Below are positions 1 through 12,488 of a DNA stretch of 12,488 nucleotides, one piece after another. Source of the stretch: Candidatus Micrarchaeota archaeon (GTDB lineage Archaea > Micrarchaeota > Micrarchaeia > Anstonellales > Anstonellaceae). Below the pieces are notes generated by a model that worked only from the letters and a program-made list of their open reading frames with translations, had not been told where the DNA came from and did no database searches. The stretch is from assembly GCA_043810635.1 (NCBI GenBank), contig JBDRNY010000026.1, positions 1-12,488 on the forward strand. Reading direction: 5' to 3'. How positions within the stretch are numbered: position 1 is the stretch's first letter; every line of letters starts with the position of its first letter. The position numbers were made by a program, and so were the translations under genes.

Positions 1-49
1 GGCAAGAATCCAAAAAAGAACCATTTCAGGCAAAACGTATTATTACCTT

Positions 50-898
50 GTGCATACCATACGGGAGGGAAAAAAGGTTTCAAAAAAGGAGAAATACCTG
101 GGCGCCAGGCTCCCTAAAGATATTGAAGGGCTGAAATCAGAATTTCTTGCTCAAATATGCAAGGAAAAATGGCACCCGATTTTTGAGCGCATAAAATCAG
201 CTTATTCCGGGGAAAACAGGCAGATGCCAAAGGAAGTGCGCCGCAAAAATTTGGAAGCATTTTCCATCCGCTTCACTTATGACACCCAGCGCATTGAGGG
301 CTCCGCCCTCAGCTTGCGGGAAACTGCAGACTTGCTGCAAAAAGGAATCAGCCCGGGCAAAAAACCAATCAGGGATGCAAAAGAGGCGCAGGCACACCAG
401 AAACTTTTGTTTAAAATCCTAAAGCAAAAAAAAGATTTGGCGCCCCAAATTGTTCTTGATTGGCACAAAGAGCTGTTTTGGCAGACCCAGCCAGAGCTGG
501 CAGGAAAGCTTAGGGCATATAAGGTAATGATATCTGGCAGCCGCTTTTCTCCGCCTTCCCCGAACAGGGTTGGGCCGATGCTTATGGAATTTTTTTCATG
601 GTATGAAAAAAACAAGGAGAAAATCCATCCTGTTGAGCTGGCGGCACTGGCCCACCTGAAGTTTGTTACCATCCACCCGTTCGGAGACGGCAACGGCAGG
701 ATTTCACGCCTGCTTATGAACTTTGTGCTTTTTCGCAACGGCTTTCCCATGATAAATATCCACTATGAAAAGCGCAGGAGTTATTATACTGCACTGGAGC
801 ATGCACAAATCCGTGGTGAGGACAGCATTTTTGTGCACTGGCTTTTCAGAAGATATGCCAAAAAATTCAAGGAATATGCTGCAAAGGGGGAAGAATAG
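50..898 (+). CDS. Fic/DOC family protein (class II Fic, adenylyltransferase fold); 5' end may lie beyond the window
   Basis: 282-aa ORF carrying the canonical Fic active-site motif HPFGDGNGRISR (HxFx[DE]GNGRxxR). An upstream TQRIEG stretch matches the [ST]xxxE[GN] auto-inhibitory helix motif. The listed start is GTG at 50, the frame stays open back to position 2, and no convincing ATG/SD is seen, so the N-terminus is uncertain or truncated. Confidence 0.8.
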   Translation: MHTIREGKKVSKKEKYLGARLPKDIEGLKSEFLAQICKEKWHPIFERIKSAYSGENRQMPKEVRRKNLEAFSIRFTYDTQRIEGSALSLRETADLLQKGISPGKKPIRDAKEAQAHQKLLFKILKQKKDLAPQIVLDWHKELFWQTQPELAGKLRAYKVMISGSRFSPPSPNRVGPMLMEFFSWYEKNKEKIHPVELAALAHLKFVTIHPFGDGNGRISRLLMNFVLFRNGFPMINIHYEKRRSYYTALEHAQIRGEDSIFVHWLFRRYAKKFKEYAAKGEE

Positions 899-910
899 AC
901 AGAATAGGCG

Positions 911-964
911 TTTACCCCTACATTTTTAACAAAATAGTTAATATTATAAATTTGTAGGGGTAAA
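911..964. repeat. 12-bp perfect inverted repeat TTTACCCCTACA / TGTAGGGGTAAA with a 30-nt AT-rich spacer, between convergent genes. Candidate bidirectional terminator hairpin or palindromic protein-binding site.
   Basis: Read directly: 911-922 is the exact reverse complement of 953-964. It sits in the 112-bp gap between the Fic stop (898) and the minus-strand ORF ending at 1011. Confidence 0.4.
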
Positions 965-1010
965 TTGAGAATGATTTTCCCTTTTTTTATTTTATTAAAT
1001 ATTATATTTC

Positions 1011-1289
1011 TTAGCTGATGGTGCCAGGTGCTCTTGTGCCGCCAGTTTTGGTATTTTTTTGGATTTTGCCTGAAATTTTTGATGCAGCAGAGTTAGTATT
1101 TTCGTTTAAATTCACAAGCCTTGTATCTATATCCTTTATTGCACCTTCAATCTCAGGAACAAGCTTTTCATAACGATTACTCAAAGATATCCAGTCGTTG
1201 TCTCGAACTAATTGTAGATAACTAATTAGGGAAGCCTTTGATTTTTGTGAGCCGTTTTTTCCTAAAACTTCTACCAGATCATTTGTCAT
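1011..1289 (-). CDS. Hypothetical protein (93 aa from ATG at 1289). Alternatively the frameshifted C-terminal part of the upstream 1318..2061 gene.
   Basis: The ORF track extends this frame to 1364, but that codon is TTG; the first ATG is at 1289. The frame overlaps the upstream gene's 3' end across an A7 homopolymer (minus strand, around 1311-1319). No recognisable domain. Confidence 0.35.
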   Translation of the reverse strand: MTNDLVEVLGKNGSQKSKASLISYLQLVRDNDWISLSNRYEKLVPEIEGAIKDIDTRLVNLNENTNSAASKISGKIQKNTKTGGTRAPGTIS

Positions 1290-1317
1290 AGTATACAAAT
1301 CAGCGCTCTTGTTTTTT

Positions 1318-2061
1318 TCAAAATAATCCAGGACTATGTTTTTCAAACTCGTTGTTAAATTCAAACCCGCCGTCTTTTCCTATAAACTTGAGCAGGAACC
1401 CATCCCGCAGTAATTCGCCCCTATGGAGCATGTCTTTTTGTTGCTCGGGAGTGTGAGAAAAACGCTTTCGATATGTCCCGTCTTTTATCCTGCTGAAAAT
1501 TTCATGCTTGAGTTCGTTGGATTTGTCAAATCTGGAGAGAAGCCCCGGGGTTAGGGGGCAGTTGTTGTCCTGTGGATTCTTGAGGTAATCGCCGAAAAGA
1601 TGGATTGTACGATAAAATTTTGCGCATGAAAAATCTTTGCATCCGTCCGCATCCGAAGTGTCTGTAAAAACCGATTTTAGAGTTTCAAATGTTCTTATTC
1701 CGGCAACCGCTCTCAGGTCGCCGTAGTAGGAGTCCATCACATCTTCGCGCGTATCTAGTAAGTTGCTCATCGATAACTCTTCGACCTTTATTTTCTCCCG
1801 CATTGCAAGAAGGCACCCCTCCACGGCCTCCTTTAGTTTTTCTGTTTTTGGCTGGACCATGTAGAGGACAACAAGAAGGTAGGGTTGGTGGGTATCATAA
1901 AGGCAATAATCGTAGAAAGGGGAGGATTCTTTTTTTGCCTCTTCTTCCAAAACGGGCTGTATTTCGATTTTAAGGAATTTTGCCAGAGATGCTTCATCTT
2001 TTTCGACTATTGAGGAGTTGAGATTTAATAGGAATTTTATTGGGAATTCTTTTGGGTCCAT
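1318..2061 (-). CDS. Hypothetical protein, about 247 aa
   Basis: Long ORF. The track start at 2079 is TTG; the ATG at 2061 (MDPKEF...) is preceded on the minus strand by GGTGGGT three nt upstream (archaeal SD). A TATA-like TTATAAAA on the minus strand lies at about 2108-2117. No family recognised by eye. Confidence 0.6.
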   Translation of the reverse strand: MDPKEFPIKFLLNLNSSIVEKDEASLAKFLKIEIQPVLEEEAKKESSPFYDYCLYDTHQPYLLVVLYMVQPKTEKLKEAVEGCLLAMREKIKVEELSMSNLLDTREDVMDSYYGDLRAVAGIRTFETLKSVFTDTSDADGCKDFSCAKFYRTIHLFGDYLKNPQDNNCPLTPGLLSRFDKSNELKHEIFSRIKDGTYRKRFSHTPEQQKDMLHRGELLRDGFLLKFIGKDGGFEFNNEFEKHSPGLF

Positions 2062-2149
2062 ATACCCACCACGCCACAATCTTATTGTATGGTTTATGAA
2101 TACATGATTTTATAACACTAACTACGTATTTTCCCTTTTTTTATTTTTC

Positions 2150-3016
2150 TTATGCCAAATTCATAACTGCAGCATATTGCATCCCCTGCCTTGAAATCTT
2201 TCCGGTTTTGCTGCCAACATAATAGATTACTGCTTCTTTGCTTACCCCAATTCCGGCTACCTCTGGCAGGTTGTCCAGGATGTTTGCCCTGTGGTGCGGG
2301 CTTTTCATCCACAAATCCACCAGCGCAAAACCCGCATCTTCAGCCGTATCCTGGACAAAATAGCCAAGCACGGAAACAACACATCCTGTAGGCAGCCTGG
2401 CTATATTCTCCCCGATTCCGTGGGGCGGGGAGGTGCCTGATTTTATTGTATAATTATGCCTTTGCGCGCGCTCATTAGGGCCTTCATTGCGAAGATTGTA
2501 ATGCCCCATGCTGCTGTTGAAAGCCATGCCAATGCTGTGCTCCCGCGCCACTTCTGCAAGAGCATCATCATACTCCAATTCCGGCAGGCCTGCCTTGCGC
2601 CTTTTTGCATTGATATATTTGAAAACAATTTTTTCAATTGCAAAAGTCTTTTCATCAATGCATTGCCCTCTTTTATTCTCCCTGCTTTTTCTTTCTGCCA
2701 ATTCGTAGTATTGGTATTTTCCATCAGCGCTTTTTTCAGAAAATTTTGCAAAAATATCCAGCCCTTCAAAGGTTTTGTTTGCAAAGGAATTCAATTCCCC
2801 GGCAATTTTTGAGATTTTTTCAGAATTTCCCCTTGCAATTGCCAGCTTGACCCTGTTTCTATCCACAAACAAGTCACTTAATATTTGGGAATAAGCCTGC
2901 AGATTTTCCGGCTTTTCCTGCGCTTTTGAAATTTTTGAAGCAAGGGGGTTGAGCAAAAGAATTGCTGCGCCCGCATGCAGAAGAAAGCTTCGCCTGCTGA
3001 TTTGATTAAATTCCAT
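2150..3016 (-). CDS. Secreted CAP/SCP/PR-1-like (YkwD-type) domain protein with a twin-arginine signal peptide
   Basis: The N-terminus MEFNQISRRSFLLHAGAAILL is a Tat motif (SRRxFLL) followed by a hydrophobic segment. The C-terminal half has the CAP-domain signatures GENIA and WMKSPHHRANIL (compare bacterial SCP WMNSPGHRANIL). Confidence 0.85.
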   Translation of the reverse strand: MEFNQISRRSFLLHAGAAILLLNPLASKISKAQEKPENLQAYSQILSDLFVDRNRVKLAIARGNSEKISKIAGELNSFANKTFEGLDIFAKFSEKSADGKYQYYELAERKSRENKRGQCIDEKTFAIEKIVFKYINAKRRKAGLPELEYDDALAEVAREHSIGMAFNSSMGHYNLRNEGPNERAQRHNYTIKSGTSPPHGIGENIARLPTGCVVSVLGYFVQDTAEDAGFALVDLWMKSPHHRANILDNLPEVAGIGVSKEAVIYYVGSKTGKISRQGMQYAAVMNLA

Positions 3017-3283
3017 ATTAGTATTTGCATAAACACATTAATTAAAGCTATTCGGACATAGGGATAAACGGTTGGGAATAGCGGGTTTTTGCCCGTTTTT
3101 CTTATATTTATTTTCAAAATCCCTGGTTTATATACTTTCTTTCTTTTTCCATAAAATATAACATATCGACGGGAATAAAACAGATGGTTTATAAATTTTA
3201 TTTCATTCTTATAAGCACAAGCATCCAGGCTTTGAGGCGACCAAGAAGTTTGGAAGGCAGAACTAAGAACGGGGGATGGGACA

Positions 3284-4369
3284 ATGTTTGAGAATATAGT
3301 TGCGGAAGCAAAATCTGATTCTGGTGCAAGTATGCAGAAAAAAGACGAATTTTTGTCAAATGACAAAATAAGAATAGCTATTATAGGTGTTGGCGGGGGC
3401 GGATGCAACACCATAAACAGAATGATGAGAAAGGGAATTAAATCCGCAAGATTGATTGCAATTAATACTGATAATTTGCATTTGAAAAGCATTCAGGCGC
3501 AGGAAAAAATACTTATTGGAAAATCCATTACAAGAGGTTTGGGTGCAGGAGGATTTCCTGAAATTGCTGAAAAATGCGTGCAAGCTTCTAAAAAAGAATT
3601 GACTGAAAAAATTGGGGAAAATGAATTGGTATTTATTACTGCAGGATTGGGCGGAGGGACAGGCACAGGAGGTGCGCCCACAATTGCAGAAATTGCAAAA
3701 GAGCAGGGGGCAATTGTTGTATCAATTGTAACCACCCCGTTCAAATTGGAAAGGGCAAGATTGCAGAAAGCTGAATGGGGCTTGAGAAGGCTGGCTGCTG
3801 CGTCAGATACTGTAGTTGTAATTGACAATAACAGATTATTGCAATATGCTCCAAATGTTCCTATTAATGATGCATTTAACCTCGCTGATGCAATTACTGC
3901 AAAAGCTGTGCAGGGAATTACTGAAACAATTATGTTTCCGTCTTTGCTGAATGTGGATTATGCTGATGTGAAAGCTGTGATGGAAAACGGGGGCATTTCC
4001 CTTATTTCAATAGGGGAAGGGCATGGAAATGACAGAGTGGAGCAGGTGTCAAAAACAACTTTGGAACACCCATTGCTTGATGTTTCTTATGAAGGGGCAA
4101 AAGGAGCATTGCTCCATATCGACGGGGGAAGCTCGCTTACACTCGGGGAAGTTATTAGCATTGGAGAAAGGATTACTGACAAATTTGACTTGAATGCAAA
4201 CGTGAAAATTGGTGCAAGGCTTTCTGAAAGCAAAACTGACGGAATTTCCGCAACCGCAATAGTGACTGGGTTGAAATCTGAGCAGGTTGAAAGAATTATC
4301 GGCACCGAGGAAGATGAAGCAGGAAGGCCGAAGGAAGTAACCACAGTGGAAAACATCACCTATATCTAA
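3284..4369 (+). CDS. ftsZ: Cell division GTPase FtsZ
   Basis: IAIIGVGGGGCNTINRMM nucleotide-binding N-terminus, the tubulin/FtsZ signature GGGTGTG within ITAGLGGGTGTGGAPTIAEIAKE, an NTD motif (AINTDNLHL) and a typical FtsZ C-terminal domain. A GGGGGATGGG SD-like run precedes the ATG. Confidence 0.9.
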   Translation: MFENIVAEAKSDSGASMQKKDEFLSNDKIRIAIIGVGGGGCNTINRMMRKGIKSARLIAINTDNLHLKSIQAQEKILIGKSITRGLGAGGFPEIAEKCVQASKKELTEKIGENELVFITAGLGGGTGTGGAPTIAEIAKEQGAIVVSIVTTPFKLERARLQKAEWGLRRLAAASDTVVVIDNNRLLQYAPNVPINDAFNLADAITAKAVQGITETIMFPSLLNVDYADVKAVMENGGISLISIGEGHGNDRVEQVSKTTLEHPLLDVSYEGAKGALLHIDGGSSLTLGEVISIGERITDKFDLNANVKIGARLSESKTDGISATAIVTGLKSEQVERIIGTEEDEAGRPKEVTTVENITYI

Positions 4370-4374
4370 TCTCC

Positions 4375-4400
4375 TTTTATTCTTTTTTATTCTTATTTTC
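4375..4400 (+). terminator. Oligo-T tract downstream of ftsZ (archaeal-type terminator candidate)
   Basis: tctccttttattcttttttattcttattttc lies immediately after the ftsZ stop. Archaeal termination typically occurs at T-tracts. Confidence 0.3.
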
Positions 4401-4413
4401 TATTGGTAATTAG

Positions 4414-4749
4414 ATGGATTCAGATGATGCAACTGAAAAAATAAATGAGCATTTGTTTGGAAGCAATATTGAAATGATTAAAGTGGAAAAGGGCAGGATA
4501 GTATTTCCGGACGGAAGCAGTGAGCCGGGAAAAGTAAGGGAAATCAGCACAGACAAAAAGGATGGAAAAAATATAGTAACTGTTGTTTTGGAGCCGAAAA
4601 AAGAGGGGAATGTTGAGAGGCAGAAAACAATAATAATAACTTACAGCAGCAAGGAGAGGCACATTCACTGGGACATTAAAACAAAGAAAACGACAACAAC
4701 AATAGACACAATAGGGACTAAAGAGCCGCTTAATGTCGGAAAAAGATAG
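4414..4749 (+). CDS. Hypothetical small Lys/Thr-rich protein (111 aa)
   Basis: ATG-initiated ORF downstream of ftsZ on the same strand, with no overlap by other long ORFs. No domain recognised and the sequence is low-complexity, so coding status is moderate. Confidence 0.5.
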   Translation: MDSDDATEKINEHLFGSNIEMIKVEKGRIVFPDGSSEPGKVREISTDKKDGKNIVTVVLEPKKEGNVERQKTIIITYSSKERHIHWDIKTKKTTTTIDTIGTKEPLNVGKR

Positions 4750-4760
4750 TCTGCTTATTT

Positions 4761-4768
4761 TTATATTA
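4761..4768 (+). promoter_or_regulatory. TATA-box candidate (TTATATTA) about 26-33 bp upstream of tRNA-Ala
   Basis: AT-rich octamer at the position expected for an archaeal TATA box relative to tRNA 5' end 4794. A second TATATAAT sits at 4783-4790 but is too close. Confidence 0.3.
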
Positions 4769-4793
4769 AGCATTTGCACTAATATATAATTAA

Positions 4794-4865
4794 GGGCACA
4801 TAGTCGAACGGTAAGACGCTGCCTTCGCAAGGCAGAGACTGGGGGTTCGATTCCCCCTGTGTCCA
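4794..4865 (+). tRNA. tRNA-Ala (anticodon CGC), 72 nt, no encoded CCA
   Basis: Cloverleaf folded by hand. Acceptor GGGCACA/TGTGTCC includes the G3:U70 alanine identity pair. D-stem is GTC/GAC. Anticodon stem is CTGCC/GGCAG with loop TTCGCAA (anticodon CGC). T-arm is GGGGG-TTCGATT-CCCCC. Discriminator is A. Confidence 0.9.
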
Positions 4866-4867
4866 TT

Positions 4868-5515
4868 ATGAAATCCGCAGTATTATTTTCTGGAGGGAAA
4901 GATTCGGCTTATGCAACCCAGTGGGCGCTGGAGCAGGGGCATGAAGTAATTTGGGTTAATATGCAGCCGCAGGAAGATTCGATGATGTTTCATCACCCTA
5001 ATGTAAAATGGTGCAAATTGCAATCCCAGGCTGCGGAGATAGAATTGAAAACATTTGATACAAAGCATGAGAGGGAATTAATAGATTTGGAAAATGCATT
5101 AAAGAAATTGGATGTGGAAGGGGTTGTTACGGGCGCGGTTGCTTCGGTTTACCAAAAATCCAGGATTGATAAAATTGCAAATAAATTGAAATTGGAGGTG
5201 TTTTCCCCTTTGTGGGGGAAAGATGAAGAATTTTTGAAAAAAATGTTAAGTGAAATGGAAGTGTATATTGTTTCTATTTCTGCTGAAGGGCTGGGAGAAG
5301 AATGGCTGGGGAAAAAATTTGAGAAAGAGGATGTGGATAAATTATCTGCCCTGCAGCCGAAAATAAATGTTTATTTGGAAGGCGGGGAGGGGGAAACTTT
5401 TGTTGCAGATGCGCCTTTTTTCAAAAAAAGAATTGAAATATTAAAATGGGAAAAGAAATTTGACGGAATGAGGGGGAAGGCGGTTATTAAAGAGGCGAAG
5501 TTAGTGGAGAAATAA
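4868..5515 (+). CDS. dph6: Diphthine-ammonia ligase-like PP-loop ATP pyrophosphatase (MJ0570/Dph6 family)
   Basis: N-terminal PP-loop LFSGGKDS and the C-terminal LEGGEGETF (EGGE motif), with a size of about 215 aa typical for archaeal Dph6/MJ0570. The ATG at 4868 is only 2 nt after the tRNA-Ala discriminator; the track start at 4859 is GTG inside the tRNA. Confidence 0.75.
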   Translation: MKSAVLFSGGKDSAYATQWALEQGHEVIWVNMQPQEDSMMFHHPNVKWCKLQSQAAEIELKTFDTKHERELIDLENALKKLDVEGVVTGAVASVYQKSRIDKIANKLKLEVFSPLWGKDEEFLKKMLSEMEVYIVSISAEGLGEEWLGKKFEKEDVDKLSALQPKINVYLEGGEGETFVADAPFFKKRIEILKWEKKFDGMRGKAVIKEAKLVEK

Positions 5516-5516
5516 T

Positions 5517-6128
5517 TTATTCCTCTCCTTTTTGGGCCAGATTTTCTATTCTTGTTATCATGTCATTTAATTCTTTTCCATAAACCGCATTTACTTTTAA
5601 TGTGGCGGAAAAGCGGGTGTCTATAGGCATTTCCTTGTTTATTGTTATTTCCTGGCCTTCAGTTGCTTTTTCAGGGTCGAGGGGAATGTCTGCCTTAATT
5701 CTCAAGCCATCCAACACAGTGAGCTGGACAATTTGGCCGGTGTTGGAGCGGGCTGTTAATTCTGAATCAATTGGTATTGTTTGGTCTATTTTTAATACAA
5801 AATCTTCTGGAAAAACATCTGAAATCGGGAAAGATTGGTCTATAACAACAGTTGTTTTAAGGGGGGAAGTCATTACAATTTCTTTTTGCTGAATTTCCCT
5901 CAAATCCTGGGCTATTGCCATTAATTCTGCCCTGTCTTGTGTGGATAAGCCGGGGGGGGAGGTTATGTTAAGGAAGATAGAAGTGAGGGAAAGTAGTATT
6001 GCAATAATTGCAAGAAATGTTGTGGTATCTGGCTTGAATTTTGGCTTATTGCCTGAAAAGCTTAGTTTTGATGCTTTTCTTCCTTTAAAGCCGGAAGGAA
6101 GGTGCGAAACAGATGATGGGGATGCCAT
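5517..6128 (-). CDS. Hypothetical membrane-anchored protein (N-terminal TM helix followed by a beta-rich extracytoplasmic domain, possibly SAF/CpaB-like)
   Basis: ATG start at 6128. The basic N-terminus precedes the hydrophobic segment FLAIIAILLSLTSIFL. Convergent with dph6 (stop-to-stop spacing 1 nt). Confidence 0.6.
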   Translation of the reverse strand: MASPSSVSHLPSGFKGRKASKLSFSGNKPKFKPDTTTFLAIIAILLSLTSIFLNITSPPGLSTQDRAELMAIAQDLREIQQKEIVMTSPLKTTVVIDQSFPISDVFPEDFVLKIDQTIPIDSELTARSNTGQIVQLTVLDGLRIKADIPLDPEKATEGQEITINKEMPIDTRFSATLKVNAVYGKELNDMITRIENLAQKGEE

Positions 6129-6190
6129 AATGAACTCAAAACCTTAAACCTTAAAAAATAAACATGTGAGAAAGAGGTTGGTGATAGGAT

Positions 6191-6472
6191 ATGCCTAAAG
6201 TGACTTTTAGCAAGGACAAGATTACTGTGGAAGTGCCTGCTGGCACAAAGCTTGTTGATGTTGCGGAAAAAAACGGTGCAAACATTAATTTTTCCTGCAA
6301 AGAGGGAGTGTGCTTAACCTGCCTTGTAAATATTATTTCAGGAAAGGAAAATTTGAATCCTATGACTGAAAATGAAAAAAGCACTTTGGAAGCGTTTGGG
6401 GCAAAGCCGGGGCAGAGATTGGCATGCCAGGTAATTGTAACCGGGGATTGTGTGATTGAATCAGTGGAGTGA
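6191..6472 (+). CDS. [2Fe-2S] ferredoxin (plant/adrenodoxin-type cysteine pattern)
   Basis: 93 aa with C-x4-C-x2-C ... C ligand spacing (CKEGVCLTC ... ACQV). A GGTGATAGG SD lies 3-4 nt upstream of the ATG. Confidence 0.8.
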   Translation: MPKVTFSKDKITVEVPAGTKLVDVAEKNGANINFSCKEGVCLTCLVNIISGKENLNPMTENEKSTLEAFGAKPGQRLACQVIVTGDCVIESVE

Positions 6473-6494
6473 AAACTTTCATGAGGGATGCGCT

Positions 6495-6923
6495 ATGGCA
6501 GGAAACATTGAATCTGTTGATTTTTCTAAAGAAGGTATTGCTATAAGCAACAACTATTTTGTTGATAAAAATTCGTCTGTTCTGGATATTTTGACCGGTT
6601 CCGGGCTAAAAATAAAAGTGATAAAAACTGTGGATGAATTTAAGGGGGAGGAAACATATTCCCTGACGATTGATGGGGATGCAAGTTCTTTAGGGAAAAA
6701 AGATGTGCTGCCAGCCACATTTGAGATTAGCAAAGAGCAGTATAATACGCTTATGGCGCTTTGTGAAAAGAAGAAGACTGCACGTTTTCCTTATGGCTCA
6801 ATTACCGATGAAAAGAAGGCTGCGGAGGAAGTAATAAAAAATCTTATTGATGAAAAGCAGATGTATCCGGATATTAAAGAGGCGCTGTTTCCCACCAAAA
6901 ACTACAGCCTAACTAAGCATTAG
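6495..6923 (+). CDS. Hypothetical protein (142 aa from ATG at 6495; the ORF is open from 6456)
   Basis: In-frame ATG at 6495 is preceded by GAGGGATG (SD-like). The alternative start at 6456 would overlap the ferredoxin by 17 nt. T-rich terminator-like tracts follow at about 6985-7030. Confidence 0.55.
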   Translation: MAGNIESVDFSKEGIAISNNYFVDKNSSVLDILTGSGLKIKVIKTVDEFKGEETYSLTIDGDASSLGKKDVLPATFEISKEQYNTLMALCEKKKTARFPYGSITDEKKAAEEVIKNLIDEKQMYPDIKEALFPTKNYSLTKH

Positions 6924-7037
6924 GCATGCGCCCAAAGCATTTTTATTCATGAAACGAGCTAAAATAATTAGAGTATAACAGTTCTTTTCTTTTTTAATGA
7001 AAGTTTTTTCTTTTTTGAAAAGAAAAAAATTTCTCCG

Positions 7038-7080
7038 CTTCGCCTTCTGGCGAAGTCCAACCAACTTGCTTCGCAAGTTG
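7038..7080 (+). other. Two tandem GC-containing hairpins immediately 5' of tRNA-Ser: CTTCGCC-ttct-GGCGAAG at 7038-7055 and CAACTTG-cttcg-CAAGTTG at 7062-7080
   Basis: Perfect 7-bp inverted repeats read directly. They occupy the space where a TATA box would be expected, and no TATA-like element is seen within 40 bp of the tRNA 5' end. Confidence 0.35.
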
Positions 7081-7085
7081 ATTGT

Positions 7086-7218
7086 GCCGGTGTCGCATAA
7101 CCTGGTAGTGCGCTGGTCTTGAAGAGCCCTTTTCCACCTTTGGTGCAAAAGCCCTCGGGGAAAAGCTCTGGAAAACCAGTTCCTTACGGAATTGTAGGTT
7201 CAAATCCTGCCGCCGGCG
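7086..7218 (+). tRNA. tRNA-Ser (anticodon UGA), class II with long variable arm, interrupted by a ~50-nt intron (about 7124..7173) at the canonical 37/38 position; no encoded CCA
   Basis: Hand fold. Acceptor GCCGGTG/CGCCGGC has one G:U. D-stem is GCAT/GTGC with a 9-nt GG-containing loop. Anticodon stem 5' CTGGT (7113-7117) pairs with ACCAG (7175-7179) only if 7124-7173 is removed, leaving loop CTTGAAA (anticodon TGA). Variable arm is TTCC-TTAC-GGAA (14 nt). T-arm is GTAGG-TTCAAAT-CCTGC. Discriminator G73 fits Ser identity. The intron termini form a helix AGAGC/GCTCT compatible with a BHB-like splice motif. Confidence 0.8.
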
Positions 7219-7311
7219 TCGCTTCGCTCCGCCTTACGGCAGTCCCCCCAACAAGTTGAGGACCTACAAAGTGCGCGAGCACTGGGGCACCATCGCCATG
7301 GGCGATGATTG

Positions 7312-7326
7312 TCCTGCCGCCGGCGT
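7312..7326 (+). repeat. Exact 15-bp direct repeat (TCCTGCCGCCGGCGT) of the tRNA-Ser 3' end (7205-7219), 93 bp downstream. att-like remnant or relic of a decayed tRNA duplication.
   Basis: Identical 15-mers read directly. The intervening 7219-7259 also re-uses leader motifs found upstream of the tRNA (CGCTTCGC, GGC-AGTCC, CCAA, CAAGTTGA). Confidence 0.6.
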
Positions 7327-7412
7327 GTAATGATTTAACCATTTATAATTTGAGTTTTGGCGATTCAAAAGCTGTATAAACACAGTATGAGAAGCCCTTT
7401 TTAGGTGGTAAG

Positions 7413-8429
7413 ATGGGCAGTAAAGCAATTCTTGGTTTGATATTTCTGTCTTTGATGCTTTTTATTTTTGTTTCAGGCTGTACCCAGGAGGCATTTGCAT
7501 GCAACAAACCATATATCCAAGTAGGCTCGGAATGCTGCCTGGACCAGGATAGCAACGAAATATGCGACAAAGATGAACAGGGGCAGCAGCCTGCCGCACA
7601 AGGTGCAAATGCAGATGAAAATGCAATGGGTGCGACTGGAGATGAGGCAGGCTCTGCAAATGCCACTGCAGATGAGAATGCAATTGGCGCGGGCGAGGCA
7701 GGCGCTAAAGATGCCGGCGTAGGCGGGGGAGGGGCATTTGAGGAATGGAAAGCTCCTGACGGCTCAATCACGCTGCAGGTGCCTGCGGGCTGGAAACCAA
7801 GTGAGAAGCAGGTGGACACGTGCACTGTAAGCTGGGCTGTGCTAGACCCTGCAGGCACGAGCTCTGCCTACATGGACAACGAGATAATGGTTCTGAAGTC
7901 TGAGGATGCGCGGCAGATGTACAAAACATATGGCATGAGCGGGATTGACAATGCTCCTGTGAGCAGCTATCTTGGGGCAGAGCAGGCAGTGCAGCAAATT
8001 ATTGCGCCGCTCACCGGCGCAAGCAATGTGCGGATAATTTATACTGATGATGCGATGAGCCAGCAATTCTCGCAGGCTGTGTGCATTGCAGGCTTTGCAG
8101 CGTGCGATGCGCGGGTTTTCGAGGCTGCCTACCAGAGGAACGGAATCCTGATGAGGGGCAAATACTTTGTGCAGACTTATGATTTCGGCGAGGGCACCAC
8201 GTGGTGGATAAATATCTGGGGCTATACTTCGCCTGCTGAAGGCTGGGACAATTCCATTCCTGTGCTGGAAAGAACATTCACCTCGGTAAAATATACTGAT
8301 GAGTGGGCTGCCAAGTGCCAGAAGAACTCTGATGAAGCAAGCGCTGTGATTGGCGAAGTGGTTAAGAGCAGGCAGGCATCGTCAGAAAAGTCAGCAGAGG
8401 AGTGGGACAAGTATATTAGGGGCGGATAA
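7413..8429 (+). CDS. Secreted lipoprotein candidate of unknown function, GC-rich relative to its surroundings, with a Gly/Ala/Asp/Glu-rich repeat linker
   Basis: AGGTGGT SD lies 5 nt upstream of the ATG. The signal peptide MGSKAILGLIFLSLMLFIFVSGC has a lipobox-like VSGC. The linker has near-tandem repeats ADENAMGATGDEAGSANAT / ADENAIGAGEAGAKDAG, followed by a Cys-containing globular domain. Composition is visibly GC-richer (roughly 55-60% by eye) than flanking genes. Confidence 0.75.
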   Translation: MGSKAILGLIFLSLMLFIFVSGCTQEAFACNKPYIQVGSECCLDQDSNEICDKDEQGQQPAAQGANADENAMGATGDEAGSANATADENAIGAGEAGAKDAGVGGGGAFEEWKAPDGSITLQVPAGWKPSEKQVDTCTVSWAVLDPAGTSSAYMDNEIMVLKSEDARQMYKTYGMSGIDNAPVSSYLGAEQAVQQIIAPLTGASNVRIIYTDDAMSQQFSQAVCIAGFAACDARVFEAAYQRNGILMRGKYFVQTYDFGEGTTWWINIWGYTSPAEGWDNSIPVLERTFTSVKYTDEWAAKCQKNSDEASAVIGEVVKSRQASSEKSAEEWDKYIRGG

Positions 8430-8483
8430 ATGCAACCCTTCCTTGCGCCAGCGCTCTCCTTCATTTAATAATATAGTGCCCCC

Positions 8484-8520
8484 AACCGGCGACTTGCATG
8501 TTTTTTGGCAAATCGGTTTG
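8484..8520 (+). terminator. Imperfect hairpin plus T6 tract downstream of the lipoprotein gene (terminator candidate)
   Basis: CAACCGGCGACTTGC ... TTTTTT ... GGCAAATCGGTTTG is an imperfect inverted repeat with an oligo-T in or after the loop, about 55-90 nt past the stop at 8429. Confidence 0.3.
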
Positions 8521-8668
8521 TAAATATTAGGCAACCAAAAAACTGCGAAAAATTTGCATAACAAAATTTCTTTTGCCTGGGAGGGCGAAAGAAAATTTTT
8601 GTTTATTAGGGAGGCTGATTGAATGGTGCCTTTTGGAAAAAGTATTTCTTCTTTTTTTATTTTATTTC

Positions 8669-8693
8669 TTATTTTTCTTCAATAAAATCCTCA
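8669..8693 (+). repeat. Direct repeat copy 1 (TATTTTTCTTCAATAAAATC[C/T]TCAA) flanking the COG1373 ATPase cassette
   Basis: A 20-nt exact match, extending to 25 nt with one mismatch, to 10479-10503. Both copies are preceded by T7-ATTTT runs. Confidence 0.5.
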
Positions 8694-8817
8694 AGCATCT
8701 GCCTTGCAACGGGGTCTGAAAATTGTTTTGGGGGGTGTTTCATAAAATAAGCTGAAGGCGCTTCAAGAGGGCCGGCAATCCCCCTGTCAAGGGCGATTTG
8801 AGCGCAATGCCCATTTC

Positions 8818-10083
8818 CTAATTCCCCTTCCCAAGAAGAAACTCATATACCGGCATATATTCAAGCTTTATCGGCTTTGAAACTTTTTTTCTGAAATTTT
8901 TGGTAATTACCATGGCTTTCTTGCATTTGTATTTTTTGCAGAAAAGCACAAGTGCGTTTTCCCGCTCTGGCTTTGCCCTGTATTTTATTTCCACAGGCAT
9001 AATTCCCTTTGCGCCGGCAAGGATCATGTCAATCTCGTTTTTGCGCTTGTCTCTCCAGAAATATTTTGCACCAGAGCGGAGTATGCAGACTGCCTCCACA
9101 AGCTTTGAAAAATATTCCTCCCCCCCATGGCCGGAAAGCGCGGGGCTTAAGAATGAGGGATAATACTTCTTGAGCCTTTTTTCCGAAGTTGCCCTGTTCC
9201 TTGAAAAGTTGTAAAGCTTTTTTACAAGGTGCGCGCGCTCAAGGTAGTCAAAATACTTGGATACAGTCTGCCTTGATATTCCAAGCTCGCGGGAAAATGA
9301 GTCAAAATCAACCACCATGCCGGGGTTGTCTGCCAATATGTTGAGCATGGAAATGAGGATTTGCGGATTTTCTATGGGGTATAATTTTTTCATGTCCTTG
9401 AAAACAATCTTCTCCACTACTGAATCCTTGATATAATCCCTCACAAGGGCGGCATCTTTTTTCCCTATAATCTCGGGGAAGCCCGCGCACATAACATAGC
9501 CTTCAAATTCCGCCCTCAACTCCGCATCATAAACAAGCGGCTTTTTTGCAAGCCCTTCTTTTCCCCTGAATTTAAGGTATTCTGCAAAAGACAATGCCTC
9601 AACCTCGAATTCGTAAATCCTTCCTGCAAGGCTTTCGCGCGAACCTTCAAGCAGGAAAAGGGATTCTGAGCCGCTGGCAAATATCCTGTATTTTCCGCTG
9701 TCATACAAAACTTTGACTTTTTCAGCCCAATTTCCAAGCTTCTGCACCTCGTCAAGCAGGAGGAATTTCGGCTCCCTGCCGTGCATTGCCATAAATTCGT
9801 CTATTATCTCAAGAAGCTCTCCCCCCGCAAAATCATCAAATGAAAAATACATAATGGAATCGGGGGGGTTTGTTTTCAGCAGGTCGGATATTATCTTGTT
9901 GAGCAACGTGCTTTTGCCAACCCTTCTCAGGCCGCACAATGCGATTATCTGCCTCTCACCCATCCTTTTGGATATCTTTTTATATATCTCCCGCTCCACA
10001 TAGGCAAATTCATGCTTCCCTTTCCAAAAGGGGTTGAATTCTACCAACATCCTTCTTATTTTTTCGTTAATTTTAATCACCAT
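8818..10083 (-). CDS. AAA+ superfamily ATPase of the COG1373 type (AAA_14 + DUF4143 architecture), function unknown
   Basis: Walker A GLRRVGKST and Walker B FLLLDEVQ in the N-terminal half. The C-terminal region (…YFWRDKRKNEIDMILA…VEIKY) is typical of the DUF4143 domain of this archaea-abundant, usually multi-copy family. Clean ATG at 10083. Confidence 0.85.
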   Translation of the reverse strand: MVIKINEKIRRMLVEFNPFWKGKHEFAYVEREIYKKISKRMGERQIIALCGLRRVGKSTLLNKIISDLLKTNPPDSIMYFSFDDFAGGELLEIIDEFMAMHGREPKFLLLDEVQKLGNWAEKVKVLYDSGKYRIFASGSESLFLLEGSRESLAGRIYEFEVEALSFAEYLKFRGKEGLAKKPLVYDAELRAEFEGYVMCAGFPEIIGKKDAALVRDYIKDSVVEKIVFKDMKKLYPIENPQILISMLNILADNPGMVVDFDSFSRELGISRQTVSKYFDYLERAHLVKKLYNFSRNRATSEKRLKKYYPSFLSPALSGHGGEEYFSKLVEAVCILRSGAKYFWRDKRKNEIDMILAGAKGIMPVEIKYRAKPERENALVLFCKKYKCKKAMVITKNFRKKVSKPIKLEYMPVYEFLLGKGN

Positions 10084-10094
10084 AAAGTAAACTA

Positions 10095-10114
10095 TGTGTT
10101 AATTATACTTAACA
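10095..10114. promoter_or_regulatory. Palindrome GTGTTAA-ttatac-TTAACAC overlapping a TATA-like element 12-31 bp upstream of the ATPase start codon
   Basis: Perfect 7-bp inverted repeat read directly. On the minus strand it reads GTATAATTAAC, a plausible TATA box for a short-leader transcript of the ATPase gene. Confidence 0.35.
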
Positions 10115-10181
10115 CAAAGTTAAAAAGGCTTTCGGATGCTGGCTGAAGGGCCGATTATTGAGCCTCCTATTCCTGCCTAAC

Positions 10182-10239
10182 ATTTTGTAACTATTCTTTT
10201 ACAAAATACCTGCTTTTTGTAATATCAACTTTACAAAAT
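10182..10239. promoter_or_regulatory. Tandem pair of 9-N8-9 palindromes: ATTTTGTAA-N8-TTACAAAAT (10182-10207) and TTTTTGTAA-N8-TTACAAAAT (10214-10239), about 32 bp centre-to-centre. Candidate double operator.
   Basis: Half-sites are exact reverse complements (second site has one variant base in the left half). The spacing of about three helical turns is typical of cooperative dimeric transcription-factor sites. Located 100-155 bp upstream of the ATPase gene and just upstream of the structured region 10290-10445. Confidence 0.45.
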
Positions 10240-10289
10240 GCAAATATATGCCGCTTTATTTGTGCGGATTTTTGTACTGAGAATTTGCA

Positions 10290-10445
10290 GCATGTTATAG
10301 CAAACCACGAAAGTTTTACGAATTTCCTGCTTTGCTTCTGCCTCGTGGTTTGCTAGGTTGCAGGCCGCATTACGGCAAACCAGAAGAGGTTTGCCGGGCT
10401 GCAGGACGCTTAAGCGGACTGCAGGACTTTGGCGGACTGCAATAA
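10290..10445 (+). other. GC-rich, highly structured non-coding segment (candidate sRNA gene) with nested GCAAACC-based hairpins and tandem GCGGACTGCAGGAC-like repeats
   Basis: Hairpin A is GCAAACCACGA (10303-10313) / TCGTGGTTTGC (10343-10353). Hairpin B is GGCAAACC-agaaga-GGTTTGCC (10374-10395). Three degenerate tandem units contain CTGCAG (10396-10442). An AAATATAT TATA-like element precedes at about 10242-10249 and long oligo-T tracts follow (10455-10490). Only short, mutually overlapping ORFs cross it. Confidence 0.3.
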
Positions 10446-10478
10446 TTTGCATTTATTTTTTTCTAATTTTTTTATTTT

Positions 10479-10503
10479 TATTTTTCTTCAATAAAATCTT
10501 CAA
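10479..10503 (+). repeat. Direct repeat copy 2 (TATTTTTCTTCAATAAAATCTTCAA), partner of 8669-8693
   Basis: See copy 1. The two copies bracket about 1.8 kb containing the ATPase gene, its palindromic promoter region, the double operator and the structured non-coding region. Confidence 0.5.
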
Positions 10504-10715
10504 CCCGACATATGCAGAAGACAATGATTATAGTACATACGCATCTCGCCAGAGCGGATTGCCTTCGGTCTATTATAGTTATTCCACTTCAATACCTTCA
10601 GGCATGACTGCTGCAACATGGCATGTAAAACACGGAGATATTGCCGCATATGACATAACTCTGGTATCGTCCTGCAGAAATCAAAATCCAATACAACTTA
10701 GAATTAGGAAACTAT

Positions 10716-10949
10716 TTATTGCAGCTTTTTCAATATTGCACCTAAGAGGATAACAAGCCCAATTATTATCAGTATTGAAGGGCATATGGGAACATTAAAG
10801 CTCCACCATGCAAGCTCTTTTCCGAACCAATATAATCCAATAAGGGATATCGCAACTCCTACGAGAATGCTTCCCCAGCTTATACGAGTGCTATGATGCC
10901 ATTTCCATCCCCTTTCCCATTCTCTAAAATCCATCTGTTTTTTTACCAT
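10716..10949 (-). CDS. Small membrane protein (77 aa, two predicted TM helices), co-operonic with gvp genes
   Basis: ATG at 10949 is preceded on the minus strand by GTGGTGTT (GGTG SD) with correct spacing. It has two hydrophobic stretches and an 8-nt gap to the upstream gene. Confidence 0.5.
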   Translation of the reverse strand: MVKKQMDFREWERGWKWHHSTRISWGSILVGVAISLIGLYWFGKELAWWSFNVPICPSILIIIGLVILLGAILKKLQ

Positions 10950-10957
10950 AACACCAC

Positions 10958-11170
10958 CTACTGTTGCTGTCGCATTCTAAAATATTTATAACCAAACCAG
11001 AGGGCGATTATCCCCGTTACTGTCCAAAATATGCTAAAGATAAGAAGAACAACCTGCGGGATGCTGCTCCCGCCAGGAACCGCTAAAAGCAGCGCACCAG
11101 TTGCAATCGCTGCCAACCCAAAGAAAAGCGCAATCTCTGGAGATTGCTGTGTTATCGGCAAATTTTCCAT
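10958..11170 (-). CDS. Small membrane protein (70 aa, two predicted TM helices), co-operonic with gvp genes
   Basis: ATG at 11170 is 1 nt after the stop of the GvpA/J-family gene. Hydrophobic segments are ALFFGLAAIATGALLLAV and VVLLIFSIFWTVTGIIALWFGY. Confidence 0.55.
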   Translation of the reverse strand: MENLPITQQSPEIALFFGLAAIATGALLLAVPGGSSIPQVVLLIFSIFWTVTGIIALWFGYKYFRMRQQQ

Positions 11171-11171
11171 A

Positions 11172-11426
11172 CTACACCACCACCTCGACCTTTTTATCCT
11201 TTTTTACCTCTTCATCCGCCATCTCCATCCGTATTTTTTCATCCAAATCTTCCATCATGCCATAGCTTATCATAGTGTCCATATTGGCAAGAGCAGCCCT
11301 TAAATTGATTCCTAATAGTGGAACACCGGCAAGGGTTACAACAACATCTGCTTGAATGACAATCCCTTTGTCGAGGACCCTGCCCAGCAAGTCCACAAGC
11401 GCAGAATTTTCATCTTTCAATTCCAT
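11172..11426 (-). CDS. Gas vesicle structural protein of the GvpA/GvpJ/GvpM family (acidic C-terminal tail, more GvpJ-like)
   Basis: Core LVDLLGRVLDKGIVIQADVVVTLAGVPLLGINLRAALANMDTMISYG aligns with the GvpA consensus (LAEVLDRVLDKGVVVDxWxRxSLVGIEILTVEARVVxASVDTxLxYAE). The ATG at 11426 is preferred because the longer track start at 11477 is TTG. Confidence 0.8.
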   Translation of the reverse strand: MELKDENSALVDLLGRVLDKGIVIQADVVVTLAGVPLLGINLRAALANMDTMISYGMMEDLDEKIRMEMADEEVKKDKKVEVVV

Positions 11427-11748
11427 CCAGATCCAACTCGAAAAATGTTTGATAAATTTCACTAAGCCAATTGTCAACTTTTCTTATAGCAATATAATTA
11501 ACCCGCCCTCCCGAAACGATTTGGAGCTGCTTAACCATTTTTGAGAGTATGCATTTTCTTTTTACGATATCAACCTTTTCCAAGTCTTCCAAATATCTTT
11601 GAAAGGTAACTTTTTCACCTTGAGCAAAGATAAGCCTTCTGGTTGTCAAATGAAGGTAGCCTGGCTTCCAGGAAACCATCTGCTGAAATAACCCCTGGTC
11701 CCGGAGTACTAGCTCCTCGTTTTCTAAAGGCCTTAGTTTTTGAAACAT
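11410..11748 (-). CDS. Hypothetical protein (112 aa) with a bacterial-PH/GRAM-like signature (GYLHLTTRRLIF), embedded in the gvp operon
   Basis: ATG at 11748 is 9 nt after the GvpF/L stop, and the 3' end overlaps the GvpA/J-family start by 17 nt. The G-x-L-x-LT-x-R-x-IF pattern resembles bPH_2/DUF304-type PH domains. This assignment is tentative. Confidence 0.5.
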   Translation of the reverse strand: MFQKLRPLENEELVLRDQGLFQQMVSWKPGYLHLTTRRLIFAQGEKVTFQRYLEDLEKVDIVKRKCILSKMVKQLQIVSGGRVNYIAIRKVDNWLSEIYQTFFELDLDGIER

Positions 11749-11757
11749 GTTTATGCC

Positions 11758-12488
11758 TCATAAAAATGAATACGGAGCCCAAGGCCCGGTTATGCGGCCG
11801 GAAAGATTGTTAAAATCATCCATTTTTTCCAATTCTTCCTTAAATTGTGCGGCATTTTCTTTTTGTATAAGGCAAGAAACATTTAGCAGCATAGTTTTTC
11901 CATCTGCTTTCCTTGTTTTTCCGGAGCGCATATCACTGCAACAATTTTTTATTATGGATTGCACTTCTTTTGCGAGCTCGCTGGTTTTTTCCCCAAGTTC
12001 CTTTTTAACCACGCTTTCAAATGTCTGCTTGCACAGGTATGCATGGCCTGGCGAATCTGCTGCTTCCATTTTCTTTTTCAATTCGGCCACTCTCTCATTT
12101 TTATTAAGAATGTCCTGAAGAAGCCTTTCCCTGTCCATAAATACTTGAACACCATATTCCTGCTTGCCTCTAAGCTCGTTTAGTTTTCTTTCTAAATCAG
12201 GATGCTGCTCTTCAAGCCATTTTTGCACAGCCTCGTTTGACCCGCTATCTTTCTCTTTTATTATGGTGTCAAACCTCAAAGGAACAGCCGCGTTGAATTT
12301 ATTAAAGGCGAGATCAATGACGCTATTGTGGGCCTGTGCATAATTAATAATAACATTTTCATCCTTTGAATCATAGGCTTTAGGAAGGCAATTATGCACT
12401 ACTGCGCTTATGCCCAAATGTGGAATTGTATATACATTGTTTTCTTCTATGCCAATTTTGCCAAGGCTGATAAAATCGCCAGTATCAA
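11758..12488 (-). CDS. Gas vesicle protein GvpF/GvpL family (5' end beyond window)
   Basis: The C-terminus ...SGRITGPWAPYSFL matches the conserved GvpF/L terminal motif (GPWPPYSF). The coiled, charged central region is typical. The frame stays open past the TTG at 12417 to the window edge (upstream residues ...DFISLGKIGIEENNVYTIPHLG resemble the GvpF N-terminal beta-strand region). Confidence 0.85.
   Translation of the reverse strand, partial: DTGDFISLGKIGIEENNVYTIPHLGISAVVHNCLPKAYDSKDENVIINYAQAHNSVIDLAFNKFNAAVPLRFDTIIKEKDSGSNEAVQKWLEEQHPDLERKLNELRGKQEYGVQVFMDRERLLQDILNKNERVAELKKKMEAADSPGHAYLCKQTFESVVKKELGEKTSELAKEVQSIIKNCCSDMRSGKTRKADGKTMLLNVSCLIQKENAAQFKEELEKMDDFNNLSGRITGPWAPYSFL

Follow-up and report, generated by a model that had tools for sequence, protein, structure and literature searches.

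The second copy of the 15-mer TCCTGCCGCCGGCGT downstream of the tRNA-Ser(UGA) gene described here is the end of a short 'tRNA-end repeat array', located at the 3' boundary of an intact tRNA gene. The window under study, i.e. the entire 12,488-bp contig of a 'Candidatus Micrarchaeota archaeon' MAG, is most likely one instance of a structure that is widespread in Micrarchaeota and other DPANN archaea. As to its origin, we favour, at a probability of roughly 45%, that the array originated at the DNA level, as a by-product of repeated insertions or duplications targeted to the 3' boundary of the tRNA, by which the target was duplicated, and that it has no role in making the tRNA.

An intact, intron-containing tRNA-Ser(UGA) gene

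The sequence-only reading of this locus had described an intron-containing tRNA-Ser(UGA), and this was confirmed. Rfam recognized two tRNAs in the window, a tRNA-Ala(CGC) at 4794-4865 and the tRNA at 7086-7218, the latter with a large insertion in its anticodon loop. The tRNA-Ser gene was missed by ARAGORN at default settings; when introns are allowed (-i), the program recovers intron-containing tRNA-Ser genes in related loci. Its parts, as read from the sequence and, for the intron, from the fold as well, are as follows.

7086-7218, + strand: tRNA-Ser(UGA) gene, complete on its own (Rfam RF00005, 41.2 bits against a gathering score of 29)
7086-7123, + strand: exon 1
7120-7122, + strand: anticodon UGA, followed by A37 at 7123
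7124-7173, + strand: intron of 50 nt at the canonical position 37/38
7174-7218, + strand: exon 2
7194-7210, + strand: T-arm, with the T-loop at 7199-7205
7211-7217, + strand: 3' strand of the acceptor, followed by the discriminator G73 at 7218

The acceptor stem reads GCCGGUG/CGCCGGC, and the variable arm is long. The intron shows a relaxed bulge-helix-bulge, in which C32 U33 U34 G35 faces CUGG with three of four pairs and the bulges are AA|G and AA|A; in the closest relative, L172, the corresponding helix is perfect (CUUG/CAAG). The gene has what is expected of archaeal intron-containing tRNAs, namely a cloverleaf above the gathering threshold, a 37/38 intron and a bulge-helix-bulge, here of the relaxed type. 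An intron-like motif, GAAAAG...CCCTGG...AAAGAAAG, was found in anticodon introns of different tRNA-Ser genes (L002, L007, L102 and L066) and also in the 5' leader of L172 (4008-4100), a recurrence that suggests a mobile family of intron sequences.

The 15-mer repeat and its hairpin-bearing trailer

The two copies of the tRNA end agree in 15 of 15 bases, at 7205 and at 7312, and the earlier argument that chance is an improbable source was borne out: none of 200 dinucleotide shuffles gave two matches in the window. The second copy extends 14 nt to the left of G73 and 1 nt to its right. No further TCCTGCCGCCGGCGT copy was found in the window at ≤ 2 mismatches, the best weak match, at 8440, having three. 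The repeated leader that had been noticed is likewise real; 7032-7065 aligned locally with 7222-7252 at a score of 25 (shuffle mean 12.3, sd 2.0), which none of 1000 shuffles reached. Leader and trailer unit have a common end, G(T/A)TGATTGT, immediately ahead of the tRNA and of the copy respectively, where GTTGATTGT just precedes the tRNA and GATGATTGT just precedes copy 2. The elements of leader and trailer are the following.

7032-7085, + strand: GC-rich 5' leader with two hairpins, homologous to the left part of the trailer unit (fold, repeats, local alignment)
near 7040-7057, + strand: leader hairpin CUUCGCC-UUCU-GGCGAAG (fold)
7061-7079, + strand: leader hairpin CAACUUGC-UUC-GCAAGUUG (fold)
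7205-7219, + strand: 15-mer copy 1, exact; tRNA nt 60-73 plus one flanking T
7219-7262, + strand: trailer module 1, consisting of an 11-nt loop, an inverted copy of the tRNA end and a hairpin
7230-7233 and 7237-7242, + strand: the inverted copy in module 1, CGCC (complement of GGCG) and CGGCAG (complement of CUGCCG), both matching the 15-mer
7246-7261, + strand: module 1 hairpin CCCCAA-CAAG-UUGAGG
7263-7311, + strand: trailer module 2, two hairpins and a linker (inverted repeat, fold)
7263-7267, + strand: CCUAC, complementary to the 5' strand of the T-stem
7271-7282, + strand: GNRA hairpin GUGC-GCGA-GCAC
7291-7307, + strand: perfect hairpin CAUCGCC-AUG-GGCGAUG, then the linker AUUG
7312-7326, + strand: 15-mer copy 2, exact; terminal repeat of the array, with AT-rich sequence after it

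Of 40 bases aligned between module 1 and unit 3 of L172, 37 are identical, and the L172 unit continues directly into a tRNA-end copy; the CCCCAA-CAAG-UUGAGG hairpin is also carried by L022. Because 7263-7311 forms a second module (its hairpin has p = 0.03 against shuffles), the trailer of the window is a composite of two units with one perfect terminal copy. The CCUAC at the start of module 2 may, from its sequence, be a decayed tRNA-end copy.

Gene surroundings of the array

The sequence-only reading had taken the repeat for the edge or remnant of an integrated element, with a compositionally foreign gene next to it as cargo. This gene lies as follows.

7413-8429: GC-rich gene, outside (downstream of) both 15-mer copies

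Several general traits of an integrase-type repeat are indeed present, as the repeat is direct, non-random and drawn from the 3' terminal segment of the tRNA. The tRNA-Ser gene also sits at a break in gene order, with upstream genes kept in eight relatives and downstream genes that differ per lineage; at L007 and L143, the tRNA cassette has been flipped with respect to the same flanking genes. Mobile-element integration is, moreover, the accepted source of archaeal tRNA fragments (PMC3293823; bioRxiv 10.1101/2022.07.05.498093). What did not stand are the specifics of island and cargo. The copies are separated by just 93 bp without an ORF, and the GC-rich gene is not enclosed by them, whereas archaeal att repeats described so far are ∼44 bp long, with 9-23 kb and an integrase between them (bioRxiv 10.1101/2022.07.05.498093). 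The window being the whole contig, no second, distant copy exists on it at the mismatch limit given above. Domains recognized among the window ORFs scanned were Fic, a CAP-domain protein, FtsZ, diphthamide synthase, 2Fe-2S ferredoxin, an AAA_14/DUF4143 ATPase, GvpA and GvpL/F; neither an integrase nor a transposase or viral domain was among them, and cas domains, Cas1 and PolB were not found in the window either. Viral contigs searched for an attP gave nothing, or chance matches within the coding sequence of GC-rich phages. That the repeat is an att-type scar, or the edge of a larger element of the tyrosine-integrase type that brought the GC-rich gene along, is thus the least probable of the explanations that we considered, and a very unlikely one.

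Regarding the gene itself, its GC3 is raised (0.54, against 0.35-0.45 in the syntenic upstream genes), which speaks for the cargo reading. The product is lipoprotein-like, its C-terminal domain being conserved and its N-terminal region variable and rich in Ala, Gly and Asp; it has no Pfam match. Strong homologues number ∼58 (47-79% identity); nearly all belong to Micrarchaeota or Diapherotrites, and their GC content is 1-4 points above that of their own loci. Since the homologues show a similarly raised GC and the family is spread across these lineages, 7413-8429 is, judged by its sequence relatives, a lineage-typical gene of an uncharacterized lineage-specific family, possibly one exchanged within the phylum. 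The three homologues whose contigs were fetched lie in unrelated gene contexts, with no tRNA nearby by default ARAGORN. The downstream gene of this window should therefore no longer be taken for the cargo of an integrated element.

Three further features of the contig were observed. A 155-aa ORF at 6456-6923 is an orphan, with a homologue nowhere but in its own record (a genome scan was negative). In relatives, the ferredoxin gene (Fer2) ends ∼20-110 nt from tRNA-Ser, so the window lineage also has an insertion of ∼600 bp upstream of the tRNA. The gas-vesicle genes GvpA and GvpL/GvpF, at 11172-12417, are unexpected for a small symbiotic archaeon.

tRNA-end repeat arrays behind many DPANN tRNA genes

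To place the window among its relatives, species-representative genomes were scanned with a 21-mer from the D-arm, yielding 118 DPANN tRNA-Ser loci, and metagenomes with a 22-mer from the T-arm/acceptor, yielding 82 additional loci (200 in total). ARAGORN with introns allowed predicted ∼255 distinct tRNAs across the loci, 252 of them with enough downstream sequence. A copy was scored if it matched at least 12 of the last 13 nt of the tRNA on the same strand within 400 nt downstream. By this measure, 24 of the 252 distinct tRNAs from the 200 related loci and the window (∼10%) are followed by a copy of their own 3' end, while a rough estimate of the chance expectation is < 0.1 in the entire set. 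Among the same 252 tRNAs, the 3' end was found upstream once and as a reverse complement twice. Copies of the first 13 nt had the opposite bias, occurring upstream of 10 tRNAs and downstream of one.

The tRNAs with downstream copies include those for Ser, Ala, Thr, Gly, Met, Val, Asp and Lys, and in each case the copy follows the sequence of its own tRNA, across differing acceptor sequences. The order of complete tRNA, spacer and own 3'-end copy was seen at L007, L022, L045, L050, L060, L064, L084, L085, L102, L115, L117, L119, L127, L134, L143, L150, L153 and L172. Array-bearing tRNAs have one to three extra copies, three each at L102 and L172, so that arrays reach up to four copies. Within the 8-kb related loci we found no distant copy of a tRNA end; reading of the sequences beside the arrays showed no integrase, and a search for conserved neighbour genes gave only apparent housekeeping families. 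The structure is thus lineage-wide and not the scar of a single island: the 14-15-mer copy and homologous spacer modules are present at the orthologous loci L007, L022, L143 and L172 and at the paralogous CGA locus L102, and similar arrays stand behind other tRNA genes. What the sequence-only reading had itself named as evidence against integration is thereby, for the most part, what was observed. A literature search returned no description of such tRNA-end arrays.

Runs of N start inside or right at two arrays, the Ala array of L022 and the Ser trailer of L066; either the repeats have led to gaps in the assembly there, or the collection itself was masked.

Anatomy of the array units

The repeats have rather sharp borders. 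Counted back from nt 73, 23 of 36 copies extend over 13-16 nt and hence start at nt 58-61; the right end is at nt 73 or 74 (+0/+1) in 23 of 36. The constant part of the arrays measures 13-42 bp and differs per tRNA; the spacers measure 45-170 bp. A typical unit opens with ∼18 nt, in many cases followed by the tRNA end in inverted form, and continues with a perfect hairpin of 6-10 bp and a short linker before the copy. The perfect hairpins are significant against shuffles (p < 0.05) in 23 of 34 spacers. In several families the complement of tRNA nt 61/62-67 begins 17-21 nt, mostly 18 nt, past the tRNA end. This +18-type anti-copy is found in the window, L007, L022 (Ser and Ala), L102, L172, L178, L050 and L117, starting at 18 nt in the window and likewise in L007, L022, L102, L172 and L178. 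In L119, L134 and L153 the inverted copy reaches through the T-loop.

Units of young arrays are identical save for the hairpin module, as in units 1 and 2 of L143 and in the Ala units of L022 compared with L178. The CAAG-loop hairpin shows compensatory changes, being CCCCAA/UUGAGG in the window and L022 and CUCCAG/CUGGAG in L172. Terminal inverted repeats were not found in the spacers (in the window, none joins 7220-7260 to 7270-7311; the others were judged by reading). A loxP- or dif-like core at the tRNA end, composed of arm, overlap and inverted arm, was considered and rejected, as the bases after successive copies differ within an array.

Filled, empty and decaying sites in related lineages

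The order FtsZ-Dph6-orf5517-Fer2-tRNA-Ser(UGA), or the part of it covered by the locus, is kept in the window, L007/L121, L022, L178, L172, L143, L024 and L097; the genes downstream of tRNA-Ser are different in each lineage. Comparison of these loci did reveal empty tRNA-Ser sites. In L024 and L097 the site is empty, with Fer2 and tRNA-Ser followed directly by a T-run; the other six sites (window, L007, L022, L143, L172 and L178) are all filled, with one to three units of homologous modules. In L007 and L143 compared with L172, the tRNA-plus-array cassette is inverted in place relative to Fer2 and, in L007, also to the flanking gene family F8.

A second site of this kind is the junction of tRNA-Ala and Dph6. 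In the window, at 4794-4870, the tRNA-Ala(CGC) ends 3 nt ahead of the likely ATG of the diphthamide synthase gene, i.e. the junction is empty. The same junction is filled in L178 with two, and in L022 with at least three, tandem units of 63 nt, each of which ends in the tRNA-Ala 3' end CCCCCTGTGTCCA. Together, the empty junction of the window and the filled ones of L022 and L178 form an empty/filled pair for tRNA-end arrays.

The Ala array of L022 has lineage-specific units next to the tRNA, and a distal unit type that is common to L178. In the genome that contains L172 and L183 (L183 is identical to L102), the proximal unit is identical at the UGA and CGA loci, and the distal units resemble those of the window and L022. 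The order of the Ala units in L022 and L178, together with the proximal identity of the UGA and CGA loci, suggests from sequence comparison that new units join beside the tRNA, the proximal units being the younger ones where the order is comparable. The window does not conform well to this polarity, which counts against targeted insertion: its tRNA-adjacent unit has no intact copy and its distal copy is perfect.

Copies that are distal or old are decaying. In L178, three extra changes have occurred in the copy, compared with one in 47 nt of spacer, and mismatched copies are also present in unit 3 of L172 and in the distal Ala copy of L022. Such decay indicates that the copy is without steady purifying selection.

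The arrays and T-loop introns

An alternative is that the arrays act at the RNA level, copy 2 being an alternative or the true 3' exon, or the units serving as processing or stability elements of the pre-tRNA. In its intron version, a T-loop 59/60 intron of 107 nt (7205-7311) would be cut out by a splicing endonuclease of broad specificity. The minimum-energy fold is predicted to pair the 5' acceptor strand with copy 2 and to sequester copy 1. A T-run is absent after the first copy and AT-rich sequence follows the last (window, L007, L022, L102, L143 and L172), and the end of the copy coincides with the mature 3' end, nt 73. The insert starts at the same tRNA position (58-61) as T-loop introns do, and the Micrarchaeum epsilon2 endonuclease tolerates relaxed 59/60 introns, which it cleaved in vitro (PMC3239211). 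The motif in question (hBH) comprises the T-stem, a 4-bp helix between nt 54-57 and the intron, and a 3-nt bulge ending in U60; UGAU-UG|U before the window copy would supply three of the four central-helix pairs, and L022 all four.

The fold and L022 had made the 59/60 intron attractive initially, but a comparison of 31 true T-loop introns with 37 unit copies led us to set it aside. The true introns, taken from the same loci, interrupt the gene, end with few exceptions in YGAA-NN-U60 and show no enrichment of an anti-copy. The array units, in contrast, follow a complete tRNA and mostly lack YGAA-NN-U60, and their copies decay (L178, unit 3 of L172 and the distal Ala unit of L022). A 4/4 helix is present in two, and a 3/4 helix in five, of the 37 unit copies, which is about the chance expectation. 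Because true T-loop introns in these lineages look different, this comparison makes a 59/60 intron an unlikely identity for the spacer. No splicing is needed to complete the tRNA at 7086-7218. As to other RNA-level roles, the spacers show no sense-strand bias, 12 of 30 folding better in sense than in antisense orientation, with the Ser family folding better in antisense. The window spacer has no match to an Rfam family even at a permissive threshold, at which the tRNA alone was found; by eye, no convincing C/D-box motifs were seen in intron and trailer. Overall, we consider a function of the arrays in the RNA improbable.

True T-loop introns are themselves common in DPANN tRNA-Ser genes, being present at 31 of the 118 genome loci (e.g. 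L008, L009, L023, L094 and L096), and the YGAA-NN-U60 signature could be used for their automatic detection.

Origin of the arrays

We propose that the arrays would arise by repeated DNA-level events aimed at the T-arm and 3' end of the real tRNA. In each event, a short hairpin-bearing module would be inserted or synthesized, and ∼14-16 bp of the target duplicated, in a manner resembling target-site duplication by a transposase or casposase, or a very short integrase core. Afterwards, units would recombine unequally and decay by mutation. The tRNA would be matured from the first copy by ordinary 3' processing, leaving the second copy as a by-product. The same architecture is seen behind many tRNAs, with the end of each duplicated, which argues for target duplication rather than for an attP brought in by an element.

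The simplest competing account is a plain tandem duplication of leader and tRNA-Ser by slippage or unequal crossing-over, followed by internal deletion of nt 1-59/60 in the downstream copy and by decay, with neither targeting nor mobile DNA. The unit-like leader of the window favours it, as this leader is homologous to the trailer unit, shares its G(T/A)TGATTGT end and would be explained more simply by duplication of leader plus tRNA than by targeted insertion. Duplications also do occur at such loci: L066 is a true tandem duplicate, of promoter and 5' part of the tRNA, in L064 the 3' end of a tRNA-Met has been duplicated along with 23 nt of flank, and young arrays (L022 Ala, L143 and L150) contain near-identical tandem repeats. 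Against this account, the same precise deletion, of everything 5' of nt 58-61, would be needed independently behind many tRNAs, and the leader at most loci is an AT-rich promoter region unrelated to the units. Neither the +18 inverted copy and the perfect hairpins nor the tRNA-proximal position of younger units would be explained. We regard plain duplication as a rather unlikely general origin of the arrays, though with more in its favour than a role in the RNA.

Targeted insertion, which we prefer, has difficulties of its own. Neither the window nor the surroundings of the arrays yielded a casposase, transposase or integrase, and the spacers are without terminal inverted repeats. The inverted copy in a unit matches the local tRNA, so the insert is not a free-standing element of fixed sequence, and template switching in replication or repair could yield such a copy without any mobile element; if it took place at the palindromic T-arm, it could give direct and inverted copies as well as perfect hairpins. 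Furthermore, a purely DNA-level process would not be expected to respect the end of the mature RNA, yet the sharp right boundary, at nt 73, coincides with it.

Likeness to known systems

Like the repeats left by integrases of the SSV and pNOB8 type, the arrays place a same-strand copy of the tRNA 3' segment past an intact tRNA gene, and their tRNA loci are breakpoints of gene order. They differ in scale and number: 13-16 bp repeats and non-coding hairpin modules of 45-170 bp, as opposed to ∼44 bp and 9-23 kb, with up to four copies, many different tRNAs and no integrase found nearby.

The closest formal parallel is with the casposons, for which 14-bp target duplications, a tRNA-Leu gene as target and tandem arrays sharing one duplication have been reported (PMC4779613). 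The arrays have in common with them a target duplication of ∼14-15 bp, the tRNA 3' region as target and tandem arrays with a shared duplication; a ∼14-15 bp duplication at the tRNA 3' end fits the arrays, in which nt 58/61-73 form the repeat in most of the 36 copies. Unlike casposons, the arrays lack terminal inverted repeats, and neither a casposase nor PolB was seen; their inserts are tens of bp long, mutually related and contain an inverted copy of the local target, and the repeat differs per tRNA.

Polar growth beside an intact target also recalls the leader-proximal addition of spacers by Cas1. In CRISPR arrays, however, identical 24-47-bp repeats alternate with unrelated spacers and cas genes are present, whereas the repeats here (13-42 bp) are tRNA-specific and the spacers are related hairpin modules. 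A bolder proposal would be that the arrays constitute an undescribed class of DPANN arrays, polar and CRISPR- or casposon-like, built by an enzyme that recognizes the T-arm and 3' end of real tRNA genes, adds hairpin modules and duplicates nt 58/61-73. We would put this forward as speculation, rather unlikely in itself. In retroelements, m1A58 limits how far the tRNA primer is copied, and what the arrays duplicate is exactly the portion of a CCA-less tRNA that lies 3' of A58; if this limit applies here, the copies could even have been templated or primed by the tRNA itself.

If targeted insertion or duplication is true, the arrays record a recombination activity in DPANN archaea that is assigned to no enzyme, and they offer natural material on the origin of repeat-spacer arrays and of target-site duplication at tRNA genes. 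In addition, they account for tRNA 'fragments', and possibly for assembly gaps, beside the tRNA genes of Micrarchaeota MAGs, and they caution that not every tRNA-end repeat is the border of an island.

tRNA 5' fragments upstream of tRNA genes are also on record (PMC3293823). In our set, copies of the first 12-26 nt of the tRNA were observed 54-200 nt upstream of tRNA-Ser at L018, L032, L033, L050, L053, L064, L066, L084, L101, L102, L105 and L110, with L066 repeating the promoter region in addition. These 5' copies are often followed by a small hairpin and the complement of the copy, mirroring the 3' units.

What the first reader, a model, noticed from the sequence alone, without database searches (positions are those of the whole stretch)
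8669..10503. COG1373 AAA+ ATPase (AAA_14+DUF4143) cassette bracketed by 20-25 bp direct repeats
TATTTTTCTTCAATAAAATC occurs identically at 8669-8688 and 10479-10498, and extends to 25 nt with one mismatch. The two copies bracket about 1.8 kb: the ATPase gene, its palindrome-containing promoter, a tandem operator and a structured non-coding region. COG1373 ATPases are notoriously multi-copy and patchily distributed in archaeal genomes. Flanking direct repeats would fit a cassette that moves or recombines, for example as a target-site duplication or a site-specific recombination site. Alternatively the repeat is a shared terminator or UTR module. Either way the unit appears modular.
Basis: partly seen in the sequence, partly recalled or inferred. 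Interest (0 to 1): 0.5.

Follow-up and report, generated by a model that had tools for sequence, protein, structure and literature searches.

The report
Inserted ATPase gene flanked by duplicated gene end
The two repeats are duplicate copies of the tail end of a broken inositol-phosphate synthase gene. They mark where a single candidate antiviral ATPase gene was inserted into an archaeal chromosome, and related archaea show the same pattern at other sites.

Summary
The repeat is real. An exact 20-mer lies at 8670-8689 and 10479-10498. It extends to 25 nt with one mismatch and to about 51 nt at 80-86% identity. Chance does not explain it.

The repeat is not a free-standing motif. On the minus strand it is the last 8 codons (EDFIEEK), the stop codon and about 25 nt of downstream sequence of an inositol-3-phosphate synthase (MIPS) gene. 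The copy at 8644-8694 ends a 45-codon MIPS pseudogene fragment that starts 12 nt after the ATPase stop. The copy at 10451-10503 is an orphan.

The ATPase (AAA_14 + DUF4143, PADLOC candidate PDC-S01) looks intact.

Four other Micrarchaeota loci carry 54-62% identical ATPases with the same layout: host segment, about 65 nt of promoter and palindrome, the ATPase, then a second copy of the host segment starting at the ATPase stop. The duplicated sequences are unrelated between loci and 51-137 nt long. Two relatives of one locus have the uninterrupted empty site.

So the ATPase is a one-gene insertion cassette, and the repeats are its junction duplication. How it integrates is unresolved. I favour a homology-based single crossover over a transposon-type target-site duplication. 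No published description was found.

The parts
8644..8694 (-). Downstream (D) repeat copy. On the minus strand it reads as the last 8 MIPS codons (EDFIEEK), the stop TAA (8669-8671) and about 25 nt of downstream sequence. That downstream part is T-rich on the plus strand.
   Evidence: frame
8669..8806 (-). 3'-terminal pseudogene fragment of inositol-3-phosphate synthase: 45 codons plus stop. Homology starts 12 nt after the ATPase stop codon. The open frame runs back to 8842, overlapping the ATPase 3' end.
   Evidence: TIGR03450 positions 314-355 of 355, E 1.9e-12. PDB 1GR0 residues 324-365 of 367, E 2.8e-9. 76% identity to the C-terminus of archaeal MIPS P0121, tblastn E 2.8e-21.
8818..10083 (-). 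COG1373-type ATPase, 421 aa: AAA+/STAND-like NTPase, winged helix, and a C-terminal PD-(D/E)XK domain (DUF4143). It matches PADLOC candidate defence gene PDC-S01.
   Evidence: Pfam. PADLOC PDC-S01, E 4e-59, full length. Invariant G51/G56/K57, D111/E112 and D352...E365-x-K367 in 32 homologues. Model pLDDT 89.6; nearest folds are CED-4/Apaf-1/Avs, Orc1 and RuvB.
10096..10128 (-). Conserved cassette 5' part: an A/T-rich TATA-like box (about 10119-10128) and the palindrome GTGTTAA-N6-TTAACAC (10096-10115), about 13 nt upstream of the ATG.
   Evidence: The same box plus a GTTAA..TTAAC-type palindrome sits at the same distance from the ATG in 8 homologous loci.
10181..10240 (.). Two tandem palindromes (TTTTGTAA-N6/7-TTTACAAAA) lying between the repeats. 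They are absent from the other cassettes.
   Evidence: I4; no match in any of the 201 loci fetched by then.
10262..10450 (+). GC-rich structured element between the repeats, function unknown. On the plus strand it is followed directly by the T-tract of the U copy.
   Evidence: MFE -78.5 kcal/mol, z -5.8. Two hairpins are conserved, with 2 compensatory changes, upstream of the closest ATPase homologue at L177 812-900. No Rfam family.
10451..10503 (-). Upstream (U) repeat copy: an orphan remnant with the same last 8 MIPS codons, stop (10478-10480) and downstream sequence. The frame upstream of it is not MIPS-like.
   Evidence: No MIPS match in minus-strand pieces of 10084-10760.

Best explanation
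The 1.8-kb unit is a one-gene insertion cassette carrying a COG1373 / PDC-S01 ATPase-nuclease. The two repeats are the junction copies of a host segment that was duplicated when the cassette integrated. That segment is the 3' end of an inositol-3-phosphate synthase (MIPS) gene plus the T-rich tract behind it.

Shown: the repeat is MIPS coding sequence plus its 3' flank. The D copy is the end of a 45-codon MIPS pseudogene that abuts the ATPase stop. The layout 'host segment / promoter and palindrome / ATPase / host segment again' recurs at four other loci with unrelated duplicated sequences. One such locus has empty sites in relatives.

Inferred: the cassette enters as a DNA molecule that already carries a short copy of the target region from a related genome. 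It integrates by a single reciprocal crossover (Campbell-type, homologous or core-dependent). This leaves one copy joined to the host gene and one after the ATPase. In this contig the MIPS gene body and most of the upstream copy were later deleted, so only 51 nt of the U copy remain.

The ATPase itself most likely acts in defence, as a nucleotide-switched nuclease, and not in its own movement.

The confidence of 0.65 is for the cassette-plus-junction-duplication reading as a whole. That the repeat is a duplicated MIPS 3' end I put at about 0.9, and the single-crossover mechanism at about 0.4.
For: (1) Identity of the repeat. The minus-strand frame 8669-8806 matches the extreme C-terminus of MIPS (TIGR03450, E 1.9e-12; 1GR0 residues 324-365 of 367; tblastn E 2.8e-21). 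Both copies read EDFIEEK-stop. The single mismatch in the 25-mer is a synonymous GAG/GAA change.

(2) Recurrence. L178 has the 3' end of a radical-SAM/TRAM gene at 5859-5908, repeated at 7253-7310. L179 (= L180, an independent assembly) has the last about 70 nt of a phosphoglucomutase gene at 3444-3513, repeated at 4894-4962 with 95% identity. L201 has three copies of a 3' end plus T-tract around two ATPases that are only 29% identical to each other. L202 has 137 nt of non-coding sequence at 89% identity. In every case the second copy starts within -25 to +30 nt of the ATPase stop. In the window the MIPS remnant starts at +12.

(3) Empty sites. L198 and L199 have phosphoglucomutase followed directly by the same downstream genes, with one copy of the segment. 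The D copy plus right flank of L179 matches them.

(4) Specificity. In about 96 kb of these loci, long-range direct repeats are found almost only at ATPase flanks.

(5) Against a fixed-stagger transposase and for a crossover. Duplication lengths are 51, 70, about 70 and 137 nt. There are no terminal inverted repeats and no recombinase gene. In L178, 6 of 6 differences in the 11-codon core are at third codon positions and 5 are synonymous. This suggests both copies evolved as coding sequence in separate lineages. In L179 the variant ends of U and D are distributed reciprocally relative to the relatives.
Against: No close relative of this contig was available, so there is no empty site for the window itself. 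The rest of the source genome could not be searched.

The U copy is not attached to an intact MIPS gene, so a later deletion must be assumed.

The unit in the window is about 300 nt longer than the other cassettes. It carries extra palindromes and a structured element that the model does not explain.

Four of nine loci (L177, L181, L191, L200) show no flanking duplication. Three of the nine loci were picked because their ORFs had long C-terminal tails, so 5 of 9 is a biased rate.

The 'identical core, diverged edges' pattern in L179 and L202 is also what gene conversion between old repeats would give.

How a cassette first acquires a copy of its target is not explained. No circular form has been observed.
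Confidence: 0.65

Rival explanations
1. The repeats are a long, variable target-site duplication. The cassette, or a host nuclease, makes staggered breaks 50-140 nt apart, or a replication template switch occurs in a 3'-end/terminator region. The cassette is joined in and the gaps are filled. The repeats are then target-derived only, and the cassette may be autonomous through its own PD-(D/E)XK nuclease.
For: The duplicated sequence differs at every locus and is always host sequence. The cassette has the same limits everywhere, from the promoter box to the stop codon. It encodes an intact nuclease motif. In L201 two unrelated cassettes sit in tandem at one site, which would fit a target preference for 3' ends or T-tracts.
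Against: The length varies from 51 to 137 nt within one protein family. There are no terminal inverted repeats. The differences in L178 lie at synonymous positions. In L179 and L202 the outer parts of the two copies are homologous but diverged, with reciprocal variants. In the window the D side carries about 135 nt of MIPS, but only 51 nt are repeated.
Confidence: 0.2
2. The unit is the decayed remnant of a larger integrase-borne element (virus or plasmid) that integrated into the 3' end of the MIPS gene. The repeats would be attL and attR, and everything but a cargo defence gene has been deleted.
For: Direct repeats formed from the 3' end of a target gene are the classical signature of tyrosine-recombinase integration (established knowledge). 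The extra 300 nt with palindromes and a structured element in the window could be leftovers.
Against: No integrase or other element gene lies between the repeats in any of the five loci. In all five the limits coincide with the ATPase promoter and stop codon. The insertion missing from the L198/L199 empty sites is just the 1.45-kb one-gene unit, with repeats still 95% identical.
Confidence: 0.08
3. The repeat is a functional module, such as a plus-strand oligo-T terminator or a 3'-UTR element, kept similar by selection. It would have no connection to insertion.
For: The T-rich half resembles five other plus-strand T-tracts in the contig. CTTTTTTTATTTT occurs exactly at 981, 2135 and 8651 and with one mismatch at 10466. 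The U-copy T-tract directly follows a structured plus-strand element.
Against: The exact part of the repeat (TTCAATAAAATCYTCAA) is MIPS coding sequence, not T-tract. The repeat has no stable hairpin, only -2 to -3 kcal/mol. The comparative pattern at other loci involves unrelated, partly coding sequences.
Confidence: 0.05
4. The match is a chance similarity between two AT-rich intergenic stretches.
For: The sequence is AT-rich. The 20-mer has 176 exact chance matches in about 1 Tb of public sequence.
Against: Within 12.5 kb the expectation is 0.02, and blastn self-comparison gives E 1e-8. Both copies are in frame with a MIPS C-terminus and on the same strand. The same architecture recurs elsewhere.
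Confidence: 0.01

Closest known systems
PDC-S01 (PADLOC phage-defence candidate) = COG1373, AAA_14 + DUF4143 ATPases
   Same: Full-length HMM match, E 4e-59. The domain order matches, and the Walker A/B and PD-(D/E)XK motifs are intact. The literature describes the family as an ATPase fused to a PD-(D/E)XK domain. It is the fourth most common candidate defence system in prokaryotes, is enriched in Archaea, is found 'embedded' inside other operons, and is not yet validated experimentally (PMC12988326; bioRxiv 10.1101/2024.01.29.577857; PMC3424549).
   Different: No paper I could search describes these genes as discrete cassettes flanked by duplicated host sequence.
Integrative elements that insert into the 3' end of a gene and leave attL/attR direct repeats, and their integrase-less derivatives (cis-mobilisable elements, CIMEs); from my own knowledge
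   Same: The repeats are made of the 3' end of a host gene. The host gene stays intact because its end is duplicated. Tandem accretion occurs at one site (L201). A matching empty site exists.
   Different: There is no integrase in or next to the unit. The unit is a single gene of about 1.35 kb. The att-like sequence differs for each locus among ATPases that are 54-62% identical to the window's.
Transposons with target-site duplications
   Same: A discrete inserted unit is flanked by a duplication of target sequence.
   Different: There is no transposase and no terminal inverted repeats. The duplication is 51-137 nt and of variable length, whereas transposon duplications are short and fixed.
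Defence islets or 'minimal mobile elements' exchanged between conserved flanking genes by homologous recombination (Neisseria and others); from my own knowledge
   Same: A small cargo sits between conserved housekeeping genes with presence/absence polymorphism among relatives. Spread is probably by host recombination.
   Different: Those elements leave no duplication of the flank. Here a 51-137-nt segment is present twice.
Integron gene cassettes
   Same: Single co-oriented genes are separated by repeated junction sequences, with an array-like tandem in L201.
   Different: The repeats have no attC-like hairpin. There is no integron integrase. The junction sequences are host gene ends.

Membership tests
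COG1373 / PDC-S01 ATPase | AAA_14 P-loop domain followed by DUF4143 | tested here: met
   PF13173 at residues 44-170, E 3e-30; PF13635 at residues 229-369, E 5e-19.
COG1373 / PDC-S01 ATPase | Full-length match to the PADLOC PDC-S01 models | tested here: met
   PDLC04787, E 4.2e-59, residues 27-418 against model positions 9-408 of 412.
COG1373 / PDC-S01 ATPase | Intact Walker A/B and PD-(D/E)XK catalytic motif | tested here: met
   G51, G56, K57, D111, E112, D352, E365 and K367 are invariant in 32 homologues.
COG1373 / PDC-S01 ATPase | Protection against viruses | not testable with these tools
   The literature states that validation is pending (PMC12988326).
Inositol-3-phosphate synthase gene | Full-length enzyme of about 360 aa with NAD-binding and catalytic domains | tested here: not met
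   Only the last 45 codons are present. No further MIPS match was found in flanking minus-strand pieces. It is therefore a pseudogene fragment.
Transposon with target-site duplication | Transposase gene within the unit | tested here: not met
   The ATPase is the only gene between the repeats. No transposase family was found in the window ORFs.
Transposon with target-site duplication | Terminal inverted repeats at the unit ends | tested here: not met
   Best end-to-end inverted alignment scores are 12-18, at background level, in 5 cassettes.
Transposon with target-site duplication | Duplication of fixed, short length within a family | tested here: not met
   Lengths are 51, about 51, about 70, about 70 and 137 nt.
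Integrase-mediated integrative element | Tyrosine or serine recombinase gene in the element | tested here: not met
   None lies between the repeats in the window, L178, L179, L201 or L202.
Integrase-mediated integrative element | Direct repeats formed from the 3' end of the target gene, and an empty site with one copy | tested here: met
   Met for L179 against L198 and L199. For the window the repeats are present, but no empty site could be looked for.
Integron cassette | attC site: imperfect palindrome folding into a hairpin | tested here: not met
   The repeat folds at only -2 to -3 kcal/mol, z between -0.7 and -2.2.

The most novel reading that the evidence does not exclude
PDC-S01 / COG1373 genes are autonomous one-gene mobile elements. 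The AAA+ switch, winged helix and PD-(D/E)XK nuclease of the encoded protein would themselves cut at the 3' ends of host genes. They would drive integration with a long, variable duplication that keeps both neighbouring genes intact. This would be a new class of mobile element and would explain why this family is so abundant, multi-copy and 'embedded' in operons.
Probability: 0.12. Interest if true: 0.85.

Novelty: new variant of a known kind. Interest (0 to 1): 0.6.

Why it matters
PDC-S01 / COG1373 is reported as the fourth most common candidate defence system in prokaryotes. It is especially abundant in Archaea and in small-genome DPANN lineages (PMC12988326). How such single genes spread is not known.

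A discrete cassette with recognisable junction duplications would give a concrete, countable signature of gain. It would allow dating and mapping of insertions and excisions in metagenomes. It would also make the mechanism testable, whether host recombination or the encoded nuclease.

The result also shows that these insertions can sit between abutting genes without damaging either. That would explain why they are found 'embedded' in operons.

Tried and rejected
(1) Genome-wide copies of the repeat. Exact 20-mer scans gave 62 matches in genome contigs and 114 in metagenome contigs. All were single and none showed extended similarity. The source genome is not in either collection, and the exact look-up of the ATPase found no record.

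(2) Viral contigs. There were no close relatives, and only two at 24-25% identity.

(3) Plus-strand reading of the repeat as the end of a small hydrophobic ORF (…IFLQ-stop; 8623..8685 has a GGAGG upstream). I set this aside because the minus-strand MIPS match is highly significant and the two plus-strand ORFs share no start or frame upstream.

(4) ncRNA explanations. There was no Rfam family in either non-coding region, even at E <= 10.

(5) attC-like or terminator hairpin in the repeat: none.

(6) Terminal inverted repeats at the cassette ends: none.

(7) More MIPS remnants upstream of the U copy: none by HMM. There was one weak stretch at 10129-10173, left as a lead.

(8) Whether any inserted gene in these genomes is flanked by duplications. 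The DUF234-ATPase insertion in L198 is not.

(9) Using L198/L199 to identify a donor lineage for L179. All three are only about 80% identical, which is too distant.

(10) Pfam check of the small Lys/Arg-rich ORF after the phosphoglucomutase gene: no hit.
Full report
**Source and gene content**

The window is a complete 12,488-nt contig of an NCBI metagenome-assembled genome named 'Candidatus Micrarchaeota archaeon'. The ATPase has a 100% identical database entry whose longest contig is 12,488 nt. The gene content is archaeal: FtsZ, diphthamide synthase, an intron-containing tRNA and gas-vesicle genes.

- The exact 20-mer is at 8670-8689 and 10479-10498.
- Shuffles expect 0.02 matches.
- The similarity runs to 25 nt with one mismatch, 46 nt ungapped at 80%, and about 50 nt at 86% with small indels (E 1e-8).
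- Between the copies lies one gene, 8818..10083 on the minus strand, with AAA_14 and DUF4143 domains.

**What the repeat is**

Read on the minus strand, both copies end with ...EDFIEEK and a TAA stop.

For the copy at 8644-8694 this frame stays open for 57 codons. Its last 45 codons (8672-8806) match the extreme C-terminus of inositol-3-phosphate synthase (MIPS):
- NCBIfam TIGR03450, positions 314-355 of 355, E 1.9e-12.
- Solved structure 1GR0, residues 324-365 of 367, E 2.8e-9.
- 76% identity to an archaeal MIPS C-terminus, tblastn E 2.8e-21.

The fragment begins 12 nt after the ATPase stop codon. The rest of the enzyme is absent, so it is a pseudogene.

The repeat is therefore the last 8 MIPS codons, the stop, and about 25 nt of 3' flank.

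The other copy (10451-10503) is an orphan. The sequence upstream of it is not MIPS-like.

**The ATPase**

- It matches the PADLOC candidate defence family PDC-S01 over its full length, E 4e-59.
- Walker A, Walker B and a D...ExK nuclease motif are invariant in 32 homologues.
- DUF4143 is classified in the PD-(D/E)XK superfamily (PMC3424549).
- A confident model (pLDDT 89.6) is closest to STAND and initiator-type NTPases: CED-4, Apaf-1, Avs4/5, Orc1 and RuvB.
- This fits a nucleotide-switched nuclease of the defence type and does not resemble a recombinase.
- The literature calls PDC-S01 very common, archaea-enriched and unvalidated (PMC12988326).

**Related loci**

No close relative of the contig exists in the searchable data; the best ATPase homologue is 64% identical. 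I fetched the loci of eight homologues (54-64% identity), all with different neighbours. Four of them show the same architecture as the window.

| Locus | First (U) copy | Second (D) copy | Note |
|---|---|---|---|
| L178 | 5859-5908, last 17 codons of a radical-SAM/TRAM gene | 7253-7310, overlaps the ATPase stop | 6 of 6 differences in the conserved core are at third codon positions, 5 synonymous |
| L179 (= L180, independent assembly) | 3444-3513, last about 70 nt of a phosphoglucomutase gene | 4894-4962 | 95% identical; the ATPase ORF reads 8 codons into the second copy |
| L201 | 1492-1563, 3' end of a 505-aa gene plus its T-tract | 2891-2964 and 4431-4481 | Three copies bracket two tandem ATPases only 29% identical to each other |
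| L202 | 4804-4940, non-coding sequence with two hairpins | 6297-6432 | 137 nt at 89%; the central 96 nt are identical |

In all cases the second copy starts within -25 to +30 nt of the ATPase stop. The conserved cassette starts at an A/T-rich box about 60 nt upstream of the ATG, followed by a GTTAA..TTAAC-type palindrome.

Four loci (L177, L181, L191, L200) show no duplication. Three of the nine loci were chosen because the ORFs had long C-terminal tails, so 5 of 9 is not an unbiased rate.

A self-comparison of about 96 kb of these loci found long-range direct repeats almost only at ATPase flanks.

**Empty sites**

Two relatives of L179 were examined; their phosphoglucomutase is 87-89% identical. 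They have the same gene order, but the ATPase is absent and the segment occurs once (L198, L199).

The alignment shows that the second copy in L179 and everything to its right is the ancestral sequence.

The stretch just after the phosphoglucomutase stop is 98-100% conserved between L179 and L199. On the opposite strand of L198 it encodes a 37-aa Lys/Arg-rich ORF whose end overlaps the phosphoglucomutase stop. It looks like ribosomal protein eL41 to me, though Pfam gave no hit.

So the cassette sits exactly between two abutting convergent genes, and the duplication leaves both intact.

**Mechanism**

A classical transposon is unlikely:
- There is no transposase.
- There are no terminal inverted repeats.
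- Duplications range from 51 to 137 nt within one protein family.

An integrase-borne element is unlikely because nothing but the ATPase lies between the repeats in five loci. The unit missing from the empty sites is just 1.45 kb.

I favour integration by one reciprocal crossover between the chromosome and a short copy of the same region carried on the incoming cassette. Three results point that way:
- The variable length of the duplication.
- The synonymous differences in L178.
- The reciprocal distribution of variant ends in L179 (U-left and D-right look resident; U-right 'SFL-stop' and D-left 'AAAAG' match another lineage).

This is inference. The identical-core, diverged-edge pattern could also come from gene conversion between old repeats. 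The first acquisition of a target copy is not explained. A variable target duplication, from staggered breaks or a replication template switch, remains a serious rival.

**The window under this model**

The cassette integrated at the 3' end of a MIPS gene that converged on the 338-aa gene at 7413..8429. The duplicated segment was at least the 135 nt of MIPS sequence plus 25 nt of flank now seen on the D side. The MIPS gene body and most of the U copy were later deleted, leaving 51 nt.

The model does not explain the extra 300 nt between the U copy and the promoter. That stretch holds two palindromes at 10181-10240 and a strongly structured element at 10262-10450. Two hairpins of the structured element recur, with compensatory changes, upstream of the closest ATPase homologue.

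**The T-rich half of the repeat**

It is not specific to this unit. CTTTTTTTATTTT occurs exactly at 981, 2135 and 8651 and with one mismatch at 10466, always on the plus strand. An exact 20-mer at 974-993 and 2128-2147 brackets two other minus-strand ORFs directly after the stop of a CAP-domain gene. That may be a second cassette of the same kind.

**Literature**

Searches for DUF4143, COG1373, PDC-S01, AAA_14 and Micrarchaeota with direct repeats found no description of this insertion architecture.

**Verdict**

It is a cassette, but the repeat is a duplicated host gene end, not a family-specific site or a short target-site duplication. I rate it a new variant of a known kind of integrated islet, of moderate to high interest because the gene family is so widespread.

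Noticed in passing
window 974-993 and 2128-2147: An exact 20-mer, ATTTTCCCTTTTTTTATTTT, brackets two minus-strand ORFs of unknown function (1011..1364 and 1318..2079). It lies directly after the stop of a CAP-domain gene (2150..3016). The architecture and motif family match the 3' flank of the MIPS remnant, so this may be a second cassette.
   Followed up: partly
window 10262-10450; L177 812-900 (minus strand): A GC-rich structured element (MFE -78.5 kcal/mol, z -5.8) has no Rfam match. Two of its hairpins are conserved, with two compensatory changes, upstream of the closest ATPase homologue. On the plus strand it is preceded by an AAATATAT box and followed by a T-tract, so it may be a small RNA gene.
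   Followed up: partly
window 10129-10173, minus strand: A weak second MIPS-like stretch (GIGGSIIGPSASIRK against GIGGxLxAPSAYFMK, tblastn E 0.5-1.3) lies directly upstream of the ATPase promoter. It could be a third decayed copy or chance.
   Followed up: partly
window 974, 2127, 3095, 4372, 8642, 10451: All six strongly T-rich tracts of the contig are on the plus strand. The only A-rich tract lies inside a gene. Yet half of the genes are on the minus strand.
   Followed up: no
window 11172-11426 and 11758-12417, minus strand: Gas-vesicle genes (GvpA-type, Pfam E 7e-15; GvpL/GvpF, E 1e-49) occur in a Micrarchaeota contig, next to two small membrane proteins.
   Followed up: no
window 50-898, plus strand: A Fic-domain protein matches the PADLOC models PDC-S04 and SoFic (E 4e-31 and 4e-29). 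This is a second candidate defence gene on the same short contig.
   Followed up: partly
window 7086-7218, plus strand: Rfam finds a tRNA (41 bits) spread over 133 nt that ARAGORN misses. It is probably an intron-containing archaeal tRNA. A tRNA-Ala at 4794-4865 overlaps the listed GTG start of the diphthamide synthase ORF.
   Followed up: no
L198 1086-2847: A different archaeal ATPase (ATPase_2/AAA_14 + DUF234) and a 115-aa gene are inserted between the epimerase and phosphoglucomutase genes. This insertion is absent in L199 and L179 and has no flanking duplication.
   Followed up: partly
L198 4181-4294 (minus strand); L179 about 4950-5060: A 37-aa Lys/Arg-rich ORF ([37 protein letters not shown]) converges on and overlaps the phosphoglucomutase stop. 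The region is 98-100% conserved between lineages that are about 80% identical elsewhere. It looks like ribosomal protein eL41, but Pfam gave no hit.
   Followed up: partly
L179 9483-10685; L201 6164-6917; L202 7970-8908: Other mobile or defence genes lie near ATPase cassettes. A TnpB/OrfB_IS605 gene in L179 is absent from L198 and L199. An AbiEii gene lies next to the tandem ATPases in L201. A LAGLIDADG endonuclease gene is in L202.
   Followed up: no
L181 3456-7120: An ATPase plus a GNAT acetyltransferase sits inside the glycine-cleavage operon, between gcvH and gcvP. The arrangement is identical in at least 10 contigs from different samples, and no flanking duplication is detectable.
   Followed up: partly

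Follow-up and report, generated by a model that had tools for sequence, protein, structure and literature searches.

The intergenic region studied here raises a twofold question: what recognises the two palindromes that lie side by side at 10182-10239, and which of the flanking transcription units do they serve? The window, i.e., the whole 12,488-nt stretch of Micrarchaeota DNA that was analysed, carries on its minus strand a gas-vesicle gene cluster (GvpF/L and a GvpA/J-like ORF) ending at 10716 and an AAA_14/DUF4143 ATPase gene; the 630-bp gap between them holds the ATPase promoter, the palindromes, a structured stretch and T-runs (Table 1). A sequence-only reading of this DNA had taken the palindromes for a double operator of a cooperatively binding dimeric protein and had placed them between the ATPase promoter and the structured non-coding region. 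The latter location is correct, as the ATPase starts with the ATG at 10083 on the minus strand and the structured region occupies ~10290-10450. The Pfam scan of the window covered its ten large ORFs, while scanning for sigma70 promoters and intrinsic terminators is uninformative for an archaeal sequence. The window also contains an intron-containing tRNA, which fits an archaeon.

The element at 10182-10239 reads ATTTTGTAA-CTATTCTT-TTACAAAAT-ACCTGC-TTTTTGTAA-TATCAACT-TTACAAAAT. It had been described as two 9-N8-9 palindromes, which holds exactly for the first dyad, whereas the outermost base of the left arm of the second dyad is T instead of A, making it an 8-N8-8 palindrome with an exact TTTTGTAA/TTACAAAA core. 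The dyad centres (10194.5 and 10226.5), previously estimated to be about 32 bp apart, are separated by exactly 32 bp, i.e., approximately three helical turns. The four half-site cores (TTTTGTAA / TTACAAAA) start at 10183, 10199, 10215 and 10231, i.e., every 16 bp, and point in opposite directions in turn, so that the inner pair (10199-10222) is likewise palindromic, with an N8 spacer for the 8-mer cores and as 9-N6-9 for the 9-mers. When full half-sites are considered, their starts are spaced by 17, 15 and 17 bp (F-17-R-15-F-17-R), exactly as in related arrays described below (L013, L098, L198, L202 and L202d among others), and they agree with the ATTTTGTAA / TTACAAAAT consensus at 35 of 36 positions.

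Table 1. Positions of the features discussed in the text (window coordinates).
Feature	Position	Strand	Basis
AAA_14 + DUF4143 ATPase (COG1373, PADLOC PDC-S01) with internal wHTH, 421 aa	8818-10083	-	Pfam, PADLOC
Promoter-proximal palindrome TGTGTTAA-N6-TTAACACA, the window ATPase's own	10095-10116	-	Inverted-repeat search
TATA-like box (CCTTTTTAA on the minus strand) of the window ATPase promoter	10120-10128	-	Read from sequence
Dyad 1, ATTTTGTAA-CTATTCTT-TTACAAAAT, exact 9-N8-9 palindrome	10182-10207	.	Fits consensus of 13 Micrarchaeota arrays
Dyad 2, TTTTTGTAA-TATCAACT-TTACAAAAT, 8-bp core exact, outer base mismatched	10214-10239	.	Sequence
TATA-like box AAATATAT, predicted promoter core (context TTACAAAATGC-AAATATAT-GCC)	10242-10249	+	By eye and by analogy
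Second TATA-like box CTTTATTTG, on the + side of the array	10254-10262		
Structured non-coding region, probable transcript of the array/TATA module	10290-10450	+	Folding energy
T-runs (TTTATTTTTTTCTAATTTTTTTATTTTTATTTTT), likely oligo-T termination signal for a + strand transcript	10452-10489	+	Sequence; putative use

The tandem inverted half-sites are real: allowing up to two mismatches, TTTTGTAA-N8-TTACAAAA matches the window twice, against 0.01 matches expected from 200 dinucleotide-preserving shuffles. That the pair arose by chance in AT-rich intergenic DNA is therefore extremely improbable; the region is indeed AT-rich (36% GC) and single 9-N8-9 matches are common in AT-rich metagenomic DNA, whereas two matches were reached in none of the 200 shuffles and, as shown below, unrelated contigs of Micrarchaeota repeat this arrangement of four sites, with a constant position in the promoter. 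Outside the array, neither 8-mer has a further copy in the 12.5 kb, and no tandem or dispersed repeat family was found in the window beyond the two units; hence, we rule out a dispersed repeat, a MITE and a CRISPR array, given that the 8-mers are confined to the array. The integron attC site was also considered, as GCCTAAC at 10174-10180 fits RYYYAAC. This possibility was rejected since there is neither a partner core site nor an integrase and since, unlike in attC, it is the arm sequence that is conserved.

To learn how widespread the array is, we scanned one genome per species (185,579 species, 596 Gb) with a pattern of three consecutive half-sites, TTTGTAA-N8-TTACAAA-N10-TTTGTAA, and obtained 70 loci against ~4 expected (an estimate from base composition). 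About 26 of them belong to Vibrio/Photobacterium, about 30 to a group of Bacteroidota and related loci, and three to other Micrarchaeota MAGs (L013, L020 and L041). The Micrarchaeota arrays share the extended consensus RYATTTTGTAA-N8-TTACAAAATRC with a 6-nt inter-dyad spacer. In L020, the array ends 11 nt before the TATA box and start of an AAA_14 ATPase gene whose product contains an internal wHTH. As an unbiased test, we then took six L020 ATPase orthologues (46-79% identity) that had been selected on protein similarity only. In all six, the array directly precedes a TATA box, which lies ~25-30 nt ahead of the ATG (ATGGA), and the same array and TATA arrangement occurs at the tandem paralogue in L204 and in the pattern-found loci L020 and L098. 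Across the eight orthologues (L020, L098, L196, L198, L200, L202, L204 and L206), the array invariably ends 3-11 nt upstream of the TATA box. The 17/15/17-nt spacing of half-site starts is preserved across the Micrarchaeota arrays compared, and 13 arrays of other Micrarchaeota agree in half-site sequence as well as in spacing. Since the surrounding contexts differ between loci, the array travels with the gene. The array is thus the signature upstream promoter element of one Micrarchaeota AAA_14 ATPase subfamily (hereafter, the array-type ATPase). The sequence-only reading had suggested looking for the same sites at other COG1373 paralogues; they are indeed there, at a subfamily other than that of the window ATPase.

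The array is not confined to these promoters. Three of the five Micrarchaeota arrays found by DNA pattern (the window, L013 and L041) lie away from an array-type ATPase gene, those of L013 and L041 being located just past the 3' ends of genes. In L202, a second, near-identical array closely follows the ATPase gene and has no obvious feature behind it, which indicates that orphan copies do arise, and L204 carries an array-ATPase-array-ATPase tandem. When 207 kb of Micrarchaeota loci were scanned with mismatches allowed, 65 matches were obtained, against ~22 in Markov shuffles; the excess is made up of the ATPase-promoter arrays, and no convincing wider regulon emerged from these 207 kb. A scan of viral contigs returned a single match and gave no sign of viral origin.

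Palindromes may be conserved as nucleic-acid structures as well as protein targets. Here, they could represent RNA stem-loops involved in termination or processing, DNA cruciforms or recombination sites. When treated as RNA, a 70-nt stretch folds into two hairpins of 8-9 bp (-15.4 kcal/mol, z -6.1), and the position of the L013 and L041 arrays, just after gene 3' ends, would suit such a role. However, the pattern of substitutions speaks against it: among 28 dyads from 13 arrays, 56 arm positions depart from the consensus and none of them (0/56) is compensated in the partner arm, from which we infer selection on half-site sequence, not on pairing, as expected of protein sites. Moreover, the array precedes the TATA box at nine ATPase promoters and is therefore left out of the gene's transcript, the spacers vary freely while the arms are kept as sequence, and the stems would be nearly pure A/T with 8-nt loops. 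As for recombination, the window has neither an integrase or transposase nor a repeat partner. Hence, we regard the hairpin explanation as very improbable, and the sequence comparison supports recognition of the half-sites by a protein. The proposal of a double operator for a cooperative, dimeric DNA-binding protein is strongly supported by these data, namely by the conserved half-sites and spacing, the TATA-proximal position of the arrays and the lack of compensation.

Which flank, then, is likely to be controlled? The window ATPase is a paralogue of the array-type ATPase, with ~29% identity over ~300 aligned residues (tblastn against L020), and its promoter is organised differently. Its TATA-like box lies ~50 nt from the array and aligns with CTTTATTAA / GCTTTATAAA in L001, L004 and L005. 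In these three loci, as in the window, a (T)GTGTTAA-N6-TTAACAC(A)-type palindrome separates the TATA box from the ATG, which it immediately precedes; the copy in the window is outside the array, yet of a related half-site type. The five closest homologues of the window ATPase (L001-L005; 61-64% identity) have unrelated neighbourhoods. In L002 and L003, a different palindrome occupies the pre-ATG position, and no TTTTGTAA dyads were found upstream of the ATPase gene in any of the five loci. Since L001-L005 lack the array and have their own palindrome, the array is not a conserved part of the window ATPase promoter, and the possibility that it is the conserved operator of this very gene is ruled out.

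The other side of the array resembles an array-type ATPase promoter from which the gene is missing. The box AAATATAT starts 3 nt past the last half-site (10239), in the array-side context GC-AAATATAT-GCC, and this junction closely matches those preceding ATPase genes in other loci, i.e., TTACAAAATGCAAAAATTTATAAAT (L206), TAACAAAATACAAATATTTTTAAAT (L204) and TTACAAAATGCATATATATTTATATAC (L196). No TATA-like box is present on the left (minus-side) flank of the array (GTTAGGCAGGAATAGG...). Behind the + side box there is no ATPase ORF, as the frame opened by the ATG at 10291 ends at a stop after two codons; no ATPase remnant was detected in 10084-10720 by tblastn, and no similarity to other array loci in 10240-10715, except for the RNA-like core of L001. 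Hence, the array in the window is an orphan copy, in which the array and the TATA-like box are kept and the ATPase ORF downstream is absent. Judging from this arrangement, 10242-10249 is presumably part of an active + strand promoter.

What such a promoter would transcribe is the structured non-coding region, whose minimum free energy is -79.8 kcal/mol (z -5.75) on the + strand and -67.3 on the minus strand. No Rfam family matches the intergenic region, either at gathering or at permissive thresholds. A core of ~80 nt, consisting of two hairpins, recurs in L001 with two compensatory pairs. This is the only homologue of the structured region that was found, and it has no array upstream, which implies that the array is not ancestral to the promoter of that RNA. 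Oligo-T tracts terminate archaeal transcription. A + strand transcript would start at ~10272-10290 and end at the T-tracts at ~10452-10489. Since the TATA-like box is found on the + side only, with the geometry of an ATPase promoter, the array is directional, and the structured non-coding region is the likelier target than the adjacent ATPase. The earlier suggestion of control over either or both flanks therefore survives in part: the structured region is favoured, whereas control of the adjacent ATPase is less likely given that its relatives in L001-L005 lack the array and have their own promoter-proximal palindrome.

An orphan array-TATA module that drives or controls a + strand non-coding transcript is the simplest explanation, and its main alternative is a recent relic of a lost ATPase gene. 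According to this explanation, the array was once the promoter of an array-type ATPase gene, since deleted or replaced, and at present regulates nothing. The presence of the array and TATA box with no ATPase ORF or remnant behind them would be accounted for, and events such as the duplicate array downstream of the L202 gene or the array-ATPase tandem of L204 are possible sources. On the other hand, with 35 of 36 half-site positions on consensus and exact spacing, the window array is better kept than several arrays at intact genes, so the loss would have to be very recent; and a binder, if present, would still bind and affect both flanking promoters. We therefore consider a non-functional relic to be quite improbable.

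The link between the array and the ATPase extends beyond Micrarchaeota. It was established by searching all fetched loci with tBLASTn and HMMs. At more than 20 Bacteroidota loci, AAA_14+DUF4143 genes (PADLOC candidate PDC-S01) are preceded by closely similar arrays (ATATTTGTAAA-N6-TTTACAAATAT). The distance from the nearest dyad centre to the start of the AAA_14/DUF4143 gene downstream is 11-80 bp in these Bacteroidota loci, in L020 and in the metagenomic loci L098, L100, L146, L168, L174 and L185. When the ORFs of 30 array-adjacent loci were clustered, the AAA_14/DUF4143 ATPase was the only family present in 30/30; the next family was common to just six closely related loci. Other ATPase paralogues in those loci have different upstream palindromes or 32-33-bp direct repeats, as would be expected if each paralogue recognises its own promoter. 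We also scanned metagenomes for the single 9-N8-9 dyad. The matches listed were mostly from AT-rich, unrelated DNA and do not amount to a regulon census; the useful ones among them were L098 and a few AAA_14/DUF4143 loci (L100, L146, L168, L174 and L185).

Both the window ATPase and the L020 array-type ATPase match the PADLOC profile PDC-S01 (4e-59 and 5e-22, respectively) and have the AAA_14 + DUF4143 architecture according to Pfam. According to its published description, the candidate defence gene PDC-S01 encodes a fusion of an ATPase with a PD-(D/E)XK domain, occurs very frequently, with an enrichment in archaea, and has repeatedly crossed between domains (PMC12988326, PMC3424549). DUF4143 counts as a PD-(D/E)XK domain (PMC3424549), and the defence activity of PDC-S01 has candidate status only, being unvalidated in the literature (PMC12988326). 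Among the candidate defence genes of prokaryotes, AAA_14/DUF4143 (PDC-S01) reportedly ranks fourth in frequency. The searchable literature on this family contains no mention of operator arrays, autoregulation or DNA sequence specificity.

The sequence-only reading saw no regulator gene nearby. This does not hold: COG1373/AAA_14-DUF4143 ATPases carry a wHTH and, alone among the genes, are consistently array-linked in two phyla, which makes them a candidate factor. In an AlphaFold model (pLDDT 91), the array-type ATPase (~396 aa) comprises an ORC/STAND-like AAA+ base, a helical lid, a winged helix and a C-terminal alpha/beta domain. The wHTH is predicted to span residues 236-305, with helices at 236-251, 259-266 and 270-282 and wing strands at 286-289 and 302-305. 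Three lysines are invariant, K270 at the start of the third wHTH helix, and K299 and K302 in the wing. The solved folds closest to the model are Apaf-1, ORC subunits, MalT, DnaA and Cdc6/Orc1 on origin DNA. The top matches are STAND proteins of the Apaf-1 kind, whose winged helix has a structural role and makes no contact with DNA. Comparing recognition-helix sequence with operator type across the ATPase subfamilies gave no clean correlation. Owing to its cross-phylum co-occurrence with the arrays, the ATPase is nevertheless the best candidate binder, and the co-occurrence suggests that the winged helix of an array-type ATPase, acting in trans at the window array, most likely contacts the half-sites.

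We also weighed whether a separate transcription factor, for instance of the Lrp/AsnC type, binds the arrays and controls the ATPase subfamily, toxin-antitoxin-like genes and, in the window, the non-coding region. Lrp/AsnC-family proteins typically bind phased arrays of AT-rich semi-palindromes in a cooperative manner. Lrp/AsnC genes are located directly beside the array in L013, directly upstream of the array and ATPase in L196/L197, and within a few kb of the array in L020 and L204. Orphan arrays precede other genes, i.e., a DUF6290 RHH gene (L013) and an MNT-HEPN pair (L139), and the arrays with no adjacent array-type ATPase (the window, L013, L041 and the extra L202 copy) fit a factor with a wider regulon equally well. 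Cooperative binding of Lrp-family proteins to regularly spaced arrays has been described, and the Ss-LrpB half-site TTGCA/TGCAA resembles TTGTA/TACAA (PMC1802622). However, no Lrp-type gene was found in the window or within 10 kb in L198, L200, L202 or L206; Bacteroidota have an unrelated set of regulators, yet the ATPase link is seen there again, with the ATPase as the sole shared gene; L139 is bacterial, as indicated by a T9SS sorting domain; and the Ss-LrpB box measures 15 bp with a 5-bp centre, whereas TTGTA and TACAA are 10 bp apart here. Considering all this, a separate regulator is less likely than the ATPase, yet a serious rival, given the Lrp/AsnC genes beside or near the array in L013, L196, L020 and L204.

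Several known systems may be compared with the array. [quoted passage not shown] It shares with the window array the AT-richness, the regular spacing of palindromes and the similar half-site, and differs in that the latter has a 32-bp period with half-sites every 16 bp, and an ATPase rather than an Lrp gene as the genetic partner. An operator of the Ss-LrpB type proper (two 5-bp arms around a 5-bp A/T centre) was rejected, since 10 bp separate TTGTA from TACAA and both G and C occur in the spacers.

The array also resembles the TyrR boxes of gamma-proteobacteria, with the consensus TGTAAA-N6-TTTACA and an essential G-N14-C (PMC4374768). Both window dyads fit this consensus at 11 of 12 positions (TGTAAC-N6-TTTACA and TGTAAT-N6-TTTACA) and contain G-N14-C (G10187/C10202 and G10219/C10234), a formal resemblance that implies no homology. 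Strong and weak TyrR boxes occur side by side, and TyrR itself is an AAA+-type ATPase with a C-terminal HTH that engages in dimer-dimer or hexamer contacts. An ATPase with an HTH that bridges adjacent boxes thus provides a mechanistic analogy for the binding that we propose. In contrast, TyrR is bacterial, controls aromatic amino-acid genes and combines ACT/PAS domains with a sigma54-type AAA+ module, whereas here the host is a DPANN archaeon and the protein an AAA_14/ORC-STAND-like ATPase with a PD-(D/E)XK-type domain. To our knowledge, TyrR is not an archaeal protein, and no TyrR-type domain was found by Pfam in the ten large ORFs of the window. On the grounds of both host and protein, we therefore regard a true TyrR box as highly improbable.

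The array-type ATPase model further shares its ATPase base, lid and winged helix with the proteins of the Orc1/Cdc6-ORB, DnaA-box and MalT-box systems, several of which oligomerise on arrays of short repeats in an ATP-dependent manner. It differs from Orc1, DnaA and MalT in having an extra C-terminal nuclease-like domain, and its DNA binding through the winged helix is predicted only. The array is not an archaeal replication origin: the ten large window ORFs contain no Orc1/Cdc6 domain (Pfam), no ORB sequence is present, there is no orc1/cdc6 gene in the window, and the same array is found at a gene promoter in nine other loci.

The array may work as follows. Its four alternating half-sites form two dyads three helical turns apart, so that two dimers or a single higher oligomer would bind cooperatively from the same side of the DNA. 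If the array-type ATPase does so through its winged helix, it would autoregulate its own gene and act in trans elsewhere, and the orphan array of the window would put transcription of the structured non-coding region under the same regulator. On balance, as far as can be judged from sequence, we lean towards this reading, i.e., an operator array of the array-type ATPase subfamily bound by the ATPase itself, the orphan copy here controlling the structured non-coding region. A bolder generalisation, possible rather than probable, is that PDC-S01-type ATPases as a whole are sequence-specific binders, ORC/STAND-like ATP switches that nucleate by their winged helix on 32-bp-phased arrays of TTGTAA palindromes. 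Each paralogue, from Bacteroidota to DPANN, would then have its own promoter array, and orphan arrays would wire other loci, such as the conserved structured non-coding RNA here, into the ATP-dependent switch.

As a class, operator arrays of cooperatively bound palindromes are well known and involve no new principle. As far as the searchable literature shows, it is the operator family and its link to the AAA_14/DUF4143 (PDC-S01) family that are new. Our contribution is thus a lineage-wide promoter-operator module of a PDC-S01-like subfamily, together with the recognition of an orphan copy and the proposal of a candidate binder. We know of almost no regulatory sites in DPANN archaea, which here gain a well-defined operator and promoter architecture. 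The 58-bp DNA is a defined candidate ligand and, as such, an inexpensive experimental entry point to a protein family to which no function has been assigned, and the arrangement in the contig suggests that the structured non-coding RNA is co-regulated with the ATPase system.

Two minor observations complete the survey of the arrays. Weak candidate sites from the 207-kb scan occur upstream of an Lrp-like gene in L204 and of an MNT gene in L198. The Vibrio/Photobacterium arrays, in the two loci examined, are located between a response-regulator gene and a PTS EIICB gene and constitute a separate group.

Upstream repeats accompany AAA_14/DUF4143 ATPase genes well beyond the Micrarchaeota. Arrays of the form ATATTTGTAAA-N6-TTTACAAATAT in Bacteroidota adjoin or overlap the start codon of an AAA_14+DUF4143 gene (loci L010, L014, L018, L023, L026, L031, L040, L042, L043 and L046, and further L047, L050, L053, L055, L063, L064, L068, L069, L071 and L073), and they repeat with a period of 32 bp, equal to that of the double palindrome in the window. 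In four orthologous Prolixibacteraceae/Draconibacterium loci (L009, L016, L037 and L072), the array lies upstream of a URO-D-like gene instead. The Bacteroidota repeat contains TAnnTTTG, a sequence that resembles the Bacteroidota -7 promoter motif.

Other AAA_14/DUF4143 paralogues are preceded by repeats that differ from the array (five loci; see the table), some of them 32-33-bp direct repeats, such as GGTAAAAATATCCGATAATTTTCCC, present three times in L017, and others short palindromes, for example GAGTAAATTTACTC and TTTGCAAT-CCA-ATTGCAAA. These differences suggest that every paralogue has an array of its own. The promoter of the window ATPase itself carries a separate palindrome, flanked on one side by a TATA-like box (10120-10128) and on the other by the ATG of the gene (10083), and the same layout precedes the related ATPases in three loci (L001, L004 and L005). 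This palindrome, whose half-site is akin to that of the array, is probably the operator particular to the window paralogue.

Arrays also occur in duplicate and beside other genes. Near-identical copies flank the ATPase gene of locus L202, one upstream and one downstream (9907-9965 and 11207-11265), and locus L204 has the tandem order array-ATPase-array-ATPase; together, these arrangements suggest that orphan arrays arise by duplication and deletion. An array of the same motif lies upstream of a nucleotidyltransferase-HEPN toxin-antitoxin pair in L139 (1088-1140), a bacterial contig encoding a T9SS sorting domain, and the array of a Micrarchaeota contig (L013, 6249-6307) stands immediately after an Lrp/AsnC gene and upstream of a DUF6290 ribbon-helix-helix gene. 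Moreover, scanning one genome per species for three consecutive half-sites revealed TTTTGTAAG-N6-CTTACAAA followed by TTTGTAACCTTCA, a motif of TyrR-box-like geometry, in about 26 Vibrio/Photobacterium loci. Flanking ORFs were checked for two of these, L012 and L035: in both, the motif adjoins a PTS EIICB gene, and the gene on its other flank in L035 encodes an OmpR-type response regulator.

Features of the window and of the compared loci
Feature	Location	Strand	Remarks
Palindrome TGTGTTAA-N6-TTAACACA	window 10095-10116		minus-strand promoter of ATPase gene
Structured non-coding stretch	window 10290-10450	+	z -5.75
Counterpart of structured stretch	L001 about 800-985	-	
Different upstream repeats	L017 about 2090-2218		
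Different upstream repeats	L073 about 5000-5090		
Different upstream repeats	L098 about 5400-5486		
Different upstream repeats	L055 about 830-900		
Different upstream repeats	L061 about 3360-3420		
tRNA	window 7086-7218	+	Rfam, 41 bits, 133 nt long
Gas-vesicle genes	window 10716-12417	-	GvpF/L Pfam 1e-49
GvpA/J/M-like ORF	window 11172-11477	-	in gas-vesicle region

The highly structured stretch is a candidate new small RNA. It is followed by T-runs, matched no family in an Rfam search, and is divergent from a window-type ATPase gene both in the window and in L001. Its core of about 80 nt, comprising the hairpins CGGCAAACC...GGTTTGCCG and CTGCAG-GA-CGC...GCG-GA-CTGCAG, was found again in L001 with two compensatory pairs. 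Two T-rich tracts of the window, one lying 3' of the ATPase gene (8645-8694) and one after the structured stretch (10457-10503), share 86% identity over 50 nt, which may reflect low-complexity similarity or a common terminator-like element.

Elsewhere on the contig, the tRNA, which ARAGORN did not call, is probably an intron-containing archaeal tRNA, and two small membrane-protein ORFs lie downstream of the gas-vesicle genes.

Follow-up and report, generated by a model that had tools for sequence, protein, structure and literature searches.

In the 12,488-nt stretch of Micrarchaeota DNA analysed here (the window), a folded element of 166 nt lies in an intergenic region next to a divergently oriented gene for an AAA_14 + DUF4143 (PD-(D/E)XK) ATPase that matches the PADLOC candidate PDC-S01 (Table 1). 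DUF4143 is listed within the PD-(D/E)XK superfamily (PMC3424549), and PDC-S01 is a defence candidate that has not been experimentally validated but is among the commonest such candidates in Archaea (PMC12988326). Exact look-up of the 77-aa and 421-aa proteins of the window found neither on record. The element sits between two synteny breaks, formed by a freshly truncated inositol-1-phosphate synthase gene (8684-8806), whose remnant is still 80% identical at the amino acid level to that of a relative, and by position 10716, where a gas vesicle cluster ends. Eight related loci that match the gas vesicle side at 71-76% nucleotide identity (L004-L011) lose similarity exactly at 10713-10716; those that match the FtsZ / diphthine-ammonia ligase side (L021-L028) share window positions 3271-7258 together with the remnant at 8667-8806. 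Neither set of loci carries the element, which is missing where synteny with related Micrarchaeota would place it, and 219 kb of related sequence did not contain it either.

Table 1. Coordinates of the folded element, its parts and the neighbouring features in the window.
Feature	Position	Strand	Remark
AAA_14 + DUF4143 (PD-(D/E)XK) ATPase gene	8818..10083	-	divergent neighbour; matches PADLOC candidate PDC-S01
Palindrome TTTTGTAA-N7-TTTACAAAAT, repeated in two tandem 32-nt units	10183-10207, 10215-10239	.	
Perfect 10-bp inverted repeat, AAATGCAAAT / ATTTGCATTT	10236..10245 / 10445-10454		brackets whole element
TATA-like box AAATATAT	10242..10249	+	37 nt before closing stem; read from sequence
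Whole folded element, 166 nt	10286..10451	+	closing stem P0 encloses X1, Y1, X2, Y2
Closing stem P0, UGCAG / UUGCA	10286-10290 / 10447-10451	+	
Hairpin X1, TAGCAAACCACGA / TCGTGGTTTGCTA	10298..10355 (arms 10298-10310 / 10343-10355)	+	perfect 13-bp stem; loop 32 nt
Y1 5' arm, GUUGCAG-G-CCGC	10357..10368	+	aligns with Y 5' arm of L013 and L029
Inner complete module M2 (hairpins X2 + Y2)	10373..10424	+	covariance model R1: 78.8 bits
Hairpin X2, CGGCAAACC / GGTTTGCCG	10373-10381 / 10388-10396	+	9 bp, on GCAAACC core; loop AGAAGA
Hairpin Y2, CUGCAG-GA-CGC-UUAA-GCG-GA-CUGCAG	10399-10424	+	tandem G-A internal loop
Y1 3' arm, GCGG-A-CUGCAAU	10432..10443	+	closes Y1 around inserted module M2
Oligo-T runs T7, T7, T5, T5	10456-10462, 10467-10473, 10475-10479, 10481-10485	+	candidate terminators
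Lone inverted Y-arm copy TCGTCCTGCAG	10666..10677		beyond T-rich tract; compare GCGTCCTGCAG, reverse complement of Y2 5' arm

Fold and flanking signals of the element

The self-pairing of the element is confirmed and lies far outside chance expectation: as RNA, 10280-10460 folded to -71.7 kcal/mol, compared with -50.9 ± 4.0 kcal/mol for dinucleotide shuffles (z -5.2), and 0 of 200 shuffles folded as well, in agreement with the self-complementarity noticed in the preliminary description of this DNA. The reverse strand of the same segment also folded well (z -6.0). With a GC content of 0.51 as opposed to 0.33 and 0.35 in its flanks, the element is GC-richer than its surroundings, although not "strikingly GC-rich" in absolute terms as had been stated. 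It consists of two nested copies of a 59-nt two-hairpin module, composed of hairpin X (GGCAAACC/GGTTTGCC) and hairpin Y (UUGCAGGNCGC/GCGGNCUGCAA), the second copy being nested within the Y-hairpin loop of the first. Two stems had been claimed before, of 11 bp and, on the same GCAAACC core, of 8 bp; both are present and both are longer, the former being the perfect 13-bp stem of X1 and the latter the 9-bp stem of X2. The "about three tandem units" of the preliminary description were also found, as three GCGGACTGCAGGAC-like units (≤3 mismatches) within 10394-10445, but they are arms of the nested Y2 and Y1 hairpins and form no simple tandem array; the whole window held four such matches, with 0.5 expected, and no shuffle gave four. 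Only short open reading frames cross the element, as had been noted, and they have no family matches.

On the + strand, the element is framed by the upstream TATA-like box and the downstream T-tracts that the preliminary description had pointed out. A box similar to AAATATAT, namely TTTTTATATT, precedes tRNA-Ala elsewhere in the window, and a + strand transcript would be predicted to start at ~10272-10276, ~25 nt after AAATATAT, which is the usual archaeal spacing. Archaeal transcription terminates at oligo-T, the basis on which the four runs within 10456-10485 are taken as candidate terminators. The perfect 10-bp inverted repeat around the element overlaps the TATA-like box with its left arm and is merely suggestive, because the chance estimate for a perfect 10-mer in a 700-nt AT-rich region is ~0.2; no duplication flanks it, and no target-site duplication could be defined.

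The T-runs belong to a 45-nt tract of almost pure A/T (10452-10497) that directly follows the repeats, and beyond it comes a single inverted Y arm (GTCCTGCAG, found once in the window, at 10666-10677). Together with a neighbouring AAA+ protein similar in size to Orc1/Cdc6, this arrangement could be read as a replication-origin-like region in which repeats flank an AT-rich unwinding tract and the AAA+ winged-helix protein serves as initiator. We regard this as highly improbable, given that the neighbour is an AAA_14/DUF4143 ATPase (PD-(D/E)XK nuclease family) and not Orc1/Cdc6, the region is not kept in related genomes, GC skew takes no turn within the window and the repeats lie almost all on one side of the tract. 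An archaeal oriC with ORB repeats on both sides of an AT element and with orc1/cdc6 was rejected on the same three points of neighbour, one-sidedness and lack of conservation.

The twin TTTTGTAA palindromes separate the TATA-like box of the element from the divergent ATPase promoter; for them, four matches (both strands counted) were obtained with 0.01 expected in the window; the TTTTGTAA-N7-TTTACAAAAT motif occurred nowhere else in the window and in none of the 33 fetched loci. These palindromes look like operators, and it may be speculated that the twin TTTTGTAA/TTACAAAA palindromes regulate the element promoter, the divergent ATPase promoter or both. A further palindrome (10090-10121) overlies the TATA box of the ATPase gene. 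The intergenic region is thus dense in palindromes (10090-10121, 10183-10239, X and Y), and four GCAAACC sites occur in alternating orientation both in the window and in one of the metagenome contigs described below (L029). Such features would also be seen if the region were a double-stranded DNA array of protein-binding sites, that is, a control region shared with the divergent ATPase promoter and rightward transcription, in which a regulator, possibly the ATPase itself through its winged-helix part, would bind half-sites GCAAACC and CTGCAGG; the weak MarR/Csa3-like helix-turn-helix matches of the ATPase and the extra inverted Y arm beyond the AT-rich tract point in the same direction. We consider this reading improbable in view of the comparative evidence that follows.

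Module copies in two metagenome contigs

The 59-nt module is also present in two metagenome contigs, L013 (1772-1830) and L029 (877-819), and M2 of the window is homologous to both copies. L029 originates from groundwater sites (ERR2108714 / PRJEB22302). The L013 and L029 copies share 95% identity across exactly 59 nt, while their flanks are without similarity, as would be expected of a small gene, or of another discrete functional unit, placed in unrelated contexts. Among the four module copies, which come from three loci only, 97.4% of cells were paired (76 cells, 19 pairs), and three of the 19 pairs were altered on both sides yet still paired (U-A to C-G, G-C to A-U and U-A to C-G), whereas slid-register controls gave 25-46% paired and no double changes. 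Control (a) was reached by nine of 500 shuffles, a figure that is no probability. In this alignment, base pairs have been kept by compensatory substitutions, a pattern equally expected of a single-stranded DNA hairpin. The loop of hairpin X measured 6, 12, 12 and 32 nt among the copies, while its stem was kept, which rules out a fixed-spacing dimer site on double-stranded DNA and fits a folded single strand. Half-site spacings of 6, 12 and 32-40 nt in X, as well as compensatory changes that keep the arms complementary, would be unexpected for a dimer on duplex DNA and argue against the array of protein-binding sites.

The conserved part of the module is the stem sequences and not the loops. 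The + orientation was the more stable one in all cases, with -71.0 kcal/mol on the + strand and -64.1 on the - strand for the element (10286-10451), and -31.7/-27.9, -33.1/-26.7 and -26.7/-24.5 kcal/mol for the others; when L013 and L029 were folded over longer segments, a slight advantage lay with the opposite strand. In the + orientation, Y contains, at a constant place, a G-U pair and a purine-purine internal loop (GA/GA or GA/GG). G-U pairs were scarce overall (3 of 76 cells) and were all located at one helix end. In L013 a closing stem surrounds the module too, although of unrelated sequence, and the module is flanked by 12-nt direct repeats TTTACGCGGAAA (at ~1705 and 1864, ~160 nt apart); upstream of its module, L029 carries an additional pair of X-type arms. 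At positions matching those in the window, neither contig has a convincing TATA box or oligo-T run, an "ATATAT" located 26 nt upstream of the L029 module belonging to the extra X-type arm, and the L029 region, taken more widely, shows no unusual degree of structure (z -0.5). A coding module was rejected: L013 and L029 read MANRAGA(R/E)FARLQDAKRAAI, but in the window this frame has no ATG and contains an in-frame stop, and no open reading frame is common to the three loci on either strand.

Several of these features suit a DNA-level mosaic of hairpins and palindromes, in which a recombinase, transposase or nuclease would recognise X and Y folded on single-stranded DNA, and in which the insertion of a module into the Y loop and the partial extra arms would be traces of recombination in a plastic, defence-type island. 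HUH and tyrosine recombinases read hairpins through conserved stem sequence and mismatches; here the near-perfect, G-U-poor stems keep their sequence, and Y keeps a mismatch. The Y tip of L013 and L029 is GCGAAGC, which we take to be an unusually stable DNA mini-hairpin. The discreteness of the 59-nt homology, the nesting of module within module in the window, the extra arm pair in L029, the direct repeats around the L013 module, the 10-bp inverted repeat around the window element and the position of that element between two synteny breaks are likewise consistent with this reading, which we regard as possible but somewhat unlikely. The one-strand stability advantage and the purine-purine loops suit RNA equally well, the window offers no definable target-site duplication, and none of the three contigs carries a gene for a transposase, integrase or HUH protein. 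The preliminary description had named a protein-binding repeat array as the alternative to an RNA; of the DNA-level readings, it is the hairpin element that stays a serious alternative.

The copies also bear on whether the element, without a function of its own, folds by chance, having been left behind by direct and inverted duplications in the area or by chimeric assembly across a rearrangement junction. The contig stems from a metagenome-assembled genome, the segment adjoins a freshly truncated gene between two synteny breaks, and a 20-mer from upstream (10197-10216) recurs as an 85% copy in the X1 loop, as the direct-repeat search showed, a sign of local duplication activity. The module is nevertheless 95% identical in two independent contigs of other samples with unrelated flanks, so that an assembly artefact is no explanation for those occurrences, and pairing was retained through two-sided changes; we therefore judge this origin to be rather unlikely.

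Genomic neighbours and search for further copies

The ATPases of the window and of L029 are reciprocal closest homologues (64% amino acid identity), and in L029 the module likewise lies upstream of the ATPase in divergent orientation, at a distance of 1.1 kb with two genes between. Co-occurrence of the module with a PDC-S01-type ATPase is limited to these two loci: in the four homologues ranking next (L030-L033), the region upstream of the ATPase is short and lacks a module, and the 6-kb contig L013, which carries the module, encodes no such ATPase. The linkage in the window and L029 would be expected of a protein-binding array that serves the ATPase promoter, whereas the separation in L029, the homologues without a module and the module without an ATPase speak against it. 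The genes near the module, namely the PDC-S01 ATPase-nuclease, ParD-like genes in L029 and Fic genes, would suit a hairpin element recognised as single-stranded DNA in a defence-type island. Genes in L029 are mostly co-oriented. Close relatives of L029 and L013 are on record as contigs of 6018 and 3790 bp, respectively.

The preliminary description had proposed comparison with Rfam and a search for covariation in homologous loci. At gathering thresholds, Rfam 15 detected two tRNAs only in the whole window; at E ≤ 10 on 10050-10750, the best match was IS009 (16.6 bits compared with a gathering score of 117), and nothing relevant was obtained for the element regions of L013 and L029. The impression that the element is not RNase P, SRP RNA or a C/D box sRNA therefore held even at E ≤ 10, and no Rfam 15 family fits, including 5S rRNA, tRNA, H/ACA and Hgc as well as self-cleaving ribozymes and HEARO/omega RNAs. 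The search for covariation yielded the three double changes among four copies, although the syntenic loci of relatives lack the element. Candidates were also rejected by their defining motifs. For a C/D box sRNA, TGATGA is absent from 10240-10500 (by eye), and the L013 and L029 modules have no 5' RUGAUGA C box or 3' CUGA D box; for an H/ACA sRNA, the X stems are continuous without a pocket, the Y internal loop is a symmetric 2x2 purine loop and not a K-turn, and there is no conserved ACA, the bases after the stem being AUA, AUA and AUC. By eye, the defining motifs of a split or permuted tRNA, the P4 of RNase P, group II intron domain V, a bulge-helix-bulge processing stem and a K-turn are missing, and the element departs from the CRESS/RCR nonanucleotide consensus.

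Further copies of the module were very rare. The exact modular pattern gave no true match in 185,579 species-representative genomes (three chance matches in Actinomycetota) and one true match, L013, with eight chance matches in 241 million metagenome records. There were no matches to viral contigs with three patterns or in a protein scan with the ATPase, and none by BLAST against plasmids and phages. Model R1 detected one copy per locus across 219 kb, the copy number within the source genome being read from the 12.5-kb contig alone. This very low copy number argues against a REP- or MITE-type repeat, and a MITE, REP or REPIN family was rejected on the grounds that many dispersed copies per genome were not seen in the genome, metagenome or viral scans. 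The same scarcity in huge databases, unlike REP, MITE and BIME, weighs against the DNA-level hairpin mosaic.

Interpretation and comparison with known systems

The reading we favour, with a probability of about 0.4, is that the element is the gene of an orphan structured non-coding RNA of ~170-190 nt on the + strand. The RNA would form a rod of three stacked stems (P0, Y1 and Y2) with side hairpins X1 and X2 on the 5' strand and would end in the oligo-T runs at 10456-10485. Its functional unit is proposed to be the 59-nt module, in which X (UGGCAAACC / GGUUUGCCA, variable loop) is directly followed by Y in the order UUGCAG, purine-purine internal loop, CGC-loop-GCG and CUGCAA. The sequence-conserved stems and the G-A mismatches would probably constitute a protein-binding surface; the window version may have arisen by a duplication that placed one module inside the Y-hairpin loop of another, and would then offer two copies of that surface. 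The small RNA gene suggested in the preliminary description thus retains its structure, its conserved module, its non-coding nature and a promoter and terminator layout on the + strand, where in the window the TATA-like box and the four oligo-T runs frame exactly the element. Less favourable are a fold that is nearly strand-neutral, the absence of the element from the syntenic loci of related Micrarchaeota, the lack of a clear TATA/oligo-T frame in L013 and L029, the conservation of stem sequence and not of loops, and the few G-U pairs and perfect 13-bp stem, traits seen more often in DNA palindromes or recent inverted duplications than in old RNAs.

To our knowledge, hardly any non-coding RNAs beyond the universal ones have been described from DPANN archaea such as Micrarchaeota, and a module that is conserved, can fold and has no counterpart in Rfam would extend this short list a little. 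Of greater interest is that the module recurs upstream of a PDC-S01-type ATPase-nuclease. That the X-Y module represents a new DPANN family of structured nucleic-acid elements working with a subclade of PDC-S01 ATPase-nucleases, as a guide, decoy, sensor, antitoxin-like RNA or hairpin substrate for the nuclease, seems to us quite improbable; if it does work with PDC-S01, a very abundant and uncharacterised defence candidate would gain a nucleic-acid partner, and a functional link would provide a handle on the protein's mode of action. Should the module be a single-stranded DNA recombination site instead, it would point to an undescribed route of island reshuffling in reduced archaeal genomes. 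With three loci, the module is overall a modest lead and not a discovery.

Among known systems, the DNA-level hairpin mosaic has been likened to REP/BIME, the ends of IS200/IS605-type elements, integron attC and CTX phage attP. Like bacterial REP/BIME and REPINs, the element is an intergenic mosaic of two short kinds of palindrome with partial units nearby in a plastic setting; those repeats, however, number tens to hundreds per genome and are accompanied by RAYT transposases, whereas the element has three loci and no transposase. Its hairpins with conserved irregularities, their variable loop length and the toxin-antitoxin and defence-type neighbours recall attC sites and IS200/IS605 ends, but X and Y do not have the attC core sites RYYYAAC / GTTRRRY, there is no IntI or TnpA gene, and there is one copy per contig. 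In integrons, attC sites occur as one per cassette. An integron attC was rejected, as GGCAAAC / GTTTGCC and GTTGCAG misfit the core consensus, each contig has a single copy and a tyrosine recombinase is lacking. As a structured, repeated non-coding module beside a candidate defence gene, the element also resembles the RNA repeats of type III toxin-antitoxin systems and retron msr-msd, from which it differs in having no reverse transcriptase or endoribonuclease toxin and in being divergent from the gene and not co-transcribed with it. Hgc RNAs are the products of GC-rich structured sRNA genes of AT-rich archaea, found by GC-content screens. The element matches no Rfam family, those of Hgc included, its stems are unusually perfect and G-U-poor, and its 59-nt module is duplicated in nested form; like Hgc-type orphan sRNA genes, it is a non-coding, GC-richer folding island in an AT-rich intergenic region, set within a frame of TATA-like box and oligo-T.

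Nested hairpins between the ATPase and gas vesicle genes

The candidate small RNA gene of the preliminary description (10242-10495) contains a folded stretch, hereafter the element (10286-10451), located in a 632-nt gap between an ATPase gene and the last gas vesicle-linked gene (stop 10716), both on the minus strand. The two stems reported earlier at 11 and 8 bp are present and longer than described, forming a perfect 13-bp helix (10298-10310 / 10343-10355) and a 9-bp helix (10373-10381 / 10388-10396), respectively. The predicted folding energy of 10280-10460 as RNA was -71.7 kcal/mol versus -50.9 ± 4.0 kcal/mol for dinucleotide shuffles (z = -5.2; 0 of 200 shuffles as good), and the reverse strand folds too (z = -6.0). 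GC content was 0.51 within the element versus 0.33 and 0.35 in its flanks, and GCAAACC, GGTTTGC, CTGCAGGAC and GCGGAC were confined to it when the whole window was searched. Flanking signals were likewise found as claimed: a TATA-like AAATATAT box at 10242-10249 and T7, T7, T5 and T5 runs within 10456-10485. The supposed tandem GCGGACTGCAGGAC units are genuine repeats that form the arms of nested hairpins rather than a tandem array. On the basis of the predicted fold, the element comprises two nested copies of a module (M) of two hairpins, X and Y; the Y hairpin of the outer copy opens into a loop that holds the inner copy (X2 + Y2) complete. The original observation is real and stronger than originally described.

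Features of the element and its bordering genes
Feature	Composition	Position	Strand	Remark
AAA_14 + DUF4143 ATPase gene		8818-10083	-	start directed away from element
Closing stem P0	UGCAG / UUGCA	10286-10290 / 10447-10451		predicted fold
Hairpin X1	13-bp stem, 32-nt loop	10298-10355		predicted fold
Y1 5' arm	GUUGCAG-G-CCGC	10357-10368		predicted fold
Hairpin X2	9-bp stem, AGAAGA loop	10373-10396		predicted fold
Hairpin Y2	CUGCAG-GA-CGC-UUAA-GCG-GA-CUGCAG	10399-10424		predicted fold
Y1 3' arm	GCGG-A-CUGCAAU	10432-10443		predicted fold
Gas vesicle gene cluster, tail	GvpL/F, GvpA/J-type protein, small membrane proteins	10716-12488	-	window's right end

Just upstream of the element, two 32-nt tandem units (10183-10239) each carry a perfect TTTTGTAA-N7-TTTACAAAAT palindrome, a motif restricted to this interval in the window (0.01 expected) and not found in any of the 33 loci compared. 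Part of the X1 loop (10314-10333) is a degenerate copy, 85% over 20 nt, of the linker between these units. The PstI-type palindrome CTGCAG is clearly not avoided in the window (11 sites versus 3.2 ± 1.7 in shuffles, none of which reached 11), and 3 sites lie within or beside the element.

Genomic setting and local rearrangement

The window spans an entire contig of a Micrarchaeota metagenome-assembled genome, and its chromosomal gene content is ordinary (Fic, FtsZ, diphthine-ammonia ligase, ferredoxin, tRNA-Ala and an intron-containing tRNA-Ser). The ATPase gene and the element sit between two synteny breaks, because similarity to the gas vesicle cluster of 8 related contigs (71-76% nucleotide identity) ends exactly at 10713-10716, while 8 other contigs share 3271-7258 (FtsZ to tRNA-Ser) and match again only at 8667-8806. 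The element was not found in any of these 8 gas vesicle-side and 8 FtsZ-side loci. An inositol-1-phosphate synthase gene survives at 8684-8806 (-) as a remnant of its last ~41 codons, which share 80% amino acid identity with the intact copy in the relative L028; the first ~317 codons have been lost, and 11 nt separate the remnant from the ATPase stop (8818). This truncated remnant beside the ATPase suggests that the segment was rearranged or inserted recently, or that the assembly is chimeric at this junction.

The gas vesicle cluster, retained at 71-76% identity in several related contigs (L004-L011), one of 1.37 Mb, seems unusual for a reduced-genome DPANN archaeon. The tRNA-Ser(UGA) gene (7086-7218, +; 41 bits by Rfam, missed by ARAGORN) has a ~50-nt intron within the anticodon loop; the intron recurs with diverged sequence in the relative L024, and the same tRNA is continuous in L028. 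Between this tRNA and the gene remnant, a 338-aa ORF (7413-8429, +) had zero matches in Pfam, NCBIfam and PADLOC. In relatives this stretch is occupied differently, by ParE/RHH in L028 and by LigT in L023 and L024, and the site, adjoining a tRNA gene, is a variable spot.

Module copies and the candidate defence ATPase

A modular pattern scan of 185,579 species-representative genomes yielded 3 chance matches (Actinomycetota) and otherwise nothing, and, applied to 241 million metagenome records, this pattern recovered one true relative, contig L013 (GGCAAACC-12 nt-GGTTTGCC-A-GGTTGCAGGACGC-GAA-GCGGGCTGCAAT). A further copy of the module lies on metagenome contig L029. This contig encodes the ATPase's nearest homologue (P0008; 64% amino acid identity, reciprocal best), and the module sits 1.1 kb upstream of the homologue's gene, divergent from it as in the window. 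Similarity between L013 and L029 is confined to exactly 59 nt, within which their identity is 95%; L029 has an additional upstream X-type hairpin, UAUGGCAAA ... UUUGCCAUA. Searches of viral contigs, plasmids and phages for the element, module or ATPase gave no matches.

Among four aligned copies (the window's outer module with the inner removed, the inner module, L013 and L029), 97.4% of cells were paired at the 19 proposed pairs, and 3 of the 19 change on both sides; with the 3' partners slid by 1-3 columns, pairing fell to 25-46% and the double changes disappeared. The X stem is retained across loops of 6, 12, 12 and 32 nt, and L013 encloses its module in a closing stem of unrelated sequence. 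Retained pairing, variable loop length and the L013 closing stem together argue for a folded single strand, RNA and single-stranded DNA not being separated by this evidence, rather than chance or fixed-spacing duplex binding sites; an array of the latter is improbable.

The link of the module to a PDC-S01-type ATPase is the most interesting thread. The window's ATPase matches this PADLOC candidate system (E = 4e-59), which is abundant in archaea as a candidate for defence and experimentally unproven (PMC12988326); DUF4143 belongs to the PD-(D/E)XK nuclease superfamily (PMC3424549). Module and ATPase were linked at 2 of the 7 loci examined, and the module was not found at the loci of the four next-closest homologues (L030-L033). 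On L029, a ParD-like antitoxin gene and its 87-aa partner (1408-1935) lie between module and ATPase gene, and a D12-class adenine methyltransferase gene fragment (2-553) lies on the module's other side; this gene set is that of a putative defence or mobile island. Fic genes occur in the window and in L013. The window ATPase's TATA box lies inside a palindrome with 16-nt arms (TGTGTTAAGTATAATTAACACA, 10090-10121), and similar GTTAA...TTAAC palindromes occur at homologue promoters (L029, ~1975-2005; L030, ~3960-3990), which suggests that these DUF4143 ATPase genes may be autoregulated by a helix-turn-helix protein.

RNA or DNA element

We assign a probability of roughly 40% to the preliminary interpretation, an orphan gene for a small structured RNA, read from the plus strand (~170-190 nt here), with a 59-nt functional module. 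The plus orientation is more stable in every copy, and a G-U pair recurs at the same Y position in 3 copies where the other strand would have C-A mismatches, although G-U pairs are scarce (3 of 76 cells). The Y internal loop is purine-purine (GA/GA; GA/GG in L013 and L029) and would be a pyrimidine loop on the other strand, yet the 13-bp stem has no mismatch and the conserved sequence is in stems, not loops. The TATA-like box and oligo-T runs frame the plus strand in the window, whereas neither L013 nor L029 shows clear promoter and terminator signals around its module and the wider L029 region has ordinary structure (z = -0.5). Zero conserved ORFs among the three contigs and low copy number also favour RNA; nested and partial copies, a 10-bp inverted repeat bracketing the element and 12-nt direct repeats around the L013 copy, however, resemble recombining DNA, and the neighbourhood is plastic and defence-type. 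A hairpin or recombination element acting at the DNA level is a somewhat less probable reading than the RNA gene, a functionless duplication product is unlikely beside the retained pairing, and a replication origin is very improbable. Whether RNA or DNA, this hairpin module is real, non-random and conserved, and it stands outside every described family.

Follow-up and report, generated by a model that had tools for sequence, protein, structure and literature searches.

A predicted PH-fold protein encoded between gvpL and gvpM in archaeal gas-vesicle clusters, a candidate GvpM-handling factor

What do three genes that resemble no standard Gvp accessory gene do in a tight block with two genes for gas-vesicle proteins? 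The window analyzed here is a whole contig of 12,488 bp from a MAG labeled 'Candidatus Micrarchaeota archaeon' at NCBI, and an earlier reading made from the DNA by itself (the sequence-only reading) had picked out at one end of it a compact minus-strand operon that runs from a GvpF/L gene, through a PH/GRAM-like gene and a GvpA/J/M-family gene, to two genes for double-TM mini-proteins. The remainder of the contig is archaeal housekeeping, with genes for FtsZ, a diphthamide-synthase-like protein, tRNAs, Fic, a CAP-domain protein, and an AAA/DUF4143 ATPase. The taxon labels at NCBI clash between the window (Ca. Micrarchaeota) and one of the loci that we compare with it, L010 (Methanobacteriota).

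We read the minus strand of positions 10600–12488 again and found five ORFs with spacings of 9, -17, 1, and 8 nt (Table 1). This is the same packing as reported before, and the NCBI gene calls for the contig agree with it, giving an 84-aa 'gas vesicle protein' (MFH1306418.1) and 'hypothetical' proteins of 112, 70, and 77 aa. A GGTG-containing Shine-Dalgarno motif had been claimed as well, and GGTGGTG is found just ahead of the 77-aa ORF; the 70-aa ORF is preceded by GAGGTG. Because the contig ends within gvpL, about 15 N-terminal residues of its product are absent compared with the 257-aa homologue in locus L001.

Table 1. The gas-vesicle block of the window; positions are counted from the first letter of the contig.
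Feature	Position	Strand	Remarks
gvpL (GvpL/GvpF family)	11758..12488	-	5′ end cut by contig end; 242 codons visible; product ends ...GPWAPYSFL
Gene for 112-aa protein of predicted PH fold	11410..11748	-	basic, pI 9.1; 9 nt past gvpL stop; overlaps gvpM start by 17 nt
gvpM (GvpA/J/M family, GvpM-type)	11172..11426	-	84 aa; ATG start at 11426; acidic C-terminal tail
TM1	10958..11170	-	70 aa; predicted two-span hairpin; begins 1 nt past gvpM stop
TM2	10716..10949	-	77 aa; predicted two-span hairpin; last gene in conserved block
GGTGGTG Shine-Dalgarno-like motif before TM2	10952..10958	-	shares last base of TM1 stop codon; read from sequence

The assignment of two of the genes to the GvpF/L and GvpA/J/M families was borne out by profile searches, and the ranking of NCBIfam models refines it to GvpL and GvpM. 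The product of the first gene matches Pfam GvpL_GvpF (PF06386) at 1.2e-54 (186 bits) and NCBIfam GvpL at 1.6e-44 versus 8.6e-13 for cyanobacterial GvpF, and its top tblastn matches among plasmids are haloarchaeal gvpL. The 84-aa protein matches Pfam Gas_vesicle (PF00741) at 6.6e-15 (55.4 bits versus a cut-off of 25), and the NCBIfam halo GvpM model (2.2e-23) ranks above GvpJ (1.6e-14) and GvpA. GvpL and GvpM are the top-ranked NCBIfam models for the two genes, both scoring under the strict equivalog cut-offs (81.7 bits versus 109 in the case of GvpM). The window GvpM is 46% identical to Halobacterium GvpM and 45–50% identical to the GvpM part of the bacterial GvpM::PH fusions described below. 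Since GvpM is the best model and since the gene lies directly downstream of gvpL apart from the intervening 112-aa gene, we count it as a gvpM orthologue.

The idea that the block is a compact operon starting with GvpF/L has to be given up, because it is the contig that ends within gvpL, and relatives of the locus have gvpJ, gvpH, and gvpK upstream. Homologues of the 112-aa protein (13 sequences, 75–100% identical) occur on longer contigs, including the 1.37-Mb contig Ga0209514_10000001 of JGI 3300027819, where the order is gvpA-x-gvpN-x-x-gvpF-gvpG-gvpO … gvpJ-Hsp20(gvpH)-gvpK-gvpL-(112 aa)-gvpM-(66–69 aa)-(94–109 aa), with an HTH regulator on the opposite strand between the gvpO part and the gvpJ part. 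GvpA, GvpN, GvpK, GvpG, and GvpO are all encoded upstream in the syntenic loci L001, L005, L007, and L011. It is therefore very likely that the window genes are the 3′ end of a bona fide gvp cluster. We see no sign of a gvp-derived system with another function, which had been offered as a possibility, since the relatives carry gvpA, N, F, G, O, J, H, K, L, and M.

Haloarchaeal clusters are arranged as gvpACNO / gvpDEFGHIJKLM. A comparison of gene order, proposed earlier as a check, shows that the J-H-K-L-M order of the window's relatives is the one published for Methanosarcina barkeri, gvpAAA-NOFG-JHKLM (PMC9501494). The relatives also have the core set A, N, O, F, G, J, H, K, L, and M in common with the Methanosarcina and haloarchaeal clusters, and the GvpL and GvpM of the window are recognizably orthologous to theirs, whereas the window type adds a gene of predicted PH fold between gvpL and gvpM, adds two membrane mini-protein genes after gvpM, and is without gvpD, gvpE, and gvpI. 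The system overall belongs to a known kind of gas-vesicle cluster, with an order nearest to the Methanosarcina/haloarchaeal JHKLM operon, and judging by its genes the cluster would be classed as Methanosarcina/haloarchaeal in type, with the order …gvpJ-H-K-L-PH-M.

The 112-, 70-, and 77-aa proteins have no match to any Gvp family in Pfam or NCBIfam at E ≤ 1, which upholds the earlier statement that these three genes are unlike standard Gvp accessory genes. The description of the 112-aa protein as PH/GRAM-like is in turn supported by structure prediction, yet the window protein itself falls under every Pfam PH-family threshold (the best being Vps36, 14.4 bits versus a cut-off of 24.1) and matches no Pfam family at E ≤ 0.01. 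We searched 1.84 billion cluster representatives exhaustively with HMMER and the family profile, obtained 60 relatives at E < 1e-3, and drew up a diverse alignment of 30 members for AlphaFold2. The model from this alignment (pLDDT 89.9, pTM 0.81) has seven β-strands followed by a long C-terminal helix, as expected for the PH fold, which is a seven-stranded antiparallel β-sandwich capped by a C-terminal α-helix. A shallow alignment of 13 sequences gave a poor model with a pLDDT of 46, and it is the deeper alignment on which we base the fold call. Residue W94, at least 90% conserved across the 30 members, sits in the C-terminal helix (H91–111), and classical PH domains likewise have a conserved tryptophan in their C-terminal helix. 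Single family members have sub-threshold matches to PH-clan Pfam families only, namely Vps36 (5 of the 30), bPH_3 (4), GRAM (3), and CheF-arch (3). No solved structure was detected when PDB sequences were searched with the family profile. From these results we conclude that the 112-aa protein has a predicted PH fold, and we call it the PH protein below. Within the PH-fold superfamily (PH, GRAM, Vps36 GLUE, bacterial bPH, CheF), where it falls under the threshold of each family, it differs also in that its own family has a dedicated gas-vesicle genomic context, which to our knowledge has not been described for any PH family. The PH protein was also considered as a possible GvpI and rejected, with an hhalign probability of 0.06%; Halobacterium GvpI is a low-complexity basic protein.

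In a profile search of a 5.8-billion-protein set, we found 111 members of the PH family, all 'hypothetical' and none with a Pfam domain, from archaeal and bacterial MAGs that include Ca. Euphemobacter frigidus and others labeled Actinomycetota, Nitrospirota, and Pseudomonadota; a scan of genome contigs returned a single locus, L010, and a look-up of contigs with the exact sequence of the window's PH protein returned none. We read twelve independent genomic contexts, and as far as sampled the family is restricted to gvp neighborhoods. The archaeal type, in which the PH gene stands between L and M in the order J-H-K-L-PH-M, is seen in the window, L001, L005, L007, L010, L011, and L024, and in the window, L001, L005, and L010 alike the PH gene runs 17 nt past the start of gvpM. 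The bacterial type (L013/L014, L019) consists of large gvp clusters where the gene right after gvpL encodes a fusion protein of 349–369 aa, in which a GvpM-type domain is joined to two PH-like domains and a Zn-ribbon. These clusters also have a second PH gene, which stands alone ahead of a tandem ArsA ATPase gene. A third PH copy, present in L013/L014 as a fusion with a wHTH-like region and an Hsp20 domain, was not found in the stretch of L019 that we read. The L019 fusion scores above the Pfam cut-offs for Gas_vesicle (62 bits), Vps36 GLUE (31.2), and GRAM (25.3), and it is the only homologue that passes the Vps36 and GRAM thresholds.

Several loci depart from these two arrangements. The order in L022 is K-L-M-Hsp70-PH-rSAM-TPR, and in L015 and L020 a contig end is followed directly by the PH-ArsA-rSAM-TPR module, so that any gvp genes of these loci would lie outside the contig. 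Fusions of PH with Hsp20 recur among the 60 representatives, where seven are clear by Pfam, two more are under the Hsp20 cut-off, and three were judged from sequence only. The family also reaches a cultured organism, in that the family HMM matches a 303-aa 'GvpJ', encoded right after gvpL, on a plasmid of Streptomyces sp. SGAir0924 (E 7e-12), whose N-terminus has 48% identity to haloarchaeal GvpM versus 38% to GvpJ and is followed by two WRxG..LT..RL-type PH repeats that are invisible to Pfam. The same HMM run over the gvp regions of Halobacterium pNRC200 (L021) and Octadecabacter arcticus (L025) gave no match. Because GvpM is N-terminal in the bacterial fusions, simple read-through of the archaeal gene order is not their source. 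A programmed frameshift joining PH and GvpM was considered too and is unlikely, since the natural fusions have the opposite domain order, with GvpM first.

ArsA and Hsp20 in gvp clusters have been described already, in a paper that makes no mention of PH-like genes, the B12 radical-SAM gene, or GvpM::PH fusions (Castillo and Saier 2010, PMC2963123). The bacterial PH relatives sit in gvp clusters of this ArsA-linked kind, with tandem-domain ArsA and Hsp20, whereas the archaeal clade of the window is without ArsA in the stretches seen. The searchable literature, whose coverage is partial, contained nothing relevant on gas vesicles together with a pleckstrin homology, PH, or GRAM domain, with DPANN, or with Micrarchaeota. 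The PH domain is not unique to this locus, being a cryptic domain that recurs in archaeal and bacterial gvp clusters. We conclude that the PH-fold accessory family is new, being modeled by neither Pfam nor NCBIfam and not found in the searchable literature.

We next consider selection on the five genes and the two mini-proteins. Pairwise Nei-Gojobori comparisons among the window, L001, and L005 (dS about 0.6–1.7) gave dN/dS values of 0.10–0.16 for the PH gene, 0.16–0.21 for TM1, and 0.10–0.19 for TM2, like those of gvpL (0.12–0.21) and gvpM (0.12–0.16). Purifying selection acts on all five genes (dN/dS 0.10–0.21), and the PH, TM1, and TM2 ORFs are therefore true genes and not chance ORFs. The description of the last two products as double-TM proteins holds up, as each has two hydrophobic 19-residue stretches (Kyte-Doolittle ≥1.6) and both are conserved in the homologous clusters L001 and L005, where TM1 has 65–68% identical homologues at the same position. 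TM2 homologues align at 70–79% identity and share a Trp-rich, basic N-terminal segment, WERGWxWHHSTRISWGS. Judging by charge distribution, TM1 and TM2 probably lie in the cytoplasmic membrane with their N- and C-termini facing the cytoplasm. Their similarities to known families are weak and sub-threshold, with DUF308 at 16.8 bits versus a cut-off of 25 for TM1 and LiaF-TM at 18.6 bits versus 27 for TM2, and a PspM-like similarity is also weak. TM1 and TM2 do not align with each other, and we rejected the idea that they are paralogues.

Relatives of TM1 and TM2 were sought in one metagenome scan, in one word-indexed search with concatenated sequences, and with local HMMs, and these searches returned copies from the close clade only (PH at least 75% identical), on contigs with gvpL-PH-gvpM, and none outside a gvp context. 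The concatenated search is insensitive for TM1, because it returned zero TM1 matches though TM1 homologues exist. Neither gene follows gvpM in L010, L011, or L024, and both are absent from all bacterial loci. TM2 is followed by an AAA/DUF4143 gene in the window, by a DEAD helicase gene in L001, and by a gene for a transposase in L005, and since the downstream neighbors differ in every one of these lineages, the conserved block ends with TM2. The PH gene and the mini-proteins have separate histories, and TM1 and TM2 are a recent, lineage-specific addition at the end of the operon.

How, then, might the PH protein act? The PH fold is known from assembly chaperones, pICln among them, that hold their client proteins, and Halobacterium GvpH (Hsp20-like) and GvpI are non-essential accessory proteins that form an H-I heterodimer. 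The PH gene is translationally coupled to gvpM in archaea, and we think it probable that the PH protein is functionally coupled to GvpM and GvpH. On balance we favor, with moderate confidence, a reading in which the PH protein is an accessory GvpM-binding escort or adaptor in the GvpL/GvpH nucleation module. It would be made together with GvpM through translational coupling, would most likely bind GvpM and keep it soluble, and would hand it to the GvpL/GvpH nucleation module much as pICln-type chaperones do with their clients, with TM1 and TM2 perhaps in an auxiliary role. Both the physical PH-GvpM binding and the chaperone-like mechanism are what we infer, and the specific chaperone mechanism is tentative. 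The proposed task is the same as that of Halobacterium GvpH and GvpI, i.e., handling hydrophobic GvpM in nucleation; a GvpH-like Hsp20 domain often forms one polypeptide with the PH domain, and in being small and basic the PH protein resembles GvpI, but it has no Hsp20 domain and no homology to either protein. With pICln and histone-chaperone PH domains it shares only the fold, with no specific closeness in sequence or structure. GvpM itself, a minor protein of hydrophobic character, is required at the first stage; it aggregates without GvpH and binds GvpL (PMC9501494). Counting against an escort for GvpM is L022, where GvpM is standalone and the PH gene follows an Hsp70 gene and is not next to gvpM. 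The family may have more than one partner, because the second PH gene in bacteria adjoins ArsA and not gvpM, and the PH protein is not universally required, because Halobacterium (L021) and Octadecabacter (L025) have no PH-like ORF.

The PH protein could instead work at a membrane, by binding membrane lipid or the Trp-rich cytoplasmic tail of TM2, so that PH, TM1, and TM2 together anchor nascent or mature vesicles to the cytoplasmic membrane through GvpM. We regard this tethering as unlikely, because the fusions join PH to GvpM and Hsp20 and not to membrane segments, and because L010, L011, L024, and all bacterial clusters have the PH gene but neither TM1 nor TM2. TM1 and TM2 are thus not an obligate partner of PH, and joint anchoring, one side of the earlier proposal of novel assembly or anchoring factors, is not the PH core function. 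Improbable, too, in our estimate is a full membrane-docking device for vesicles made of PH, TM1, and TM2, in which PH bridges GvpM at the vesicle tip to the cytoplasmic tail of TM2; if true, gas vesicles would for the first time be known to be anchored to a membrane, and a DPANN-type archaeon would for the first time be known to have a gas-vesicle system. The setting for such a device would be a small-genome archaeon (the 1.37-Mb contig), and Ca. Micrarchaeota, the label of the window MAG, is a DPANN phylum.

A place on the shell surface is suggested by our finding no Pfam-recognizable GvpC in the relatives' clusters, by the pairing of a small basic PH protein with a GvpM that has an acidic tail, and by the finding that GvpU-type accessory proteins bind the tails of shell proteins (bioRxiv 10.1101/2023.06.01.543273). 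The PH protein would then coat the outer vesicle wall and stabilize or cluster vesicles like GvpC or GvpU, with no part in nucleation. That too is doubtful, since a protein that is covalently joined to Hsp20-type chaperone domains and to GvpM, a minor protein, is more in keeping with assembly than with bulk coating, and since the PH gene lies in the JHKLM 'assembly' operon and not beside gvpA. The very narrow distribution of TM1 and TM2, which are missing in sister clusters, and their weak similarities to LiaF-TM, DUF308, and PspM-like proteins would also fit passenger genes, i.e., unrelated neighbors such as LiaF/PspC-like envelope-stress proteins that share the gvp transcript, with PH possibly among them. 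Such passengers are quite unlikely given the tight coupling (1 and 8 nt), the same position of TM1 and TM2 in three diverged lineages under selection while flanking genes differ, and the lack of any copy found outside a gvp context; for PH, the idea is contradicted by the gvp-restricted distribution and the fusions.

Gas vesicles are engineered as acoustic reporters, and assembly stress limits their expression there. Gas-vesicle nucleation is still unsettled, as is the solubility and delivery of the hydrophobic minor proteins GvpM and GvpJ. The PH-fold domain is repeatedly tied to GvpM and to a GvpH-type chaperone domain, either as a coupled neighbor gene or as a covalent fusion, and this makes the PH-fold protein a concrete candidate for a GvpM-handling factor. 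The work also brings to light, in proteins now called 'GvpJ' or 'hypothetical', a PH domain that their annotation misses, and it adds to the uses of the PH fold one that is prokaryotic and organelle-specific. New, too, are the two membrane mini-proteins, which are specific to this lineage and raise the possibility of contact between the vesicle and the cell membrane.

In bacterial gas-vesicle-associated loci, genes of the PH-like family (relatives of the predicted PH-fold protein coded between gvpL and gvpM in the window) belong to a common module in which they are accompanied by a tandem-domain ArsA, a B12-binding radical-SAM enzyme, a TPR protein and a PH::wHTH::Hsp20 gene, and frequently also by Hsp70 and DnaJ-type zinc-finger proteins. 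The complete part list is found at none of the single loci L013/L014, L015, L019, L020 and L022; for example, the radical-SAM gene is missing from the stretch read at L019, and ArsA is missing from that read at L022. We found no description in the literature of a radical-SAM enzyme as a member of a gvp cluster, and its presence could hint at a post-translational modification step.

The PH-like domain also occurs fused to a gas-vesicle protein, in the product of a Streptomyces plasmid gene annotated gvpJ (L026). The N-terminus of this protein is GvpM-like, with 48% identity to Halobacterium GvpM. In its C-terminal 200 residues the family HMM clearly recognises one PH-like domain (domain E 5.7e-10), and a second repeat there is known by motif alone (domain E 3.1). 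Pfam detects neither of the two repeats. Because a GvpM-like N-terminus is joined to PH-like repeats, the gvpJ annotation appears to mislabel and under-describe the product.

The syntenic clusters of two archaeal relatives of the window, L001 and L005, hold several more unannotated ORFs between gvpA, gvpN and gvpF, among them one 3′ of gvpN that codes for a protein with a DnaJ-type CXXCXGXG zinc finger. The PH-like family HMM matched none of the ORFs in these intervals.

Coordinates of features in the window and in related loci
Feature	Locus	Position	Strand	Remark
tRNA, 133 nt	window	7086-7218	+	Rfam 41 bits
tRNA-Ala(CGC)	window	4794-4865		normal
ORF, 338 aa	window	7413-8429	+	hydrophobic N-terminus
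Unannotated ORFs	L001	2627-2965, 3979-4711
Unannotated ORFs	L005	1329-1811, 2804-3639
Module stretch	L013/L014	8001-14085
Module stretch	L015	3907-9927
Module stretch	L019	10001-12693
Module stretch	L020	586-6911
Module stretch	L022	3777-6550
gvpJ-annotated gene, 303 aa	L026	8581-9492		Streptomyces sp. SGAir0924 plasmid NZ_CP027299.1

Elsewhere in the window, the 133-nt tRNA called by Rfam is absent from the ARAGORN output and is probably an intron-containing archaeal tRNA. The 338-aa ORF has no Pfam match, includes an Ala/Gly-rich low-complexity stretch and lies in an island of 51-55% GC, compared with ~40% elsewhere on the contig. Beyond the final gene of the operon, a downstream stretch of ~630 nt (10084-10715) contains no convincing ORF, just short overlapping ones on both strands, and an Rfam scan at the gathering threshold found no RNA genes there.

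The complete gvp cluster of L001 lies on one 1.37-Mb contig (JGI 3300027819 Ga0209514_10000001), which suggests a small genome. NCBI taxonomic labels conflict among close relatives, with the window assigned to 'Ca. Micrarchaeota archaeon' and L010 (JAKFXM010000051.1) to 'Methanobacteriota archaeon'. The presence of gas vesicles in DPANN would be notable, should the Micrarchaeota (DPANN) label prove correct.
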